The notes beneath the pieces were generated by a model. That model had not been told where the DNA came from. It was given only the letters and a program-made list of their open reading frames with translations, and ran no database searches. Shown in pieces: positions 1 to 64,000 of a DNA stretch of 64,000 nucleotides. How positions within the stretch are numbered: the first letter of the stretch is position 1; each line of letters starts with the position of its first letter. This stretch comes from Dehalococcoidia bacterium UBA2979 (GTDB taxonomy: Bacteria > Chloroflexota > Dehalococcoidia > UBA2979): contig DEAP01000041.1 of the NCBI GenBank assembly GCA_002348225.1, positions 5,047 to 69,046 on the forward strand. Direction: 5' to 3'. Both the position numbers and the translations under genes were made by a program.

Positions 1-5
1 CAGCG

Positions 6-1001
6 ATGGGATTCCGGAAGTTTGATGAAATGATTGGCCGTAGCGATCTTCTTGATATGAACGCGGCCATACAACATTGGAAAGCCGATGGTCTTGATCT
101 ATCGCCTATCCTTTATCGTCCGGAGGTCGACGATGATGTTGCCACTCGGTGTGTGATCGATCAAGATCATGGTCTTGAAGAGGCTCTCGACCAGCAGTTG
201 CTTGAACTAGCCGCCAATGCACTCGAGTCTGGTCAACCAGTGAGTATTGACTTGCCGATCAGTAACGTAAATCGGACGGTCGGAACTATTTTGGGTAGTG
301 AGTTAAGCAGAAAATACGGAAATACAGGACTACCTGACAACACAATTGATATTCAGTTCCACGGCTCGGCTGGAAATAGTTTCGGCGCATTTGTCCCTGC
401 GGGGATGACGCTCCGGATCGAAGGTGACACGAATGATTATGTGGGTAAAGGACTGTCGGGTGGTCGGATCATCGTCTATCCGCCTAAAGAGTCAACCTTT
501 GTTCCGGAAGATAACATAGTGATCGGGAACGTTGCCTTGTATGGTGCAACGAGTGGCTCAGCATTTTTTAGAGGTGTCGCAGGAGAGCGCTTTGCGGTGC
601 GAAACAGTGGTGCGCTTGCGGTAGTTGAAGGAACTGGAGACCACACTTGCGAGTATATGACCGGGGGGCGAGTCGTGGTTATTGGAAGGACTGGTCGTAA
701 TTTCGGGGCCGGAATGAGTGGCGGCATCGCCTATGTACATGATCCCGATCAGACATTCCATACTCGGTGCAATATGGAAATGATAGGGCTTGAACCCCTT
801 GATGAACCCGAAGATCTGGATCTGGTGAAGGGACTTCTGGAACGTCATACGGAATATACCGGAAGTACTGTCTCAAGCAATTTGCTTGATGGTTGGCCGG
901 CCAAAGCATCTGAGTTCGTTAAGGTGATGCCGACTGAATATCGCCGAGTTTTGGATGAACAGGCAGCGGCCCAGCAGGAATCTACGGTGTCCAATGGCTA
1001 A
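6..1001 (+). CDS. gltB: Glutamate synthase large subunit, C-terminal domain (5' partial).
   Basis: The translation carries the characteristic GltB C-terminal beta-helix (GXGXG-repeat) domain, e.g. GSAGNSFGAFVPAGMTLRIEGDTNDYVGKGLSGGRIIVYPP. The ORF is open to the window edge, and its stop overlaps the gltD start by 8 nt. Confidence 0.85.
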   Translation: MGFRKFDEMIGRSDLLDMNAAIQHWKADGLDLSPILYRPEVDDDVATRCVIDQDHGLEEALDQQLLELAANALESGQPVSIDLPISNVNRTVGTILGSELSRKYGNTGLPDNTIDIQFHGSAGNSFGAFVPAGMTLRIEGDTNDYVGKGLSGGRIIVYPPKESTFVPEDNIVIGNVALYGATSGSAFFRGVAGERFAVRNSGALAVVEGTGDHTCEYMTGGRVVVIGRTGRNFGAGMSGGIAYVHDPDQTFHTRCNMEMIGLEPLDEPEDLDLVKGLLERHTEYTGSTVSSNLLDGWPAKASEFVKVMPTEYRRVLDEQAAAQQESTVSNG

Positions 1002-2436
1002 GCCAACAGGTTTTTTAGAGTTTGGGAGAGAATTACCAACGCGCCGGCCGGTGGAAGATCGTGTGCACGACTGGCTCGAAGTATATGAGGAATTTCCTGT
1101 ACCTGTTCTGCAAAATCAGGCGAGTCGCTGCATGGATTGTGGTATTCCATTTTGTCACCAAGGCTGTCCTTTAGGAAATATGATTCCGGATTGGAACGAT
1201 CAAATCTATAGAGGCAAATGGGAAGAAGCTATTGAACGACTCCATGCTACGAATAATTTTCCTGAGTTCACCGGTAGGCTTTGCCCAGCGCCTTGTGAAG
1301 CTTCCTGCGTCTTAGGTATTAATCAGGATCCTGTGACGATCAAGCAGGTTGAAGTTGAGATTATCGAGCGAGCATTCGCCGAAGGATGGGTGCATCCAGA
1401 ACCGCCGGAAAACAAGACTGATAAGAAGGTAGCAGTGGTTGGATCTGGGCCAGCTGGTCTGGCTGCTGCGCAGCAACTGGCTAGAGCTGGTCATACAGTT
1501 ACTATTTTCGAGCGTGCTGATCGGATCGGTGGACTACTCCGCTACGGAATCCCTGATTTCAAAATGCAGAAAGAATTTATTGACAGGCGTATCGATCAGA
1601 TGGAAGGCGAAGGTGTCATATTTCAGACATCAGTAAATGTTGGAATTGACATAACTGCCGAGCAATTGCGCGAAGAATTTGACGCTATATGTTTAGCGGG
1701 AGGATCTACTGTTGCAAGAGATCTACCAGTTCCAGGGAGAGAACTTGAGGGCACGTATCCGGCCATGGTCTATCTCCCGAAACAGAACAAAATAAATGCA
1801 GGAGATGACATCACTGACGAAGGATTCATAAGCGCTGAAGATAAGCGAGTCATAATCCTCGGGGGTGGAGACACTGGGGCTGATTGTCTGGGTACGGCTA
1901 TCCGCCAGGGTGCTAAGGAGGTTCTCCAATATGAACTTCTCCCTCGCCCGCCAGAAGCTAGAGACGCCAACCAGCCTTGGCCCACGTATCCCAATCTGTA
2001 TCGCGTATCTTCTGCTCACGAAGAGGGTGGTCTAAGGGATTACAGCATAATGACAAAAAGCCTTTCAGGTGAAGATGGGGTCTTGAAAAAGCTACATGCC
2101 ATACGTGTTGAGATGGTTGCTGATGGAGATCGCATGACCATGGAGGAAGTTCCCGGATCTGAATTTGAAGTCGATGTCGACCTTTTACTGCTTGCCATGG
2201 GATTTGTCGGGCCTGAACAGGATGGGATTCTGCACCAGCTTGGCGTGGAGCTAACGGATCGAGGCAATGTTTGGGCTGATGAACAGAAAATGACCAGCGT
2301 TGCCGGAGTATTTACAGCAGGTGATATGACGAGGGGTCAGTCGCTGATTGTTTGGGCGATTGCCGAAGGTCGCACTGCAGCCAAACATATAGATGAATAT
2401 CTTATGGGTAGCAGTATACTACCGGCTCCTTTGTAG
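994..2436 (+). CDS. gltD: Glutamate synthase small (beta) subunit, NADPH-dependent.
   Basis: The N-terminus MAKPTGFLEF and the Fe-S Cys cluster CMDCGIPFCHQGCPLGNMIPDWN match GltD, followed by FAD/NAD Rossmann motifs (VAVVGSGPAGLAAA). The internal ATG at 994 is preferred over the ORF-track start at 955 because it gives the conserved GltD N-terminus. Confidence 0.9.
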   Translation: MAKPTGFLEFGRELPTRRPVEDRVHDWLEVYEEFPVPVLQNQASRCMDCGIPFCHQGCPLGNMIPDWNDQIYRGKWEEAIERLHATNNFPEFTGRLCPAPCEASCVLGINQDPVTIKQVEVEIIERAFAEGWVHPEPPENKTDKKVAVVGSGPAGLAAAQQLARAGHTVTIFERADRIGGLLRYGIPDFKMQKEFIDRRIDQMEGEGVIFQTSVNVGIDITAEQLREEFDAICLAGGSTVARDLPVPGRELEGTYPAMVYLPKQNKINAGDDITDEGFISAEDKRVIILGGGDTGADCLGTAIRQGAKEVLQYELLPRPPEARDANQPWPTYPNLYRVSSAHEEGGLRDYSIMTKSLSGEDGVLKKLHAIRVEMVADGDRMTMEEVPGSEFEVDVDLLLLAMGFVGPEQDGILHQLGVELTDRGNVWADEQKMTSVAGVFTAGDMTRGQSLIVWAIAEGRTAAKHIDEYLMGSSILPAPL

Positions 2437-3480
2437 GATTTCCGGTTTTTTTGCTGTGATAAACCCTTTCCCGCTGAGTTGCGTTTCTCCGATCAATTTG
2501 CAGTCACGGTAGAAATCTTTTTCGGTTCCGTCCGCCCGCCTGAAGGCTGCTCGGGCTTGATCGTCAGGAAGAGCAGAAGCCTGGATATTTGTGAAACCCG
2601 CTTTATCCAGCAGATACACAAGCTCCTCATCGGCATAGCGGACCAGTGAGTATTGAAAGCAGTCAAGGATATGAGCCTCTAGTATCTCTACTTCGAGGTC
2701 AATACTCGTTTCCAATGATGACGGATTAGCGGGTATCCAGGCCTCTCCAAAAATTGACGGATATCCGGCGAGTGTAAGGAGTATTTTTTCGCAAATGGCG
2801 CGAGTGTGTTCCGTATCGCTCACCACGGCTACGATTTTGGTTTCTCGGTTTGGGTTTTTCTGCCGAACGGTTTCTACCAATATTAGGCAATGCTCAATTC
2901 CCTGCCGAATTCCCTCCAGTACTGAAAAAGTTTTGACGGTCTGATCAGGCAAGTCCCATATCTGATGAAGGAACGATATTTTCCCGTGTGGTTTCAGGAT
3001 ACGAAAAATCTCATCTAGGGTATCTGGCAGAGTTGCGGATTCTTCCACGGCGAAAGATGAAATAACTGTATCTGCAGTGCAATCAGATAACGGTATCTTG
3101 TCCATTTGGGCACTGACGAAGTCAGCATTTGTTATGTGTAACCTCGTGCCGTTCTCAATGCAGCGTTGGACCCGTTGGGCCGAGGACTCAATTCCAAGCA
3201 CACGTATATTGCTTTTAAGTGATGCAAGAACCAGGCTTGGCCATCCATCACCCGATCCTAAATCGACAACTAATTCAGATCGTTCAGAACTAATCGCTTT
3301 GGCAAATGTTTCAACTCGACTATGTTCGATCCAGTGTTCTTCCCGCCCCGGATCGTAGGGGCTATCAATGAACGGGGTATTACCACTTCTCCATTTCGGG
3401 ATCAGTTTATAAAAATCTGAGGAAATCGCAGTACGTGGATGTTGAGACTCTAGCCATGATCGTAAAATAACGTATCTCAT
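2419..3480 (-). CDS. Class I SAM-dependent methyltransferase with a C-terminal domain of unknown function.
   Basis: It has the SAM-binding motif I (VVDLGSGDGWPSLVLA) and a post-I acidic motif. The rest of the 353-aa protein is unassigned. Confidence 0.6.
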   Translation of the reverse strand: MRYVILRSWLESQHPRTAISSDFYKLIPKWRSGNTPFIDSPYDPGREEHWIEHSRVETFAKAISSERSELVVDLGSGDGWPSLVLASLKSNIRVLGIESSAQRVQRCIENGTRLHITNADFVSAQMDKIPLSDCTADTVISSFAVEESATLPDTLDEIFRILKPHGKISFLHQIWDLPDQTVKTFSVLEGIRQGIEHCLILVETVRQKNPNRETKIVAVVSDTEHTRAICEKILLTLAGYPSIFGEAWIPANPSSLETSIDLEVEILEAHILDCFQYSLVRYADEELVYLLDKAGFTNIQASALPDDQARAAFRRADGTEKDFYRDCKLIGETQLSGKGFITAKKPEILQRSR

Positions 3481-3491
3481 CTCGATTTCAC

Positions 3492-5417
3492 ATGACGCTC
3501 GTTCGTATACGACACGTTACCATGTCTTTTATGTCAGCATTCAACATTACCTCCACATCTCATCAGGCCAGAGATGGAATCCGGCTGGCTATCGATATTT
3601 ATAGACCGGCTGACAGTTCAGGTGAGCCGCTGCCTGGTCCTTTCCCGACCGTATTGATCAGGACTCCTTATGACCGGAAAGGTACTCGATATCGCCGCGA
3701 TGGAGAGTTCTGGGCACGTAATGGCTATGTTCTCGCCGTGGAAGACTGTAGAGGTCGTTTTGATTCAGAGGGGAACTTCGTACTGCTGGCCAACGAAGGA
3801 CCGGATGGATTCGATGCCATTGAATGGCTTGCCCAGCAATCTTTTTCGAACGGAAGGATCGGTACCTACGGAACTTCTTACTCGGGATGGATTCAAAACG
3901 CTGCTGCGATTGAGAGACCTCCCTCTTTGTCAGCCATGTGGGTCACTCAAAGTGCTTCAAATGGTGCAACGAGTTCGCTCCGGCATAATGGAACTATGGA
4001 ACTTAGATGGCTCACCTGGGCCGTAACTCATGGTGCTGTATCGCCTGAGGCATTGTCTGACCCAGCGATTCAAACAGCTCTCTCCAATAATGGGATAGAC
4101 ATGTATAGCTGGCTGCGTAAATTACCCTGGGGTGAAGGTCCGGAAAATACACCGTTGCATATGCTCCCCGACTATGACAAATGGGCCAAAGATCTCTATT
4201 TGCACTCAGATCTAGATGAATCCGAAGGTGCCTTCTGGGCGCAGTCAGGTCTGAATTTCGAACCTTATTATAATATTTCAGCAAATGTGCCGACTGTTTA
4301 TTGTGGTGGATGGTACGACTCATACACCAGAGCGACCGTCGAGAATTTTCAGGCGCTAGGTGAGATGAAGGACCATCAGTATCTGTTGATGGGACCTTGG
4401 ATACATGGCGGGATGGATTCACAGATATCCGGGTCGGTAGATCTCGGCGATGATGCTAACCCAGCGGTCGGACTAGGGGCGAGCTATATAAATCTTGTTA
4501 AATCGTGGTTCGATCATTGGCTGCCCGAGGAAGCATATCGCTCAACTGAAGACATCGCCCGGGTGAGAACATTCGTTATGGGTGGTGGTTCTGGAAACAA
4601 GACTGCTGCCGGCAAATTACTCCACGGCGGAAGTTGGAGGGAAGATTCGAATTGGCCTCCACAGAGTATTGTCGTTCAGCCTTATTACTTGCACGAAGAT
4701 GGACTTTTGGATCCTCATCCTGCACCCGAAATGAAGTCGTCAACTTCGTTCATATTTAACCCAGAACAGCCCCTTCCAACCATTTCAGCGAATACATCCT
4801 CACTTAACGAAATTGTTTCCACTCCTGACAGGATCAGAGTTCCCACGCCAATAACATTGATGCGGGTACAAGTCATACAAGGGGGGGCTGATCAGGTGAC
4901 TGATGCAACTGTTCTTGGAGCTGAGCCGCCATTTGGGCCGCTTGAGGATCGTGACGACGTCGTAATTTTCCAGACTACGCCACTTGAGAGACCTCAGGAG
5001 GTTACAGGTCCGCTCGAGGTGGAGCTATTTCTTGAGTCCGATGCTCCTGACACGGATCTTTTTGTCATGTTGCAGGATGAATATCCACCATCAGCAGAGT
5101 GGTCTGATGGTTACAAGCTGAATATTGCGGACGGTATATTTCGTGTGCGCTATAGGGAAAGTATGAGCGAGCCTAAATTGATGGATCCAGGAGTCCCAGT
5201 GAAGGTCCGTTTTGACCTCTATCCTACCAGCAATATTTTTGGCACCGGACACAGAATTCGTCTGATGATATCCAGCTCCTCATTTCCTAGATTTGACGTG
5301 AATCCAAACACCGGTGAACCGGTGGGCAGACACACCTCACTTCGTAAGGCAACTAATACAATCCACCATTCGCAAGAATTTCCTTCAAGGATTCTCCTTC
5401 CGATTAAGGATTCTTAG
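3492..5417 (+). CDS. CocE/NonD family hydrolase (X-Pro dipeptidyl-peptidase S15-like alpha/beta hydrolase).
   Basis: At 641 aa, its N-terminal alpha/beta-hydrolase domain has a GxSxG nucleophile (GTSYSGW) and the C-terminal beta-sandwich typical of the CocE/NonD family. The exact start codon is uncertain. Confidence 0.7.
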   Translation: MTLVRIRHVTMSFMSAFNITSTSHQARDGIRLAIDIYRPADSSGEPLPGPFPTVLIRTPYDRKGTRYRRDGEFWARNGYVLAVEDCRGRFDSEGNFVLLANEGPDGFDAIEWLAQQSFSNGRIGTYGTSYSGWIQNAAAIERPPSLSAMWVTQSASNGATSSLRHNGTMELRWLTWAVTHGAVSPEALSDPAIQTALSNNGIDMYSWLRKLPWGEGPENTPLHMLPDYDKWAKDLYLHSDLDESEGAFWAQSGLNFEPYYNISANVPTVYCGGWYDSYTRATVENFQALGEMKDHQYLLMGPWIHGGMDSQISGSVDLGDDANPAVGLGASYINLVKSWFDHWLPEEAYRSTEDIARVRTFVMGGGSGNKTAAGKLLHGGSWREDSNWPPQSIVVQPYYLHEDGLLDPHPAPEMKSSTSFIFNPEQPLPTISANTSSLNEIVSTPDRIRVPTPITLMRVQVIQGGADQVTDATVLGAEPPFGPLEDRDDVVIFQTTPLERPQEVTGPLEVELFLESDAPDTDLFVMLQDEYPPSAEWSDGYKLNIADGIFRVRYRESMSEPKLMDPGVPVKVRFDLYPTSNIFGTGHRIRLMISSSSFPRFDVNPNTGEPVGRHTSLRKATNTIHHSQEFPSRILLPIKDS

Positions 5418-5422
5418 CTGAT

Positions 5423-5725
5423 TTATCGATCGACATCGACAATTTCGGTTACGCGGCTAATTTCAGGTCGAGCGCCAGATATTCCTTTTAGCGTTTGACC
5501 AAATGCCTTCATGTGATCGGTCTGGCCGTGTGCTTTGAGGGCGTCATCATTGGCATACACCTCATGTAGAAAGAACGTTCCTGGTGATCCTGCTACCTCA
5601 TGTAATGCATATTTCATTACGTCAGGCTCATGTTCACTTACCGCGGCTACCATCGTCTCGATTGCTGAACGGAATTCGTGTTCTTTTCCTTCAGCTGCTT
5701 GTAATTTTGCAAATACTGTAATCAT
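5423..5725 (-). CDS. Antibiotic-biosynthesis-monooxygenase (ABM) domain protein, putative quinol monooxygenase.
   Basis: It is a 100-aa ferredoxin-like ABM fold (MITVFAKLQAAEGKEHEF...LHEVYANDDALKAHGQTDHMKAF). It lies convergent to the CocE-like gene. Confidence 0.65.
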   Translation of the reverse strand: MITVFAKLQAAEGKEHEFRSAIETMVAAVSEHEPDVMKYALHEVAGSPGTFFLHEVYANDDALKAHGQTDHMKAFGQTLKGISGARPEISRVTEIVDVDR

Positions 5726-5787
5726 ATTTCACCCCAATGTCATACCTTGTGATTGGTAGTGTAGTGTCATTTCGTATTTGCTGGAAT

Positions 5788-6348
5788 TCAGAGAGTGGCT
5801 CTGATTTCCTCAAAAATTCCAGACATTTTATTCTCTAGAAATTCAACCCAAACATTATGACCGGATTCTCCCCCTTGATCGGAGACGACTTTGATTGCTC
5901 GAAAAGGAATTTGGTATTTTGCACAAACGGTTGCGATTGCAAATGCCTCCATCTCCACGCAGTCGACACTCATAGGGATATCGGTCTGGAATCGGTCGGC
6001 ACTCCCGCATATCACTGCTGAGGTATGCCCATCACCAAATTTCAGTACTGACGGAAGATCAGAAAATGGAGTTTCACCCATTGCGAGACCAGCCGGAGTG
6101 GCGTCCATATCCATCTGTATGAACTGGTTGCAATGGAGTATGGTCCCCGGAGGATGTTTGGCTGACCCGCAGGTACCGATATTGACTATTTCAATTTCGG
6201 GTCCAAGTTCCATGTGGATTTCAGCAGCCGCAATAGCGGCATTGATCTTGCCAACTCCCGAGTATTTAAGATAGACGTCGGGTGGCACCAGTTTTGGTGA
6301 AATCTCCTGCTCAAGCGCGATCAGTAGTACGAGCGTTTTCTCAGTCAT
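5788..6348 (-). CDS. Nucleoside phosphorylase superfamily protein (PNP/UDP/MTAP type; MTA/SAH-nucleosidase-like or futalosine-hydrolase-like).
   Basis: It is 186 aa with a PNP_UDP_1-like pattern (LIALEQE...GVGKINAAIAAAE...IVNIGTCGS...VEMEAFAIA). Its start codon overlaps the stop of the upstream gene in an ATGA junction. Confidence 0.5.
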   Translation of the reverse strand: MTEKTLVLLIALEQEISPKLVPPDVYLKYSGVGKINAAIAAAEIHMELGPEIEIVNIGTCGSAKHPPGTILHCNQFIQMDMDATPAGLAMGETPFSDLPSVLKFGDGHTSAVICGSADRFQTDIPMSVDCVEMEAFAIATVCAKYQIPFRAIKVVSDQGGESGHNVWVEFLENKMSGIFEEIRATL

Positions 6349-7232
6349 TTCATGTTTTTGCGACTGTTGCTGATAATTTCCTGCAGTGCCAGTGCTAGTT
6401 TCTTTCCTCCTGGAGCGTTGGAGTCATCTTTGTAGGTCTCTAATTGTTGGTACAACTCTGCCGCCGCTAAGTGAAACCCGTTGGGCAAGCCGGCTTCTGC
6501 GAATGTCTTTGCAATTTCCTCCATTTCGCCAGCAAATCTCCAGGCCTTTGCTACAGATGGACCAAGCGTATCAGAACGAGTGTTTAGCATCGGTTGTGAT
6601 AAATCCCATTCCTTTGCTAAGTGCTCGAATACCCCGTTGCTTTCTGCGAGAGTGATAATACCTGCTAAAAGGGCTGCGGATCCCTTGGTCCAACCTGCAT
6701 AGGCCATTTTCAAACTGGATGCGGCAGTGGCATCTCCCTCCAGAGCGATGGTCTCCAACAATCCTCCATTAAGTCGGTCAGAAACTGTATTTGCTCCGTC
6801 ACCAGAGATGTACAATCTAGTACTCCCTTCTTTGGTTGCTGGAGGGCCGATAATCCCACCATCGATATATTGAGCCCCAGAGGATTCGACCTCACGTGCA
6901 ACCAATCGCGCCGTCTCAGGTGATATGGCATTGGCATCTAGGTATAGACCCCTATAACCAAGTGACGATACCTCAAATGCTACATCCAGAGCGGCAACCG
7001 GTGGAACAACGGAAATAATTAATTTGCTGCGATTAACGAGACCGTTCAACCATCCAGTATCAACTAGATCGGCTACCGTTCTGGCACGCTCTTTCGATTC
7101 AGGACTTCTGCCGTCGGAACACCACATTACTTCGTTGCCAGCTGCTATCAGTGATTCAGCGACAGATATACCCATGGCACCGGGATGGAGAATACCTATC
7201 GTGTATCTGACGGATTCGACATCTGAGATCAT
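6345..7232 (-). CDS. NAD(P)-dependent oxidoreductase with a 6-phosphogluconate-dehydrogenase-like NAD-binding domain (DUF1932-like).
   Basis: It has an N-terminal Rossmann motif IGILHPGAMGISVAESLIAAG and 6PGDH/HIBADH-like architecture. It is translationally coupled to the downstream nucleosidase-like gene. Confidence 0.55.
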   Translation of the reverse strand: MISDVESVRYTIGILHPGAMGISVAESLIAAGNEVMWCSDGRSPESKERARTVADLVDTGWLNGLVNRSKLIISVVPPVAALDVAFEVSSLGYRGLYLDANAISPETARLVAREVESSGAQYIDGGIIGPPATKEGSTRLYISGDGANTVSDRLNGGLLETIALEGDATAASSLKMAYAGWTKGSAALLAGIITLAESNGVFEHLAKEWDLSQPMLNTRSDTLGPSVAKAWRFAGEMEEIAKTFAEAGLPNGFHLAAAELYQQLETYKDDSNAPGGKKLALALQEIISNSRKNMK

Positions 7233-7241
7233 ATTTTTACT

Positions 7242-8870
7242 TTACCAACTGACTGCTGCTCCATCACCCCTACCATCAGATCCTCCCCATAAAACGTTAG
7301 AATTTCTATCTCTCATAATGATTTGTCCACGTCCGAATAGTCCGAGTCGCCGTGATCCGGTAGCAATATCCATATGGTGCCCTCTCCGGTTCAATTCATG
7401 AATTGTTGGAGCCGGGATACTGTCCTCAATTGAAACAATGCCCCATGGAGGGTTTCGGTAAATAGAAAAACGAGGTTCGTCGAGGGCAGCTTGTGGGTTC
7501 ATGTCGTAATCAATTAAATTGATCATCGTTTGGACGTGCCCCTGTGGCTGATGATACCCACCCATAACACCCATGCTTGCGAAGAGTTCGTTTGTATCGG
7601 CGTGAGTGATGAGTGCTGGAATTATCGTATGGTATGGCCGTTTGTTTGGTTCGAGTTTGTTCGGATGGTCGGGATTAAGTACAAAACCAGAACCTCTATT
7701 CTGAAGCGTAAAACCACATCCCATTGGAACTATTCCTGTTCCAAATCCTCCGTAATTACTGTTTATAAAGGAACAAGCATTTCCTACTCCGTCAACGACG
7801 CTCAAGTAGACGGTGTCAGACACTTGCTCTGGTCCCTCATTTGGTGCAATACAGACAGCTGGATCTAATTCACCCCGAAGCTTCAAAGTGTGTTCGTCAG
7901 AAAGTAGTTCTTCTACCGGGACCTCATGGAAGTCGGGATCGGCGATGTGAGACTTGCCTTCTCGAAAAGCCAGGCGGACAGAGTCAATTAACAGATGTAG
8001 GAGGTCCGGTCCACGACGATCAAATTCCCTAATATCGAACGACTTGAGAATGTTAAGGGCAATAAGTGCTATTAGTCCTTGTCCATTCGGTGGATGTTCC
8101 CAAATTCGATAGTCACGATATTGAGTGGATATCGGATCTGGGAAACTAGACCGATGGGAACTGAGGTCTTCTTCAGTCAACCAACCGTTCAGTGGTTCTA
8201 AAACCTTAACAATATTCTTCCCTGCATAACCTTCGTAGAACGCCTTCGGGCCACCTTCGCCAATCTCTCGGAAAATTCGAGCAAGATTTAGATTCGTCCA
8301 GATTTCACCCGCTCGAGGGGCCCGTCCGTTCAGTAAAACTTCGTCAGCGTGTGGGCTGGCGCCTTTGAGCAGATCTTCGCTATCGACCCATAATTTTGAA
8401 ATTACCGGTGTAACGGGGATTCCGTCCTCAGCCAGTGTGATGGCAGGCTTAAGAACATCGAGGAGTGGCATCGTACCGAACCTGGTAATCGTGTCTGCCC
8501 ACCCCATCGCCGCGCCCGGGACAGTAACGCTATGAGCGGTAGTCGAGACTTCTCCGAAATCCTGAATCCCGAGGCTCTGCATTTCTGCGATTGTCTGAGC
8601 TCCCCCGCTGCGCCCACTGCCGTTTAAGCATCTGATATTTCTGGTATTGCTGTCGTAATATAGGGCGAAGCAGTCTCCACCAATTCCGGTGGAAGTTGGT
8701 TCAACGACATTGAGAGCAGCAGCGGTTGCGACGGCAGCATCTGCAGCGTTCCCACCATTCTGTAGAGTCTGTAGACCGGCCATAGCAGCAAGCGGGTGGC
8801 TTGTTGCTACCATACCTCGAGTTCCTAAGACAGGTGAACGTCGTGACTCGAAGTTCCAATTCTCGTTCAT
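7242..8870 (-). CDS. ggt: Gamma-glutamyltransferase.
   Basis: The N-terminus TSHPLAAMAGLQTLQNGGNAADAAVATAAALNVVEPTSTGIGGDCFALYY is canonical GGT, and the catalytic Thr autoprocessing region is present. The start is taken at the internal ATG 8870 (MNENWNF...), preceded by an AGGAAG RBS, rather than the ORF-track start at 9005. Confidence 0.85.
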   Translation of the reverse strand: MNENWNFESRRSPVLGTRGMVATSHPLAAMAGLQTLQNGGNAADAAVATAAALNVVEPTSTGIGGDCFALYYDSNTRNIRCLNGSGRSGGAQTIAEMQSLGIQDFGEVSTTAHSVTVPGAAMGWADTITRFGTMPLLDVLKPAITLAEDGIPVTPVISKLWVDSEDLLKGASPHADEVLLNGRAPRAGEIWTNLNLARIFREIGEGGPKAFYEGYAGKNIVKVLEPLNGWLTEEDLSSHRSSFPDPISTQYRDYRIWEHPPNGQGLIALIALNILKSFDIREFDRRGPDLLHLLIDSVRLAFREGKSHIADPDFHEVPVEELLSDEHTLKLRGELDPAVCIAPNEGPEQVSDTVYLSVVDGVGNACSFINSNYGGFGTGIVPMGCGFTLQNRGSGFVLNPDHPNKLEPNKRPYHTIIPALITHADTNELFASMGVMGGYHQPQGHVQTMINLIDYDMNPQAALDEPRFSIYRNPPWGIVSIEDSIPAPTIHELNRRGHHMDIATGSRRLGLFGRGQIIMRDRNSNVLWGGSDGRGDGAAVSW

Positions 8871-8916
8871 TAATACATTTTCTTCCTGATATTCTTTGCT
8901 TAAGGATAAGCGGACA

Positions 8917-9117
8917 ATGGAACTAAAGCCTACATACTGGGTGAACGTCGACGCTGAGGTGCAGATCATCCACAGTGGGGATTGCGATCTTGTGCAAGAG
9001 TACACTGGTGCCGAGAAAACTTTTGGCTACTGGATATCATTTGTTGAGAAAAGCATGGCTTTTGCAGAATTCGATGATCTGAGCGAGTGCGTGATGTGTC
9101 TCACTGGGGACCAATAG
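8917..9117 (+). CDS. Hypothetical small Cys-containing protein (66 aa).
   Basis: The ORF MELKPTYWVNVDAEVQIIHSGDCDL...SECVMCLTGDQ has an AAGGAT RBS about 8 nt upstream. It is divergent from ggt and has no recognisable domain. Confidence 0.25.
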   Translation: MELKPTYWVNVDAEVQIIHSGDCDLVQEYTGAEKTFGYWISFVEKSMAFAEFDDLSECVMCLTGDQ

Positions 9118-9118
9118 C

Positions 9119-9667
9119 TTACGAGTTCGGTTCAACTGCCCCAGCAATAATTAGTGTCAAAGTAGCCACATCTATAGGTCCGGCATGTCTCTCCAGTACC
9201 GTGGCTCCATCTGCATCAATGGTACAAATTCGAGGGAATCCTAAGATTCCTAACTCTCGCGCCAACTCTTGATCTTCTTTGTTGGCCACGTCCAGAATGA
9301 CATAATTTATTTGTGATTGAGTGTCGTATCGTAACCCGTCAACTACGGATCGCACCTGTTTGCAGCTCATTCAGCCGACAGCCGAATTGAATACCAGAGT
9401 TGGTAGACCATTTTGTGGAATGAAAGCACCGGTGCGGTCAATTTGCCTGTCGGACATTTTGAAATTTTGTTGAACTAGTACTGCTTTGCCGTCAGATGGG
9501 TAATTACCTGTAGCTATCGCTGACTGCTGATCTGGGGAGCTGCCAGATTGACTGCTTGATCCTTTTTCAATCTTGGAGTTTTCAGCGGCGCATGAGATCA
9601 AAAGGGCTATCATTATCGAAGCTGTCACCGAAGGCAATAATCTTTTCGGTAGTGCAAAGCTGACCAT
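9119..9667 (-). CDS. Thioredoxin-fold lipoprotein, candidate selenoprotein (Sec encoded by in-frame TGA 9371..9373; redox motif U-M-S-C).
   Basis: ORFs 9371..9667 and 9119..9370 are in the same frame, separated only by a TGA. The N-terminal part has a signal peptide and lipobox (LISC). The merged protein follows a complete thioredoxin fold: beta strand PTLVFNSAVG, then U-MSC, then helix KQVRSVVDGL, strand YVILDV, helix ELARELGI, cis-Pro FPRICTIDADG, and strand VLERHAG. The TGA falls exactly at the nucleophilic Cys of CXXC. A downstream hairpin (9330..9353, minus-strand mRNA GCGAUCCGU-AGUUG-ACGGGUUACG) starts 17 nt after the UGA and has G/U in the apical loop, consistent with a bacterial SECIS. 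Confidence 0.55.
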
Positions 9668-9702
9668 ATTTCCCCCTCTAGATCATCCTAGCTCAAGGAA
9701 AA

Positions 9703-11013
9703 TTAGCCGCAAATCCCTCGAACTGTAGCGTGCATGATTTGCATGCCGAGATGTAAGTTTTCGATGGATAGGCGCTCGTCGTGACCATGAACTCTTCCTT
9801 GCTCGCTCGGTCCGGTAAGGAACGGACTGAATCCATATGCGGTAATTCCTTCTCTCCTGAAAACTCTGGAATCGGTGAATCCGGTTGAGACGCCAGGCAG
9901 TATTAGTGCATCTTCCACCAAGTTTTTTGCTTCGCGCATCATAATTTCCCAAAGCTCCGTATTCATAGGTGAGGCTGGGGTTGAAGACTGGAATACCCTT
10001 TCAATCTGAATCCGAGGATCGTCAATGATTTTTGTCAGGCTATCTACAAAGACATCAGGGTCGTAACCCGGTACCAAACGACAGTCAAGAGTGGCTTCAG
10101 CGTCTGACGGAATTACGTTGTGCTTTACTCCTGATCTTAGTGTCGTTAGCGCAATGGAGTTCCGAGTCATAGAGTCAATGCGAGGATTATCAGCAGCTAG
10201 TGCTTTTAGAACGTCGTCGGTGGGTTCGGCTTCAAGAATGCCAGCTTCATGAACAGCTTGAAAATAATTTCTTACTTCTGGCGTGATATCAAATGGTCTG
10301 TCCCAATCCAATATTTTATTGACGGCTCTAACGAGGTGATCTGCAGCATTGTCGCTATGGGGGACTGAGCCGTGTCCAGGAGTGCCTTCCACCGTGAGTT
10401 TCAGCCAGAGCGGCCCTTTTTCCGAGACACCAATGTTGAAAGAATCTCTTTCAACTCCAAGCACTTCGGTGCTACCTCCCCCACCTTCATTGATTACATA
10501 TTCGCACTTGATGAGTTCAGGATGCTCACGAGCAAGAAATTCCACTCCAAAAGCTGACCCAGCCTCTTCATCTGCAACTGCCATAAAGACGAGATCGCGC
10601 TTCAACGGAAGATTATTGCGTTTATGAATTAAGAATGAAACGAGCTCAATGATTCCAGTGCCCTTCATATCCTGAGCTCCTCGGCCCCATATGAAGCCGT
10701 CTCTGATTTCGCCGCCAAGAGGATCAACCGTCCAGTTTTCTATTTCGAAGGGAACGACATCCGTGTGATTGAGAAGTATCAGTGAGTCGCCGCGGCTGCC
10801 ATCTCCTTCAAGAGTGGCCACCAACGTCACCCGGTTGTCACCAGCGTCGTAAAGTTTGAAAGGGATGCCTTCGTTCTCCAGAATATCCCCTAAAAAATCA
10901 CAAGCTATTATTTCATTTCCCGGTGGATTAACTGTGTCTACTTGAATGTACGTTGACAGCCATTCGGTTGCTTGTTCGGTCCACTCATCCCAATCAATAG
11001 TCGGCTCTGCCAT
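9703..11013 (-). CDS. M20 family metallopeptidase (ArgE/DapE/ACY1/CPG2-like).
   Basis: It is 436 aa with the M20 metal-binding motifs LLNHTDVVP and GAQDMKG, and has a dimerisation insert. Confidence 0.8.
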   Translation of the reverse strand: MAEPTIDWDEWTEQATEWLSTYIQVDTVNPPGNEIIACDFLGDILENEGIPFKLYDAGDNRVTLVATLEGDGSRGDSLILLNHTDVVPFEIENWTVDPLGGEIRDGFIWGRGAQDMKGTGIIELVSFLIHKRNNLPLKRDLVFMAVADEEAGSAFGVEFLAREHPELIKCEYVINEGGGGSTEVLGVERDSFNIGVSEKGPLWLKLTVEGTPGHGSVPHSDNAADHLVRAVNKILDWDRPFDITPEVRNYFQAVHEAGILEAEPTDDVLKALAADNPRIDSMTRNSIALTTLRSGVKHNVIPSDAEATLDCRLVPGYDPDVFVDSLTKIIDDPRIQIERVFQSSTPASPMNTELWEIMMREAKNLVEDALILPGVSTGFTDSRVFRREGITAYGFSPFLTGPSEQGRVHGHDERLSIENLHLGMQIMHATVRGICG

Positions 11014-11083
11014 TTTTGCCTCACTCTACCTGTTCTCGCCCTTTTCCTTCAGTTCATTTTAGTCTAGCGGGAAATAAATATTT

Positions 11084-11659
11084 CTAATCACGTTGAAACG
11101 GTGCAATTTCGCCATCGGGAACCGGTATTTCGAACACATTTAGGACGAATGATATAGCTGAGTAGTATCCGATCAATGTGGTGATTTCCATCACGCCTTG
11201 TTCGCCGAGTAGTGCTATCACAGATTCGTACGCATCATCCGAAGCTCGATGTTCATGAATCACCTGTGAACAAAACACATATACCGTCTGTTCGTCTCCC
11301 GTTAAAACAGGCTCATCGCCATTTCTAATACTTTCAACGACATGCGGCTCGACTCCTGCCTCAATAGCCATCCTGGCGTGAGCCCAGAATTCGTATTGCG
11401 CTTCCCAATGCGCTCCAATTGTAATAATCGCAAGTTCCAACAGGTTTCTTGGAACTGAAGTCCCAAACCTGAGACGAGCTCCAAGTTCTTGGAGTGCGAT
11501 ACCAATGTTTGGGGCGTGAAGCATGGCATTAAATGGGCCGCCCAATGAACCTGTATCTGATTTCATATTGGCTCCTCGAGGTCCGGATGTGAGCGCATCA
11601 TATGTCAGTTTCTGTTCAGGGCTTAATTCACCAGGTATCAACAACTTGAGTCGTGGCAT
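11084..11659 (-). CDS. Carboxymuconolactone decarboxylase (CMD/AhpD-like) family protein.
   Basis: It has an AhpD-like all-helical fold signature (MPRLKLLIPGELSPEQKLTYDAL...). The start is set at the internal ATG 11659, preceded by an AAAGGAAAAG RBS, rather than 11680. Confidence 0.7.
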   Translation of the reverse strand: MPRLKLLIPGELSPEQKLTYDALTSGPRGANMKSDTGSLGGPFNAMLHAPNIGIALQELGARLRFGTSVPRNLLELAIITIGAHWEAQYEFWAHARMAIEAGVEPHVVESIRNGDEPVLTGDEQTVYVFCSQVIHEHRASDDAYESVIALLGEQGVMEITTLIGYYSAISFVLNVFEIPVPDGEIAPFQRD

Positions 11660-11769
11660 ATTTCTTTTCCTTTCAACCATATTCGTGCGGCCTACGCGCG
11701 GTTAGGATATCTGGAGACGATCAGTTTGAATAGAGTGGCTGACTAATAAAAGCCGGAGTAGGCAGCTAG

Positions 11770-12639
11770 ATGACAAAGAGACAGTTTCTTGTTTTAGCTG
11801 TCGGCATACTTGCGGTCAGTTGGGCGGGGCCGCTGATCAGACTGGCCGACGAAGCATCATTTCTATTTGTCGCAGCAGCGAGACTTGCTCTGGCTTCACC
11901 TGTGATGCTCCTCTTAGCTCTCTATCGTCGTAACCAACGAATGATTGTCATCCCCTCTAGACATACATTACTGATGATTCTGTCTGGAGTCGCATTGGCT
12001 GCACATTTTGGTTTTTGGGTAGCGAGCATCTCTCATACATCTATCCTGGCCTCAGTTGCTCTTGTTGCTATGAGTCCATTATTTGCGGCTCTCGGGGAAT
12101 GGCTATTTCTTAGCTATAGACCTAGCAAAGTAGTGTTCATAGGTATTCTTATTAGCTCAGTTGGGGCGGTAGGACTGGCTTGGTCTGATTTCGGTACTGG
12201 AGGCATATATGGTGACCTACTCGCGATCATCGGTGCAATACTTGCTTCCGTTTATTTGTTGCTCGGAAGGTATACACGACAGCAGATTGACTTAACTGCG
12301 TACGGGGCGATCGTCTACGCGGTGGGTGCCAGTGTACTTGCCGTGATCCTGCTCATCGTAGGAGTAAATTGGGCAAATTATCAGCTCGAGACCTATGTGT
12401 TTATTTTATTCCTTGCATTAATCCCCCAGTTGATCGGTCACAATGCGATTAATTATTCCTTGGGATTTGCACCTGCAGCGGTGGTCGCTCTTGCCATCCT
12501 CGGCGAGCCAGTTGGTTCTGCTCTAATTGCTGCATTGTTGTTTGAAGAAATTCCGTCAGTAATTGAGGCGTGTTTTGGATGTGTAATATTGCTTGGAGTT
12601 GGCATTGGAGTCAGAGGTGTGGAAATCACCAAAAGTTAA
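11770..12639 (+). CDS. DMT superfamily (EamA-like) transporter.
   Basis: It is 289 aa with about 10 predicted TM helices arranged as two EamA-like repeats. Confidence 0.75.
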   Translation: MTKRQFLVLAVGILAVSWAGPLIRLADEASFLFVAAARLALASPVMLLLALYRRNQRMIVIPSRHTLLMILSGVALAAHFGFWVASISHTSILASVALVAMSPLFAALGEWLFLSYRPSKVVFIGILISSVGAVGLAWSDFGTGGIYGDLLAIIGAILASVYLLLGRYTRQQIDLTAYGAIVYAVGASVLAVILLIVGVNWANYQLETYVFILFLALIPQLIGHNAINYSLGFAPAAVVALAILGEPVGSALIAALLFEEIPSVIEACFGCVILLGVGIGVRGVEITKS

Positions 12640-13874
12640 CCTAATTCTACGTCAGGCCTTTCTTCCCACAAAATCTGTTGCTCGACAAGTTCGTCGAGTT
12701 GTGTGGTATCGAATTCAAGTAATTCCGACAGGACTTCGCGCGTGTGCTCCCCCATATCAGGGGACGTTCCCTTAATTCCACCAGGCGTTCTTGACATTTT
12801 TATCGGAGTATTTGCCAGAGGGGTAGGACCAAATGTTTTATGATCCACGTGGGGCAACATATCTCGGGCTGCTACCTGTGGCATTGCGGAGGCTTCCGCG
12901 ATGTTGTTTAGAGGTCCGCACGGGATTCCGTATTTCTGAAGTGCATCGACCCAATCCGATGTATTTTTTTTAATAAAGGCCTGGTTCAATAGAGCTTCTA
13001 AATCAGCGTGATTCCGTGTGCGGGCTGCAGAGGTCTCGAAGCGTGGGTCGTCAATGAGTTCTGGGACATCAAGTTCGACACACAGAAGCCCCCACTGGTT
13101 TGAAATTCCCCACGCGAGGGCGAGAACGATGTATCCATCTTTGGTAGGGAATCCTTGGAAAGGCACGGCCGTAGGATGTCTCGTCCCAATTCGACCAGGG
13201 ATTTCCTGAGTGATGTGGTATCTCATATATTCGTTTGTCTGAGCCGCTATCTGGCAGTCAAGCATCGATATATCAATCAACTGGCCTTCTCCAGACTTTT
13301 CACGTTCGTGTATTGCCGCTAAAACGCCGACAGAGCAATAGAGGCCAGCTGCTACATCGCCGACAGAAAACCCTACCCGAGCAGGCCCGGAATCAGGGTA
13401 TCCGGTAATGGACATCACTCCTCCAGCTCCCTGAACAATAACGTCCAGCGCGGGTTTGTCCTTAAGAGGGCCAGTCTGGCCGTAACCAGAAATCGCTGCG
13501 TATATAAGCCTGGGATTTATATTTTTGAGATCGTGGTAGCCGAGTCCAAGGCGATCCATAGCGCCAGGGGTGAAGTTCTCTACCACCACATCAACTTCTT
13601 TTATCAGGTCTCGGAAAATTTCTTTTCCTCTATCTTTGCTGAGATCCACTGCAATCGATCTCTTACCTCGATTGACAGAAAAGAAATAACCAGATTCTCC
13701 ATCGATCATAGGTAAGGTAGTACGTGCGACGTCCCCGTACGGAGGTCTTTCTAATTTAATGACATCGGCGCCGAGATCTCCAAGTGTCTGGGTACAGATT
13801 GGTCCAGACAGAACCCAGGTGAGGTCTAGAATACTGATTCCTTTGAGGGGTCCAGACGTTGGCAATGCTGGCAC
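12636..13874 (-). CDS. CaiB/BaiF family (class III) CoA-transferase.
   Basis: The N-terminus LKGISILDLTWVLSGPICTQTLGDLGADVIKLERP is the family-III CoA-transferase signature. It has a GTG start 20 nt downstream of the UGSC gene stop, so it is probably co-transcribed. Confidence 0.85.
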   Translation of the reverse strand: MPALPTSGPLKGISILDLTWVLSGPICTQTLGDLGADVIKLERPPYGDVARTTLPMIDGESGYFFSVNRGKRSIAVDLSKDRGKEIFRDLIKEVDVVVENFTPGAMDRLGLGYHDLKNINPRLIYAAISGYGQTGPLKDKPALDVIVQGAGGVMSITGYPDSGPARVGFSVGDVAAGLYCSVGVLAAIHEREKSGEGQLIDISMLDCQIAAQTNEYMRYHITQEIPGRIGTRHPTAVPFQGFPTKDGYIVLALAWGISNQWGLLCVELDVPELIDDPRFETSAARTRNHADLEALLNQAFIKKNTSDWVDALQKYGIPCGPLNNIAEASAMPQVAARDMLPHVDHKTFGPTPLANTPIKMSRTPGGIKGTSPDMGEHTREVLSELLEFDTTQLDELVEQQILWEERPDVELG

Positions 13875-13894
13875 GCTAAATGCTCACTTTCTTC

Positions 13895-14431
13895 TCAGTC
13901 GACGAGCGCATCAATCAGCTGTTCAATGACTTCGTCGGCCTTGTTATGCATTTCATTATCGGTTTGATCCTGCATTGGATGCCGAATAAACACCCGATGA
14001 ACGTCCGGCATTCCTAGTGATTTTGATTGAGCTGCGGCTGCATCCACAAATTCATTAGTTGCTACAAACACGGCGGGTATGCCGTTGCTTTCAAACCAAA
14101 CCGTATCGTGCACACTGCACGTTGTGCAAGATCCTCAGTCAGCGACTGCCTCAATTACAAAATTACACTCGTTCATGATTTTACGCCGTAAATCATATGG
14201 TGCTGGTTTTGCGAACGTTGGTTTCTTATATCTCTTGACATGAACCGACGGCATTTGTTCATGTATTTGTTGCTCCAATCGATCAAGAAATTTGTCACCG
14301 CGTGGTTTTGATATGTCGAGCAGGCCAATAGTGCCCGTTATGTGCTCGGACCGCTTAGCCTGAGACCTACTAATAGGTTCTCTTTCATCAGTAGGGTCGA
14401 GAATTATTGTCGGGTTAACTTCCAATGTCAT
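13895..14431 (-). CDS. UGSC-motif (seleno)protein; in-frame TGA at 14135..14137 read as Sec.
   Basis: ORFs 14135..14515 and 13895..14113 share a frame. Reading through the TGA gives ...EAVAD-U-GSCTTCSVHDTVWFESNG..., i.e. a U-G-S-C motif like that of the described UGSC (seleno)protein family. The start is set at ATG 14431, which has a strong GGAGGA RBS and lies after the upstream gene's stop. A hairpin 13 nt after the UGA (14107..14121, CGUGCA-GUG-UGCACG, GU in the loop) is bSECIS-like. Confidence 0.6.
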
Positions 14432-14460
14432 GTATTCCTCCGGTGTTTGCAAACTTAAGA

Positions 14461-16050
14461 TTAAAGTTGTATTTTCTTGCTGGTGGGCATCGAACCACCT
14501 GTACCGCTGGCCCATCCATCAAAGACAGACGAAAATTTTCCGGCTTTAGAGCCTGCCACAACGATATGGATATTTTCAGTTGAGCGGAATTTTGGTATGA
14601 GTGAATCAAGCTTGGGATCAGAGGGGCCATCGAATATGTTGGGGTCCAGTCCAGCTCCTATTTCGTCATTCCTAAGGAGTTCCCGGGCAGGTCGACTTGA
14701 GATATCTTGAATCCGATCCCGAATTTCTGATTTCGACCAGTTATTAGTGGAAATTGTCTCGACATGTTCTGGGCAAAGTACCAGGATTGTGTCCCCGTAG
14801 TTGTGTGAGTTGGGGTGATGAATTGCTTCCATTTTTACGCCAATTGATCCAACCAGTGATTTGGCATCTCTCGAAGTTTGGTCGATAGCATGTCCGAGTC
14901 CAGTCATGGCAAACGCAGTGACTACTGACTCATTTTTATCAAATCCCCGTTCAACATGTAGAGGAGCCCACGGGCTGATTTCCTCCCACTCCGCAAAACA
15001 TGTTGTATATCGGAGAGGACTACCCAGTGTCGACCGTTCGGTCTCTCCAGGCCGCTGTCCTCCAACATTTCTCAGGACAAGCCGGAGAGCTCGACCGATT
15101 GCGGCATTTGCCCGATTTCCTTGGCCGAGAGCATTGAGGCCCATGTTCATGCCTATTTCATGTCGGATTGGCCCGTTAACTATGAGAACCGGCGTTGCTC
15201 CCATAGTGGTCGCGCCCACACCGTGGGCATTAAATTCTTCAGTGCAAACTGCTTCTACGGCCGCTATAACCACCGGCAAGTATTCTGGTTTGCAACCTGC
15301 CATTACCGAATTGATCGCTATTTTTTCAACGGTTACTGGTGCAAGATTTGGTGGTACCACCGCAACAGTTTCTTGAGGATCTCGCTTAGTGCCTTCTAGT
15401 ATTCTGATTACTCGTTCCGGCGTAGGTGGGATCACCGGTAATCCATCAGTCAGGCCTTGTTCATATAGGAACTCATGAACGTCGTCATGTACTCCTATCT
15501 CCACTCGTCGGGCCCGTATAGGTGATCCTTCAGATTCAGCTTGTAATCGTTCAAAAATGCCCGGCTCCAAAGACTTGGAACCGCATCCAGGTCGTGATTC
15601 GGGATACGAATTCCAATCTACTTCAGGAGGTGTTTGTTCGCTGATGGCCGACATCTTCACATACAGCTCGCGCCAGTCATCTCGTCCGAAGCCGACAAAG
15701 TCAGTCACTGGAGTCCCATCAGGTGAAGCAAGAATGAGAGTGGGAACGGTTTCAATATCGTATGCGAACGAGGTGGTGAGACTGGAGTCATCTAGCAGTG
15801 GCATCATAAGGCCGTATTCTTCTGCTAATACGAGGTCATCTTCTCCATTTTGGGCTAGTGCCACTACATCAATATCTTTTCCGAACACTTCATAGGCCTT
15901 TTGTAGAAGAGGCATAGCGATTCTGGTTGTCGGACAGTCCTCCTTGACGAAACAAAGAAGTGTCGGGCGGCCTGACGGGAAGGAATAGGCGTTCTGAGTT
16001 CGGGTCGCGCCCGCTGTTGGTAGGGAAAAGTTTGGTAAATTATTCATCAC
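14461..16050 (-). CDS. Hypothetical 529-aa protein: N-terminal thioredoxin/peroxiredoxin-like domain fused to a large uncharacterised domain.
   Basis: The N-terminal approximately 140 aa carry a Trx-like pattern (TLLCFVKEDCPTTR...VPTLILASPDG). The C-terminal approximately 380 aa (GLTDGLPVIPPTPERV..., GATTMGATPVLIVNGPIRHE...) match no family I can name. It sits immediately upstream of the UGSC gene in the same operon. Confidence 0.5.
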   Translation of the reverse strand: MMNNLPNFSLPTAGATRTQNAYSFPSGRPTLLCFVKEDCPTTRIAMPLLQKAYEVFGKDIDVVALAQNGEDDLVLAEEYGLMMPLLDDSSLTTSFAYDIETVPTLILASPDGTPVTDFVGFGRDDWRELYVKMSAISEQTPPEVDWNSYPESRPGCGSKSLEPGIFERLQAESEGSPIRARRVEIGVHDDVHEFLYEQGLTDGLPVIPPTPERVIRILEGTKRDPQETVAVVPPNLAPVTVEKIAINSVMAGCKPEYLPVVIAAVEAVCTEEFNAHGVGATTMGATPVLIVNGPIRHEIGMNMGLNALGQGNRANAAIGRALRLVLRNVGGQRPGETERSTLGSPLRYTTCFAEWEEISPWAPLHVERGFDKNESVVTAFAMTGLGHAIDQTSRDAKSLVGSIGVKMEAIHHPNSHNYGDTILVLCPEHVETISTNNWSKSEIRDRIQDISSRPARELLRNDEIGAGLDPNIFDGPSDPKLDSLIPKFRSTENIHIVVAGSKAGKFSSVFDGWASGTGGSMPTSKKIQL

Positions 16051-16086
16051 GGTAAACCTAGCCTTTGAAACAAAAACATCAATTGT

Positions 16087-16461
16087 CTATTTTGGTATCC
16101 AGTCTGTTGTGAATACCAATGCTAGGGTCAGTATAGACAAAATAAGTATGAAAGATAGTATGCGCCCTCGATGTCGTTTTCGACTCTTGTGCATTAATTT
16201 CTTTGCAGCACGTACTTGACCCGTTTTCAGCGCAAACCATTCACCTCGAATTCTCGTTTCCTTGAAGGCATTATGTAGTTTGCGCTCAATCATGAGTGCA
16301 TCGTCTGTTTGAATAGACTTCACGATTTCTAATTTAGTTGGCGAGCCAGTTTGCAGATTTCTCATCCGATCCTGCATGTTTGAGGTTTGCCCTATTTTGT
16401 AGAGTTGTTCGGAGCCAATTTTTGGCCCACGGATAAGATACACGAAGCCGTCTTTTTTCAT
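16087..16461 (-). CDS. GIY-YIG nuclease-superfamily domain protein with a C-terminal transmembrane anchor.
   Basis: It has GFVYLIRG...LYKIGQT spacing typical of GIY-YIG (T5orf172-like). It also has a basic region and a hydrophobic C-terminal helix (ILSFILILSILTLALVF). Confidence 0.55.
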   Translation of the reverse strand: MKKDGFVYLIRGPKIGSEQLYKIGQTSNMQDRMRNLQTGSPTKLEIVKSIQTDDALMIERKLHNAFKETRIRGEWFALKTGQVRAAKKLMHKSRKRHRGRILSFILILSILTLALVFTTDWIPK

Positions 16462-16553
16462 GTTATGAATATTAGCCTGAACCGCGGCTGTGACTGTTTC
16501 AGTAGCGTGCTAATCTCGTGGAAGCAAAATGCGTTAAGGCTTAGGGGGAGCAT

Positions 16554-17354
16554 ATGCCCATACTCGATGAATTTAACTTGTCCGGTCAGGCAGCCATTAT
16601 CACTGGTGCCGGGACTGGCTTGGGACGAGAAATGGCACTGGCACTGGCTGATTCCGGGTGTGACATAGTTGCGATAGGTCGACGGCAGGAGCCAATCGAA
16701 AGTGTGGGAGCAGAGATAGAGTCTCGAGGCCGGAGGTTTTTGGGTATTTCTGACGGTGATGTCACAAAATCTGAGAGAGTCAACGAAATGTTCAAGGACG
16801 CTATCTCGAAGATGGGACGTATAACACTGCTGATCAATAACGCCGGGCTCGGCGGCAGTGGGCGAGGCAAGACACTGCCCGAACTTACTGATGAAGACTG
16901 GCATAGTGGGATTGAAAGTAATTTATACTCAGCCTTCTATTGTTCGAGGTCAATCATCCCTCATTTTCTTGAGAATGGTGGTGGACGTGTGATCAACGTA
17001 ACCTCCGGTTGGGGCTACCGTGGTGGCAGAAATAACTGGATGTATCCGGTAGCAAAGGGTGGAGTGATTCAATTAACAAAAGCCCTTGCTATGACTTACG
17101 CCAGAGATAACGTGCGGGCGTCGTGTATTGCACCCGGTCTTTTCCCTAAGACAGATGACGAAGCTATGCTCGAGCAAATGGGAAGCAAGCAGCCGGCTGG
17201 TCGAATTGGCTTCATGCCAGAGATGGGACCTCTCGCAGTATTTCTCGCGTCACCGGCGTCGGATTATTTGAGTGGTGAAACCATTTTGATGGATGGTGGT
17301 GCCATATCAGCTGGTCTCATCCCGGCAGGTATTATTCCGGAATCAGAAGCGTAG
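16554..17354 (+). CDS. SDR family oxidoreductase.
   Basis: It has the TGAGTGLGREMA Rossmann motif and the catalytic YxxxK. A GGGGGAG RBS precedes the start. Confidence 0.85.
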   Translation: MPILDEFNLSGQAAIITGAGTGLGREMALALADSGCDIVAIGRRQEPIESVGAEIESRGRRFLGISDGDVTKSERVNEMFKDAISKMGRITLLINNAGLGGSGRGKTLPELTDEDWHSGIESNLYSAFYCSRSIIPHFLENGGGRVINVTSGWGYRGGRNNWMYPVAKGGVIQLTKALAMTYARDNVRASCIAPGLFPKTDDEAMLEQMGSKQPAGRIGFMPEMGPLAVFLASPASDYLSGETILMDGGAISAGLIPAGIIPESEA

Positions 17355-17369
17355 GCGAAGGAGTGAAAT

Positions 17370-18218
17370 ATGACCAACGAAGTCTTTCCAATTACCCCTG
17401 AAGGTGAACAAAATCCATATTTCTCCGGGAGATATTTTGATCTGAGTGGGAAACATGCCCTTGTGACAGGTGCTACTACAGATATTGCGAGAGCTCTCGC
17501 AGTCGCCCTGGCTGAAGCTGGTGCAAAAGTGTCCGTTACTACTAGCGCTGCAGTAGATGAACAAGAAGTGCTTGCTAACTCGATATTAAATGAATGTTGG
17601 GCTGCGTCTGGTGAGGAAGGCAAGAGCCTGACCTTGGACTTGACCGATGCACCTAGTTTCGTGGAGGCAATTGAATCTCTCGAAAAAGAGCTTGGACCTG
17701 TTGATGTTTTGGTGAATGCTCCTCATTTCGCTAATATAAAGCCAGTTCTAGACTCCTCTACGGATGAATGGGCTAATGAACTATCCAGAAATGCCACAGC
17801 GGTGTTTGTGGCGAGTCAGACTGTCGGTCGTGGGATGGTTTCGCGCGGCAAGGGTCGAATAATTAATTTAGTGTCTAATCTTTATGACCGGGGTATCCCT
17901 AACTGTGCATTATTTGGTGCATCGCAAGGTGCAGTACTAGGGTTCACAAAATCACTCGGGCTGGAGTGGGGTGGAGGAGATCCGCTTACCAAAGACAGAG
18001 TCACTGTGAATGCACTAGGGATCGGATTCTATGAAGGGGTCGCAGGACCACAAAACGATCCTAATCTTTCTCCAGTTTTGGAAAAATATATCCCACTAAG
18101 GCGTCTTGGCCGACCGGAAGATCTAAGAGGCGCAGTTGTATACCTTGCCTCGGATGAAGCTGATTATGTAAACGCTGAACTTTTGGTGGTAGATGGCTCG
18201 ATAGTCAATCACGCATAA
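17370..18218 (+). CDS. SDR family oxidoreductase (divergent).
   Basis: It has SDR fold motifs (ALVTGATTDIARALAVALAEAGAKV). It is translationally coupled 15 nt after the preceding SDR. Confidence 0.8.
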   Translation: MTNEVFPITPEGEQNPYFSGRYFDLSGKHALVTGATTDIARALAVALAEAGAKVSVTTSAAVDEQEVLANSILNECWAASGEEGKSLTLDLTDAPSFVEAIESLEKELGPVDVLVNAPHFANIKPVLDSSTDEWANELSRNATAVFVASQTVGRGMVSRGKGRIINLVSNLYDRGIPNCALFGASQGAVLGFTKSLGLEWGGGDPLTKDRVTVNALGIGFYEGVAGPQNDPNLSPVLEKYIPLRRLGRPEDLRGAVVYLASDEADYVNAELLVVDGSIVNHA

Positions 18219-18238
18219 TTGAGTTATGTTCGGTGACA

Positions 18239-19909
18239 ATGAAAAGTATGGACAGAAATAAAATATTCCTACCTACTATTCCTTTTAAGTCTCTCTTTAC
18301 GAGACTTTTATTTGTGCTGACTGTGTTTTTGCTTTCATGCTCACAAGGTGATTCTGAGGAAACCCAAATCAAAGCGGAAGTAACAGTGGAAGCGGCGACC
18401 GGTCAGGATAACGCACCTCAGGCATCAAACTCCGTAGAGGCGGCAGCTGAGGTAAAAACTTTACGTATTGGAGTTGGGCGTCATTTAATTGAAACAAAGG
18501 CGCTTATAAGTGATCCGAATTTTCAGAGACTTATTTGGTCTGGTTTGCTGAGGTTAGGTCCTGATGGGAAACTCTATCCGGATATGGCTGCTTTCGTGCC
18601 TGAATTAGAGAACGAAGGTATTTCTTCAGATTTCAAAACATATACCTTTAGCTTAAGGAAAAATGCAAAGTGGACCGATGGTGGACCAGTGCAGGCAGCC
18701 CAATTCCTTACGCTTATGTTTTTAGAAGGAGAGTCAACTGATTCACGGCTTCGTGACGAATTCATTGAAAAACTCGATGTAGATAAAAGTACATCGTTGG
18801 ACGCTCAGACGTTAGTGTTTTCGTTGCAAGAATCTTATCCAGAGTTTCTTACCCTTATGACTCTCCCAGCGATGTTCCCGGACAGGGATATACAGGTGGA
18901 TTCACTTGGTACCGCTCCAACAAATGGTCCCTATCGAATATCCGAGTGGACAGAAGAGCGGGTGGTGCTAATAGCGAATGAAGCTTGGGAAGATACAGTT
19001 GGTAACTTTAGTAGCCATCAAATAGAGCGCATTGAATTTATTCCGTTCAGCGAATTTGGTGAGGCACATAAGAAATTTCTAGAGGGTTTCATCGACATAT
19101 TGCCTATGACGAGTCAGCACAGGAAAGGAGTAAATCTGAGCTCAGATGATTCCTTTCCTGTCAGACGTGACCCACCTTCTGTTTATTCGATTTTCATCAA
19201 TCATTCAGATGAGATATTTGAGGACGTGGCGGCACGTCGAGCATTGGCTATGAATCTTTCTAGGGAAGATTTGCTGATTGATATTCAACCGGATAGAAGT
19301 TCGTCACTTGAACCTGCATATTCTTGGATACCCAGATATGTATGGGGAAATAGCGAAGAGAACTTTATTTCACTGGCCTCGACTGATTTGCTGGCCGCTG
19401 ATAGCTGGTACGTTGGTGGCGGAACGGATGGTATTTCACTCGAGCTTCTTTACTCTTCGGATGACCCAATACAGAAAGCACTCGCCCCCTTATTAGAGGG
19501 GCATTGGGAGGAACACCTGCCAGTGGATGTGCTTCTTCGGGAAGAGCGTTCCGAGGAGCATTATGCAGATATTGTCTCAGGGGCTTATCAGCTGACTCTT
19601 GCCAAATGGGATGAGGAATTATTTGATCCTACTTACTGGCTATCAGATTTTCAGACGTCAGCTGCTGATAATTTTACTCGGTTTAGTGAGCCACAATTTG
19701 ATGAGTTTATTGAATTAGGATTGAGTGCTCGGACTCAGCAAGATTGGCGCGACAATATGCAGCAGGCGAGTAACATGCTTATGGAAGAGATAGTGGTAAT
19801 CCCCATGTTCAATGGGTCTAAAAAAGTTCTGGTGAGAGATGAAAATGTCCCTGTAGTAGAGACTATGCTGAGTCACTGGAATTGGGATTCTCTCGTAATC
19901 AAGGATTGA
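18239..19909 (+). CDS. Solute-binding lipoprotein, probably an ABC transporter substrate-binding protein (family-5-like).
   Basis: It has a signal peptide with lipobox LLSC. Its size (about 556 aa) and composition resemble peptide/nickel-type SBPs. The family assignment is tentative. Confidence 0.45.
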   Translation: MKSMDRNKIFLPTIPFKSLFTRLLFVLTVFLLSCSQGDSEETQIKAEVTVEAATGQDNAPQASNSVEAAAEVKTLRIGVGRHLIETKALISDPNFQRLIWSGLLRLGPDGKLYPDMAAFVPELENEGISSDFKTYTFSLRKNAKWTDGGPVQAAQFLTLMFLEGESTDSRLRDEFIEKLDVDKSTSLDAQTLVFSLQESYPEFLTLMTLPAMFPDRDIQVDSLGTAPTNGPYRISEWTEERVVLIANEAWEDTVGNFSSHQIERIEFIPFSEFGEAHKKFLEGFIDILPMTSQHRKGVNLSSDDSFPVRRDPPSVYSIFINHSDEIFEDVAARRALAMNLSREDLLIDIQPDRSSSLEPAYSWIPRYVWGNSEENFISLASTDLLAADSWYVGGGTDGISLELLYSSDDPIQKALAPLLEGHWEEHLPVDVLLREERSEEHYADIVSGAYQLTLAKWDEELFDPTYWLSDFQTSAADNFTRFSEPQFDEFIELGLSARTQQDWRDNMQQASNMLMEEIVVIPMFNGSKKVLVRDENVPVVETMLSHWNWDSLVIKD

Positions 19910-20025
19910 TCCCACTAGCTGTTGTGACCCGATATGCGTGATCGGTCGGATAGTGCAGTTCTTTATCCATCAGAAAGTCGAGTCAGCTTTTATGCCGTTA
20001 CACTAAATTCCATGGGAGGTATCGT

Positions 20026-20799
20026 ATGGACAGATATGAAGGATCAACTGCGCTCGTGACTGGTGCCGCGTCTGGCATCGGACGTGCGATGGCTGAGCGA
20101 CTGGCGGAAGAGGGATGCGCTGTAGTGTGTGCTGACATTGATGGTGAAGGCGCCGAAGACACAGCAGCCCAGCTGCTTGAAAAGGGTAGCAGGGCATCTG
20201 CCATAAAACTGGATGTAACTGACTCAACGGCGATTAAAGAAGCTATTGAGAAAACTATTGATGAATTTGGTTCGTTTGACGTGCTTATGAATAATGCGGG
20301 GATAGCTGGTGGGAGTTGGGAAGACACTATAGACATTAATTTGAGTGGTGTGTATTACGGACTTCAACATGGTTGCCGGGTCATGGCCCAGAGAGGCGGT
20401 GGTTCAATTGTGAATACAGCTTCTGTTGCTGGCCTAAACGGCTTAGTAGGCACAACAGTCACCCCTGAAGAACTTTTGCAGGGTGAGGGGGCGGTGGGCA
20501 CTGGAGCTTATACAGCCGCCAAGCATGGTGTAGTGGGTTTGACCAGGCAATTTGCTGTGACGTACGGCAAACTAAATGTTCGAGTGAACGCGATTTGTCC
20601 GGGTTACATTGTGACCCCAATGACAGCACCATTCCGTGAGCGCGAAGGCGGAACAGAATTCTTAGAAAGTCTTCATCCCATTGGCCGACTCGGTGAATCA
20701 GAAGAAATCGCATCGGCAGCGGCTTTCTTAGCTAGTTCTGATGCTTCATTTATTACGGGAATTGCTCTCCCAGTTGATGGTGGCTATACCGCTAGGTAA
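20026..20799 (+). CDS. SDR family oxidoreductase (3-oxoacyl-ACP-reductase-like).
   Basis: It has ALVTGAASGIGRAMAERLAEEG, NNAG and YxxxK motifs. A GGGAGG RBS precedes the start. Confidence 0.85.
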   Translation: MDRYEGSTALVTGAASGIGRAMAERLAEEGCAVVCADIDGEGAEDTAAQLLEKGSRASAIKLDVTDSTAIKEAIEKTIDEFGSFDVLMNNAGIAGGSWEDTIDINLSGVYYGLQHGCRVMAQRGGGSIVNTASVAGLNGLVGTTVTPEELLQGEGAVGTGAYTAAKHGVVGLTRQFAVTYGKLNVRVNAICPGYIVTPMTAPFREREGGTEFLESLHPIGRLGESEEIASAAAFLASSDASFITGIALPVDGGYTAR

Positions 20800-20861
20800 A
20801 ACCATCGAGCTTGTGATACTAATAGGCTATATATATCTATAGTTTTGGACGGAGGGTTTCA

Positions 20862-22526
20862 ATGACTGCAAATGCTGATGGGGTACAGGGGTCTGAACTG
20901 CTAGCAAAGCAAATGCGCGATGAAGGCGTAGAGGACTTGTTTTATATTATGGGCGGTCCAATCATCGAGGTGGCTGGGTTTGCAGCGGACTACGGTATCC
21001 GTACCATCGATTGTCGTCACGAACAGGGAGCTTCTTTTGCCGCTCATGGTTATGCGAGAGTCAAGCGAGAGCCAGGTGTCTGCCTAGCAGCATCAGGACC
21101 GGCTACCACCAATCTTCTTACAGGTTTAGCGAATGCTTATCTTGACTGTGTACCAATGATTGCGCTTGGGGGAGCAGCAGCACTCCGAGCCCACGACACT
21201 GATGCCTTTCAAGAATATGACCAGTTATCCATGGCAAAGCCAGTCACCAGGTGGGCTGGTAGAGTGAATCATACTGACCGATTACCTGAATATTTCAACA
21301 TGGCGAGACGAAAAGCTATCTCGGGTAAGCCAGGGCCAACATATTTGGATTTACCTGGCGACGTACTGTACGGCCGGGTTGACCAGTCATCGGTCTGGTT
21401 TCCTCCAGGTGGAAAAGGAATATCGAGACCATATCCGGGTGATGAGGAAATAAAAGAGGCCATTTCAATATTAAAAAAGGCGGAACGACCTGTCGTGATT
21501 GCAGGTTCGGGTGTGTTTTGGTCAGATGCAGGTGAACAACTACGTCAGTTTGTTGAGTCGACTCAGATTCCGTTTTTCACAACACCTCAGTCACGGGGCA
21601 TAATTCCAGAAGATCACGATCTTGCATATTTGGGTGCTCGAGGGCAAGCGTTCCGTGATGCGGACGTGATTGTGGTTGTGGGTACTCGGTTCAACTTCAT
21701 TATTTCTTTTGGGCATGCTCCTCGATTCGCTCCCGATGTGAAAGTAATTCATATAGATATCGATGCAACAGAACTTGGGCATAACCGTCCAGTGGACGTC
21801 GCTATCGCCGCCGATGCGCGGGTTGCTTTGTCGAAGCTAACTACTGCGGCGGAGGAAGCAGGTATTACAACCTCGGATAGTTGGCGCGCACAGCTTGCGG
21901 AATTGGATGATCGTAAACGTGAACAGAGTAGGATGATGGCCGAAAGCGATCAAAGTCCGATACACCCACTTCGAGTTGCTGAAGAGATTGTTAATTTCGT
22001 TGATAGAGATGCAATCATCTCAGTAGATGGGATGGAGACGTTGAATTTCGGGCGTCAATGGATCCCGTCGTTTGTTGAGGGCGCAAGACTGAATTCAGGA
22101 CCAAATGGATGCATGGGTGTTGGAATTCCATTCGCTATGGGAGCACAAGTGGCTGCTCCTGGACGACAAGTTGTCGCTTTTGTTGGCGATGGCTCATTCT
22201 TCATGAATATTCAGGAATTTGATACGATGGTTCGTCATAACCTTCCGGTGATAGCGGTAGTGAGTAATAATGGCGGCTGGACAGGTGGTGAGAATACTAC
22301 CCCAGGTCGAAGTCTCGGCTTTAACCAGCAGTATCACAAGGTAGTTGAGGCGATTGGTGGTTATGGTGAACTCGTCACCGATCCAAACGATCTACCAGGG
22401 GCTCTTGAGCGAGCAGCTGAGAGCGGAAAGCCTGCCTGCATCAACGTTCATGTGGAGGAACATGCGCGGGCAACTACGGTGGCCTTTGGAGGATACTCCA
22501 CGATGATGTCTCGTTCGGATGCTTAA
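20862..22526 (+). CDS. Thiamine-pyrophosphate-dependent enzyme (acetolactate-synthase/benzoylformate-decarboxylase-like).
   Basis: It has a three-domain TPP enzyme layout and the TPP-binding GDG...NN motif (VGDGSFFMNIQEFDTMVRHNLPVIAVVSNNGGW). Confidence 0.8.
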   Translation: MTANADGVQGSELLAKQMRDEGVEDLFYIMGGPIIEVAGFAADYGIRTIDCRHEQGASFAAHGYARVKREPGVCLAASGPATTNLLTGLANAYLDCVPMIALGGAAALRAHDTDAFQEYDQLSMAKPVTRWAGRVNHTDRLPEYFNMARRKAISGKPGPTYLDLPGDVLYGRVDQSSVWFPPGGKGISRPYPGDEEIKEAISILKKAERPVVIAGSGVFWSDAGEQLRQFVESTQIPFFTTPQSRGIIPEDHDLAYLGARGQAFRDADVIVVVGTRFNFIISFGHAPRFAPDVKVIHIDIDATELGHNRPVDVAIAADARVALSKLTTAAEEAGITTSDSWRAQLAELDDRKREQSRMMAESDQSPIHPLRVAEEIVNFVDRDAIISVDGMETLNFGRQWIPSFVEGARLNSGPNGCMGVGIPFAMGAQVAAPGRQVVAFVGDGSFFMNIQEFDTMVRHNLPVIAVVSNNGGWTGGENTTPGRSLGFNQQYHKVVEAIGGYGELVTDPNDLPGALERAAESGKPACINVHVEEHARATTVAFGGYSTMMSRSDA

Positions 22527-22529
22527 CTG

Positions 22530-23708
22530 TTGACTTCAAATCGCCTGCCTGACTCATTGGATGCACTGTTTCGTCCTGCGGTTGAGGCCGGTCATATTCC
22601 AGGTGTCGTCATGGGAGTCACCTCTTCTGACAGAGTTCTATATCAGGGGGCATTCGGGAAAAAATCCTCCGATGGTACGGCTGAACTTGAATTGGATGCA
22701 GTATTCAATATTGCGTCTATGACTAAACCGATCACAGGAGTCGCAGTGATGCAGTTGGTCGAGGCCGGCGTGGTTGACCTTGATGAACCTCTTGGACGGT
22801 TTATCCCCTATCTGGAATCGATTCAAGTATTGGAAGGATTCGACGAACAAAATAGACCACAGCTACGTGCACCGTCCAGTGCCGTGACTTTACGGCATCT
22901 TTTGACTCATACATCTGGATTTGTGTACGAGATGTGGAATGGTGACATTCGTAAATTTCAGGAAATAACGGGGCATCCAAAAATGCCTTCCGGAAAATTA
23001 GAAGCTCTGCAAGTTCCTCTGATGTTCGATCCCGGCACAAGATGGGAGTATGGCGTTGGGATTGACTGGGCTGGATTAGTGTTGGAAGCGGTCACCGGGA
23101 CAACCCTTTCCGATTACATGCAACAAAACATCTTGTCACCTCTGGAAATGAAGGACACCACTTATACGCCAACTCCAGACATCGAGCAGAGGCTAGTTCC
23201 GGTGCATCGACGACTGGCTAGGAAGGAGTTTAAGGTTAGCCAACTTCGGCCAGATCTCTCCAGAGAATATTATGGTGGTGGGGCCGGACTCTACTCGACT
23301 ATCTCTGACTACCTTCGATTCTGCCGGATGATTCTTAATCAAGGAGAATTGGATGGTAAAAGAATTCTCAGTCCTGAGACTGTTGGTCTAATGTCACGAA
23401 ATGCGATGGGCCCCAACAGAGTGCAACCACTTCCGTCTTTTGACGCGGTTATAAGTAACGATGCAGAATTTTTCCCTGGGATAGAGAAGACTTGGGGTTT
23501 GACATTTCTGATCAATGAGGAAGCGACGTTTACCGGGAGATCCCGTGAGTCGCTTAGTTGGGGAGGAATTTTTAACACATTTTTCTGGATCGATCATTCG
23601 AGAGATTCTGCAGGAGTCTTTTTGACGCAAATTAGCCCTTGGGTGGATGAAGTTGCATTACCTTTATTTGAGTCATTTGAATCAGTGGTGAATGAGGTTG
23701 AACCGTAA
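22530..23708 (+). CDS. Serine hydrolase of the beta-lactamase/esterase (class C) family.
   Basis: It has the S-x-x-K active-site motif (FNIASMTKPITG) and a beta-lactamase-fold length of 392 aa. Confidence 0.8.
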   Translation: MTSNRLPDSLDALFRPAVEAGHIPGVVMGVTSSDRVLYQGAFGKKSSDGTAELELDAVFNIASMTKPITGVAVMQLVEAGVVDLDEPLGRFIPYLESIQVLEGFDEQNRPQLRAPSSAVTLRHLLTHTSGFVYEMWNGDIRKFQEITGHPKMPSGKLEALQVPLMFDPGTRWEYGVGIDWAGLVLEAVTGTTLSDYMQQNILSPLEMKDTTYTPTPDIEQRLVPVHRRLARKEFKVSQLRPDLSREYYGGGAGLYSTISDYLRFCRMILNQGELDGKRILSPETVGLMSRNAMGPNRVQPLPSFDAVISNDAEFFPGIEKTWGLTFLINEEATFTGRSRESLSWGGIFNTFFWIDHSRDSAGVFLTQISPWVDEVALPLFESFESVVNEVEP

Positions 23709-23715
23709 ACGGGAG

Positions 23716-24681
23716 CTAATTTTCCCAAGGCAGTTTTCGGGGTTTAAGGACCTGTCTGAGTTCACCATCTGCTACCACGACGATCAGATCGAGCTGGACA
23801 TAATTCGTAGGACTCATCCCCTTAAGAGCTGTAGTGACTAATTCCTTCTCTATATGAGGGGTGGCAGTAACCACCACCAATGCCTTCAAATCCGTCTCAA
23901 TATCCACCGGAGCTTCGTTGACCCTCTTAAGTGCTCTTCGTAGATCTCGCCGAACAGGTGTGCCATCAGCTGGATCTATATCAACCGGAGGAGCGATGAC
24001 TGATACTCCAGATGCAACAGTCGAAGGCAGATGGGAAACTGTCCAGTGGTCGAATAAATCTATTTCTGTCAGCTCGTTTTCTTCTAGTACCATGGCGCGT
24101 TCGCGAATTTGATTCTTCATAGTAGTGAGCTCTGCCTCTTCTTTAGGCAGTCTGGCAATTTCACTGGAATCGAGATGGAAAGCTCCGGTCAGTCCCTCAG
24201 AAAGCGCCAGCCATTCAGGGGAAAACCCTCCGGTTACCGACATGTATGAACCCTCATTCTCGAGCTTCGCAAGTCTTACTTTTTTTGGAATGCGGAGTTC
24301 GCGTCGCTCATCGTTTCCGAGAGCCCTTAGGCCTTGAGCTAGACGTAATCTGAGTTCTGAATAATCCGGCTCGTCGGTCGGGATTTCCGCTTTCGGCGGT
24401 ATCCAAATTCCATAGCCTCCGGGCTCTACCAAGTTATCTGCTGCTACATCCTGGGTTAGCAAGGTTTCGAATTCACTCAATTCAGGTCTAGCATCAACGG
24501 GCCATAGAGTTTCGACAAAAACACCTACCGTCCGCTCTCGCTGCTTCAGGAGAGCATCATATCCGCCGGTTCCATCGTCAATACCTATGGGCCGGAAGGT
24601 TCTATAGAATCGTTCGCTCATCCATGCCGCTAAAAGATGTACTAATGTTCGATCCGTTGAAGGCGTATCCAATGGCGTCAC
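23716..24681 (-). CDS. Hypothetical protein (321 aa).
   Basis: It is a long ORF with coding-like composition and no recognisable motif. Confidence 0.4.
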   Translation of the reverse strand: MTPLDTPSTDRTLVHLLAAWMSERFYRTFRPIGIDDGTGGYDALLKQRERTVGVFVETLWPVDARPELSEFETLLTQDVAADNLVEPGGYGIWIPPKAEIPTDEPDYSELRLRLAQGLRALGNDERRELRIPKKVRLAKLENEGSYMSVTGGFSPEWLALSEGLTGAFHLDSSEIARLPKEEAELTTMKNQIRERAMVLEENELTEIDLFDHWTVSHLPSTVASGVSVIAPPVDIDPADGTPVRRDLRRALKRVNEAPVDIETDLKALVVVTATPHIEKELVTTALKGMSPTNYVQLDLIVVVADGELRQVLKPRKLPWEN

Positions 24682-24712
24682 CTATATTCGTGGTGCATAG
24701 ATTTGTAGGAAA

Positions 24713-25132
24713 CTATTCTTCCGAAACACTCGCGCGCCTAACGAGGATGGGATCAATTCCATTTTTCACGAATTGAATCACAATATTCAGGTTTATCGCT
24801 AAGAAAATAAGCACTGAAAGGAGCTTAAGGGTATTTGCAAACATTGAATCACCTTGGTCGATTTGTTGCAGAGCGATTACAGTTAACACGCACGCAAGCA
24901 GCGAGATGCCGAGTCCCACTAACCAATCCCAAGATCTGATGAACCTCGAAAAGGCTCCAATCACCCCTGCTAATAAAGCGATGTGCACGGCTGCGCCACC
25001 AAGGACCGCCCCCAGCATGGGAGTGTCGTGGTAATCCCAGAGTTCAAATGCCGTCAGTATGAGCCACATTGCACCAATCGGGGCGACGATAGCAAAGATA
25101 ATTCCGACTAGATCTGATCGGTTAAATCGCAT
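24713..25132 (-). CDS. Hypothetical membrane protein (139 aa, about 4 TM helices).
   Basis: It is a hydrophobic ORF immediately upstream of the 321-aa hypothetical. Confidence 0.4.
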   Translation of the reverse strand: MRFNRSDLVGIIFAIVAPIGAMWLILTAFELWDYHDTPMLGAVLGGAAVHIALLAGVIGAFSRFIRSWDWLVGLGISLLACVLTVIALQQIDQGDSMFANTLKLLSVLIFLAINLNIVIQFVKNGIDPILVRRASVSEE

Positions 25133-25187
25133 TTACCACTTCTTTCTCTTCAATATGCTCCTCGAAATGTCTGATGCATGCAAGAGG

Positions 25188-25952
25188 TCATATCGCACTT
25201 CGGCTCTGTCCGCCATCGACCGGAATCGTTGACCCAATAACCCACGATGCCCGTTTCGACGCCAGCCACACTACTGCATCCGCTACTTCCTCAGGCTTGC
25301 CGAATCTACCCCCTGGGATTTCATTTCGGATGAACTCAGCCATCCCTTCCGGGTCTTCGACTAGGCGGTTTCCCCAGGAGCCACCCTCAAATGCAATTGA
25401 CCCAGGAGCAATATTGTTGATTCGAATGCCATCGGATGCCCAATTACGTGCATATGAATTCGAAAGTGCTATCTGGGCAGCCTTCGACGACTGATACTGA
25501 GGAGGCCCACCGTGTTCTCTGCCGAATATCGAAGAAATATTTATGACGGATGCGTGCTCTGATTTCAGTAGAGATTCGCGTAATGTTTCCATTATTCTCA
25601 ACGGCGCCATCACGTTCAGTTCGAAAGATTGCCTCCAATTACTTTCAGTATCGCCTCCTCGGATGGTCGCACCCGCATTATTGACGAGGACGTCCACATG
25701 AGGGAATATTTCCTGCAGTTTCCTATCAATTGTGTCTGGCGCACTAGCCGACGCAACATCGCAGGAGAGGGTATGAACACTCGAAGTACCCTGCCTATCT
25801 AACGATTCTTTTAAATCCGATAGAAGCTCTTCGTCGCGGGCGATGAGGAGTAGGTGAGATCCTTCCTCATAGAACTTCTCGGTAATTGCGCGTCCAATGC
25901 CTCGGGAAGCTCCGGTAACAATCACGTATTTGTCGGTCAGTTCAAGATCCAT
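25188..25952 (-). CDS. SDR family oxidoreductase.
   Basis: It has VIVTGASRGIGRAITEKF, NNAG and YQSSKAA motifs. Confidence 0.85.
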   Translation of the reverse strand: MDLELTDKYVIVTGASRGIGRAITEKFYEEGSHLLLIARDEELLSDLKESLDRQGTSSVHTLSCDVASASAPDTIDRKLQEIFPHVDVLVNNAGATIRGGDTESNWRQSFELNVMAPLRIMETLRESLLKSEHASVINISSIFGREHGGPPQYQSSKAAQIALSNSYARNWASDGIRINNIAPGSIAFEGGSWGNRLVEDPEGMAEFIRNEIPGGRFGKPEEVADAVVWLASKRASWVIGSTIPVDGGQSRSAI

Positions 25953-26035
25953 TTTGCGCCCCTTTTTGATCTAAAAACGTATTTTCATAACGGCGACTTA
26001 TAGTCAGGCTATATGTACTAGGTTAGTCTGAAGTC

Positions 26036-26791
26036 ATGTCAATTGAAATTAATCTTAACGATCATGTCGCAACTATTACATTTAACGATAAACAAGAGGT
26101 TTTTTCAGTGGAGACTTCTAAGCAGTTGTCGGCGGTGGTTGAAGGGCTCGAGATGTCTAGTCGCGTGGACGTGGTGATCTTGGAGCACGCTGAAAATGCT
26201 GGCGGCAAATGGGCCGCACTGAACTCCGTCCAAAGCCCGACAAACGAACGATATGTAGAAATCAGAGAACTCAGCGCTGGTATACAAGCGATTGCAGCCC
26301 TCAGACAGCCGGTGATTGCCACCTGCGCAGGAGATCTACAAGGGCCTGGAATGGAGCTGTATCTTGCTGCAGATATTCGATTTGCCGGGTTGAACTCTAC
26401 CTTCCGGATGAGTGAAGCTGCGGAGGACAGACTTCCGATGAGCGGAGCTGGACAACGATTAGTGCGAGCAGTGGGCCGTGCCCAAGCGCTTAGAATGCTT
26501 CTGCTTGGTTCGCCTATGGACGTGGAAGAGGCATTCCGCATTGGTCTCATTTCTAGTTCCAGTAACACGACTCTTGCGGAAGCCCAACTCGCGGGTGAGG
26601 AAATCGCTAGCAGGGGCCCTCTGGCGGTCCGAACCTTTAAGGAGGCACTTCACAAAGGAGCTGAAATGACTCTGGAGCAGGCTCTACAGTACGAGCTTGA
26701 TCTCACTATATTGCTCCAGTCGACTGAAGACAGAAAAGAGGGTGTAGATGCCTTTCTCGAGAAAAGGACTCCTGACTTCAGGGCTCGCTGA
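26036..26791 (+). CDS. Enoyl-CoA hydratase/isomerase (crotonase) family protein.
   Basis: It has the crotonase-fold oxyanion region (ATCAGDLQGPGMELYLAADIRFAG). Confidence 0.8.
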   Translation: MSIEINLNDHVATITFNDKQEVFSVETSKQLSAVVEGLEMSSRVDVVILEHAENAGGKWAALNSVQSPTNERYVEIRELSAGIQAIAALRQPVIATCAGDLQGPGMELYLAADIRFAGLNSTFRMSEAAEDRLPMSGAGQRLVRAVGRAQALRMLLLGSPMDVEEAFRIGLISSSSNTTLAEAQLAGEEIASRGPLAVRTFKEALHKGAEMTLEQALQYELDLTILLQSTEDRKEGVDAFLEKRTPDFRAR

Positions 26792-26874
26792 CTTCTAAAA
26801 GTCTCACGATCACCTTTTCTTTGGTCGTGACTGTATTATCCTTGACGCTGAAAGAACGATGAATTGATAAGCGG

Positions 26875-27132
26875 GTGTATATGAACGTAGTAATGAACAC
26901 TGATGAAGCTCATGTAGTCTTGACTTTGGTGACTTCACAGATTCTCGATCATTTGCAGATGTCTGAGGAAGGGCGAGAGGTCGTGAAGAGCTGGCGGCGA
27001 TCGCATAATCTTGGCTCGGGTGATCTCGATGAATTTGCAATTGAACTTAATGAGGCGGTTGGTAATTTCATAGATGAAAACACACGACGTATGGTGCGTC
27101 AGCGCGGCAAACTAAAAGTTCAAGAGAGATAA
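26875..27132 (+). CDS. Hypothetical small protein (about 80 aa), paralog of the next ORF.
   Basis: The two ORFs share an approximately 55-aa block: TDEAHVVLTLVTSQILDHLQMSEEGREVVKSWRRSHNLGSGDLDEFAIELNEAV versus VDECHQMFEAVIENLTKENFSSEDNYSLENWRTNEMKPGSLLMNNLAEKINREV. Confidence 0.3.
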   Translation: MYMNVVMNTDEAHVVLTLVTSQILDHLQMSEEGREVVKSWRRSHNLGSGDLDEFAIELNEAVGNFIDENTRRMVRQRGKLKVQER

Positions 27133-27152
27133 AAATACGGGAGTTTTGCGAT

Positions 27153-27389
27153 ATGAAGGTAGAATTTACAGTCGACGAGTGCCATCAAATGTTCGAGGCA
27201 GTCATCGAGAACTTAACCAAGGAGAACTTCTCGTCTGAAGACAATTATTCCTTGGAAAATTGGCGAACTAACGAGATGAAACCGGGTTCCCTGCTAATGA
27301 ACAACTTAGCCGAGAAAATTAATCGAGAAGTACAAGGCCAGCATGACCGATCTGAGGTCTCGCCTATTAAGAAGCCGGATTGGGCATAA
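27153..27389 (+). CDS. Hypothetical small protein (78 aa), tandem paralog of 26875..27132.
   Basis: See the preceding feature. A GGGAG RBS lies upstream (acgggagttttgcgatATG). Confidence 0.3.
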   Translation: MKVEFTVDECHQMFEAVIENLTKENFSSEDNYSLENWRTNEMKPGSLLMNNLAEKINREVQGQHDRSEVSPIKKPDWA

Positions 27390-27410
27390 TTGGCTGAGAA
27401 AATCAGGTAG

Positions 27411-28151
27411 ATGACATCGAATAGTGATGAATCCCCATTAATCATCGAGCGTAGTGAGTCTGGCGTATACACCCTCGTATTGAACCGTCCTGACAAAATC
27501 AACTCGGTCAATATGGCAATGCGTGATGAATTATGGCAAGCTCTGCAATTACTTAGAGATGATAGTACTGCGACGTGTGCCATTATCCGTGGAAGCGGAT
27601 CACGCGGTTTTTCTGCAGGGGCAGACATTTCTGAATTTGGTACAGCCCCAAGTCTCTACGAGTCAAGAGAAGCAAGACTGAACAGAGATCTTTGGGGAAT
27701 GATGTCAAAGCTGGAGCTGCCACTGATAGCTGCGATACATGGATATGCGTATGGGGCTGGGCTGGAATTATCCTTGTACTGTGATATCCGTATCGCGACC
27801 AGTGGTTCGCAGTTCAGTATTCCTGAAGTATCCCTTGGCTATATTCCATCGGCTGGCGGAAGCCAGACCATTTCTAGATATTTGCGAAGATCAGATGCGG
27901 CCTTAATGGGACTCACTGGACGACCACTTACTGCCATCCAGGCCTATAGCGCGGGACTGATTCATGAAATTGTTGAGGATTCGGAGCTATACCAGCGCTC
28001 TGAGCAGATAGCCGACACAATTTCTCACTACAAGCCGGAAGTCATGCGGGCTATGAAATTAGCAATTAATCGCGGCGCTGACCTCCCGTTAAAAGAAGCC
28101 GCCCAGATGGAGCAGCTGCAGGCGTCTATGTTGAGCACTGGGAGTCAATAG
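27411..28151 (+). CDS. Enoyl-CoA hydratase/isomerase family protein.
   Basis: It has crotonase motifs (AAIHGYAYGAGLELSLYCDIRIA). Confidence 0.8.
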   Translation: MTSNSDESPLIIERSESGVYTLVLNRPDKINSVNMAMRDELWQALQLLRDDSTATCAIIRGSGSRGFSAGADISEFGTAPSLYESREARLNRDLWGMMSKLELPLIAAIHGYAYGAGLELSLYCDIRIATSGSQFSIPEVSLGYIPSAGGSQTISRYLRRSDAALMGLTGRPLTAIQAYSAGLIHEIVEDSELYQRSEQIADTISHYKPEVMRAMKLAINRGADLPLKEAAQMEQLQASMLSTGSQ

Positions 28152-28173
28152 TCGGACACGCTACTGTAGTTGT

Positions 28174-28674
28174 ATGGAGAAAATTAAATCCTTTTCCTCG
28201 GGTCCAGTAATTCTCTTACTGTCGTCACTATTTTTCATTGGCGTGGTTTTCTGGGGTCTCTTCAATGAAACTGAAATACAGGTACGGTATATCGATGCTG
28301 GTCCAGTTGACCGGTTCGCCATAGGGCAAGTTGATCAAGTCGACTCACTTCCTTTGTATGTGGTGGGATTAGAGAATGGGACACTCCGAGCGATCGACAC
28401 CCGCCTTGAGGGCACGGAGTGTGCTGCAGTCTGGGTACCCGATGACGAGCGTGGTTCGCAGATGAACTATCAAAGGTTGCCCGGAGTCTTCCAAGACCCA
28501 TGCAGTCAGAAAATCTGGGCTGGTGCGGGGCATGCTATCGGTGGGGATGTGCCGTTGCGTACACCCTACCTTGAACCGCGTCCAGAAAGTGACGGCAAGA
28601 CACATATATTTGTGGAATATATTGTGATTGCCGGATTCCCTGAAGGTAAGGATGCTGGCTGGCGCAGTGAGTAA
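28174..28674 (+). CDS. Hypothetical membrane-anchored protein (166 aa).
   Basis: It has an N-terminal TM helix followed by a soluble Cys/His-containing domain with no confident family. Confidence 0.4.
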   Translation: MEKIKSFSSGPVILLLSSLFFIGVVFWGLFNETEIQVRYIDAGPVDRFAIGQVDQVDSLPLYVVGLENGTLRAIDTRLEGTECAAVWVPDDERGSQMNYQRLPGVFQDPCSQKIWAGAGHAIGGDVPLRTPYLEPRPESDGKTHIFVEYIVIAGFPEGKDAGWRSE

Positions 28675-28742
28675 CAGTATTCAGGTGTTATCCTGCATCC
28701 CTTATTCGATAAACAGATGAAGTATTGCTTGTGGAGATAATT

Positions 28743-29564
28743 ATGACAACTTATGAAGGATCCGACATACTTGTGAGCACCGAATGGCTCGCTGAGAATT
28801 TGGAAAATCCAAATTTTGTTCTTATAGACGCGGGAGAGGCGGATGCCTACCGCCGTGCACATATCCCGGGTGCTGTTGGAGTTCCGCATCCGTATCTAAA
28901 AGGACGTGGGAGCAAACTCGTGATGGAGGCGGCTGAATTTGAAAAAGCTTGTCAGCGCTGGGGGATTTCAAATGACACGTCGGTCATAATTTATGATGAC
29001 AACGCCTCCCTGCATGCTGCTCGAGTTTGGTGGGTGTTTCAATATTATGGGCATACTGATGTTCGTGTTGTCGATGGTGGTTTCAACGCCTGGCTGGACG
29101 AAAATAGACCACTCACTTCGAGAAATCCAAGACCAGAGCCTGGTACATTCAGTGCGACGGCACAACCTGAACAGGTCTGTTTAATTTCCGAATTGAAGAA
29201 CCGAGTATCCGACGGAAGTGCTCCGGCAATTTGGGACACTCGATCGGATGCCGAATGGGATGGATCGGAGGATAGAGGTAATGACAGAACTGGCCGGGTG
29301 CCTGGCGCAGTTCATCTTGAGTGGATACGGTTGATGCAAGGTCCACCTAGTAGACGGTTTCGCCCATTAGAGGAAATCAGATCCACGCTTGTCGAGGCAG
29401 GATTGAATCCTGATGGAGAAACTGTGACTTATTGCCAGTCGGGTATACGGGGAGCATTTGGGCACTTCATTCTGGCGTTGCTTGGGAATGCATCCGCGCG
29501 TAACTATGATGGTTCGATGTCCGAATGGACGTCGGACTCATCAGCTCCTTTGACGCTTGGGTAG
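28743..29564 (+). CDS. Rhodanese-domain sulfurtransferase (thiosulfate/3-mercaptopyruvate sulfurtransferase).
   Basis: It has two rhodanese domains and the catalytic Cys loop YCQSGIRGA. The start is set at the ATG preceded by a GGAG RBS. Confidence 0.85.
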   Translation: MTTYEGSDILVSTEWLAENLENPNFVLIDAGEADAYRRAHIPGAVGVPHPYLKGRGSKLVMEAAEFEKACQRWGISNDTSVIIYDDNASLHAARVWWVFQYYGHTDVRVVDGGFNAWLDENRPLTSRNPRPEPGTFSATAQPEQVCLISELKNRVSDGSAPAIWDTRSDAEWDGSEDRGNDRTGRVPGAVHLEWIRLMQGPPSRRFRPLEEIRSTLVEAGLNPDGETVTYCQSGIRGAFGHFILALLGNASARNYDGSMSEWTSDSSAPLTLG

Positions 29565-29570
29565 AATTAA

Positions 29571-30491
29571 TTATTGTTGTGTTTTGAGCCAAGCGACGGT
29601 CTTGGCGATCCCCTCAGACAGTGGAGTTGTGGGTGTCCATCCCCAAACTTTTCCGGCTTTATCAGAGTCCAAAGCAGACCGTCTTACATCGCCTGCGCGT
29701 GCCGGCGCATGTATCGGCTGCTGTCCGTAACCAATTGCCGAGGCTAGAAGCGCAAAAATTTGATTTGTGCTCGTCTCTATTCCGGTTCCGGCAAGGCATG
29801 TGTCTGGTGCCTTCTCCCCGGCTGCCATTAATATGTTCACGACGTCATCCACATAGATATAGTCCCGAGTGTCGTTGCCATCGCCAAAAACTGTGACATT
29901 CTCATCAGACAACATACGGGCACCGAAAATTGCTATCACACCCGCTTCGCCGAGGTGATTTTGCTCGGGTCCATAAATGTTCCCGGGCCTTACCACAGAC
30001 ACTGCTGTTTCAGTGCCGTATGTGAGGACTCGCAGATAATGTTCGACCGCAAGTTTTGATACTCCATATATTGATTGTGGATTTACTGAAGTGGATTCAC
30101 TGAAAGGGACTTCTGAACTGTCCCCATACATGGCTCCACCTGTCGACGTAAAAACTATTCTAGGTATAGAAAAATGGACTGCGGATTGAATTAGAGAAAC
30201 CGATGCGGTTACGTTATCTTGGATATCTTGTATTGGTTCGCGCGACGATACCGACACCGACGTTTGAGCAGCTAAGTGGAAGATCATATCCGGACTCGTG
30301 TCGGCTATGAGCTCGTCGATGATTGGACGGTTAGACAAATCGATCGTGTGGTAGTGAACTTCGTCAATGAAAGTGGGAGGTTGTTCTTTGTCGACAGCGA
30401 CAATGCGGTGGTTACTTCCGTTGAGTCTTCGCAAGAGATGTTGCCCTACGAATCCAGAAGAACCAGTCACCAGAATACACTTCTGCGGCAT
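29571..30491 (-). CDS. NAD-dependent epimerase/dehydratase family protein.
   Basis: It has ILVTGSSGFVGQHL Rossmann motif and YxxxK, with an extended SDR architecture. Confidence 0.85.
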   Translation of the reverse strand: MPQKCILVTGSSGFVGQHLLRRLNGSNHRIVAVDKEQPPTFIDEVHYHTIDLSNRPIIDELIADTSPDMIFHLAAQTSVSVSSREPIQDIQDNVTASVSLIQSAVHFSIPRIVFTSTGGAMYGDSSEVPFSESTSVNPQSIYGVSKLAVEHYLRVLTYGTETAVSVVRPGNIYGPEQNHLGEAGVIAIFGARMLSDENVTVFGDGNDTRDYIYVDDVVNILMAAGEKAPDTCLAGTGIETSTNQIFALLASAIGYGQQPIHAPARAGDVRRSALDSDKAGKVWGWTPTTPLSEGIAKTVAWLKTQQ

Positions 30492-30607
30492 GGGGTTTTC
30501 TCACTTTCTGAGCGAGATAGTCAACTTTCCTTAAGATTATTTCATGTTTGATGATTATACATATGACTCATCTTTGACAGGGTGCTATTATTCATCACGA
30601 TTAACTT

Positions 30608-30695
30608 TGTCCCGCTGGGGGGGCCGTACGGCTGAGATCCTTGGAATATAGGACTACCCCGAGAACCTGAACTCGGTAATTCGAGCGGAGGAAAG
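30608..30695 (+). promoter_or_regulatory. TPP (THI-box) riboswitch.
   Basis: The sequence CCGCUGGGGGGGCC...GGCUGAGA...ACCCCGAGAACCUGAACUCGGUAAUUCGAGCGGAGGAA matches the conserved TPP aptamer cores (GGGG.GCC, GCUGAGA, ACCC...GAACCUGA.C.GGUAAU.C.GCG.AGG). P1 is CCGCU/AGCGG. It lies 5' of the ykoF-thiXYZ-like operon. Confidence 0.85.
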
Positions 30696-30801
30696 CGAAG
30701 GAAGAGTTGTAGAACTTGTTTCTACTCTGCTCAGATCTCCACGTAATCTCCGCAATTACCAATAGTCTCAGGCTAATGAAGGCAGTTGTTAGGAGAAATT
30801 T

Positions 30802-31098
30802 ATGCTCGCTGAGATACAAGTAATTCCACAGCCTTCGGGGACGGCGACGAATGAATATGAGTATGTTGAGGCCGCAATAGATTTGATCCAGGAATCAGGT
30901 TTGTCATATGAGGTGGGGGCATTGGGTACTTCCATTGAGGGACCTTCAGATGAAGTCTGGGATTTGCTTCGCCGTGTGATCGAAATTTCGGTTGAGTCGG
31001 GTGCAGAATCGGCACTGGCACAGATTAAAATTGGTTATTTCCCGGGTGAAGAGAAAAGTATTGCGGGTCTTACCAGCAAGTTCAGAGTAAACCGATGA
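30802..31098 (+). CDS. YkoF/MTH1187 family thiamine/HMP-binding protein.
   Basis: It is a 98-aa DUF77-type protein (MLAEIQVIPQ...YEVGALGTSIEGP...). An AGGAG RBS precedes it, and it is the first gene after the TPP riboswitch. Confidence 0.8.
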   Translation: MLAEIQVIPQPSGTATNEYEYVEAAIDLIQESGLSYEVGALGTSIEGPSDEVWDLLRRVIEISVESGAESALAQIKIGYFPGEEKSIAGLTSKFRVNR

Positions 31099-31901
31099 TC
31101 CTTCACAGTGTAAAACTCAGATGTAGTCTTCATGGGGTTTCACTTCCACTTTTGGTCATTGCTGGCTTGCTGCTGCTATGGGAAATTTTAGTCAGTATCA
31201 ATGATGTGCCCGCGGGGATACTTCCACCTCCTAGCAAGATTATGCAGGAATCATTTTTCCTTCGTGAACAATTGATGGGACATGCTCTCACCACGATGAC
31301 TGAAGCAGTTGTGGGTCTGGTTCTTGCGGCACTGCTAGGCACAGTCGTTGCTGGAGCGCTAGCGAGTTTGGCAATTCTTAGGAAGGCCCTCCTCCCAATA
31401 CTAGTAATCTCACAGAATATTCCAATGATGATTCTCGCTCCGCTGATTGTCGTTTGGTTTGGTTTTGGTATCGAACCAAAAATTGCGGTCGTAACATTAG
31501 TGTGTTTTTTCCCGATTGCTGTAAGTTCCGCAGATGCGTTGATGAATGCAGATAAAGATCTACTCGACCTGATGAAATCCATGGGGGCTAGTAGGCTACA
31601 AGTACTGCGTTATGTGCGAATTCCTCAAGCAGTACCTTCATTTTTTTCGGGTTTGCAGATTGCCGCAACATATGCGGTGCTGGGGGCCGTATTCGCTGAA
31701 TTTTCAGGGGGTACGTCAGGTCTGTGGATCTTCATAGGCCGCTCCCAGCGGGCATACCGCACCGACCAGGTGTTTGCCGCGGTATTTTTAATTGCCATTT
31801 TGAGCATTGTGCTCTTTTTGTTGGTTCGTTGGATGGCGCACATTTCGACTCCGTGGAATCGAGTCGGTTCAGACGCTGACCTTCGTGAGCAGGGGAAATA
31901 A
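31095..31901 (+). CDS. ABC transporter permease (NitT/TauT type, ThiX-like).
   Basis: It has 6 TM helices and the EAA-like loop. Its start overlaps the ykoF stop in an ATGA junction. Confidence 0.8.
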   Translation: MILHSVKLRCSLHGVSLPLLVIAGLLLLWEILVSINDVPAGILPPPSKIMQESFFLREQLMGHALTTMTEAVVGLVLAALLGTVVAGALASLAILRKALLPILVISQNIPMMILAPLIVVWFGFGIEPKIAVVTLVCFFPIAVSSADALMNADKDLLDLMKSMGASRLQVLRYVRIPQAVPSFFSGLQIAATYAVLGAVFAEFSGGTSGLWIFIGRSQRAYRTDQVFAAVFLIAILSIVLFLLVRWMAHISTPWNRVGSDADLREQGK

Positions 31902-31923
31902 TTTAGAAGAAAAGGAAGTGACT

Positions 31924-32913
31924 ATGTTACTCAAACGATTTGGATTGCTATTTATGATCATGTTGGTGGGTATTGCTGTTACAGCTTGTTCGGCAGATGA
32001 CCCGAAAGAGATGCGTGACGTGACGGTGATGCTGGATTGGACACCGAATACGAATCATGCCGGAATATATTTAGCCAAGCATAAGGGTTGGTACGAGGCA
32101 GAAGGAATCAATCTGTCAATAATCGAACCTGCTGAAGTTGGCGTGGAGGCGGCAGTTGCCGCGGGGACCGCTCACTTCGGTTTTTCGTACTCAGAATATG
32201 TAATTCCTGCGAGGCAAATGGATGTAAATGTAGTATCCATTGCTGCCGTGATGCCTTACAACGATTCTAGTTTGATGCTTTTGGAATCAGCAGGTGTCTC
32301 ACGACCTCGGGATCTTGCCGGGAAATTATACGGAGGTTGGGGAGGACTTCTTGAAACACATTTAGTCAAAACTTTGGTGGCATGTGATGGAGGCGATGCA
32401 GACACTGTGGAATTCGTCGAGGTTGGCAACGTACCTGCCGTAGAAAGTATGGAGGCGAATCGGTTTGATTTTGTGTGGGAATATGAGGGCTGGGGAGTTA
32501 TAAGATCCAGAGAATTGCTTGGTAGACAAATCACCACACTTAGATTCAGCGATTATTTCGAATGTATCCCAAATTGGTATACACCAGTGATCATCACTGG
32601 CGACAAACTAATTGACGCCGACAGTGGGCTCGTCGAAGATTTTCTTGCAGTCACAAGACGTGGTTACACCGAAGCTGGTGAAGATCCAAGTGCATCAGCG
32701 CTGGCGTTGACCTCATTGGCTCCCGAATTAGATGCAAAACTGGTGGAGCTTGCAGCGATATATCATGCTGACAAGTATCGGGACGGAAACAAAAAGTGGG
32801 GGATCCAGAAAAAGGATGTATGGGAAGAGTTCTCAGAGTTCCTGCTCGATGCGGGATATCTTGAATCAGCCCCAGATGTTGGAAGCAACTGGACAAATGA
32901 CTATCTTCCGTAG
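31924..32913 (+). CDS. ABC transporter substrate-binding lipoprotein, NMT1/THI5-like (ThiY-like, HMP-binding).
   Basis: It has a lipoprotein signal (LVGIAVTAC) and an NMT1/THI5-like periplasmic-binding fold. An AAAGGAAG RBS precedes it. Confidence 0.8.
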   Translation: MLLKRFGLLFMIMLVGIAVTACSADDPKEMRDVTVMLDWTPNTNHAGIYLAKHKGWYEAEGINLSIIEPAEVGVEAAVAAGTAHFGFSYSEYVIPARQMDVNVVSIAAVMPYNDSSLMLLESAGVSRPRDLAGKLYGGWGGLLETHLVKTLVACDGGDADTVEFVEVGNVPAVESMEANRFDFVWEYEGWGVIRSRELLGRQITTLRFSDYFECIPNWYTPVIITGDKLIDADSGLVEDFLAVTRRGYTEAGEDPSASALALTSLAPELDAKLVELAAIYHADKYRDGNKKWGIQKKDVWEEFSEFLLDAGYLESAPDVGSNWTNDYLP

Positions 32914-32927
32914 ATCAGGAATCGAAG

Positions 32928-33707
32928 ATGCGACTTCTCACGGTTACAGGCCTAGCACACAGATTCGAACGGAGCGGAGTATCGTCATTAAGTGAGCCTA
33001 TCCAAGCTATAGGTAATCTCGATCTGCATTTGGAAGCCGGCGAGTTTGTCAGTATCGTGGGGCCGAGTGGATGCGGGAAGAGCACACTTTTGAAGATACT
33101 CGCGGAACTCATTGAGCCGAGCGAAGGCCACATCAGTTGTTCTCGAGCGGGCGGTAGTCTTCGTGAAGTTGTGTCTTATATGCCGCAAACTGATTCATTA
33201 TTGCCTTGGCTTCGAGTTAGACAAAATGCGCTACTAGGGGCTCGAATTGCTGGTGTGGATGTTCAGAATGCAGAGCGTGAATTCGATCGTTTGACCGATC
33301 AATTTGGTCTGAGAGGGTTTGAAAATGCATGGCCTGCTCAGTTATCAGGGGGGATGCGACAAAGACTGGCACTGATGAGGACATTCTTGATGCCTCGAGA
33401 GATCATGTTGTTTGACGAACCTTTTGGATCTTTGGACGCGATCACTCGTCGGGAGATGCATCAGTGGTTACAGTCGGTCTGGACAGAAACTAATAGATCA
33501 GGATTGTTGGTGACTCATGATGTAGAAGAAGCTCTGTTTTTATCAGACAGAGTGTATGTTATGACTGGGCGGCCAGGCCGTATGCATGATGAGATTGATG
33601 TCAATTTCGTTCGTCCCAGAACGGTTCAGCTCTCTACTGACCCAGAATTTGTCACGATGAAAAGCAGGCTTCTTGAAAGTCTGGAGGTAGGCATGACTAG
33701 CGATTAG
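32928..33707 (+). CDS. ABC transporter ATP-binding protein (ThiZ-like).
   Basis: It has Walker A GPSGCGKST, the signature LSGGMRQR, and Walker B MLFDEPF. Confidence 0.85.
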   Translation: MRLLTVTGLAHRFERSGVSSLSEPIQAIGNLDLHLEAGEFVSIVGPSGCGKSTLLKILAELIEPSEGHISCSRAGGSLREVVSYMPQTDSLLPWLRVRQNALLGARIAGVDVQNAEREFDRLTDQFGLRGFENAWPAQLSGGMRQRLALMRTFLMPREIMLFDEPFGSLDAITRREMHQWLQSVWTETNRSGLLVTHDVEEALFLSDRVYVMTGRPGRMHDEIDVNFVRPRTVQLSTDPEFVTMKSRLLESLEVGMTSD

Positions 33708-35058
33708 TCTGACCACCCCGAGCAATCCGCATGAGTTCCAAGATGTCTGTAGTATTGGCAATATCCTCTAATCCTGAGAGGAGCTGTTGCGCTTCTTGGG
33801 TGCCTATTACCGGATGAGTTAAGTCGTTGAATTTCTTAGTTAACTTTTCGTCACTGAGTGGATTCTTTGGTGAGCCGGATGCATGTTCGATATGAACCTG
33901 ATACGTCATCCCGTCTAAGGTCCGTATCGAAGCATCAGTTTCATCTTCTTGAAACGAATTGTTGATGGTTGCTTGTATCTTTGCTCGCAGGGCCTGTACT
34001 TCTGGTTCGTTCACGCGAAGGTCGGAAAATTGTTCATCAGTCCCTGATCCATAAATGAGTGCGGTTGCAGCACAATGCTGAAATGAGAATTTTGCATCTA
34101 GTCCGGTTGTAGGGTTTGGTCTGTCCATAAGTTCAAAAACTAACGGGTGTACCTGGAGGTTGATCTCTTCGATACTTTCGTGAGCGAGTTTGTGTTCGTT
34201 TCGCAGAGTAATAATGGCATCTTGAATAGGATGTGAAACGACGCCGTTAGCGTAAGGCTTCAGTCCATTGTTGAGTAATTCCCATCTGGTACCTAATCCT
34301 TCAGTAATGCGGCTGGGATCGAATCCATCCGAGGAATACACAGCTGGCCATCCTCTCCGGCCACTTAGTATTTGTGTAGGGCCATCAAATCCATTCTGTA
34401 TCAGCAACGCGGAATGAACACCTGACGAGGCGGCGTGACCAGCATGCAGTGGTTTACCCGCTGTACCAAATGTTTCCCGGACTCCAGCAGATTGTGTGCC
34501 GGCCAATCCCAAGGCTTGGATTGTTTGCTCGGGCGAGAGTTCTAATAGACGACTGGCTGCTGCTGCTGCCCCAAAAACGCCTGCCGTCCCGGTGATGTGC
34601 CACCCTTGGTCGTAGTGCCAGGGGTGTACCGAATTTGCGACTCTACAAGCCACCTCGAGACCAATCATCCCCGCCAACAATGTATCGGTACCAGACATTT
34701 TTTTGGTTTCTGCTATCGCGAGTGTTGCCGGCCATATCGGAGCAGAGGGATGTAACACGGTTGGGAAGTGCGTGTCATCAAAATCTTGAAGATGGGCAAG
34801 ATAACCATTCGAGAATGAGGATTGTTGAAGGTTGGCTTGAAGGCCCATACCGATTACGGTTGCGAGCGCATTCCCTCCCTCTTGTTGGATCAGTGAGGCG
34901 AGTGAGTTGGCTGTTGGATGTTTAGAACCGGATAAGGCTACTGCAAAAAAATTGATTAGTGTCCTAGTTGTTTCGTGCTGAATTCGTTTATCCACGCTAT
35001 CGATCTGAATATCATGGATGAATTCTGCTAGAACCGCTTCAGTGCTCGTACTCGACAT
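33697..35058 (-). CDS. MmgE/PrpD family protein (2-methylcitrate-dehydratase-like).
   Basis: It is a 453-aa two-domain MmgE/PrpD architecture with conserved N-terminal helical domain motifs. Confidence 0.8.
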   Translation of the reverse strand: MSSTSTEAVLAEFIHDIQIDSVDKRIQHETTRTLINFFAVALSGSKHPTANSLASLIQQEGGNALATVIGMGLQANLQQSSFSNGYLAHLQDFDDTHFPTVLHPSAPIWPATLAIAETKKMSGTDTLLAGMIGLEVACRVANSVHPWHYDQGWHITGTAGVFGAAAAASRLLELSPEQTIQALGLAGTQSAGVRETFGTAGKPLHAGHAASSGVHSALLIQNGFDGPTQILSGRRGWPAVYSSDGFDPSRITEGLGTRWELLNNGLKPYANGVVSHPIQDAIITLRNEHKLAHESIEEINLQVHPLVFELMDRPNPTTGLDAKFSFQHCAATALIYGSGTDEQFSDLRVNEPEVQALRAKIQATINNSFQEDETDASIRTLDGMTYQVHIEHASGSPKNPLSDEKLTKKFNDLTHPVIGTQEAQQLLSGLEDIANTTDILELMRIARGGQTNR

Positions 35059-35132
35059 TTATAACCTCATTCTCAATCCTAAAGATATTTAGTTTCCGGA
35101 AGCGCTACCATCTTCAAAGATACAACAATTGT

Positions 35133-36080
35133 TTGATTATTGAGGGGGACGCAGTGAGCTTAGATCCAATAGTGGAGAAATATCTGAGAGAGCAGGCAGC
35201 CTTAGGGGCTCCACCGCTCAGTGAATTGGAGCCTGAACAGGTCCGACAGGGGTTGAAAGCTGCAGGCACTGGCCCTGGTCCTGATGTTCATTCAATTGAA
35301 GATATGGAGGCTGCCGGCCCAGAAGGTCCGATACCAGTACGTATATACCGCCCATCCGAGGAAAAGGATCTTCCTGCACTTGTATATTTCCATGGGGGTG
35401 GTTGGGTAATTGGTGATCTCGATTGGAATGATGGAATGTGCCGTCAACTCTGTGATATCAGTGGGTCTGTTGTCATATCGGTGAATTATCGACATGCTCC
35501 TGAGTATCCGTATCCAGCCGCCGCAGACGACGCTTATGCCGGTACTGTATGGGCATTTCAGAATGCGTCCCGACTTGGTATCAGTGAGACGCGTATCGCA
35601 GTAGGTGGGTGGAGCGCTGGTGGCAATCTTGCGGCGGTTGTGTGCCTGATGCTCCGGGACAGAGGTGGCCCAAAAGTAGTGCATCAGTTGATGATTTGTC
35701 CTGCGACTAGTGGTGCTATGGATACTGAATCGTACTTGACTCGTGCGGAGGGATTTGGACTGACCGCCGACACGATGGAATGGTTCTGGAATCACTATGA
35801 TCCGAGCGGTCAGTCTCGGGAGGAACCCTACGCATCACCCATAGATGCTCCGGATCTGAGTAATCTGCCGGACGCTCACATCATAACTGCAGACTACGAT
35901 CCGCTTCGAGACGAAGGGATTGAGTATGCAGAAATGCTTGAGTCTAGTGGTGTCAATGTGATTGCTACGAATTACGAAGGGCAGATTCATACGTTTGTAA
36001 GAGAGACAGACATTTTCCCGGCAGGGAGAGAAGCACTGGAAGAAGCTGCACATGTACTCCGGGAAAAATTTGAGGAGTAG
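35133..36080 (+). CDS. Alpha/beta hydrolase (HSL-like esterase/lipase).
   Basis: It has the HGGGW oxyanion motif and a GWSAGGNLA nucleophile elbow. Confidence 0.85.
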   Translation: MIIEGDAVSLDPIVEKYLREQAALGAPPLSELEPEQVRQGLKAAGTGPGPDVHSIEDMEAAGPEGPIPVRIYRPSEEKDLPALVYFHGGGWVIGDLDWNDGMCRQLCDISGSVVISVNYRHAPEYPYPAAADDAYAGTVWAFQNASRLGISETRIAVGGWSAGGNLAAVVCLMLRDRGGPKVVHQLMICPATSGAMDTESYLTRAEGFGLTADTMEWFWNHYDPSGQSREEPYASPIDAPDLSNLPDAHIITADYDPLRDEGIEYAEMLESSGVNVIATNYEGQIHTFVRETDIFPAGREALEEAAHVLREKFEE

Positions 36081-36192
36081 ATAGGTTTTTTGGTCTGGGA
36101 ACTCAATAAGAATTCGGCTAACAAAAATTCCTAGTTCGTGCTAACATTCCGCAGCGAGACTGTTACTGAGTGCTAGAGCTTGAGGGGGCTAG

Positions 36193-37146
36193 ATGCAGCG
36201 ATACATCCTACGACGAATCGTTCTCATGGTGCCGACGTTGTTTGGGACCACTTTCTTGGTGTTCGCGATGATGCGTTTAATGCCGGGAGATTTTACAGAC
36301 TTTCTAGGTGGTGACTTCGGAGCCTTAGATGCTGAAACGAAGGCCTTAATACAGGCTGAATTTGGGTTAGACCAAAACTGGGCTGTTCAGTACGTCGGTT
36401 GGATTGCTGACTTGCTTCGAGGAGATTTCGGGGTGAGTGTATACAGTGGTAGACCGATTAACGAGGATCTAATTCAACGGCTTCCTATCACGCTAGAGTT
36501 AGGGATACTTGCAATGGTGATCAATGTCATTATTGGTATTCCAATTGGTATTATTTCGGCAATACGTCAGTTTTCCTGGTATGACTATGTTGGCCGTGCA
36601 AGCGCTATAGGCCTTCTGGCAGTTCCCAATTTTTGGATTGCATTACTGGCTATCGCATTGGCTGGCAAGTACGCTCTGTGGGCTGTTCCGACACCGACAT
36701 ATCCGGGTTTACTAGAAGATCCTATTGAGAATATCAGATTTATGTTGTTCCCAGCGATTCTTACAGGAGCAGCAGGTGCTGGATACCAAATGCGATTTGG
36801 CCGGACTGCGATGCTGGAAGTCATGCGACAGGACTACATCAGAACTGCATGGTCAAAGGGCCTCCAGGAGAGAGCTGTGATTATTAAACATGGTCTGCGT
36901 AATGCGTTGATTCCTATCGTGACGGTGATAGGCTTATTTCTCCCCGGTCTAATTGGCGGCACAGTGGTCATAGAGACAATCTACTCAATTCCTGGGATGG
37001 GAAGATATTTCATACATGCACTAAATGGACGAGATTTGTTCATCGTACAGGCGCTGGCGGTGATATTTACACTTGTAGTTATTTTTTCGAACTTCGTAGT
37101 TGATATTTTGTATTCGGTATTAAATCCGAGGATAAGGTACTCATAA
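36193..37146 (+). CDS. ABC transporter permease (peptide/nickel type, DppB-like).
   Basis: It has 6 TM helices and an N-terminal DppB-like extension. Confidence 0.85.
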   Translation: MQRYILRRIVLMVPTLFGTTFLVFAMMRLMPGDFTDFLGGDFGALDAETKALIQAEFGLDQNWAVQYVGWIADLLRGDFGVSVYSGRPINEDLIQRLPITLELGILAMVINVIIGIPIGIISAIRQFSWYDYVGRASAIGLLAVPNFWIALLAIALAGKYALWAVPTPTYPGLLEDPIENIRFMLFPAILTGAAGAGYQMRFGRTAMLEVMRQDYIRTAWSKGLQERAVIIKHGLRNALIPIVTVIGLFLPGLIGGTVVIETIYSIPGMGRYFIHALNGRDLFIVQALAVIFTLVVIFSNFVVDILYSVLNPRIRYS

Positions 37147-38117
37147 TGGCATCAGCAGCACAACAGGAAGACACCCAGGAAATTCTCTTCGGCATGCGAC
37201 AGGCTGATGAGAGGCCTCTATACAAGAAGGCTGTTGCTGGAACTAAAAGCTTTGCCGTCAAATACCCGATGGGAATGGTTGGCGCGGTAATTATGGTCTT
37301 GCTTGTTGCTATGGCTATTGTTCCAGCCCTTTTCACGCCGCTAAGCGTCCAAAAAGCTGACTCAATCATTGGTATACATATTGGTGACCGATTCGAATCG
37401 CCAGGTTCACAATGGTGGTTTGGAACAAATGCATTAGGTCGTGATATGTACGGTCGGTTGATATACGGTGCTCGTACAGCAATTATGATTGGGTTCGGTG
37501 CAGTCATTCTGGCGAAGCTACTTTCTACTTTCATTGGAACAGTCTCTGCGTTTTTCGGAGGGTGGATTGACGCTGCAATTCAGCGGGTTGTTGAAATGGT
37601 TCAATCAATTCCGACTCTGATATTTTTGATTTTGTTTGTAGTAATGCTTGAACCACGACTGCCTGATATCGGACCCTTGTCGTCCGATATGTTGGTAATC
37701 CTTCTTGTAGTGGCTGTGCATTCTGGGTTTGTGTCGTCACGAACGGTTAGAGGTGTTGCCTTGTCCCTGCGTGAGGAGGTCTATGTTGAAGCTGCTCAGG
37801 CACTTGGGGCTTCGGATGCGCGGATTATGGCTAAGCATATGGTTCCAAATCTCTTTGCCTATGTCATCGTTTCGGCATCACTCTTCGTGGGAGCAGCTGT
37901 ACTGTTAGAGTCATCACTCTCGTTCCTTGGATATGGTGTTCAGCCACCAGCTCCGTCTTGGGGTCGTGAGCTTAATGAAGCTCGTGAAGAACTTGCTCGG
38001 TATCCACATTTGGCATTTTTCCCGGGATTATTTATTTTCGCTACGGTATGGTCTTTTAACATGTTTGGTGATGCTTTGAGAGATAGACTTGATCCGCGTC
38101 TTAGAGGATCTACCTAG
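37146..38117 (+). CDS. ABC transporter permease (DppC-like).
   Basis: It has 6 TM helices and is coupled to the preceding permease by a 1-nt overlap. Confidence 0.85.
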   Translation: MASAAQQEDTQEILFGMRQADERPLYKKAVAGTKSFAVKYPMGMVGAVIMVLLVAMAIVPALFTPLSVQKADSIIGIHIGDRFESPGSQWWFGTNALGRDMYGRLIYGARTAIMIGFGAVILAKLLSTFIGTVSAFFGGWIDAAIQRVVEMVQSIPTLIFLILFVVMLEPRLPDIGPLSSDMLVILLVVAVHSGFVSSRTVRGVALSLREEVYVEAAQALGASDARIMAKHMVPNLFAYVIVSASLFVGAAVLLESSLSFLGYGVQPPAPSWGRELNEAREELARYPHLAFFPGLFIFATVWSFNMFGDALRDRLDPRLRGST

Positions 38118-38181
38118 GGGCAGTTGCTGAGCCGAATACCAGCCTCCTGCAGTATAAAGAGTAGGATTATTGCGCTTAGGT

Positions 38182-39006
38182 TTAAGGCAGTAATAACACT
38201 ACGGTGATAACAGCGGCTAGGGTGAATCTGTACCAGACAAACATTTGTAGTGAATGGTTTTCGAGGTATCTAATAAGATATTTAATCACTAGAAGCCCAC
38301 AAGCGAAGGAAGTTAGAATTCCGACTGCAAAATTGGCAAGAGTACCGTTATGCTCTGTCAAATCGGCACCGATAATTGTAAATAGACCAGCTCCGAAAAT
38401 GATAGGTAAGGCCAATAGAAATGACAATTCTGCCGAATCCCTTCGGGAGATTCCTAGTAGTCTTGCAGCGCCGATCGTCATTGCTGAGCGTGAGAATCCG
38501 GGAACAAGCGCAATTGCTTGCGCTAATCCAATAGAAATCGCATCACGTATACGTAATCGGTTGATCCCTGATGTTATTTCCTGATTACTGTCACTTTTCC
38601 AGAGGAAGATCCCTCCAACCGTGAGTGTAAGGACAATCAGCCACGGTTCTCTAGTGTATGTCTCAATAATTTCGTGAAGAAAGAATCCAGCTACGGCAGC
38701 TGGTACTGTCGCAATTAGAATGATTGTGGCTTGTTGGTGGCCTGTAGGTTCAGTGCTTGATCCGACAAGATATTTTGCACTTGCGACGATCAATGTCGCA
38801 ATACGTTTTCTGAAATAGACGGCTACCGCTAATCCAGTCCCTACGTGAAGACTGACATCAAATAAGAGTGAGTCGAGCGAGGAATCAAGAACGTCTTGGG
38901 CGATCACGAGGTGCCCTGATGAAGAGATAGGGAGGAATTCCGTGATTGCCTGCAAAATGCCAAGTAGGAAAGCTGAGGCGATATCGACGTTAGTAGCAGG
39001 TTGCAT
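38182..39006 (-). CDS. uppP: Undecaprenyl-diphosphate phosphatase.
   Basis: The N-terminal motif GILQAITEFLPISSSGHLVI and 8 TM helices identify the BacA/UppP family. Confidence 0.9.
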   Translation of the reverse strand: MQPATNVDIASAFLLGILQAITEFLPISSSGHLVIAQDVLDSSLDSLLFDVSLHVGTGLAVAVYFRKRIATLIVASAKYLVGSSTEPTGHQQATIILIATVPAAVAGFFLHEIIETYTREPWLIVLTLTVGGIFLWKSDSNQEITSGINRLRIRDAISIGLAQAIALVPGFSRSAMTIGAARLLGISRRDSAELSFLLALPIIFGAGLFTIIGADLTEHNGTLANFAVGILTSFACGLLVIKYLIRYLENHSLQMFVWYRFTLAAVITVVLLLP

Positions 39007-39015
39007 AGTTGTAGC

Positions 39016-39720
39016 CTATAGCCATTCAGTTATTGGATTACCCCATTGAAATGGTCGGGTCAGGATATAACGCAAGCCCGACTCACCCGCATACATCGCA
39101 AGCGCATCAATGATAGGTTGCGTAACATCGATATTGTATCCAACGCCATATGCATATCCGGGACCATCGTGCCAAATATCCAGATAGAGATATGTAGAAC
39201 TGATGCCCTCTGGTTTAGTGAGTTTCGTTTGTTCAACTGCATCGATCACTTGTTGCCAAATTTCCTGCAGCGTCCGTACTGGTTTCAGACGTATAACATG
39301 GATACCGAAATCAAATTTTTCTATTTTAGAAACTATCCAGTTACCATACTCCTTCTGTCGGTCGATCTGTTTGTGCGGCGTGGGGAGTGTATCCATACCA
39401 AACGCTTTCATACACCAAGCCATCGCACAAGTCTCAGTGATTAGGACTTGAATTGCCTCATCTTTCGAATAATCGCCACTACAGCTGAAACTACCATGAG
39501 TTTGAAACATGCGATGTTGCAGTTCTGGTAGTCCTCCATTCTGATACACAGCATCAAATGCCCGCGCCATCCACGCAAATGGCGGATTATGTTCGGTTTC
39601 ACGCGTCATCATAAATGCTATCCAACAACCGTCTTGCTCGTACATTGCGGGCTGGATATCAGGGAATAAACATCTGAGCCATTGCGACATTTCTTCGGGT
39701 CTATCGACTAGCTGTTCCAT
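39016..39720 (-). CDS. Hypothetical protein (234 aa).
   Basis: It is a Trp/Cys-rich soluble ORF directly upstream of uppP with no recognised family. Confidence 0.4.
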   Translation of the reverse strand: MEQLVDRPEEMSQWLRCLFPDIQPAMYEQDGCWIAFMMTRETEHNPPFAWMARAFDAVYQNGGLPELQHRMFQTHGSFSCSGDYSKDEAIQVLITETCAMAWCMKAFGMDTLPTPHKQIDRQKEYGNWIVSKIEKFDFGIHVIRLKPVRTLQEIWQQVIDAVEQTKLTKPEGISSTYLYLDIWHDGPGYAYGVGYNIDVTQPIIDALAMYAGESGLRYILTRPFQWGNPITEWL

Positions 39721-39783
39721 ACCGTTATCGTAAGCTTTCTTTAGCTAGTGCACCGTTACCATAAGAATCATTGAGGAAACGTT

Positions 39784-40590
39784 ATGGTACTTGAAAAATT
39801 TAATTTAAAGGACAAAGTAATTTGTGTGACCGGTGGTGGCCGAGGGCTAGGTAGAGGAATGGCGAAGGCCTTGTCTGAAGCTGGAGCCAAAATTGTGGTC
39901 GCATCACGGACTCAAAAACAGCTTGACTCCGTAGTGGAGGAGATAGTATCTGGTGGCGGAGACGCCATGAGTATTGCCTTTGATGCAACGCAATCAGAGC
40001 AAGTGGACAGTCTGATTGCAGGATGTGTAGCAGAATATGGTCGACTGGACGTGATGTTCGCAAATGCCGGAATCGGTGGTGGGACACAAGCAGAGTTTTG
40101 GGAATATCCAGATTGGGCGTTTGACGGAGAGCTAAGTACTAATCTCAAGTCTACTTTTTACACTTGCAGAGCAGCGGCGAAACAGATGATTCAGCAGGGT
40201 GATGGTGGTGTTTTGGTAACGACTTCGTCCGGAACTGCTCTTCGTGGAAATAAAAATTTTCCTTATCCGACAGCAAAGGGTGGAGTTATATCACTCACTA
40301 AGTCAATGGCGACGATGCTTTACAGTCACGGTATAAGATCGAATTGTATTATTCCCGGATTTGTGTCACAGGCCCCTCCAGAGAATGAGCAAGAAAGAAT
40401 ATTTAGAGAGCAAAGAGGGAAATTTATTCCGGCCCAGCGACTGGGTGAGTGGTGGGAATTGGGGCCATTAGCAGTATTTTTGGCTTCAGAAGCATCATCC
40501 TATATCACCGGAAGCTCTTTCGTAATCGACGGAGGAGGATTAGCCGGTGGACTTGGTCCGATTGGCTACAGACCGGAATATGAGTGGTAG
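39784..40590 (+). CDS. SDR family oxidoreductase.
   Basis: It has VTGGGRGLGRGMAKALSEAGAKIVV, NAG and YxxxK motifs. Confidence 0.85.
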   Translation: MVLEKFNLKDKVICVTGGGRGLGRGMAKALSEAGAKIVVASRTQKQLDSVVEEIVSGGGDAMSIAFDATQSEQVDSLIAGCVAEYGRLDVMFANAGIGGGTQAEFWEYPDWAFDGELSTNLKSTFYTCRAAAKQMIQQGDGGVLVTTSSGTALRGNKNFPYPTAKGGVISLTKSMATMLYSHGIRSNCIIPGFVSQAPPENEQERIFREQRGKFIPAQRLGEWWELGPLAVFLASEASSYITGSSFVIDGGGLAGGLGPIGYRPEYEW

Positions 40591-40597
40591 GCCGGAC

Positions 40598-41395
40598 ATG
40601 AATCAAGATATTCCAGTGCTTGAACATTTCAATCTCGATGGCAAGCGAGCTTTAGTAATTGGATCAGAGTTCCCTGCTGGCGGCGAAATTGCCAAGACCT
40701 ATGCTGTCGCAGGGGCCGATGTTGCTTTGTGCTCCATCACTCCTGATCAGGCGGTGATGGAATCTAGAAAAATAAAAAGAGAGATTGATGCCCTTGGGAG
40801 AAATTCTTTTGAGTATGTGATGGACGTGACTTTAGGGAAAAACGTGCAGGTGACAATGCGCCAAGCCACTAAGGACTTAGGAGGACTTGATTGTGTCGCT
40901 ATCGCTCCAGATTTATTCCTGGCAAAGCCGATCGAATCTGTGACGGAGACTGAACTTGCGAGAGTTATGGCCGTTAACTTCAACGCACATTTTTTTGCCA
41001 TGCGATCAGCTGCGGCTGAATTCCGTAGACAAGGAGTGCCTGGTCGTATTGTGTCAGTTACGTCAGTTCTTGGTGAAAGAGGCCTGCCCAACACTTCTGC
41101 ATATTCTGCCGCGCATAGTGCAGTTCACAACCTTGTGAGGGCTTGTGCACAAGAATTTGGCGGTGACGGAATTATGGTTAACGGAATTGCACTCGGCTAT
41201 ATGGAGTGGATGGGTGATCGTATTAATCCTAACGACGAGGAAGCAATGAGGGCGATCCGCTTTGCGATTATGAGAAGAGCAGGCCGAAAAGATGAAATAG
41301 GTCCGCTAGCACTATATCTATCTGCAGAGAGTGCCACGCGATACGTGACGGGACAAGTTTTCCCGCTCGATGGTGGACTGTTACAGCATCTGTAA
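40598..41395 (+). CDS. SDR family oxidoreductase (atypical glycine motif).
   Basis: It has an SDR fold (ALVIGS...; YSAAHSA). The start is chosen as the first ATG after the upstream stop; 40580 is an alternative. Confidence 0.7.
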   Translation: MNQDIPVLEHFNLDGKRALVIGSEFPAGGEIAKTYAVAGADVALCSITPDQAVMESRKIKREIDALGRNSFEYVMDVTLGKNVQVTMRQATKDLGGLDCVAIAPDLFLAKPIESVTETELARVMAVNFNAHFFAMRSAAAEFRRQGVPGRIVSVTSVLGERGLPNTSAYSAAHSAVHNLVRACAQEFGGDGIMVNGIALGYMEWMGDRINPNDEEAMRAIRFAIMRRAGRKDEIGPLALYLSAESATRYVTGQVFPLDGGLLQHL

Positions 41396-41423
41396 ACTTC
41401 GAAACTTCTTCTCGATAATGTGA

Positions 41424-42197
41424 CTACCGGCCAGTCCAGTCTGGTTTTCGTTTGTCACGATATGCTGGAGGCCCCAATGAAGCGTCATCAGTACTTCCCG
41501 CAACCTTTCTCATAGTTTCGCCGAATCGAATTGCCTCCGTAAACGACATTTCCTGCCCACGCGCTGCTACTTCTTTTGTCGCCCGCACGGCTAAAGGGGC
41601 ACTGTCTAGTAGCCGATTCGCTAGGGCGATGGCTTCTGCCATTAGTGTTTCGTGTTCAACAACTTTCCAAGCGAGTCCCATTTCCTTGGCTCTTTGCGCG
41701 TCGACACGTTCACCGATCAATAGTAGTTCCATGGCATTTTGCCAGCCGATTTTTTTAGGCATTCGAACAGCTCCCTGTATTGTTGGGACTCCGATCCTGA
41801 CTTCCGGGAAACCGAACTGAGCGTGTTCACTAGCTATTACAAAATCGCATGCTGCGACAAGAGTCAAACCAAACCCAAGAGCATAACCGTTGACGGCTGC
41901 GATAGTAGGCTTCCATACCTCCATACCAGATTCCAAAGATGTAAGAGAAGGTATTTCCCAGAAACTTCCTTTTTGGCTGGGAGTTTGCCCAAAAGATTTG
42001 ATATCTGCACCGGCGCAGAAAGCTCGGCCGTTACCCGTAACTATGCCAACCCACGCGTCTTCGTCCTCTCGAAACTGACTCCATGCGTCGTTCAAATCCT
42101 CACGCAATTGGGGATTTATAGCATTCATAGCTTCAGGTCTGTTGTATGTAATAGTTGCTATATGACCCTCGCGTTCATATAGGACTGTGTCACCCAT
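41424..42197 (-). CDS. Enoyl-CoA hydratase/isomerase family protein.
   Basis: It has crotonase motifs (FCAGADIKSF; AAVNGYALGFGLTLVAACDF). Confidence 0.85.
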   Translation of the reverse strand: MGDTVLYEREGHIATITYNRPEAMNAINPQLREDLNDAWSQFREDEDAWVGIVTGNGRAFCAGADIKSFGQTPSQKGSFWEIPSLTSLESGMEVWKPTIAAVNGYALGFGLTLVAACDFVIASEHAQFGFPEVRIGVPTIQGAVRMPKKIGWQNAMELLLIGERVDAQRAKEMGLAWKVVEHETLMAEAIALANRLLDSAPLAVRATKEVAARGQEMSFTEAIRFGETMRKVAGSTDDASLGPPAYRDKRKPDWTGR

Positions 42198-42238
42198 TTT
42201 CTACTCCTAAGTTGTGAATAAATATTCTGAAGCTTAAG

Positions 42239-42535
42239 TTACCAGATTACGGTTGCAGCAAGCATCAGTATTAACAGTCCCATAACTCCTATACCAGAAA
42301 GATATAGAATTGCGACTACCAGACGACTTTCACTCGTTGGAGATTGAATCCCCGACTGGGACAATAGTTCCGGAGGGATATCTGCCTCCACAGCTGGTAT
42401 TTTACGGGAGTGAATTTCCGGGAGCCCAGCATTATTGTAACCACCAGTAAATGCTAGTCCGACCGTCACTAATGCCCAGAGCATCAGTGCGCCTGCAAGA
42501 ACAAATGGAATAATCGCCGGTACATCTATTGTCAT
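42239..42535 (-). CDS. Hypothetical small membrane protein (98 aa, 2 TM).
   Basis: It is a hydrophobic ORF located between the crotonase and alpha/beta-hydrolase genes. Confidence 0.35.
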   Translation of the reverse strand: MTIDVPAIIPFVLAGALMLWALVTVGLAFTGGYNNAGLPEIHSRKIPAVEADIPPELLSQSGIQSPTSESRLVVAILYLSGIGVMGLLILMLAATVIW

Positions 42536-42571
42536 ACTGATCCTAATTCTATGATTTTGTTCAGCTCTGCA

Positions 42572-43375
42572 CTAGAGCAATGCATCAAGGACTGCCTCAG
42601 GTTGCTCGAGGAGAATCTCATGGCTGGCGTTATCAATTTCCGTCAGAGTAGATCCTTTAATCCCATCAAGAAAATCCTGCGCATATGCTATCGGCACAAC
42701 TTTGTCCTGTTTTCCCCAAACAATTTGGGCAGGGCCTGATATTCGGTGTATTCTTTTCTTCAATCCGCGGTCGGGGAGTGGCCAGAGATATTTTGCAGCA
42801 GTGGCTAGTGTTTTGGAACGTTCGACATAGATTTCAATTAGTTCTTCTCCCTCTGCCGATTCGGCACCAGCCTGCGCCAGTCTTCGAAGACCGGTATCAC
42901 CTGCTGATTGAGCTGCCTCACCTTCGGGATCGAGAAAAAAAGCAGCAGCCATCTCAGATGGCGTGCAGGCGAAAAAGTCGAAGGTCGGGTTTTCTTTATG
43001 GAAAAAGCCCATAGGCGATATGAGGCTGACTGATCTAAACCGTTCCGGTTGTGTTGCGGCGAGTTCTGCCGCGATCATTCCTCCGAGCGAGTGCCCAACA
43101 ATTGGAAGGTTATCTAGCCCGAGCTCATCTAAAAGGTCGAGATATACATAGACCAAGTCATGGATGGTGTCGAGCTCAGTCTGACTTTCGTCACCAAAGC
43201 CTGGGTGGCGTGGTGCTATGACATGTTTACCCGCTTGCGCCAAGCCGACGATGACTGGATCTTCGTGAAGGCCGGATATGCCGTGTAGAAATAATAGATA
43301 GTCGTCGCTGTCGCCCCACTCAGCAATCTCAATCTCGAAGCGGCCATTACCCACTGGGATCTGTCTTGTTTGCAT
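42572..43375 (-). CDS. Alpha/beta hydrolase.
   Basis: It has the HGISG oxyanion region and a GHSLGG nucleophile elbow. Confidence 0.8.
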   Translation of the reverse strand: MQTRQIPVGNGRFEIEIAEWGDSDDYLLFLHGISGLHEDPVIVGLAQAGKHVIAPRHPGFGDESQTELDTIHDLVYVYLDLLDELGLDNLPIVGHSLGGMIAAELAATQPERFRSVSLISPMGFFHKENPTFDFFACTPSEMAAAFFLDPEGEAAQSAGDTGLRRLAQAGAESAEGEELIEIYVERSKTLATAAKYLWPLPDRGLKKRIHRISGPAQIVWGKQDKVVPIAYAQDFLDGIKGSTLTEIDNASHEILLEQPEAVLDALL

Positions 43376-43448
43376 AGGGCCCCCGAATCTTCGCCACTAC
43401 TTGATATCTAAAGGCGAGTATAGCGCTCGTAGCTACATTTGAATCAGA

Positions 43449-44330
43449 TTATTTACTAGGGATAACCAGTAACTGCCCAATCGAAAGTGAATCAGGATTT
43501 AACAGTTGATTTGCGCTTCGGAGCTCGGCGGGAGTGATAGAAAATTTGGCTGCAATGGCATTCAATGTGTCCCCACTTTGAACAGTGTAGGTACTTGAAG
43601 AGCCATTATTACTAGCAGAAGCGGTTGAGGCTGACGGAGCTCCTCCTTCAACTATCAGTGTCTGACCTATTGATAAGGAATTTGGATTCGTGATACTTGG
43701 GTTGAGCTTGGTTATCTCTGCAATAGTCAAATCGAATCGGTCGGCAATCGCACCTAGTGAGTCCCCGCTAACAACCGTATAAGTACCGGCCTTGATTTCT
43801 TCGGCCGAACGAACAGTCCCCACCGTGATTGCTGGCGCCAGGTCGGTATCTACAGTCAATATTTGACCGGCTCGCAATATTATTCCTACATTTGGATTCA
43901 GTCTAACCAAATCAGGAATAGAAATATCAAATTTTTCGGAAACGCTGGCCATGCTGTCCCCCACCTGAGTCCGGTACAGTCCACTTGCAGGATCAAGACT
44001 TTGTATTTCCGAGTCGGGGGAAGTAATCAGTATTGGGGTCGATCGGTACCAGGTCCCCGTAACTGAGTTTTCATAATCAAACATGCGGAGTTTCGGACAT
44101 TGGCGCTCTGGTTGTTCGCCAGCTCCGACATCTAGGCAGAATTCAAGCTTCCCATCAGGTAATTTTCTTACGACGATTTCAGCTTGTTGAGTTAGCCATA
44201 CAGACCGTGCAACAAGCAAGGTGCTTGGTAGGAAGGCTATGAGACCAATCAAGACTATAAAGACAAGCACTTTTGAGCGCGTAACTCGGGTGTGGAATTT
44301 TGCAGAAAGATTGCCCTGTGACACATTCAC
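43449..44330 (-). CDS. LysM peptidoglycan-binding domain protein (membrane-anchored, 3 LysM repeats).
   Basis: It has an N-terminal TM helix. It has three LysM repeats (YRTQVGDSMASVSEKF...; YTVVSGDSLGAIADRF...; YTVQSGDTLNAIAAKF...) separated by linkers. Confidence 0.8.
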   Translation of the reverse strand: MNVSQGNLSAKFHTRVTRSKVLVFIVLIGLIAFLPSTLLVARSVWLTQQAEIVVRKLPDGKLEFCLDVGAGEQPERQCPKLRMFDYENSVTGTWYRSTPILITSPDSEIQSLDPASGLYRTQVGDSMASVSEKFDISIPDLVRLNPNVGIILRAGQILTVDTDLAPAITVGTVRSAEEIKAGTYTVVSGDSLGAIADRFDLTIAEITKLNPSITNPNSLSIGQTLIVEGGAPSASTASASNNGSSSTYTVQSGDTLNAIAAKFSITPAELRSANQLLNPDSLSIGQLLVIPSK

Positions 44331-44447
44331 TCCGTGACTATCAATGTTCGATGGATCTATGAAATTATAGTGCTCCTTCGAGCAAGAGGAACCACACTCG
44401 CATGCAAGTCAAAAATACTGGGCAGAGTCCCTGCTGTAATTTCTGAC

Positions 44448-45707
44448 TTAAGCGCCGCCGCCGGCTGCCTCTGCGAGCTCAGGGTTATTGAACATGGGTT
44501 GCTGTTGGACTCGTCCAGCTAACATTTGTGGCCACCAGCGGTCCTCATAATCAGAGTGCAGATGCCGTAGATTCGGGACTACTTCCGTGGCAGTCTTCTT
44601 AATATTTTCCATAGCCAGCTCATGTGGCATAGAGCCGATTTGCGGCAAGAGCATCAAATGTCCAATATTCAAGTCTAAAGCTACCTGTTCCAGCTGTTCG
44701 GTTACGTCCTTCGGGGTTCCGGCAACAACATTTCCAGCCTCAAGCAGAGTCTCCCAGGTACTCCCACCAGGGCGCTCACCAAACGAGCCAATTTGTCCCA
44801 GTAGTCCAGCCTTTAACGTGTCGAGTGTTCGATATCCTGGGGCGTCTCCGAAGCCAGGATATGTATGGAGCATCTTATTGAAAAAATACTCAATATGCGG
44901 GCCATATTTCTCAGCACATTCATCCAATGAATCACCTGTTACGACGAGCTGTAGGAAGCCTGCCTGATAGGGATTTTTTTCCATACCGCGCTGGTCAGCC
45001 TTATTCCAAAAGCCATCCATGACTTGTTTACCACGTTTGAATCCTGAATATGACAAATATGCATAGTTGAATGACTGATCGAGACACCAATCCCAGGTTT
45101 CTATGGAGCCCGCGCCTGGCACCCATACGGGTGGATGAGGTTGCTGTACTGGTCGAGGCCATATATTGACGTATCTCAGTTGAAAGAACCGTCCATCCCA
45201 CGTGAAAACTTCTGGGTCTGTCCAGGCTTTGAGTATCAGATCAGAAGCTTCATAGTACTTATCACGAAGAGTCGCAGGATTTTGGCCATAGGCATAGTTT
45301 GTATCCATCGAAGTTCCGGTAGGGAAACCGGAGACCATCCGACCACCTGATATGCAATCGAGCATAGCCATTTCTTCAGCGACTCTTGTGGGGGGGTCGT
45401 ATAGAGCAATCGAATTTCCCATCACGATTATTGCTACATCTTTGGTTCGCCTGGCCAGACTTGCCGCCATGATATTAGGGGATGGCATGTAACCGTAGGC
45501 ATTTTGATGATGTTCGTTTACACAGACACCATCAAAACCAAGAGACGCGCCGTATTCAAGTTCGTCCAAAGTCCAGTTGTACATTTCGTGAGCCTTAGGG
45601 GGATCAAACAATTCGATTGGGACGTCTACCCATACAGATCGGTATTTCTCAGCGAAGTCTTCAGGAAGGTCGCGGTAGGGATGTAAATGGAACATTTCAA
45701 TTTTCAT
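44448..45707 (-). CDS. LLM-class (luciferase-like) flavin-dependent oxidoreductase.
   Basis: It is 419 aa with a TIM-barrel luciferase-like monooxygenase signature across its length. Confidence 0.8.
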   Translation of the reverse strand: MKIEMFHLHPYRDLPEDFAEKYRSVWVDVPIELFDPPKAHEMYNWTLDELEYGASLGFDGVCVNEHHQNAYGYMPSPNIMAASLARRTKDVAIIVMGNSIALYDPPTRVAEEMAMLDCISGGRMVSGFPTGTSMDTNYAYGQNPATLRDKYYEASDLILKAWTDPEVFTWDGRFFQLRYVNIWPRPVQQPHPPVWVPGAGSIETWDWCLDQSFNYAYLSYSGFKRGKQVMDGFWNKADQRGMEKNPYQAGFLQLVVTGDSLDECAEKYGPHIEYFFNKMLHTYPGFGDAPGYRTLDTLKAGLLGQIGSFGERPGGSTWETLLEAGNVVAGTPKDVTEQLEQVALDLNIGHLMLLPQIGSMPHELAMENIKKTATEVVPNLRHLHSDYEDRWWPQMLAGRVQQQPMFNNPELAEAAGGGA

Positions 45708-45963
45708 GGAGACTCCTCAATCGATTTAGTGTCGTCCTAAGAGAAGTAGACTCTAGCGATATCTATCTTAGTAACACTTACTGGGCACATTGTAGGCTAA
45801 TTTAAGCTGTTTAGACGACGAATAATGCGGTTAAAGAATGGAAGAATTATCTCCCTAAATCTTGAAAAATCCTGTATAGTCTCCCAACCGGCTGAGAAAC
45901 CAGGCAGAGGGGACACTGCACGCAGTGTGTCGCCGGTAGAGAACGACAAGGAAGGGAATTCGA

Positions 45964-47838
45964 ATGGAAAAGAATTATTGGAGTAGATTGGGAGCTCAAC
46001 GACGAGTTTCCAGACGCTCTGTGATACGCGGAGCAGGTGTTGCTGCTGCCGGTATTACGGGCGCTGCACTCATTGGGTGCGGTGGAAGCGACGAAGAAGA
46101 GGCTACAAGTTCGACGGCTGCTCAGGCAACAGCGACTTTGGCTCAGCAGAGAGAAACACAGGCCGCACAGGCCACGTCAACACAGACGTCAGTTGCGGCA
46201 GTTGCGACAACAGCCGCAAATGTTGATCCATATCCGGGAGTCAAGCGCGGTGGAACAATTGTTGGGAGCTGGGTTCAGGACCCTCCAACTATTGATCCGT
46301 ATGGGAACCTTTCGTATCTTTCGAAGTACCCAAGTTTGTTCTCCGTCAGTAGATTGTTTAGAAACGGTACTGAAGAAGGCACCAGTCCTTATAACCTAGG
46401 TCCAGTGCCTGATCTTGCTGAATCAGCTGAGACTGAGGATGCAGTTACTTGGATTGTTAAATTGAAGCAAGGAGTGAAGTTCCACAACAAGGCGCCGGTC
46501 AACGAGCGCGAGGTAACTTCCGCAGATGTACTTTCTTCATGGGATAAGTTGATTGCCGACGATTCGCCGAACAAGGACACTGTCCCTAACATTGATTCGG
46601 CCGAAGCTATAGATGACCACACAATTAAGTTTGTATGTGGTGCTCCATCAGCAACATTTATCGATACTCTTGCTGATCCGAACGCATTGCACGTGCAGCC
46701 TGTAGAGGCTCACAATGGCGGTTTCGATCCTGCGAAAGAAATCATCGGTTCAGGCCCTTGGATATTTGAGAAATATGAGCCATCAGTTGACTTTATGTTC
46801 TCTCGAAACCCAAATTGGCACGGCTCTTTAGCACCAATGGGAAGTGAATATGCGGCTCCATTTGCCGACGCATTCCATTGGATAAGTGTTCCGGAATATC
46901 AGAACCGACTTGCACAGCTCAAGGCAGGGAACCTGCATTATCTGAACAGTGTGAACGCAAATGATGTTATTCCAACAAAAGAAGAGATGCCCGGTATTCA
47001 GTGGTATGGTGCTCGGCCCGCACTGATGTCATTCCTCTACTTCTCTAACAACGAGCTTGACACAAATCCGATATGGCAGGACCTCAGATTCCGTCGATTC
47101 ACTTCGATGGCTCAGGACCGTGATGCGATTACGGAGCTTGGTTATGAGGTTGAGGCTATGGAGAAGGCCGGAGTTGGTTCACGCGCCGATCTATTGCGCT
47201 GGAACAACTTGATACCAGCAGGTTTTGAGAAATGGTGGCTGAACCCGACTGATCCGAAGATGGGAGCTGCTGGAGAGGACTTTAAGTACAATCCAGCAGA
47301 GGCCGCAAAACTGTTGAGTGCTACTGGTTACGATGGTTCGAGCATTAAATTCCAGTACTACCCATACGGTGGTACAGGTGGAACCTTCAATAAGATCGGT
47401 GAGGCAATCCAGGCGTATCTGACTGCTTCCGGACTCACGAGTGAGATCGAGCATCAGGACTACTCCTCACAGTATATTACTCAGACATTCACTGGTAACT
47501 TTAGCGGTATTGCTTGGGGTTATGAGACTCCATTCCCTGAAGTTGGTGGATATTTCCCACGAATGTTCGGTGATAATGAGCGTAACCATGGTCGCATTAA
47601 AGACATGAAGATCCGTGAGCTTGACGCTTTGCAGGCAGCTGAGGCTGACTATGAGCAGAGGAGAGAGTACATCCACGAAATCCAAAAGATTAACGCGGAA
47701 AATATGTACTATGTTCCCGGTCAGGCCGGAGCAGGTGTGGGTTGGACTGGTGCCGATTCCTCTCTACGCGGTTACCGTGTGTGGAAGTCTTACGGTATGG
47801 GTACTGAAAACTCGCCGTGGCTGTGGTTGGACGCTTAG
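45964..47838 (+). CDS. ABC transporter substrate-binding protein (family 5, peptide/nickel type) with a Tat signal and lipobox.
   Basis: It has a twin-arginine motif SRRSVIRGAG, a LIGCGG lipobox, a Thr/Ala/Gln-rich linker and the family-5 SBP core. Confidence 0.8.
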   Translation: MEKNYWSRLGAQRRVSRRSVIRGAGVAAAGITGAALIGCGGSDEEEATSSTAAQATATLAQQRETQAAQATSTQTSVAAVATTAANVDPYPGVKRGGTIVGSWVQDPPTIDPYGNLSYLSKYPSLFSVSRLFRNGTEEGTSPYNLGPVPDLAESAETEDAVTWIVKLKQGVKFHNKAPVNEREVTSADVLSSWDKLIADDSPNKDTVPNIDSAEAIDDHTIKFVCGAPSATFIDTLADPNALHVQPVEAHNGGFDPAKEIIGSGPWIFEKYEPSVDFMFSRNPNWHGSLAPMGSEYAAPFADAFHWISVPEYQNRLAQLKAGNLHYLNSVNANDVIPTKEEMPGIQWYGARPALMSFLYFSNNELDTNPIWQDLRFRRFTSMAQDRDAITELGYEVEAMEKAGVGSRADLLRWNNLIPAGFEKWWLNPTDPKMGAAGEDFKYNPAEAAKLLSATGYDGSSIKFQYYPYGGTGGTFNKIGEAIQAYLTASGLTSEIEHQDYSSQYITQTFTGNFSGIAWGYETPFPEVGGYFPRMFGDNERNHGRIKDMKIRELDALQAAEADYEQRREYIHEIQKINAENMYYVPGQAGAGVGWTGADSSLRGYRVWKSYGMGTENSPWLWLDA

Positions 47839-47880
47839 TTCAATCAGGAATTCATTGCTTCTTTTGAGCAACGAACTTAA

Positions 47881-47925
47881 AAAGGAGCATCTCTACGGAG
47901 ATGCTCCTTTCTTTATGCTATTTTA
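47881..47925 (+). terminator. Rho-independent terminator after the SBP gene.
   Basis: It is a perfect 13-bp stem AAAGGAGCATCTC-TACG-GAGATGCTCCTTT followed by a T-rich tract (CTTTATGCTATTTTATT). The ORF-track ATG at 47901 lies inside the stem. Confidence 0.7.
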
Positions 47926-47966
47926 TTCTCGGAAGGTCACGAGCATTCGATAACAGAGGGGAAAAA

Positions 47967-48749
47967 ATGTCATCTGAAAAGAGATTTAGTGGACAAGTTG
48001 CGGTTGTAACTGGTGCTTCGGGCGGCATTGGCTCAGCCACTGCTCATCGATTTGCCGAGGATGGGGCAAATTTAGTACTTGTTGACTTGGATGGGACTTC
48101 CTTGGAGGAAGTTGCAGCACGCGTGGAGCGTGCTGGTGCGAATGTCATGATGATTGCTGCAGACGTGAGTAAATCTGACGAAGTCGAAAGATATGTGTCA
48201 CAGGGGATGGACAAATTCGGACGGATCGACTCTTTTTTCAACAACGCGGGTATTTTAGGACCATGGAATAATCTCTTTGAGTATCAAGAAGAAGATTTTG
48301 ATCGCGTCTTGTCTGTGAATGTTAAAGGTGTATGGCTTGGGATGAAGTTCGTGGCTCAGGCTATGATGCAGAGTGGGACGGGGGCGATAGTTAACACCGC
48401 CTCTGTGGCTGGACTAAGCGGAACTCCGCCTGTGTTCGCCTACGGAGCGAGTAAACACGCTGTTGTGGGTATGACGAAATCTGCAGCCATGAGCCTTGGG
48501 CCGCATGACATACGAGTTAATGCCGTATGCCCGGCTGTGATCGATACCCCAATGGGTGAAGCAGTATTGCGGGGAGGAAATCCTGACGATATTGAGGCAG
48601 CCAAAGATCGTCTGTCTGAAGTCTATCCGCTAGGTCGAATTGGTCAGCCGGAGGATGTTGCCGGTCTAGTGACTTATTTATGCTCTGATGATGCAGGGTT
48701 TGTAACTGGCGGCATTTATCCAGTCGATGGAGGAAGTAGGGCTCGCTAA
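47967..48749 (+). CDS. SDR family oxidoreductase.
   Basis: It has VVTGASGGIGSATAHRFAEDGANLVL and YGASKHAV motifs. The start is at the ATG preceded by a GAGGGG RBS. Confidence 0.85.
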   Translation: MSSEKRFSGQVAVVTGASGGIGSATAHRFAEDGANLVLVDLDGTSLEEVAARVERAGANVMMIAADVSKSDEVERYVSQGMDKFGRIDSFFNNAGILGPWNNLFEYQEEDFDRVLSVNVKGVWLGMKFVAQAMMQSGTGAIVNTASVAGLSGTPPVFAYGASKHAVVGMTKSAAMSLGPHDIRVNAVCPAVIDTPMGEAVLRGGNPDDIEAAKDRLSEVYPLGRIGQPEDVAGLVTYLCSDDAGFVTGGIYPVDGGSRAR

Positions 48750-49930
48750 TTCGCCCTAGTTTTGAGGACTTGAAGAAGTCGTGCAGGCGCGATGATTGTG
48801 ACTGTCGATTTACCTGATTCGGTGACTATTTCTAGTTGTTCAGTTAATTGGTCAGTGGGTATATAAGCAAACCCAACACTCACCTGCCCCTGGGAGGAAT
48901 ATATCCCAGCAACGCACGCCGCAATTGGTTGTTCAGTTGACGAGTTTACTAACGGGTCTCCTTTTTTTGCCAGTCCTTTATCTCCCAAGACTAAAGCTCG
49001 GAGTAGCCTTTCAGGTCTAGCCATGGTGTCAGGGCTACGAAGCGAATTTGAGCCGACAAAGTCACGTTTTATTCCATCGGATGCCACAAAGTCCACGAGG
49101 TGGTTTAGTCCAGCATGGGCAGGAGTAGAGGGAGCCGGAGTTTCAGTGGGGGCCTCAAGTCGGTTTGCTTCAAGCCGTAGCGCATCTGACGCAGCAAGAC
49201 CCATTGGTTCAGTCCCTACAGATAACATTTGCTGCCAAATATGTTCGCCCACCTCAGGCGATGTCAATAGGTAGTAGCCATCTTCACCAGTATCGCTGTA
49301 TCTGGCGACAAGCGCTCTATATCCACCCAAAAGGATTTCGTGAGCCTCCCCTGTTGGAACTGCCTCAGGGATCGTTGGACCTAGCGCAGAAACCAAATCC
49401 TTTGCCGCTGTTGGTCCTGATACATGGAGCAAGACAGACTCCTCAATCCGGTCACGAATTACAACGTCACTATCGGGACCCACCGCGGCTTGGAGTGCAA
49501 TTAATAGGGCTGTTTGAGTCCGCGGACCTGTGATGATCACCCATCTATTTGAGTCAAGCTTGGCCCATGCCACTATGTCAAAGATCGTCCCATCTTGATT
49601 ACATGCGATTGCCGGGCCAATATTTCCGATACTCATACGTCTTGGATCAGTCGCGAAAATTTTTTCTAAAAGAGCTTCCGTATCTTCGCCAGTGACATAG
49701 AATCTGCCAAGATAGGAACGATCAGCGATAACACTCCTTGTCCGTGCCGTCATCTGCTCGTCGTACGTTCCCCGATACCATAGAGGTAGGGTGAAGGAGT
49801 GAACCGGGGCTGGATGCCAATTCGCTTTCATATGAAGATGAGCCAGCGCTAGCACGTTGGTACGCAGGGCTCCGCCGATTGTGGGAATTATTGGCGTTCG
49901 AGAATTGTCCTGGTCAGTATTGTCATCCAT
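48746..49930 (-). CDS. Aminomethyltransferase (GcvT) family folate-binding protein.
   Basis: It has a GcvT-like N-terminal domain (RSYLGRFYVTGEDTEALLEKIFATD). It is a member of the family that includes GcvT and DmdA; its specific function is not determinable. Confidence 0.65.
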   Translation of the reverse strand: MDDNTDQDNSRTPIIPTIGGALRTNVLALAHLHMKANWHPAPVHSFTLPLWYRGTYDEQMTARTRSVIADRSYLGRFYVTGEDTEALLEKIFATDPRRMSIGNIGPAIACNQDGTIFDIVAWAKLDSNRWVIITGPRTQTALLIALQAAVGPDSDVVIRDRIEESVLLHVSGPTAAKDLVSALGPTIPEAVPTGEAHEILLGGYRALVARYSDTGEDGYYLLTSPEVGEHIWQQMLSVGTEPMGLAASDALRLEANRLEAPTETPAPSTPAHAGLNHLVDFVASDGIKRDFVGSNSLRSPDTMARPERLLRALVLGDKGLAKKGDPLVNSSTEQPIAACVAGIYSSQGQVSVGFAYIPTDQLTEQLEIVTESGKSTVTIIAPARLLQVLKTRAN

Positions 49931-49948
49931 TTCTAGTATCCATTATCG

Positions 49949-50839
49949 TTAGTGTGAGTGGTCAGAGGAACGCTCATCTATCCACTTGCGAAATCCACGT
50001 TCGTCCAATTTGAGGCGACCGACGCCTGGATAAGGTCCATGACAGAACATTATGAGTGCTTCAGCATCAATGCACTCTTCGGCGAGCCGCTTCTTCGTAT
50101 CCATCGAGACTAAAGGCAAAACATCTAATCCTGAGACCCAGGCTGTCCGTTCAAGTTGTGTTTGATGCTGAACCATGTCTCCTACATATACTCCCCACTC
50201 TTGCCCTGATTTTATGATGACTGCACTATGGCCTTCCGTATGCCCTGGAGTTGGGGTAAGAATGACATTATCCGTAACTTTCAGTTCATCGGAGTATAGT
50301 TCCACATGATCCTCGATTGGATTTAGGTTTTTGCTTAGATAAGTAGCTCGGGTGCGTTCATTTGGGTTAGTGGCATCAGCCCATTCTTTTTCAGAAATGT
50401 AATATTTTGCGTTTGGAAACGTGACTAAAGGTTCGTCCTCATTTTCCCCAGGTGATGTATTCCATCCGCAGTGATCAAAATGGAGATGTGTATTGACTAC
50501 GATGTCGATGTCCTCAGGGAGTATTCCCTGACTCTCCAATGATGAGATTAGATTTCCATGTTCGAGCGGCGTTGCATTCGCCCGATCTCCTGGTTTTCCA
50601 CCCACACCTGTATCTAGAAGAATATTTTTTCCCTGTGAGCGGAGAAGTATACAATTAAGACCAAGAGGTATGCGGTGTTGATCGTCTATCGTGTTTACCA
50701 CATTTCTTTCCCACATAACTCGTGGTACGACTCCGAAAATCGCGCCAGCATCATACATAAAGTGACCGTCATTTACGACAGTAATAGGTATTGATCCGAT
50801 ATCGAAATTAGCGCCAGTAAGAAATGTGTCCGTGGTCAT
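49949..50839 (-). CDS. MBL-fold metallo-hydrolase.
   Basis: It has the HxHxDH motif (HLHFDHCGW) and downstream His/Asp ligands. Confidence 0.8.
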   Translation of the reverse strand: MTTDTFLTGANFDIGSIPITVVNDGHFMYDAGAIFGVVPRVMWERNVVNTIDDQHRIPLGLNCILLRSQGKNILLDTGVGGKPGDRANATPLEHGNLISSLESQGILPEDIDIVVNTHLHFDHCGWNTSPGENEDEPLVTFPNAKYYISEKEWADATNPNERTRATYLSKNLNPIEDHVELYSDELKVTDNVILTPTPGHTEGHSAVIIKSGQEWGVYVGDMVQHQTQLERTAWVSGLDVLPLVSMDTKKRLAEECIDAEALIMFCHGPYPGVGRLKLDERGFRKWIDERSSDHSH

Positions 50840-51015
50840 TACTTTAGATTACCAACAGAACCGGTTTCGCAGGGATTGTCACTTTTTTGTCTTCTATTTG
50901 AAGAAGTGCTCTAAGGTAGTCGCGTGGAGTTTTCAGATTGTGCAGAAAATTCTAACGATCTATCATTGCTTATCGACTCATTATATTTTTTGGGGTTGGT
51001 AAAGGGGGGATTCAT

Positions 51016-51939
51016 ATGGCAAAGCAGATGGCCTATTTTGAAGGCGAGTTTGTGCCTATTGAGGAAGCCTCTCTGAATGTAATGACCCACGCATTTAATT
51101 ACGGTACTGCTGTTTTTGAGGGTATTCGTGGTAATTGGAATTCGACACACGAAGAACTTTATCTGTTTAAGGTACACGAGCACATTGAGCGTCTCGTTCA
51201 GAGTGCCCGAATTATCAGAATGAACGGCAAGTACGATGTACAGGAAATCTCTCGGCTTGTGGTTGAATTGGCCGAACGATGTGATTATCGCGAAGATATT
51301 TATATTCGGCCTATGGTCTATAAATCTGGTCTTGATATTGGACCGGCCATTCACTCAGTGGAAGATAAGCTATTGCTTTATGTCAGGCCGCTTGGTGACT
51401 ACCTCGACCCCGAGGCCGGTGCCACAGTAATGACTTCCTCCTGGCGCAGAGTTGACGATACTTCGATCCCGGCGAGGGCTAAGGTTTCAGGTTTGTATGT
51501 CAATAACGGTTTGGCAACGAGTGAAGCAAAACAGAATGGCATGACGGAAGCAATTATGCTCAACCAGGATGGTCATGTTTCTGAAGGTGCAGGTGAAAAC
51601 TTGGTAATGATCCGAAACGGCGTTTTGATTACTCCTCCACCCAGTGACAATATTCTGGAAGGTATTACCCTTGATACAGCGTTATTTCTTGCTCAGGAAG
51701 AACTGGGATTAACTGTCGAGCGAAGGACGATCGATCGGTCAGAACTATATATTGCTGAAGAGCTATTTATGACTGGGACTGCAGCGCATGTAACGCCAGT
51801 CACTGAGGTCGATCGAGTTGAGGTAGGAGATGGTAAGCCAGGGCCGATATCTCGTGAGTTACAGAAATTATTTTTCAATGCGATAACGGGAGAGCTCGAC
51901 AAATACCATGGCTGGTTAGATTCTGTATATAAGAAGTAG
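51016..51939 (+). CDS. ilvE: Branched-chain-amino-acid aminotransferase.
   Basis: It is a fold-type IV PLP enzyme with the conserved EGxxxN-like region (FEGIRGNW) and the catalytic Lys region. An AAAGGGGGG RBS precedes it. Confidence 0.9.
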   Translation: MAKQMAYFEGEFVPIEEASLNVMTHAFNYGTAVFEGIRGNWNSTHEELYLFKVHEHIERLVQSARIIRMNGKYDVQEISRLVVELAERCDYREDIYIRPMVYKSGLDIGPAIHSVEDKLLLYVRPLGDYLDPEAGATVMTSSWRRVDDTSIPARAKVSGLYVNNGLATSEAKQNGMTEAIMLNQDGHVSEGAGENLVMIRNGVLITPPPSDNILEGITLDTALFLAQEELGLTVERRTIDRSELYIAEELFMTGTAAHVTPVTEVDRVEVGDGKPGPISRELQKLFFNAITGELDKYHGWLDSVYKK

Positions 51940-51950
51940 TTTTTCCCAGC

Positions 51951-52892
51951 ATGAATGATTCTGCAACTCTCCGACCATCCTGGTCAAAAATTGTTCTTGC
52001 ATACGCAGCGTTGAGCCTAGTAATCGTAGCGTTCGCGCTGTGTTTATTTCTATACGCATCCTCGCAGGAGTTAAGCGCGCTCAGGACTGCCTGTTATACA
52101 CTTGGCGGATTAGCCCTAGTGTTAATTCCAGTCCTTACCTACCAGGCCTACGTTTTTCATACAATGAATTTTGAAGTGTTTGAAGATGCTCTTAGGTTGA
52201 AACTAGGCCTTATAACGCATGTAATTCCGCTACATCTGATTGAGAAAGTGGGGGTGGGAACTTTCACCACAAGTTTCACAGCGAATCCGCTGTCGATGTT
52301 TGGTTTTTATAACGTGGAGGGAAAATCAGCTAGTGGTCCCTCCACTGTGGACCAAAAAAATATCTATATTTTTTCCTGTTCAGGTGTGGGAAGAGATTTG
52401 TTCTATGTGGAGACAAATGATTGTGTTTTTGGATTAGGTGTCACGGACGAGGCAGCTTTTTCTGCTTCTATAGGGGAATATGGGTCTAGCAGGAGCCGTC
52501 AACAAGGTCGTGGACTGACTGTAGAGCATTCATACCATCACATAGTTAAGTTTTTCACTGATTATATTTGGTGGTATTTGGTGGCGTTGAGTATTCTTCT
52601 TACTGGTCTTATGTGGATACTTGTTGGATTGAGAGTGGATTCAATTCCAACGTATCTAGAGGGAGCATTTCCTTTGAGTAGTCCTGAACCTCGTTTTATC
52701 GAATTGTGGGATAGCAGACTTCTCTTTCAGATTCCAGAAATGATCAGTTGGTTCGTGGTGTCCAGCGTCTGCCTAGGCTTCCTTTGTCATTTCGGTAACA
52801 ATCTGGTAGGTAGGGGACTCGTGTTACTAGCAAATATCTGGCCGCTACTAGGAATCTTTTTGACGGAATCAGCTATTCGGATCTATTCTTAA
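51951..52892 (+). CDS. Hypothetical membrane protein (bacterial PH-domain/DUF304-like).
   Basis: It has two N-terminal TM helices followed by a soluble domain and further TM helices. Confidence 0.4.
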   Translation: MNDSATLRPSWSKIVLAYAALSLVIVAFALCLFLYASSQELSALRTACYTLGGLALVLIPVLTYQAYVFHTMNFEVFEDALRLKLGLITHVIPLHLIEKVGVGTFTTSFTANPLSMFGFYNVEGKSASGPSTVDQKNIYIFSCSGVGRDLFYVETNDCVFGLGVTDEAAFSASIGEYGSSRSRQQGRGLTVEHSYHHIVKFFTDYIWWYLVALSILLTGLMWILVGLRVDSIPTYLEGAFPLSSPEPRFIELWDSRLLFQIPEMISWFVVSSVCLGFLCHFGNNLVGRGLVLLANIWPLLGIFLTESAIRIYS

Positions 52893-52937
52893 TCACTCAG
52901 TCATGACTGTATATCTATACAGGTATAACCTTGATTT

Positions 52938-54137
52938 ATGGGGAATATAGAGACAGAAGTACTCGTTGTCGGAGCCGGTCCTGCGGGTAGCATCGCGGCT
53001 CATCAAATCGCTAGTTCTGGCTTTGAAGTTACCTTACTGGATAGGGCTAAGTTTCCGCGTGACAAACCTTGCGGGGGTGGAGTCACTGTTCGGTGTGAGT
53101 CACTTCTTCCATTCTCAATTGATCCGGTGGTTGAGGATATTATCAGCTCGGCTGAAATCGCCTTGCGCGATGAGAAACCAATCTTTCGGGAGTCTTCGCA
53201 AACTTTAACCTATATGACACAAAGGTCTAAACTTGATGCGTTCTTGGCAGAGAAAGCGCAGGAATCTGGTGCGGTATTCCGGGACAGTGAGTTGGTTCAG
53301 GATATAAGGTCTCTGGCTGGAGATGGTTTTTCTGTGACTACCAAATCTGGCACGAGGATTCTGTCAAAAGTTATATTAGGTGCTGATGGAGCAAATGGGA
53401 TTACAGCAAATCGACTTGGCTACGATAGACATCTAGGAGGTGCAGTAGCACTCGAAGGGAATATTTATTTTCCTGAGGGTGTTCCAGAACGATTTGCTCA
53501 CACGGTTGTTCTTAATTTTGGATATCTTACCGATGGGTACGGCTGGATTTTTCCTAAAAAGGATCACATCAATATAGGCGTGGGCGCTAGTCGTGATAGT
53601 GGTGGTAAGAGACTAAGTTCAGCCCTCACAAGATTGGCAGAAATATATGGGGTCGATTTACGGAAAATAGAAAATCTTCGCGGCCACCATCTGCCAATGC
53701 GTCAGAGTTCCGCAGCTTTAACGCGGGGAGGTTCGGCCCTGCTCGGTGATGCAGCGGGCTTAGTTGATCCACTGTCTGGTGAAGGTATTTTTGCTGCTCT
53801 TAGCTCCGGAATGGCTGTCGCACCGGTAGTAGGGCAGTATCTGACTGGTCAGTCCTCTTCCCTCGTGTCCTATGCTAGCAAGCTAGAAAAAGACTTGATT
53901 CCCGAAATAGAAACATCACATGCCTTGATGGAAATACTACACGCTTATCCACGCCCATTTATATGGATGCTCCAGCATTTGGATCTTTTCTGGACCGGGG
54001 CGATTGATTTGATTCGTGGTGATTCCACCTACATAGACTTGACTGCTAGGTTTGGTGCGGTTGGCAGGAAACTTCTTACTCCTACTGCGATGGCGGGATC
54101 ATTTATCTCCCGATGGCGCAGGAACCATCTTAATTGA
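52938..54137 (+). CDS. Geranylgeranyl-reductase family FAD-dependent oxidoreductase.
   Basis: It has VLVVGAGPAGSIAAHQIASSGFEVTLLDR FAD-binding motif and the GDAAGLVDPLSGEGI motif. Confidence 0.8.
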   Translation: MGNIETEVLVVGAGPAGSIAAHQIASSGFEVTLLDRAKFPRDKPCGGGVTVRCESLLPFSIDPVVEDIISSAEIALRDEKPIFRESSQTLTYMTQRSKLDAFLAEKAQESGAVFRDSELVQDIRSLAGDGFSVTTKSGTRILSKVILGADGANGITANRLGYDRHLGGAVALEGNIYFPEGVPERFAHTVVLNFGYLTDGYGWIFPKKDHINIGVGASRDSGGKRLSSALTRLAEIYGVDLRKIENLRGHHLPMRQSSAALTRGGSALLGDAAGLVDPLSGEGIFAALSSGMAVAPVVGQYLTGQSSSLVSYASKLEKDLIPEIETSHALMEILHAYPRPFIWMLQHLDLFWTGAIDLIRGDSTYIDLTARFGAVGRKLLTPTAMAGSFISRWRRNHLN

Positions 54138-54177
54138 CTTGACTCTTCCGCAAGATTACCGGAGACTACGGGATACT

Positions 54178-54300
54178 ATGAACACGATGTATTCAGACAC
54201 CAGGTTAACAACAGTGTGCACACACTTGTCGGTGTCCGTCGTGGTTAACGTGTCCTAGGGTGGCCTTCTGGCCGCCCGCCCGCTCGCGTGTCGAGCCATG
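54178..54300 (+). promoter_or_regulatory. Candidate Val-rich leader peptide (MNTMYSDTRLTTVCTHLSVSVVVNVS) plus a GC-rich hairpin upstream of ilvBNC.
   Basis: It is a 26-codon ORF with 6 Val, 4 Thr and 2 Leu. Five of seven codons before the stop are Val. It is followed by GGCCTTCTGGCC and GCCCGCCCGC elements and lies about 190 nt upstream of ilvB. Confidence 0.25.
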
Positions 54301-54447
54301 TTGCGAAAATCTTGCAAATCAAGTTTACGCTTTACCTAATTAAGTTAATAATTAAAGTTTAGGAACGTTATCTATCGAGATACCTTGAGAATATCGATGA
54401 AATAGTCTTTTGGCTTTTCTTAAACACCGAAAAGAAAGAAAGCAAAT

Positions 54448-56142
54448 ATGTCAAAAATAAGTGGTGCCGACATTGTTTTAAGATGCTTACAGGAGCTTGG
54501 AGTGGATACGCTATTTGGCTATCCCGGGGGGGTAGTTCTGCCTCTTTATGATCGCTTTCCACAGTATCCTGATATAAATCATATTTTAGTCCGTCACGAG
54601 CAGGCAGCCGGACATGCGGCGGATGGATATGCCCGTGCCTCGGGGAAACTTGGTGTTGCATTGGCTACGTCAGGTCCAGGAGCCACAAATCTTGTGACTG
54701 CTATTACGAATGCCCACATGGATTCGGTACCCACACTGTTTATTACCGGAAATGTCACTCGTTCACTGTTGGGGAAAGACGGATTTCAGGAAGCTGATAT
54801 AACTGGTATTACCATGCCCACGGTTAAGCACAATTATTTGGTTATGCGACCCGATGATCTTGCGTATGCATTTAAAGAGGCAGCATATATTGCCACAACA
54901 GGTAGGCCGGGTGCGGTGCATATTGATATCCCGAAAGACGTATTCATTGAAGAAGCTGAATTCAGCTGGCCCGAGACGATAAATGTTCGAGGATATAATC
55001 CACCGTCAACCGCTGAGCAGGATTCAATACAGCAAGCGGCTGAGATCATCGATCAGTCAGAGCGCCCGCTAATCTTTGCGGGTCATGGGATCATTTTATC
55101 TGATGCCGCCGATGACCTTAGAAAGTTTGCAGAAAAATCGGGCACCCCTGTCGTGAATACCCTGCTTGGGCTGGGATCCATCGCACCCGATCATGTCCTT
55201 TCCTATGGAATGATGGGGATGCACGGTTCTTATTGGGCTAATCATGCTGCTTCAAATGCGGATGTGATCATTGGGCTTGGGATGCGGATGGACGACCGGG
55301 CCTTGGGAAGATTCGAGGACATGAACCCTACGGCAAAAATCATTCATGTGGATATTGATCCTGCCGAGCATCAAAAAAACCTTGAAACTCATGTTCCAAT
55401 AGTTGGAAACGTCTGTGATGTACTCAAGCAATTAACCAATACAGTGCAGAAAGCAACTCACCCAGACTGGCTTTCGTGGATTGATGACTTGAGGATCGGA
55501 CATCGAGCGTCGATGTCAGTGCCTGAAGGCCCTGAACTTACTGCTCAATACGCGATTGCCCGAATTGCTGACTACATTGGAACCGAATCAGTTCTTTGTA
55601 CAGGCGTGGGTCAACATCAGATGTGGTCAGCACAGTTCGGTGCGATCTCTAGACCCCGTCAGTTCATAACATCAGGTGGACTGGGGACGATGGGGTTTGA
55701 AGTGCCTGCTGCTATGGGTGCTCAGGCAGCATGCCCAGATCGATCTGTTTGGACTATTTGTGGTGATGGTGGATTTCAAATGACCTTCCAGGAAATCGGT
55801 ACGATGGTAGACGCTAAACTCCCGGTGCGGATGGCAATAATGAATAACTGCTATCTCGGGATGGTTCGCCAGTGGCAAGAACTCTTCTACGATCAAAATC
55901 TAGTCGATGTAGATATTTCTCAACCAGATTTTCTCAAAATTGCAGAGGCTTATGGGATCAAGGGGATCAGGGTTGATAACCAGGAAGATGTGGATGCTGC
56001 TATAGAGGAAGCCGAAGCCACGGAGGGACCTGTACTTATAGATTTCCGCGTCGTTCGGCAGGACAATGTTTGGCCTATGGTGCCGGCCGGTGCTGCCCTA
56101 AGCGAGACGATAGAATCCGCTGAAGAGTCAGGTATGAGCTAG
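54448..56142 (+). CDS. ilvB: Acetolactate synthase, large subunit (biosynthetic type).
   Basis: It has the canonical AHAS N-terminus (ISGADIVLRCLQELGVDTLFGYPGG) and the TPP motif GDGGFQMTFQEIGT...NN. Confidence 0.92.
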   Translation: MSKISGADIVLRCLQELGVDTLFGYPGGVVLPLYDRFPQYPDINHILVRHEQAAGHAADGYARASGKLGVALATSGPGATNLVTAITNAHMDSVPTLFITGNVTRSLLGKDGFQEADITGITMPTVKHNYLVMRPDDLAYAFKEAAYIATTGRPGAVHIDIPKDVFIEEAEFSWPETINVRGYNPPSTAEQDSIQQAAEIIDQSERPLIFAGHGIILSDAADDLRKFAEKSGTPVVNTLLGLGSIAPDHVLSYGMMGMHGSYWANHAASNADVIIGLGMRMDDRALGRFEDMNPTAKIIHVDIDPAEHQKNLETHVPIVGNVCDVLKQLTNTVQKATHPDWLSWIDDLRIGHRASMSVPEGPELTAQYAIARIADYIGTESVLCTGVGQHQMWSAQFGAISRPRQFITSGGLGTMGFEVPAAMGAQAACPDRSVWTICGDGGFQMTFQEIGTMVDAKLPVRMAIMNNCYLGMVRQWQELFYDQNLVDVDISQPDFLKIAEAYGIKGIRVDNQEDVDAAIEEAEATEGPVLIDFRVVRQDNVWPMVPAGAALSETIESAEESGMS

Positions 56143-56184
56143 CATCTCGTATTTAAAATTGGACGAAATGATAAGGAAAATAGT

Positions 56185-56781
56185 ATGAAGGTAAGTCGAA
56201 ATGGCTCGCGACAAACTATCGCTGCTTTGGTTGAGGACCGTCCGGGTGTTTTGACCCGAGTAGCATCGCTGTTTCGCAGGCGCGGATACAACATCGAAAG
56301 CCTAGCGGTAGGCACAACTGACGAGCAGGGTGTTTCTCGGATGACGATTGTGGTCGAGGGTACCAGTGAGGTCGGTGATCAGGTAGCGAAGCAACTTGAT
56401 AAGTTAATAGATGTCATAAATGCAGCCGTTCTTGATTCGACTGAATCGATAGAACGCGAGCTCGCACTTATCAAGGTCATGGCAAGACCTGACCAGCGGC
56501 GCGAGATATTGGATGTGGTCGAGATATTTAGGGCATCTGTTGTTGACCTCTCTGTCTCAAGTCTGATAATCCAGATCACAGCTGCAAATGAGACAATAGA
56601 GGCTTTAACGGATAATCTTCGGCCATATGGTATTTTGGAGATGGTGCGGACAGGAGCGATTGCTTTGGTAAGGGGTGAAGATACCACTCAGGTTGTTGAA
56701 TTTGAGGATGACGAGCTCCGTAGATTCCATATGGAGTCTGGGAGAATACCAACTGGACAGCTGCCGCATTTAAGTGATTGA
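56185..56781 (+). CDS. ilvN: Acetolactate synthase, small (regulatory) subunit.
   Basis: It has an ACT domain (IAALVEDRPGVLTRVASLFRRRGYNIESLAVG) and follows ilvB immediately. Confidence 0.9.
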   Translation: MKVSRNGSRQTIAALVEDRPGVLTRVASLFRRRGYNIESLAVGTTDEQGVSRMTIVVEGTSEVGDQVAKQLDKLIDVINAAVLDSTESIERELALIKVMARPDQRREILDVVEIFRASVVDLSVSSLIIQITAANETIEALTDNLRPYGILEMVRTGAIALVRGEDTTQVVEFEDDELRRFHMESGRIPTGQLPHLSD

Positions 56782-56811
56782 ATCAACTGAATTTAGGATT
56801 AACAAAGGGGG

Positions 56812-57813
56812 ATGGTTTTGGCCAAAGTATATTACGAGAACAATGCAGATCTTTCAGTACTAGATGACAAGAAGGTTGGGATAATTGGCTTTGGATCACA
56901 AGGGCATGCGCACGCCCTTAATTTGCATGAATCAGGAGTAGATGTATCAGTTGGGCTGTATCCCGGTTCTAAATCCTGGGATGCAGTCAAGGAAGCAGGA
57001 CTAGCTGTAGGTACGGTGGACGAAGTAGCTCAGACTTGTGATGTCATAATGATCTTGGTTCCCGATCAGATACAGTTTCAAGTATACAAGGAACACATTG
57101 AGCCACATCTTGAGTCTGGTAAAACCCTTATGTTCGCGCACGGGTTTAATATCCATTTCGATGCGATCAATCCTCCTCCAAATATTGATGTGTCCATGAT
57201 CGCACCCAAAGGACCAGGCCATTTGGTTCGTCGAGTGTTCCAAGAGGGCGGTGGAGTGCCTGCTCTTGTTGCAATTCATCAAGATGCCAGTGAATCAGCC
57301 CTCGCGGTTGCGCTGGCCTATGGGAAAGGCCTAGGTGCTACTAAAGCCGGAATTCTCGAAACAACTTTCAGAGAAGAAACCGAAACCGATCTGTTTGGCG
57401 AGCAAGCAGTTCTGTGTGGAGGTATTGCAGAGATGGCTAAAGCAGGATTTGAAGTCTTGATTGAAGCCGGATATCAGCCTGAATCCGCATATTATGAGAC
57501 CTTCCACGAGATTAAGCTTATTGTTGATCTTATGTATGAAGGTGGATTAGCTGCGATGTTCTCATCAGTCTCTGACACGGCTGAATATGGGGCGTACACG
57601 AGAGGACCACGCATTATTACTAGTGAGACTAAAGATGAGATGCGTAAAATTCTTGCTGAAGTTCAAGAGGGTAAATTCGCTCGCGAGTGGCTTCTGGAGA
57701 ATCAAGTTGGTCAGCCACATTTCAGAGCACTGAGACGAATCACAGCTGAACATCCTGTTGAAGAAGTCGGCTCAGAAGTCCGTTCAATGATGGCTTGGTT
57801 AAACCAAAAGTAG
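56812..57813 (+). CDS. ilvC: Ketol-acid reductoisomerase.
   Basis: It has the N-terminus [35 protein letters not shown] and the class I KARI length. Confidence 0.93.
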
Positions 57814-57831
57814 AAGATTTACTTACTTTGG

Positions 57832-58746
57832 TCAGCGATACACTGGTGGTCTGATCCCTGTTACATTCACGTCTAGCCTATATACGCTTGTGCGTGCGGT
57901 AAGGAAGATAGTTTGGTAATTGTCTCCACCGAATGCAATATTTGCCGGTAATTCTGGGAATTCAATTTGTCCAAGTACTGTGCCATTGGGCTCAATGACC
58001 CAGACACCTCCTGCTCCGGTGGTCCAGAGCCTTCCTTCGGTGTCAACTTTCATTCCATCTGGGTTTCCGGGCCTGTCGTCTGAGGACATATCAATGAATA
58101 ATTGTTGATTTTCTAGTCGGCCGTTTTCATCGATATCAAATGTTCTAATGAGACCATCTTTAGAGTCACCAACGTACAATTGATTTTCGTCAGGTGATAA
58201 TGCTAGACCGTTGGGCTGCGTAAATATATCTGTGAGGAGTTCTAGCTTTCCATCTGGATCAATCTTGTAAACTCCTTGAAAATTAAGTTCTTGTTTGGCA
58301 TCCGGGTTGCCCTGAACATGTACCCGCCCGGGTTGCGGTAGCCCGTATGTTGGGTCCGTAAAGTAAATAGACCCATTGCTATGAACGACTATATCGTTGG
58401 GGCTGTTGAGGAGCTTGCCGTCCCAATGATCCGCAAGGCTATTCACGACCGAATCGTTATATGAGGCCTGCGAGACCCGTCTCCCCGAGTGCTCGCACGC
58501 GAGTAGTTTCCCTTCGTTATCTACAGTAAGACCATTCGAATGCCCGCTTGGTTCCCGATATATGTCTACTTCACCAGTGGACTTAGTCCAACGGTGGATT
58601 CGCTGATTATTGATATCACTGAACAATAAAACGTTCTGATCGACAAGCCAGATTGGGCCTTCGGTGAATGCGAATCCTGTGGCAATCTGAACAGCATCAT
58701 CGTTTGTCACGAGTCCAGAAAGTCCAGTGTCGTTACTGATTACCAT
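57832..58746 (-). CDS. SMP-30/gluconolactonase/LRE family protein.
   Basis: It has the six-bladed beta-propeller signature (NDIVVHSNGSIYFTDP, GLALSPDE). Confidence 0.8.
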   Translation of the reverse strand: MVISNDTGLSGLVTNDDAVQIATGFAFTEGPIWLVDQNVLLFSDINNQRIHRWTKSTGEVDIYREPSGHSNGLTVDNEGKLLACEHSGRRVSQASYNDSVVNSLADHWDGKLLNSPNDIVVHSNGSIYFTDPTYGLPQPGRVHVQGNPDAKQELNFQGVYKIDPDGKLELLTDIFTQPNGLALSPDENQLYVGDSKDGLIRTFDIDENGRLENQQLFIDMSSDDRPGNPDGMKVDTEGRLWTTGAGGVWVIEPNGTVLGQIEFPELPANIAFGGDNYQTIFLTARTSVYRLDVNVTGIRPPVYR

Positions 58747-58776
58747 GGTGAAATCCTTTTACTGAATGATGTATTT

Positions 58777-59571
58777 TTATCTGCCTTTGAACTCAGGCTT
58801 TCTTTTCTCTGCAAAAGCTCGTGGCCCTTCTTTTGCATCTTCGGTGAAGCCAAGTCTGGCCTGCATGGCTGATTCAAGTCGAAGGCCGTCACCTAATGGC
58901 ATGTACTGCGCTCGCACCGAGAGTTCTTTGATCGCTCTCACCGCCAAAGGGGGCATAGCCGCTAATTCTTCGGCACGCTCCATCGCGGTTTCATGAACTT
59001 TGTCATGTTCTACTACTTCATTAATCAACCCGTAATGTGCAGCTCGTTCTGAAGTCAGCCTTCTTCCGAGAAGAAGCACCTCCATCGCAATCGGATAAGG
59101 CAATTGTCTGATAGTTCGTTGCGTACCTCCGTTACCGGGTAAGATGCCTCGTTTTACTTCTGAAAGGTCGAATAGAGCATGCTCTGAAGCAATACGGATG
59201 TCAGTGGCGAGCAATAGCGTCATTCCTCCGGCGAGACACAGTCCGTTAATGCCGGCAACAACTGGTTTCCAGACTTCGAGTCCTCGGTTGAGGATTTGGT
59301 TGCTTTGCGTTTGCCAAAATTCGTGAGCTTCGGGGCGCTGCGGTATCGTTTGCTTAAGATCCGCACCCGCGGAGAATACTTGTTTCTCCGGAGGACGATT
59401 GGGCTGCGATGCGGCAGTCACTACTGCTACCCAAATCTCAGGATTATCACGTACCTCGACCCAAGATTCAGACAACTTGGAATACATGTCTGGCGTCATC
59501 GCATTCAAGGCCTCCGGCCGGTTGATGGTGATTGTGGCTATGTGGTTAGCTACCTCGAAATCAATGGTCAT
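58777..59571 (-). CDS. Enoyl-CoA hydratase/isomerase family protein.
   Basis: It has crotonase motifs (FSAGADLK; AGINGLCLAGGMTLLLATDIRIA). Confidence 0.85.
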   Translation of the reverse strand: MTIDFEVANHIATITINRPEALNAMTPDMYSKLSESWVEVRDNPEIWVAVVTAASQPNRPPEKQVFSAGADLKQTIPQRPEAHEFWQTQSNQILNRGLEVWKPVVAGINGLCLAGGMTLLLATDIRIASEHALFDLSEVKRGILPGNGGTQRTIRQLPYPIAMEVLLLGRRLTSERAAHYGLINEVVEHDKVHETAMERAEELAAMPPLAVRAIKELSVRAQYMPLGDGLRLESAMQARLGFTEDAKEGPRAFAEKRKPEFKGR

Positions 59572-59618
59572 TTGTATTTCTCCTCAGATAATGATGAAAT
59601 CTCTGTGTTATTGGCTAT

Positions 59619-60788
59619 CTAGGATCCACTTCTGATGTTCAGTAAGTCGCGAGCCATGACAATTCTTTGCACCTCAGAGGGTCCTTCACCGATGCGGCGG
59701 ATGCGTAGCTCTCGATACCACCTTTCTAATGGAAGATCTTTACTCATTCCCAATCCTCCAAATATTTGCATCGAACGGTCGACTACCCGTCCAGCACCTT
59801 CTGTGGACACGAGTTTTGCCATAGATGATTCGAATCGGAAAGGTTCTCCTCGTTGGGCGAGGTCAGCAGCAGCTAGGCATGCCCAGCGCCCTGTTCGAAT
59901 ATCAATTTCGTTATCTACCAACATCCATTGAATTGCCTGCCGGTTCGCAAGTGGTTGTCCAAATGTTTCTCTTTGTTTGGCCCAGTCAGTTGCCATTTCG
60001 TGGGCATAGATTGCGACGCCCAAGCCAGTTGCTGAATAAGGAATACGCTGCATGCTCAGATATTCGTTTGCCAAGGCAAACCCTCCCCCTTCCTCACCAA
60101 GGAGATTCTCTTTCGGTATACGCATATCTGTGAAGGATAGTTCTGTGGTGTAGTGAGCACGGAGTACCTGGACAAGCCTTTCAACTCGGAACCCAGGTGT
60201 GTCAGTATCGACTATGAATGCGCTCACACCTTCTCTTCCCTTGGAGGGATCTGTCCGAACGTAAACAATTCCAAAATCGGCGGTATCCGCGCCTGAGTTC
60301 CAGAGTTTCCCTCCGTTGATTACCCAGTCGTCACCATCCTTTACACCTCGTGTTTTGATTGCACGAGCTGGGTCCGATCCACCGCTAGGTTCACTGAGCC
60401 CAAAAAAGGAGCTTTTCTCACCTCTGATCACTGGCCACAAATATTTCTCTTTTTGCTCCTCTGTGGCATTATAAAGTTGGCCGGGAGGTCCACTGCCGAA
60501 CACTCCATATGCAGGTGAATACAAGCCGGCTCTGTGTTGCGAAAGTTCCTCAGCCACAAGGGTACGTGTTACCAAATCTACACCTGGCCCACCGTATTCT
60601 GTAGGAACATCCATTTTATAGAGACCCATGTCTTTGACCATACCTACCAGTCTGTCTTTTTCAGACTCTGGTAGCGAAAAAGCATCCGGGTCGAGCTCCT
60701 CTTCAAGCGGTCTTATTTCGTCTCTGATAAGTCGTCGCACATTATCGATGATGAGCTGCTGTTCGTCAGTGATTTTAAAGTCAACCAT
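59619..60788 (-). CDS. Acyl-CoA dehydrogenase.
   Basis: It has the ACAD N-terminal, middle and C-terminal domains, including the signature FGLSEPSGGSDP and the catalytic base region. Confidence 0.9.
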   Translation of the reverse strand: MVDFKITDEQQLIIDNVRRLIRDEIRPLEEELDPDAFSLPESEKDRLVGMVKDMGLYKMDVPTEYGGPGVDLVTRTLVAEELSQHRAGLYSPAYGVFGSGPPGQLYNATEEQKEKYLWPVIRGEKSSFFGLSEPSGGSDPARAIKTRGVKDGDDWVINGGKLWNSGADTADFGIVYVRTDPSKGREGVSAFIVDTDTPGFRVERLVQVLRAHYTTELSFTDMRIPKENLLGEEGGGFALANEYLSMQRIPYSATGLGVAIYAHEMATDWAKQRETFGQPLANRQAIQWMLVDNEIDIRTGRWACLAAADLAQRGEPFRFESSMAKLVSTEGAGRVVDRSMQIFGGLGMSKDLPLERWYRELRIRRIGEGPSEVQRIVMARDLLNIRSGS

Positions 60789-60794
60789 TCTAGT

Positions 60795-61220
60795 TCAGTC
60801 CTCCATTGCACTTTCTTGGGTTTTCCAGTGATATTTCCCAAGTTTTGGGATGTCCTCTTGGTCTTCGAGATTTGCGGGCGGCAGCCGCCCGTGATCTTCA
60901 TTAAATCTTGTCAAAATTTCTATCCAGCGGCTGTAGTACATATGATTGACTTCGTACCGATAGTATTTGCCTTTTTCTTTTATGGTGGGTAGTACCTGGC
61001 CCATTTTCGGATGAGTCCAGTTGGCGTCCTCTAATCGCGCGGTGTCTGCAAAGCAAAGAAATAACTCACCCCTCAGCCCAAAAGGAGATTTTCCCGACGC
61101 CTTACCTATATATATTGTTTTTCGGTCCTCATCAGCTATTTCAAAGACCCCCATAGCACCTGGTAGTGATTTGAAGTTAATTTCATCGTCCCACTCAGTC
61201 CATGGTTTTCTAATTCTCAT
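60795..61220 (-). CDS. Hypothetical protein (141 aa).
   Basis: It is an ORF embedded in the ACAD/thiolase operon. It has a weak GVF...YIG (GIY-YIG-like) spacing that is not convincing. Confidence 0.35.
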   Translation of the reverse strand: MRIRKPWTEWDDEINFKSLPGAMGVFEIADEDRKTIYIGKASGKSPFGLRGELFLCFADTARLEDANWTHPKMGQVLPTIKEKGKYYRYEVNHMYYSRWIEILTRFNEDHGRLPPANLEDQEDIPKLGKYHWKTQESAMED

Positions 61221-61227
61221 TAGTTCC

Positions 61228-61653
61228 CTACCTTATTTTTTCAAATAGAAGCATTGCTTCTGTTTCGCTAATTTTCTCTATCCGTGCAGCAACGCGGTCA
61301 CCTATCTCTAGGATGTCATCTGATTCAAACATCGCCGCTAGCATTCTCGGCCCGTCATCAAGTTGCACAGTGGAAACGAAGTATGGGATAAAAGGTTTAA
61401 ATGCCGGATGATATGGTTGATGGACTTTAACAAACGAATACACGCTACCTTCACCGGTTGAACTGACTTCAGTTAGATCGGTCGAGCCACATTCATAGCA
61501 GAACGATTCAAACGGGTATTGATTTTTGTTGCAGAGCATACAAGCTTGCAGAACGAGGCGTCCTCCAGCAAGGTTTTCTCTATAGCTTTTGTTCAGTTCT
61601 GTGATTGGCGGTACCAAGTCTTCGAAAGCATTGAAATTTTCTTTTATTTGCAT
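61228..61653 (-). CDS. Zn-ribbon OB-fold protein (DUF35 family), partner of an SCP2-type thiolase.
   Basis: It has the Cys4 ribbon CMLCNKNQ...CYECGS followed by an OB-fold. Its stop overlaps the thiolase gene start. Confidence 0.75.
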   Translation of the reverse strand: MQIKENFNAFEDLVPPITELNKSYRENLAGGRLVLQACMLCNKNQYPFESFCYECGSTDLTEVSSTGEGSVYSFVKVHQPYHPAFKPFIPYFVSTVQLDDGPRMLAAMFESDDILEIGDRVAARIEKISETEAMLLFEKIR

Positions 61654-62798
61654 TAGTTTGCTCCAATATTGGAAAGCAGCATGGTTGCATGTGTAGTCAT
61701 TATTCCTCCCTGTTGACTCACAAGGCCCACTTGTGCACCCTCTACCTGCCGATTTTCACACTCACCACGTAGTTGTCGCACAGCTTCTACCACCAATTGT
61801 GTCCCGGGCATGCCAGTCTCTGAAAGCAGCCCCCCCGACGTATTGCAGGGCAGTTCGCCTCCTAGATGAGTTCGTTTCTCTTCATAGAACGAGCCTCCCT
61901 CACCCTTTTTTACGAATCCATATTCCTCTAGGCTTATCAAAGGAACAATAGTGAAGCAGTCATAAATTTCGCAAAAATCGACATCGTCCGTCGTCATCTG
62001 TGCTGAATCGAAGGCCATCTTACCTGCTATTGCTGCCCCACTTGTAGCTAGTTCAGGACGCCTAAAGAAGTCCCATGATGGATGCCCTTGACCTATGCCC
62101 TCTATGTAAATTGGCTCCTTATTCAGTTCTTTTGCGTTTTCTTCCGTTGTGATGATGTAAGCTGCGCCTCCGTCTGAGACCGGACAACAATCCAACAATC
62201 GAAAAGGCTCCGCTACCCATCGTGATGCAAGGTAATCTTCTAGCGTGAATAATTCTTGGAATTGAGCTCCTGGATTCATACTTGCGTGAGTCCGATGAGC
62301 TATTGCCACGTTTGCTAATTGTTCGGGTGTTGTCCCGTATTCATACATGTGTCTTTTGGCGACCATTGCATAGCTTGAGGGGGCACCGAATAGCCCCGCG
62401 AGAGCATCCTCTCCTCGTGGTCTGGCATATGAAGCTCGGGTACCAGTTCTAGGATTGTCTCCATACGAAATAGCAATATATTCTGCCTGCCCAAGCTCTA
62501 TCGCACTGACAGCGTACTGGATCAGTCCGATATTGCTAGCTCCAGCCTGATCTATTGTGCCAGTGACCTTTGGCTGGACTCGCAGAGCTTCAGCTATCTT
62601 CGGTCCCCAAAGCATGGGAAAGGTGGATGTAGGAGCCTTAGTGAGAATACCATCGAGCTGTTTGGCTTCGAGTCCAGCATCTTCTAGAGCTGATCGAATG
62701 GCTAGGATGTTGTGAGCCACCTGCGAAACTCCAGGGTTTTTCCCATAGGCAGTATTGCCGACTCCGACGATACAGTATCTGTTTCTGAGATTTTTCAT
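61653..62798 (-). CDS. Thiolase-like protein (SCP2/nonspecific lipid-transfer-protein-type thiolase).
   Basis: It has the thiolase fold with conserved Cys/His regions (VGNTAYGK...; GQGHPSWDF). It has the typical DUF35 partner gene downstream. Confidence 0.85.
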   Translation of the reverse strand: MKNLRNRYCIVGVGNTAYGKNPGVSQVAHNILAIRSALEDAGLEAKQLDGILTKAPTSTFPMLWGPKIAEALRVQPKVTGTIDQAGASNIGLIQYAVSAIELGQAEYIAISYGDNPRTGTRASYARPRGEDALAGLFGAPSSYAMVAKRHMYEYGTTPEQLANVAIAHRTHASMNPGAQFQELFTLEDYLASRWVAEPFRLLDCCPVSDGGAAYIITTEENAKELNKEPIYIEGIGQGHPSWDFFRRPELATSGAAIAGKMAFDSAQMTTDDVDFCEIYDCFTIVPLISLEEYGFVKKGEGGSFYEEKRTHLGGELPCNTSGGLLSETGMPGTQLVVEAVRQLRGECENRQVEGAQVGLVSQQGGIMTTHATMLLSNIGAN

Positions 62799-62939
62799 CG
62801 TTCGGCACCCCCAAAGAAGTAGAATAACTTTAATTATTTGTTCTAACGCCGAACTATAACAGAAAGACGCGATGAAATAAAAATTATCTAGCTAATAAAT
62901 CCCGACCGAATATTGAGGCCTTCAAATTGTTTATCAGCT

Positions 62940-63059
62940 ATGATATCTGGCAGTACGAGAATTAGTTTCGAGGACACCTTGAAGAAGATCTGTTTACTTT
63001 CACTTCTCGCTTTGTCGCTACGGCGGCCCTCCGTCGCTTAAATGCGATTGGGAGGGCCT
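62940..63059 (+). promoter_or_regulatory. Leu-rich leader peptide (MISGSTRISFEDTLKKICLLSLLALSLRRPSVA) with an overlapping terminator-like hairpin: candidate leu attenuator.
   Basis: It is a 33-codon ORF with 6 Leu in 9 codons (tta ctt tca ctt ctc gct ttg tcg cta). Its stop codon TAA (63039..63041) lies inside an 8-bp GC stem GGCCCTCC...GGAGGGCC (63024..63059) followed by TGTTTC. It sits 40 nt upstream of leuA and divergent from the thiolase operon. Confidence 0.4.
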
Positions 63060-63100
63060 GTTTCACCTAATACTATCTAAATTATTGAGAGAAAAATGAA

Positions 63101-64000
63101 ATGAATGACGACAAAGTTTATATTTTTGATACGACACTTCGAGATGGAGAGCAGTCTGCCGGAATAGCCTTTACTCGAGAGGACAAAATAGAGATAGCTA
63201 AGCAGTTAGCCAAACTCAATGTAGATATCATCGAGGCGGGCTTCCCCGCTACATCACCAGGAGATCTTGACGCAGTTGCGAGTATTGCTCGTGAGGTTAA
63301 AGGTCCGGTAATTGCAGGTTTGGCTCGTGCAGTGCCAGATGACATTGATGCCGCTTGGGAAGCATTGAAGGATGCTGAATCTCCTCGTATTCATGTCTTT
63401 TTGTCTACCAGCGATATCCATATGGCTCATCAGTTACGAAAGAATAGAGAAGATATTATTGAGATGGCACGGGCTGGGGTTGCACAAGCCAAAGGCTACG
63501 TATCCGACGTGGAGTTTTCGCCAATGGATGCGTCTCGTTCAGATACAGATTTTGTCTATCAGATTTTAGAGGCAGCAATTGAAGAGGGTGCCACCACGAT
63601 CAACATACCGGATACCGTGGGGTATGCAATTCCTGAGGAATTCACTGCATTTATTCAATCTATCTACGACAATGTAGCCAATATTCACAAAGCACGAATT
63701 TCAGTGCATTGCCATAACGATCTTGGGATGGCAACTGCCAATTCAATTGCTGGAGTTCTCGGTGGAGCGCGACAAGTTGAAGGTGCCATTAATGGTATTG
63801 GCGAGCGAGCAGGTAACACTTCAATTGAAGAGGTAATTATGTCGATTGCCACCCGCAGTGATTTGATGAATGTGTATACCGATGTGAACCATGTGGAACT
63901 CTATCCAGCCTCTAAGCTGGTTGAGCGACTTTCAGGGATGCAAGTACAAAACAACAAAGCGATCGTTGGTCGAAATGCATTTCGCCACTCGTCGGGTATT
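63101..64000 (+). CDS. leuA: 2-isopropylmalate synthase (3' partial at the window end).
   Basis: The N-terminus [20 protein letters not shown] and the [13 protein letters not shown] motif are canonical LeuA. The ORF is open to the window end. Confidence 0.92.

Follow-up and report, generated by a model that had tools for sequence, protein, structure and literature searches.

The closest described systems include the Grd and Prd reductases, which take thioredoxin (Trx) or dithiols as reductant and have a pyruvoyl partner protein, and reductases that carry their own thioredoxin module, such as the Trx-MsrA-MsrB protein 'PilB' and the Prx-Grx hybrids. Since 2007-2008, UGSC-containing proteins have counted as one of the commonest selenoprotein families of prokaryotes in aquatic metagenomes, and reviews up to 2026 list UGSC as of unknown function (PMC2398784, PMC9312934, PMC13188914). 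The cultured Hyphomonas neptunium reportedly carries a UGSC gene (PMC1976440). A conserved domain with a conserved Cys, 'Unknown_1', was mentioned as fused to the UGSC protein in GOS reads and as occurring alone in some aquatic organisms (Zhang & Gladyshev 2008, PMC2398784). As far as the two can be compared by description, 'Unknown_1' agrees with the domain that we here call X; the account of it in that paper does not report the Trx fusion, gene pairing or family extent that we describe. Apart from this 2008 mention of a 'UGSC/Unknown_1' fusion, the X/UGSC module is undescribed.

In the 64-kb window, by which we mean the whole stretch of DNA analysed, X forms part of the product of open reading frame (ORF) 14461-16050, from which the first-pass annotation had quoted three peptides, all of which occur in its translation. 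The protein consists of three parts: a cytoplasmic TlpA/ResA-type Trx-fold domain, a flexible linker and a domain X of about 345 residues. The proposed fusion of a Trx-like domain to an unmatched domain therefore stands, but the uniform unknown domain of 380 residues that had been described resolves into a linker of about 45 residues and a core of about 345. The features of the frame are as follows.

14461-16050, minus strand: whole Trx-linker-X ORF, 529 codons from GTG at 16050, with the stop codon TAA at 14461-14463.
15646-16041, minus strand: Trx-fold domain, TlpA/ResA-like, residues 4-135 (Pfam, PDB sequence and fold, AF2 pLDDT about 90).
15925-15936, minus strand: active-site tetrapeptide C39-P-T-T42 (sequence and homolog alignment).
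15577-15591, minus strand: linker motif P-G-C156-G-S, reported as invariant, with the Cys in 82 of 87 Sec-set loci.
14464-15498, minus strand: domain X, alpha/beta, residues about 185-529 (AF2 pTM 0.84; no family match).
15292-15294, minus strand: Cys253 in N-A-V-M-A-G-C (86 of 87 in the Sec set, 44 of 44 in the Cys set).
14998-15000, minus strand: Cys351 in T-x-C-F-A-E-x-E-E (84 of 87 in the Sec set, 41 of 44 in the Cys set).

The probable start is the ATG at 16047, which the gene predictions for Tara Oceans and JGI contigs use and which gives 528 residues; a protein identical to the window X protein is encoded on at least 24 contigs. The ORF does lie directly upstream of the selenoprotein gene, as had been stated, at a distance of 29 nt, but its position at the head of the UGSC operon is uncertain because a 124-residue T5orf172/MUG113 ORF is located 36 nt upstream on the same strand. 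Promoter and terminator scans performed no better than shuffles, and nowhere else in the 64-kb window was a paralog of X, of UGSC or of the Trx domain found.

The N-terminal domain matches Pfam AhpC-TSA over residues 4-112 (E=5.9e-8, 33.1 bits against a GA cut-off of 26) and ResA in the PDB by sequence as well as by fold, with ResA/TlpA-type structures superposing on it (Foldseek E=6.8e-10, TM-score on target 0.82-0.84); its score against the NCBIfam ResA model is below the cut-off (27.5 versus 170 bits). It shares with TlpA/ResA/CcmG-type oxidoreductases the fold of the N-terminal 135 residues and, in most homologs, a C-x-x-C at the start of helix 1. However, those proteins are extracytoplasmic, whereas the window protein is cytoplasmic, its N-terminus MNNLPNFSLPTAGATRTQNAYSFPSGR having on inspection no hydrophobic stretch indicative of a signal peptide or membrane anchor, and it bears a 390-residue extension. 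The active sites also differ, since the W-C-x-x-C of the TlpA/ResA/CcmG type is replaced in the X-fused homologs by C-x-T-C preceded by an invariant Glu. The sequence C-x-T-C is present in 78 of the 80 homologs having a Trx domain but reads CPTT in the window copy, which, together with its closest relatives, is missing the second Trx Cys; thus the family has the C-x-x-C feature, of which the window copy shows a monothiol variant. Conservation extends to the cis-Pro loop (T-V-P-T). The linker motif PGCGS is placed in a flexible segment at residues ~160-201 (AF2 pLDDT <50), and its Cys tracks the presence of the Trx fusion, being found in none of the 44 stand-alone X proteins of the Cys set.

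Domain X belongs to a family of 5,319 clusters at 50% identity, spread over at least 597 GTDB species. The first-pass annotation could name no family for the C-terminal two-thirds, and this proved correct: residues ~140-529 have no match in Pfam-A, NCBIfam 20.0 or PDB sequences, even by profile at E<=10, no match was obtained when 40 X sequences were compared with Pfam and NCBIfam at E<=10, and public names either cover the N-terminal domain or read 'hypothetical protein'. No confident match to an unrelated housekeeping family emerged from Pfam, NCBIfam or the PDB. The structure prediction and fold search proposed alongside that annotation were equally unrevealing for X, as Foldseek with the full-length AF2 model returned Trx-fold matches only and with the X-only model gave no convincing fold (best TM-score about 0.25-0.26). 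Conserved Cys and His residues, for which a check across homologs had also been proposed, were found. Cys253, the most conserved cysteine of X, and Cys351, which is followed by the invariant E354 and E356, are near-universal across homologs, the few exceptions losing one or the other individually, and R313, R320, N247, N292, N302, N315, N328, E354, E356, E428 and H429 are universally conserved. The window protein has all the X motifs (G-x-T-D-G-L-P-V-x-P-P-T, N-A-V-M-A-G-C, N-G-P, R-A-N-x-x-I-G-R-A and C-x-A-E-x-E). A P-loop reading of the C-terminal 'AGSKAGKFS' was dropped, since its spacing does not fit and its Lys varies among homologs.

The genes downstream of X are arranged as follows.

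13895-14431, minus strand: UGSC-family selenoprotein gene, 29 nt after the X stop codon, with GGAGGA before the start.
14135-14137, minus strand: in-frame TGA read as Sec, residue U99 ('IEAVAD*GSC'; D-U-G-S-C-T-T-C).
14107-14121, minus strand: SECIS-like hairpin of 6 bp closed by a G-U-N loop, at 16-31 nt from the first UGA base.
12636-13874, minus strand: family III CoA-transferase gene, 20 nt after the UGSC stop codon (PF02515, E=3e-127).

Membership of the UGSC family is supported by PF24696 (E=7e-49, 166.7 bits against a cut-off of 25) and NF041046 (170.1 bits against 125). The position of the TGA is occupied by Cys in Cys-form homologs, and the spacing of the site is U-x-x-C-x-x-C, with the third Cys missing in some members. 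The SECIS-like hairpin is kept in 17 of 17 diverse loci, with one compensatory pair change; folded as a single sequence it is no better than shuffles. The CoA-transferase gene is probably co-transcribed here, but it does not belong to the conserved module: of about 166 loci, only 13 have a gene of its family close to the cassette. Clustering of all ORFs in the neighbourhoods revealed no conserved neighbour of the cassette other than UGSC.

Comparison of loci gives strong support to the proposal that X probably acts as the partner of the selenoprotein. In 83 of 87 loci, the gene directly downstream of X, in the same orientation, is UGSC (median gap ~30 nt); these loci span Chloroflexota, Binatia, Proteobacteria, Acidobacteriota, Actinomycetota and Myxococcota, and 82 of these 83 UGSC genes have TGA at the U position; in the other four loci no UGSC was found within 6 kb of X. 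Since the UGSC alignment wrote Cys for Sec, the metagenome pattern retrieved Cys-form homologs only, and in this sample, which is accordingly not an unbiased one, X adjoins UGSC on the same strand in 66 of 80 loci (66 of the 70 testable), being absent from only 4 loci that have at least 1.5 kb on both sides. Fusions occur in both orders, UGSC-X in P0193, P0239, P0259, P0265 and P0205, and X-UGSC in P0185, where the ORF ends at the Sec codon; other ORFs start past the Sec codon (P0171, P0184, P0210 and P0223). In P0146, a ferredoxin:thioredoxin-reductase (FTR) catalytic domain (PF02943, E=2e-21; motifs CPC...CPC...CHC) is fused to X in place of Trx, and a Sec-UGSC gene is located directly upstream. 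The reductase modules, Trx and FTR, are thus fused to X and not to UGSC. Because X also pairs with Cys-form UGSC, its role is not in selenium insertion, and as the two are nearly always adjacent or fused, X and UGSC are most likely one selenium-dependent redox enzyme.

This arrangement resembles component B of Grd/Prd in combining a U-x-x-C selenoprotein with a larger partner protein and in its tie to a thioredoxin-type reductant. The GrdB, GrdF, GrdH and PrdB models match four of eight UGSC sequences weakly (E 2.4e-4 to 0.17, 12-15 bits against cut-offs of 600-800), and hhalign places D-U-G-S-C of UGSC on N-U-P-V-C of a PrdB-like read from the GOS dataset of PMC2398784, with a probability of only 9.3% (E=0.0035). 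However, UGSC, at only ~170 residues, scores far below every curated GrdB/PrdB cut-off, neither NCBIfam nor Pfam matches X to GrdE/PrdA or to the N-terminal region of GrdB, and no GrdA, GrdC or GrdD genes were seen near X/UGSC. The hosts differ as well, those of X/UGSC being mostly aerobic aquatic or soil heterotrophs, whereas Grd/Prd belong to Stickland fermenters. PilB and the Prx-Grx hybrids offer a parallel in that one chain carries both a Trx-fold domain and the enzyme which this domain presumably recycles, the FTR catalytic domain taking the Trx position in the lineage of P0146; unlike these hybrids, X has no recognisable known fold and needs a separately encoded selenoprotein.

On balance, we lean towards a model in which X and UGSC form a putative two-subunit thiol/selenol reductase, with the Trx module fused to X recycling it, a reading to which we give slightly better than even chances. 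X, for which the first-pass annotation had also suggested a part in substrate handling, would supply the substrate pocket from its universally conserved Arg, Asn, Glu and His residues and would also contribute the two cysteines, C253 and C351, while UGSC would bring a U-x-x-C-(x-x-C) centre similar to the Sec site of the GrdB/PrdB reductases. Every turnover would leave a selenosulfide or disulfide on X/UGSC, which the fused Trx domain would re-reduce, with the linker Cys156 as a swinging or resolving thiol; in the CPTT variant of the window, Cys156 may stand in for the missing second Trx cysteine. Points against the model as a whole are the lack of this cysteine in the window copy, the 4 of 87 loci without UGSC within 6 kb, the individual losses of C253 and C351 in a few homologs, the sub-cut-off similarity of UGSC to GrdB/PrdB and the want of a recognisable catalytic fold in X. 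Since stand-alone X proteins have neither Trx nor PGCGS, the core chemistry does not depend on the fused relay. The variable neighbours, which comprise CoA-transferase, SDRs, Zn-ADH and acyl-CoA enzymes, suggest a small organic catabolic substrate rather than general thiol homeostasis.

It is conceivable, if unlikely, that the chemistry is performed by UGSC alone and that X is a non-catalytic accessory, such as a scaffold, chaperone or regulator. X might be a scaffold because it has no recognisable catalytic fold, nor has it an identifiable family, and both the tight pairing and the fusions would equally suit an obligate structural partner. Yet X is twice the size of UGSC, the reductase modules are joined to it rather than to UGSC, and about 16 of its polar residues (two Cys, two Arg, three Glu and one His among them) are universally conserved across its Sec- and Cys-partnered clades, as is usual for an active site. 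We regard as more improbable still that X and UGSC share a metal or Fe-S centre, with C253, C351, U/C and C as ligands, and act as a class I hydro-lyase-like or other metalloenzyme with no disulfide or selenosulfide cycle. The only Foldseek PDB matches of the X model below 1e-3 are Leishmania class I (Fe-S) fumarate hydratase chains, of the fumarate hydratase/tartrate dehydratase class (E=4.6e-4, probability 0.89), the U-x-x-C-x-x-C spacing of UGSC is reminiscent of cluster-binding motifs, and X has conserved His and Glu beside its Cys. The superposition on fumarate hydratase nevertheless has a TM-score of only 0.25 at an rmsd of ~17 A, and since the profile comparison of X with E. coli FumA was unsupportive (hhalign probability 0.4%), the assignment of X as a class I fumarate hydratase was rejected. 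Moreover, class I hydratases have three cluster-ligand Cys, whereas X has only two that are near-universal and some UGSC members lack the third of theirs, and the fused Trx and FTR modules indicate disulfide chemistry.

The neighbouring genes bear on a further alternative, of similarly low probability, that X/UGSC exchanges electrons with other proteins, as a redox carrier or an electron sink by which adjacent catabolic dehydrogenases are re-oxidised (or re-reduced), and does not itself act on a small molecule. An NDMA-dependent, nicotinoprotein-type Zn-ADH (TIGR03989; 481 bits, cut-off 440) is encoded directly upstream of Cys-form UGSC in 20 of 80 loci, and SDR genes are found repeatedly around the cassette, the window being one example. 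However, most loci have no such dehydrogenase, neighbours are otherwise not conserved, and the SDR association may be due to chance because SDRs are very common genes. The view taken in public annotation, by which the N-terminal part would be a common peroxiredoxin or TlpA protein that is joined to X and placed beside UGSC with no functional meaning, accords with the AhpC-TSA match and with the names that homologs bear in the sources ('peroxiredoxin', 'TlpA family protein disulfide reductase'), but we consider it highly implausible. These public names derive from the N-terminal quarter alone, signal and anchor are lacking, and the peroxidatic P-x-x-x-T/S-x-x-C motif is absent (in L-L-C-F-V-K-E-D-C-P-T-T, position -3 is Lys and position -7 is not Pro), a departure seen throughout the homolog alignment; the conservation across phyla of the X fusion and the UGSC adjacency contradicts this view.

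If the reductase model is extended, X/UGSC might, much more tentatively, represent an unrecognised and widespread class of Se- (or Cys-) dependent reductases with a catalytic subunit of unsolved fold, carrying out Grd/Prd-like reductive bond cleavage or serving as an electron outlet for catabolic dehydrogenases in aerobic marine, freshwater and soil bacteria, and receiving reductant via interchangeable fused modules (Trx or FTR-like Fe-S). The question of UGSC function becomes testable with a partner that is much larger and carries its own Trx/FTR-type reductase module; given this module and the existence of Sec and Cys versions, the pair could be assayed as a Trx-dependent reductase after co-expression. 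X also exposes two problems in the databases: neither Pfam nor NCBIfam has a model for this family, whose clusters at 50% identity number more than 5,000, and the names 'peroxiredoxin' and 'TlpA family disulfide reductase' are wrongly and systematically given to its members.

The ORF under study and the selenocysteine codon of its neighbour are positioned in the window as follows:

14461..16050, minus strand: ORF of the X gene, 529 codons counted from GTG
14135-14137, minus strand: in-frame TGA of the UGSC gene, in the context IEAVAD-U-GSCTTCSVHD

Translation of the ORF contains all three peptides quoted in the first-pass annotation. On Tara Oceans and JGI contigs, gene callers choose the ATG one codon after the GTG, giving a 528-aa protein that is present in identical form on at least 24 contigs. 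The selenoprotein gene that the same annotation placed directly downstream is indeed there: it belongs to the UGSC family, starts 29 nt beyond the X-gene stop and is preceded by a GGAGGA motif, and is followed after a 20-nt gap by a family III CoA-transferase gene. The literature consulted describes UGSC only as an abundant selenoprotein of unknown function, with a single mention of a fusion to a conserved domain, 'Unknown_1', which may correspond to X (PMC2398784). In 83 of the 87 X loci examined (the window, 6 contig look-ups and 80 from GTDB), the gene immediately downstream, on the same strand, is UGSC, and the median gap is about 30 nt; the U position of these genes is TGA in 82 (79 UGSC, 3 UGAC) and Cys in one. 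The four exceptional loci contained no UGSC in their 6-kb flanks in an HMM search with read-through. As a reverse test, a metagenome scan with the UGSC alignment retrieved 80 homologs, all Cys-form (CGSC) because the scan pattern used a Cys codon. X adjoins 66 of these on the same strand (54 downstream, 12 upstream); flanks were too short to judge in 10 more, and only four loci whose flanks reach at least 1.5 kb on each side were without X. Fusions of X and UGSC occur in both orders: UGSC-X proteins bear CGSC or a related motif, the ORF of one X-UGSC protein ends exactly at the Sec codon, and many ORFs start with the post-Sec half of UGSC and continue into X. Since X adjoins both Sec- and Cys-form UGSC, the pairing is independent of selenium use, which argues against a role for X in selenium insertion. 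The earlier proposal that this protein is the partner of the selenoprotein is therefore upheld, and X is very probably the functional partner of UGSC.

Alignment of 40 full-length sequences and 87 genomic loci, together with AlphaFold2 models of the full-length protein (pLDDT 84, pTM 0.63) and of residues 140-529 alone (pTM 0.84), shows a three-part protein composed of a Trx-fold domain, a linker and domain X. The Trx-fold domain (residues 1-135) has a conserved cis-Pro loop, and residues 4-112 match Pfam AhpC-TSA (E=5.9e-8, over the gathering score) and are akin in sequence and predicted fold to ResA/TlpA/CcmG-type thiol-disulfide oxidoreductases, in agreement with the Trx/Prx-like N-terminal domain claimed previously. 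No signal or anchor sequence was found in the window X protein. Of 80 homologs, 78 have E-x-C-x-T-C as the Trx active site; the window protein instead carries C39-P-T-T42, and its closest few relatives CPTT or CATT, so the resolving cysteine has been lost in that lineage. The linker, modelled with low confidence at approximately residues 160-201, contains an invariant motif, R-P-G-C156-G-S, present in 82 of the 87 loci of the window protein's clade. Stand-alone X proteins of ~350 aa also occur, none of which contains the PGCGS motif. In two Binatia loci (L079 and L084), the X ORFs, ~400 aa long, encode no Trx domain but retain the PGCGS cysteine.

Domain X (about residues 185-529) is confidently modelled as an alpha/beta domain. 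Beyond the Trx domain, searches of Pfam-A, NCBIfam 20.0 and PDB sequences gave no match, not even with a 40-sequence profile (E<=10), and the view that the C-terminal two-thirds represent an unnamed family thus stands. Residues conserved in both Sec- and Cys-partnered X are E193, D202, N247, C253, T282, N292, N302, R313, N315, R320, N328, C351, E354, E356, E428 and H429; the cysteines kept across homologs are accordingly C253, within N-A-V-M-A-G-C, and C351. In a Foldseek comparison of the X model with the PDB, class I (Fe-S) fumarate hydratase alone scored below E=1e-3; we rejected this assignment given a TM-score of 0.25 (rmsd ~17 Å), a profile comparison with E. coli FumA at 0.4% probability and two conserved cysteines, not three. 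Tandem double-X proteins of ~710-740 aa (P0133, P0152, P0155, P0156, P0191, P0242) hint that X works as a dimer. With X alone as query, 5,319 clusters at 50% identity were recovered (E<=1e-3; 1.84 billion representatives searched), 1,404 of them below 1e-30. Carriers comprise at least 597 GTDB species (one genome per species scanned), those listed including Chloroflexota, Binatia, Alpha-, Beta-, Gamma- and Deltaproteobacteria, Acidobacteriota, Actinomycetota and Myxococcota.

Among the N-terminal fusions of X found, those other than UGSC are disulfide-reductase modules, with the Trx-like domain in the majority. In P0146, an FTR (ferredoxin:thioredoxin reductase) catalytic domain replaces Trx (PF02943, E=2e-21; CPC...CPC...CHC), the linker is without the PGCGS cysteine, and a Sec-UGSC gene lies directly upstream; the identical protein is present on three independent contigs (L168:1523-2935, L169 and L170). 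A module that reduces protein disulfides has thus been attached to X repeatedly in evolution, and these fusions are the strongest mechanistic clue. UGSC itself, with the consensus D-U-G-S-C-T-x-C-S-x-H-D, gave weak NCBIfam matches to the selenoprotein B reductases GrdB, GrdF, GrdH and PrdB in four of eight diverse sequences (best E=2.4e-4), every score being far under family cut-offs. The match region surrounds the selenocysteine position of these models, and hhalign with a PrdB-like GOS sequence aligns U with U and C with C at a probability of only 9%. As judged from sequence, the likeness is a resemblance, not membership.

The analyses establish how the protein is built from its domains, that X is obligately paired with UGSC or fused to it, that different reductase modules are fused to X, and which cysteines are conserved, and we lean, by a small measure, towards a mechanism in which X and UGSC would form one enzyme whose redox centre is recycled by the fused Trx domain via Cys156. 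UGSC would contribute its U/C-x-x-C to the centre and X its C253/C351; the centre would be oxidised on turnover of a substrate that probably binds to conserved Arg, Asn, Glu and His residues in X, and the Trx domain would reduce the resulting selenosulfide or disulfide, with the flexible Cys156 as intermediary. In the CPTT variant of the window, Cys156 could serve as the resolving thiol, and stand-alone X may use free thioredoxin as reductant instead. Recycling of a redox centre by the Trx domain and linker is, as a part of this scheme, reasonably probable; a Grd/Prd-like reductive cleavage as its chemistry is doubtful. The design is familiar, that of a thiol/selenol reductase with its own thioredoxin module, and distantly echoes the selenoprotein B reductases. 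The presumed catalytic partner, X, is an unnamed domain; a genuinely new enzyme class is a tentative suggestion. The X-UGSC pairing, the Trx-PGCGS-X architecture, the FTR-X variant, the Cys-form pairs and the size of the X family are undescribed in the UGSC literature consulted, Pfam and NCBIfam.

Of the other readings, X as a non-catalytic scaffold is improbable, and a metal or Fe-S centre common to X and UGSC, for which C253 and C351 could be considered, is less probable still. Equally unlikely is that the pair is a protein that carries electrons for nicotinoprotein-type dehydrogenases encoded nearby. An NDMA-dependent Zn-alcohol dehydrogenase of this type (TIGR03989; for example L109:2288-3457) immediately precedes the CGSC gene in 20 of the 80 Cys-type loci. 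No conserved neighbour besides UGSC was found among the neighbourhoods of X/UGSC loci. Public databases either call homologs 'hypothetical protein' or name them after the N-terminal domain only, as 'peroxiredoxin', 'redoxin' or 'TlpA family protein disulfide reductase'. That the latter names are right, and this is an ordinary peroxiredoxin or TlpA protein, is hardly credible, and the peroxiredoxin P-x-x-x-T-x-x-C motif is absent from the window protein's Trx-fold domain.

At 16-31 nt from its UGA, the window UGSC gene has a 6-bp hairpin whose loop is G-U-N. The post-UGA hairpin is kept in all 17 diverse loci compared, with one compensatory change, a pattern expected of a bacterial SECIS; in the single window sequence it was not distinguishable from shuffles. 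In a stand-alone-X lineage (L004:7432-7491), the third Cys of UGSC and the following His are both changed to Arg (CGC), and the paired changes together keep the hairpin base-pairing, so that the coding sequence appears to be constrained by SECIS structure.

SelA and SelB are encoded beside the cassette in 10 of 86 Sec-type loci (for example L016:2401-4326 and L024:1924-3510), which suggests that UGSC is a principal client of the Sec machinery in these genomes. A family III CoA-transferase is near the cassette in 13 loci and an IclR-type regulator close by in 9 Cys-form loci; SDRs, acyl-CoA dehydrogenase, thiolase and enoyl-CoA hydratase also recur. In L001 (5403-5855 and 5877-6593), and likewise in L002, adjacent ORFs both match DUF3179, a family listed as selenoprotein (PMC13188914); the pair, ~400 nt ahead of the X gene, resembles a second selenoprotein gene split by a TGA. 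In the window, the X gene is preceded on its own strand, at a distance of 36 nt, by a 124-aa T5orf172/MUG113 (GIY-YIG-like) ORF (16087-16461, minus strand; PF13455, E=2.5e-19). Tara/JGI contigs with the identical X protein have this ORF in the same position, but it was not seen at X loci of other lineages; it may represent an inserted mobile or selfish element. Upstream of the cassette, in divergent orientation, are three SDR-family genes (16554-18218 and 20026-20799, plus strand); genes of this family also occur close to X-UGSC in 19 further loci, an association that may be fortuitous, SDRs being so common. The 64-kb window contains no tRNA genes, and therefore no tRNA-Sec; its sole Rfam match is a TPP riboswitch at 30607-30710 on the plus strand (RF00059, 63.9 bits against a gathering score of 54.3).

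What the first reader, a model, noticed from the sequence alone, without database searches (positions are those of the whole stretch)
62940..63059. Leu-rich leader peptide with a stop codon embedded in a GC hairpin immediately upstream of leuA
A 33-codon ORF (MISGSTRISFEDTLKKICLLSLLALSLRRPSVA) has six Leu among nine consecutive codons. Its stop lies within the loop of an 8-bp stem (GGCCCTCC/GGAGGGCC) that ends about 40 nt before the leuA start. This is the classic layout of ribosome-mediated leucine attenuation, normally described in Proteobacteria. Its occurrence here, in what gene content suggests is a non-proteobacterial marine lineage, would be notable.
Basis: seen in the sequence. Interest (0 to 1): 0.55.

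Follow-up and report, generated by a model that had tools for sequence, protein, structure and literature searches.

The report
Leucine-rich leader ORF before leuA
A short reading frame packed with leucine codons ends at the tip of a very stable RNA hairpin just upstream of the leucine-biosynthesis gene leuA; it is conserved in related uncultured Chloroflexota, so it is probably a ribosome-based leucine sensor, but it is not the classic terminator type.

Summary
The ORF, the run of six Leu in nine codons, the 8-bp GGCCCTCC/GGAGGGCC stem and the TAA in its loop are all where stated. The stem ends 42 nt before leuA, whose ATG is at 63101.

The element recurs upstream of leuA in 11 Dehalococcoidia-type sequences (9 lineages, LeuA 74-100% identical, 44-69% GC), in two different gene contexts. 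These features are conserved:
- an invariant outer stem and a covarying inner stem;
- Leu codons at positions -2 and -4 before the stem (10/11), with synonymous codon changes;
- an in-frame UAA, UAG or UGA in the apical loop (9/11);
- a 42-50 nt spacer to leuA (9/11).

None of 130 chance copies of the same hairpin pattern combined these features.

The conserved leader is probably 20 codons long, starting at TTG 62979 behind a GAGG, not at ATG 62940.

The classic-attenuator reading fails. No lineage has a U-tract, I found no antiterminator pairing, and there is no Rfam match.

My best model is translational attenuation. The Leu-codon tract pairs with the leuA translation-initiation region, the hairpin acts as a clamp, and a ribosome stalled on Leu codons unmasks leuA. 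Folding predictions support this in most lineages but not all, and statistical support is modest. I class it as a new variant of a known kind, closest to the actinobacterial LEU element and the mycobacterial Cys sORF attenuators.

The parts
62939..62944 (+). -10-like hexamer TATGAT (TATAGT at the aligned position in the 90-91% relatives).
   Evidence: Alignment. This is inference only: no transcription-start data, and the sigma-70 scan did not call a full -35/-10 pair here.
62940..63041 (+). Its 5' part (62940-62978) is not conserved.
   Evidence: In L081, L085 and L215 the frame is open only from 9 nt before the TTG start.
62970..62973 (+). Shine-Dalgarno-like GAGG of the leader ORF, 5 nt before TTG.
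   Evidence: Invariant columns G181-G184. The same GAGG, 5-nt spacer and TTG are present in L081, L085 and L215.
62979..63041 (+). Conserved leader ORF: 20 codons plus stop, MKKICLLSLLALSLRRPSVA* (TTG start). The relatives have a 20-codon MKIRLLSLLLPLSLQRPSVA*.
   Evidence: Eight synonymous and seven non-synonymous codon differences separate the window from L081 (read from the sequences), and Leu content is kept.
62994..63020 (+). Leu-codon tract: TTA, CTT, (TCA), CTT, CTC, (GCT), TTG, (TCG), CTA. This is the presumed sensor, where ribosomes stall when charged tRNA-Leu is scarce.
   Evidence: frame-specific Leu enrichment; Leu at -2 and -4 in 10/11 sequences. (0/130 chance hairpins have this).
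63009..63016 (+). P1 5' strand, GCUUUGUC (leader codons Ala-Leu-Ser). It is predicted to pair with leuA codons 4-6.
   Evidence: 8 bp; pair probability 0.97 for seven of the eight pairs..
63025..63058 (+). P2, the conserved hairpin. Outer stem GGCCCUCC/GGAGGGCC, inner stem GUCGC/GCGAU, loop UUAAAU containing the leader stop codon (63039-63041).
   Evidence: The outer stem is invariant and the inner stem covaries (12 double-change cells, 0/500 shuffles reach this). Model R1 finds it only upstream of leuA.
63060..63065 (+). P3 5' strand, GUUUCA. It is predicted to pair with UGAAAU 63097-63102, covering the first two bases of the leuA AUG.
   Evidence: 6 bp, pair probability about 0.57.
63087..63103 (+). 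leuA ribosome-binding site: GAGAG (63087-91) and ATG (63101-63103).
   Evidence: An in-frame TGA at 63086-88 excludes an N-terminal extension.
63110..63117 (+). P1 3' strand, GACAAAGU, inside the leuA initiation region (+10 to +17).
63101..64000 (+). leuA (2-isopropylmalate synthase), cut by the end of the window. leuC and leuD follow in relatives.

Best explanation
The element is a leucine-responsive, ribosome-mediated leader for leuA (leuACD in relatives). It most likely acts on translation initiation rather than by intrinsic termination.

Proposed mechanism, with each step marked:
- A 20-codon upstream ORF (TTG 62979 to TAA 63041) is translated. This is inferred from the conserved SD and start, the conserved frame, synonymous Leu changes and stop placement.
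- In the free mRNA the Leu-codon tract pairs with the leuA translation-initiation region. In the window this is helix P1 (63009-16 with 63110-17), plus helix P3 (63060-65 with 63097-102), which covers the AUG. This step is predicted.
- The very stable hairpin P2 (63025-58) clamps this into a three-way junction, so leuA initiation is masked. This is inferred.
- When charged tRNA-Leu is scarce, a ribosome stalls on the Leu codons, occupies the 5' strand of P1 and frees the leuA start region. This is inferred.
- When leucine is plentiful, the ribosome runs on, opens the left arm, terminates at the loop-apex stop codon without entering the right arm or the spacer, and the masking structure re-forms. 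This is inferred.

Shown here: the anatomy, its conservation, the frame-specific Leu enrichment and the hairpin covariation. Everything about the regulatory output is predicted, not shown.
For: Conservation:
- The element is present upstream of leuA in 11 sequences from 9 lineages, in two genomic contexts: a divergent thiolase gene upstream, or ilvBNC upstream.
- These span 44-69% GC.

Translation of the leader:
- Leu counts in the 12 codons before the stem are 2-8 in frame 0 and 0-2 in the other two frames.
- Leu sits at -2 and -4 in 10/11, encoded by varying codons (TTG/CTG/CTC at -4; CTA/CTT/CTG at -2).
- The in-frame stop in the apical loop (9/11) uses all three stop codons.
- GAGG, a 5-nt spacer and TTG, with a 20-codon length, are conserved between the window and its 90-91% relatives despite heavy nucleotide divergence.
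- Control: among 130 chance hairpins with the same arms, Leu at both -2 and -4 occurs in 0 and a stop in the gap in 15.

Structure:
- 89.8% of hairpin cells are paired, and the covariation exceeds all 500 shuffles and all slid registers.
- The spacer is 42-50 nt in 9/11.

Masking:
- In ensemble folds the main partner of the leuA RBS is the 48 nt preceding the stem in 8/11 (pair-probability share 0.24-0.69).
- A ribosome modelled on the Leu codons lowers the opening energy of the leuA initiation region in 9/11 (window 8.7 to 5.8-6.4 kcal/mol). A ribosome at the stop codon lowers it by less than a Leu-codon stall in most lineages and in several not at all.
- Against dinucleotide-shuffled leaders the unmasking effect has p about 0.06 in the window and <0.0125 in L085 and L216. 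My Fisher combination gives about 0.01.

Precedent:
- The actinobacterial LEU element pairs a Leu-codon run with the leuA SD (PMC1262725).
- Ribosomes stalled on mycobacterial poly-Cys sORFs unmask the downstream RBS, shown by mutation (bioRxiv 10.1101/834739).
Against: - The masking is not universal. L086, L094 and L220 show little or no predicted unmasking.
- With a narrower definition of the RBS (-14 to +3 or -16 to +6), the window shows none.
- Any CU-rich leader pairs with a purine-rich RBS, so much of the complementarity is compositional. By dinucleotide shuffles the duplex test gave p = 0.01-0.05 only in L093, L216 and L217, and the RBS opening-energy test was significant only in L085 and L216.
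- P1 uses different registers in different lineages, so no strict covariation could be scored.
- The model does not explain why the outer stem is sequence-invariant (SD-like GGGAGGG against anti-SD-like CCCUCC).
- It does not explain why the stop sits exactly at the loop apex, or why Leu is fixed at -2 and -4.
- L092 and L094 lack the loop stop.
- For the Streptomyces LEU element, Seliverstov et al. cite evidence that mutating the Leu codons did not change regulation (PMC1262725).
- There are no expression, transcription-start or ribosome-profiling data for this organism.
Confidence: 0.45

Rival explanations
1. Classic transcription attenuation. The GC hairpin is an intrinsic terminator whose formation is prevented when a ribosome stalls on the Leu codons next to it.
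For: - There is a Leu-rich leader directly before a biosynthetic gene, with a very stable hairpin (-24.1 kcal/mol).
- In the window the stem is followed by UGUUUCA, and the AT-rich relatives have a U6 run 9 nt downstream.
- A ribosome with Leu(-2) in the A site would reach about 6 nt into the left arm (geometry, inference).
- The clearest terminator-like hairpin elsewhere in the window (47881-47910) also has a poor U-tract, so this organism's terminators may be atypical.
Against: - GC-rich relatives have 0-2 T in the 10 nt after the stem, although the hairpin is conserved there.
- The terminator scan finds nothing.
- No antiterminator partner was found for either arm.
- The leader stop lies in the loop, so a ribosome that completes the leader under leucine plenty would itself melt the 'terminator'. 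That gives the wrong regulatory sign unless release is faster than RNA polymerase escape.
- There is no Rfam Leu_leader match.
Confidence: 0.12
2. The ribosome's position is read out in some other way through the hairpin itself. One version: a ribosome stalled at Leu(-2) melts the outer stem and exposes the SD-like GGGAGGG as a standby 30S loading site. Another version: the stalled ribosome blocks Rho loading, as in tnaC.
For: - The outer stem is sequence-invariant, with anti-SD-like and SD-like arms, across 44-69% GC.
- Leu is fixed at exactly -2 and -4.
- The stop sits at the loop apex and the spacer length is conserved at 42-50 nt.
- The masking model does not explain these features. They suggest that geometry relative to the hairpin matters.
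Against: - No start codon lies 3-14 nt after GGGAGGG in any lineage.
- The spacers show no C>G skew typical of rut sites.
- A 30S subunit binding next to a stalled 70S is sterically doubtful (inference).
- There is no known precedent for the standby version in amino-acid control.
Confidence: 0.2
3. The hairpin is mainly a binding site for a protein or another trans-acting factor, as was proposed for the actinobacterial LEU element. On this view the Leu-rich frame is secondary, or a by-product of a pyrimidine-rich strand.
For: - Strict sequence conservation of the outer stem goes beyond what pairing requires.
- Seliverstov et al. reached this view for the LEU element, partly because Leu-codon mutations reportedly had no effect (PMC1262725).
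Against: - A pyrimidine-rich strand does not explain the frame-specific Leu enrichment, the synonymous Leu changes, the conserved SD and start, or a loop stop that uses all three stop codons.
- No candidate factor was identified.
Confidence: 0.12
4. It is a chance ORF and hairpin, or a generic repeat, or the terminator of an upstream gene, with no dedicated function.
For: Short ORFs and hairpins are common in intergenic DNA.
Against: - The hairpin is unique in the window.
- It is conserved only upstream of leuA, in two different gene contexts.
- Its features are absent from 130 chance copies of the same hairpin pattern.
- In the window the upstream gene is divergent, so the hairpin cannot be that gene's terminator.
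Confidence: 0.02

Closest known systems
LEU element upstream of leuA in Actinobacteria (Seliverstov et al. 2005, PMC1262725; Streptomyces lividans leuL1, PMC8079986)
   Same: - An upstream ORF with a run of Leu codons lies directly before leuA.
- There is no typical Rho-independent terminator.
- The Leu-codon tract is proposed to pair with the leuA ribosome-binding region, forming a base stem around an internal structure.
   Different: - The LEU element is described as a pseudoknot or alternative hairpin. Here there is one long hairpin with a 3-6 nt loop, and I found no pseudoknot.
- The invariant GGCCCUCC/GGAGGGCC stem and the stop codon at the loop apex are not described for the LEU element.
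- The phylum differs (Chloroflexota).
- Sequence homology could not be tested because no LEU element sequences or Rfam model were available.
Poly-Cys short-ORF translational attenuators of mycobacteria (Canestrari et al., bioRxiv 10.1101/834739)
   Same: Ribosomes stalled on a tract of cognate codons prevent an mRNA duplex that otherwise sequesters the RBS of the downstream biosynthetic gene. No terminator is involved.
   Different: - Those sORFs are leaderless and sense cysteine. This leader has an SD and a TTG start and is Leu-rich.
- Here a separate, conserved GC hairpin sits between the sensor tract and the masked site.
- The mycobacterial mechanism was shown by mutagenesis. This one is only predicted.
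Classic leu operon leader of Proteobacteria (Rfam RF00512) and other ribosome-mediated transcription attenuators (trp, his, thr)
   Same: - A leader peptide is rich in the end-product amino acid.
- The stop codon lies in a hairpin loop, as in the 1:2 hairpin of the trp leader (my own knowledge).
   Different: - There is no U-tract terminator and no mutually exclusive antiterminator.
- There is no Rfam match.
- The Leu codons lie just 5' of the stem, not inside it.
ermC / cat-86 translational attenuation
   Same: A ribosome stalled in a short leader ORF remodels the mRNA structure to expose the initiation region of the downstream gene.
   Different: - In those systems an antibiotic and the nascent peptide cause the stall, not a hungry codon.
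- In cat-86 the hairpin's right arm is the SD of the regulated gene. Here the SD-like right arm is 42-50 nt from the leuA start and has no start codon behind it.
T-box leaders upstream of leuA (Geobacter, Pelobacter) and in Dehalococcoides (PMC2494555)
   Same: RNA-level control of amino-acid genes, including leuA, in non-Firmicutes. Chloroflexi are known to use T-boxes for ileS and trp genes.
   Different: There is no T-box match in the window even at E<=10. This element depends on a translated ORF rather than on tRNA binding.

Membership tests
Classic ribosome-mediated transcription attenuator (Leu leader type) | A leader ORF with a cluster of codons for the end-product amino acid, upstream of the biosynthetic gene. 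| tested here: met
   6 Leu in 9 codons. The enrichment is frame-specific and conserved.
Classic ribosome-mediated transcription attenuator (Leu leader type) | An intrinsic terminator (GC-rich hairpin followed by a U-tract) between the leader and the gene. | tested here: not met
   The hairpin is present but no lineage has a U-tract (0-5 T in the 10 nt after the stem, tracking genome composition). The scan finds no terminator.
Classic ribosome-mediated transcription attenuator (Leu leader type) | A mutually exclusive antiterminator pairing that uses one arm of the terminator. | tested here: not met
   Free and ribosome-constrained folds of 7 lineages show no conserved alternative partner for either arm.
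Classic ribosome-mediated transcription attenuator (Leu leader type) | Similarity to the curated Leu_leader covariance model. | tested here: not met
   cmscan of 62600-63300 at E<=10 returns only two spurious hits.
Actinobacterial LEU element | An upstream ORF with a Leu-codon run before leuA, without a canonical terminator. | tested here: met
   The feature is as described in PMC1262725 and PMC8079986.
Actinobacterial LEU element | A base stem formed by the Leu-codon run and the leuA Shine-Dalgarno region. | tested here: inconclusive
   - Predicted in 8/11 lineages.
- In the window the tract pairs with +10 to +17 of leuA, and a spacer segment covers the AUG.
- Significance against shuffles is modest and uneven.
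Actinobacterial LEU element | A conserved pseudoknot, or an alternative two-helix structure, inside the base stem. | tested here: not met
   A single continuous hairpin with a 3-6 nt loop is conserved. The loop is too short for pseudoknot pairing.
Actinobacterial LEU element | Sequence or structure homology to actinobacterial examples. | not testable with these tools
Translational attenuator by ribosome stalling on a cognate-codon sORF (mycobacterial Cys type) | A duplex between the codon tract and the downstream gene's initiation region, relieved by a ribosome on the tract. | tested here: inconclusive
   Modelled unmasking occurs in 9/11 (window 8.7 to about 6 kcal/mol). Against shuffled leaders, p is about 0.06 in the window and about 0.01 combined. 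There is no effect in L086, L094 or L220.
Translational attenuator by ribosome stalling on a cognate-codon sORF (mycobacterial Cys type) | A leaderless sORF at the 5' end of the transcript. | tested here: not met
   The leader has GAGG, a 5-nt spacer and TTG in the AT-rich lineages. In the GC-rich lineages it lies inside an ilvBNC-leuA operon.
Translational attenuator by ribosome stalling on a cognate-codon sORF (mycobacterial Cys type) | Amino-acid-dependent expression of the downstream gene. | not testable with these tools
   This needs reporter or proteomic experiments.
T-box riboswitch | Specifier loop, T-box sequence and a match to the Rfam model. | tested here: not met
   No hit at E<=10.

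The most novel reading that the evidence does not exclude
The invariant hairpin, with its anti-SD-like arm inside the leader ORF, SD-like arm outside it and the stop codon exactly at the apex, may itself be the actuator of a leucine attenuator that works by a mechanism not yet described. One possibility is that a ribosome stalled at the fixed Leu(-2)/Leu(-4) positions peels open the outer stem and exposes GGGAGGG as a standby ribosome-loading site for leuA. That would make it a distinct class of ribosome-sensing leader in Chloroflexota, not a variant of SD masking.
Probability: 0.2. Interest if true: 0.7.

Novelty: new variant of a known kind. Interest (0 to 1): 0.45.

Why it matters
Leader-peptide control of amino-acid genes has been worked out almost entirely in Proteobacteria and, more recently, in Actinobacteria. 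This would extend ribosome-mediated leucine sensing to uncultured Dehalococcoidia-class Chloroflexota.

It also offers a compact, well-defined architecture of about 140 nt: sensor tract, clamp hairpin and masked start site. That is small enough to test in a heterologous host.

Three conserved features have no ready explanation: the invariant SD/anti-SD-like stem, the stop at the loop apex and the fixed Leu positions. They could inform how terminator-less attenuators, including the still unresolved actinobacterial LEU element, actually work.

In practical terms, the element is an unannotated cis-regulatory motif and small ORF that could be added to annotation models for these MAG-only lineages.

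Tried and rejected
- Rfam scan of the region at a permissive threshold: no T-box, Leu leader or other family.
- Canonical terminator and promoter scan: nothing at the element. Terminator-like sites in the last 20 kb of the window are not enriched over shuffles.
- Search for an antiterminator or 'segment 3' by free and ribosome-constrained folding: none found.
- Right arm GGGAGGG as a real SD: no ATG, GTG or TTG lies 3-14 nt downstream in any lineage. In-frame stops exclude an N-terminal leuA extension in the AT-rich lineages.
- Repeated element (REP-like): the hairpin is unique in the window.
- Rho rut signature: the spacers show no C>G skew.
- Genome-contig scan with LeuA: it was saturated by the generic HCHNDLGM pattern and returned only relatives of 63% identity or less. 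These lack the element by regex and by covariance model R1.
I reused them as a negative control.
- Other amino-acid-run leaders among those chance hairpins: none.
- Strict covariation for the long-range helix P1: not possible, because the pairing register differs between lineages.
- Narrow-window SD-masking tests gave no effect for the window itself. An effect appears only when the whole initiation region (-18 to +16) and +45 nt of coding context are included.

Full report
**1. The observation**

- ATG 62940 opens a 33-codon frame, MISGSTRISFEDTLKKICLLSLLALSLRRPSVA, ending at TAA 63039-63041.
- Six of nine consecutive codons are Leu: TTA 62994, CTT 62997, CTT 63003, CTC 63006, TTG 63012 and CTA 63018.
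- GGCCCTCC (63025-32) pairs perfectly with GGAGGGCC (63051-58). An inner helix GUCGC/GCGAU extends the stem and leaves a 6-nt loop, UUAAAU, that holds the stop codon.
- The hairpin alone folds at -24.1 kcal/mol.
- The stem ends 42 nt before leuA, whose ATG is at 63101. An in-frame TGA at 63086-88 rules out an earlier start.
- The full-length protein that is 100% identical over the window's 299 residues passes two NCBIfam equivalog cut-offs for 2-isopropylmalate synthase.

This is not chance.
- The hairpin pattern occurs once in the window and never in 100 shuffles.
- Only 2 of 1010 six-frame ORFs of at least 20 aa reach 6 Leu in 9 codons.
- Region 63009-63117 folds with z = -4.8.

**2. Organism and relatives**

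The closest LeuA proteins (74-100% identity) come from MAGs that NCBI names Dehalococcoidia or Chloroflexi bacterium. The window is 47.7% GC.

I fetched contigs for eleven LeuA relatives. One of these look-ups returned no DNA.
- The 90-91% relatives (L081-L085, L215) share the window's context: a divergent thiolase / DUF35 / acyl-CoA dehydrogenase cluster, then leuA-leuC-leuD.
- The 74-81% relatives (L086, L092, L093, L094, L216, L217, L220; 66-69% GC) have ilvB-ilvN-ilvC upstream on the same strand.
- All of these carry the element 42-116 nt before leuA.
- One AT-rich lineage at 75% identity (L218) has only 24 nt between ilvC and leuA and lacks it.
- Eighty more distant leuA loci (63% identity or less, many phyla) also lack it, both by pattern and by a covariance model built from the hairpin.

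**3. What is conserved**

(a) The outer stem (C)GGCCCUCC/GGGAGGGC(C) is essentially invariant across 44-69% GC. The inner stem differs in every lineage and covaries: UCGC/GCGA, UUGC/GCAA, UCCUC/GGGGA, UCCGCC/GGCGGA, GCCGCCG/CGGCGGC. Overall 89.8% of cells are paired, with 12 double-change cells. No shuffle and no slid register reaches the observed covariation score.

(b) In the frame that reads the left arm as Arg-Pro-Ser, the preceding 12 codons hold 2-8 Leu, against 0-2 in the other two frames. Leu occupies positions -2 and -4 in 10 of 11 sequences, encoded by different codons.

(c) The frame ends with a stop in the apical loop in 9 of 11 sequences. UAA, UAG and UGA are used in five different loop sequences.

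(d) The spacer from stem to leuA start is 42-50 nt in 9 of 11.

(e) Between the window and its 90-91% relatives the leader keeps GAGG, a 5-nt spacer, TTG and exactly 20 codons (MKKICLLSLLALSLRRPSVA against MKIRLLSLLLPLSLQRPSVA). There are eight synonymous and seven non-synonymous codon differences (counted from the sequences). Leu content is selected for, not peptide sequence, which is the pattern expected of a sensor leader.

In the relatives the frame is closed just upstream of the TTG. ATG 62940 also overlaps a conserved -10-like hexamer, TATGAT in the window and TATAGT in the relatives. Treating that hexamer as a promoter element is inference only.

My wasted metagenome scan supplied a useful negative control. 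It returned 130 chance occurrences of CGGCCCTCC-N6-36-GGGAGGG, none near leuA. Among them, Leu at both -2 and -4 occurs 0 times, mean Leu per 12 codons is 0.74, and an in-frame stop in the gap occurs 15 times.

**4. What it is not**

- It is not a known RNA family: there is no Rfam hit at E<=10, including the T-box and Leu_leader models.
- It is not a canonical intrinsic terminator. No U-tract follows the stem in any lineage and the scan finds none.
- No alternative (antiterminator) partner for either arm appears in free or ribosome-constrained folds.
- The SD-like right arm has no start codon behind it.
- The hairpin is not a repeat.
- It cannot be the terminator of an upstream gene, because in the window that gene is divergent.
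- The spacers carry no C-over-G bias suggestive of a Rho loading site.
- The regulatory logic also argues against a terminator. Because the stop lies in the loop, a ribosome that finishes the leader under leucine plenty would itself open the hairpin.

**5. How it most likely works**

The logic 'Leu starvation switches leuA on' needs the stalled ribosome to remove something repressive. The only RNA a ribosome on the Leu codons covers is the pyrimidine-rich tract itself.

In the window the minimum-energy fold is a three-way junction:
- P1: 63009-16 GCUUUGUC with 63110-17 GACAAAGU, leuA codons 4-6 (pair probability 0.97).
- P2: the conserved hairpin.
- P3: 63060-65 GUUUCA with 63097-102 UGAAAU, covering the AUG (pair probability about 0.57).

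In the relatives the same tract pairs with the SD and start region in other registers. Examples are CUUCAG:CUGAAG in L081 and GCCUCGUGCUUCC:GGAAGGCACGAGGC in L216. In 8 of 11 sequences it is the main ensemble partner of the RBS.

I modelled a ribosome footprint (12 nt 5' of the P-site codon to 15-16 nt 3' of its first base).
- Placed on the Leu codons, it lowers the opening energy of the leuA initiation region (-18 to +16) in 9 of 11 sequences: window 8.7 to 5.8-6.4, L085 13.5 to 3-4, L216 25.3 to 14-17 kcal/mol.
- Placed at the stop codon, it lowers it by less than a Leu-codon stall in most lineages, and in several not at all.
- Against dinucleotide-shuffled leaders the effect has p about 0.06 in the window, <0.0125 in L085 and L216, and is absent in L086, L094 and L220. 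My Fisher combination gives about 0.01.

This is the mechanism shown by mutagenesis for mycobacterial poly-Cys sORFs (bioRxiv 10.1101/834739). It also matches the 'base stem of Leu codons and leuA SD' described for the actinobacterial LEU element (PMC1262725).

In this model the hairpin is a clamp that brings the two strands of P1 together. The loop stop keeps translating ribosomes out of the right arm and the spacer.

**6. Caveats**

- Narrower definitions of the RBS gave no effect in the window.
- CU-rich sequences mask purine-rich RBSs almost regardless of order.
- P1 could not be tested by strict covariation.
- The model leaves several conserved features unexplained: the invariant SD/anti-SD-like arms, the apex stop and the fixed Leu(-2)/Leu(-4) positions. 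These hint that the ribosome's geometry relative to the hairpin matters, so I keep a sizeable rival in which the hairpin itself is the actuator.
- L092 and L094 lack the loop stop. In L092 the frame runs on to an ATGA overlap with leuA.

**7. Comparison and novelty**

Leu-rich leaders before leuA without terminators are known in Actinobacteria (PMC1262725, PMC8079986). Classic Leu leaders are known in Proteobacteria. T-boxes precede leuA in some Deltaproteobacteria, and ileS and trp genes in Dehalococcoides (PMC2494555).

My full-text searches found no description of a Leu leader in Chloroflexi.

The element fails the defining tests of the classic attenuator (terminator, antiterminator, Rfam model). 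It also lacks the LEU element's pseudoknot. I therefore do not file it in either family. It works most like the LEU element and Cys-sORF type.

**Verdict**

This is a real, conserved cis-regulatory leader and a new variant of a known kind. Interest is moderate.

Noticed in passing
L092:1753-2004: In this GC-rich relative the leader frame has no stop in the hairpin loop. It runs through the hairpin and spacer and ends in a TGA overlapping the leuA ATG (ATGA). That layout suggests termination-reinitiation coupling rather than a separate leader.
   Followed up: partly
L216:496-1434: The gene caller fuses the leader frame to a 312-aa ORF with no Pfam hit, inserted between ilvC and leuA. Its last residues (…ALAGLGLVLPQPSSA*) are the leader peptide, and its stop is the loop-apex TGA. 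It is unclear whether the long ORF is real.
   Followed up: no
L010:60-110: Upstream of leuA in an Acidimicrobiaceae (Actinobacteria) MAG there is a UCUCCC…GGGAGA hairpin whose loop also contains a TGA, in frame with a short ORF. There is no Leu run. It might be a distant analogue or a coincidence.
   Followed up: no
L006:2950-3000: In a more distant Dehalococcoidia genome a CCCUC…GAGG hairpin appears to sequester the leuA Shine-Dalgarno sequence directly, without any Leu-rich ORF. L003 (Thermoflexus) has a CCCUCUCCC/GGGAGAGGG hairpin about 30 nt before leuA.
   Followed up: no
L218:1477-1500: An AT-rich relative whose LeuA is 75% identical, and which is seen on many contigs, has only 24 nt between ilvC and leuA and no leader. 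The element is therefore lineage-specific and dispensable.
   Followed up: partly
window:47881-47910: A perfect 13-bp hairpin (AAAGGAGCATCTC…GAGATGCTCCTTT) lies between two co-directional genes and is followed by only a weak T-run. Intrinsic terminators in this organism may have poor U-tracts. Terminator-like sites in the last 20 kb of the window are not enriched over shuffles.
   Followed up: no
window:62920-62930 and 62974-62984: An inverted repeat, CTTCAAATTGT / ACACCTTGAAG (82% complementary), spans the TTG start of the leader ORF. It could occlude leader initiation if the left arm is transcribed.
   Followed up: no
window:59619-62798 (minus strand): The divergent neighbours are an acyl-CoA dehydrogenase, a 141-aa protein, a DUF35/ChsH2-type OB-fold protein and a thiolase-like protein. 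The same cluster flanks leuA in the 91% relatives. All other relatives have ilvBNC there, so a rearrangement moved the leader and leuACD away from ilvBNC in this lineage.
   Followed up: partly
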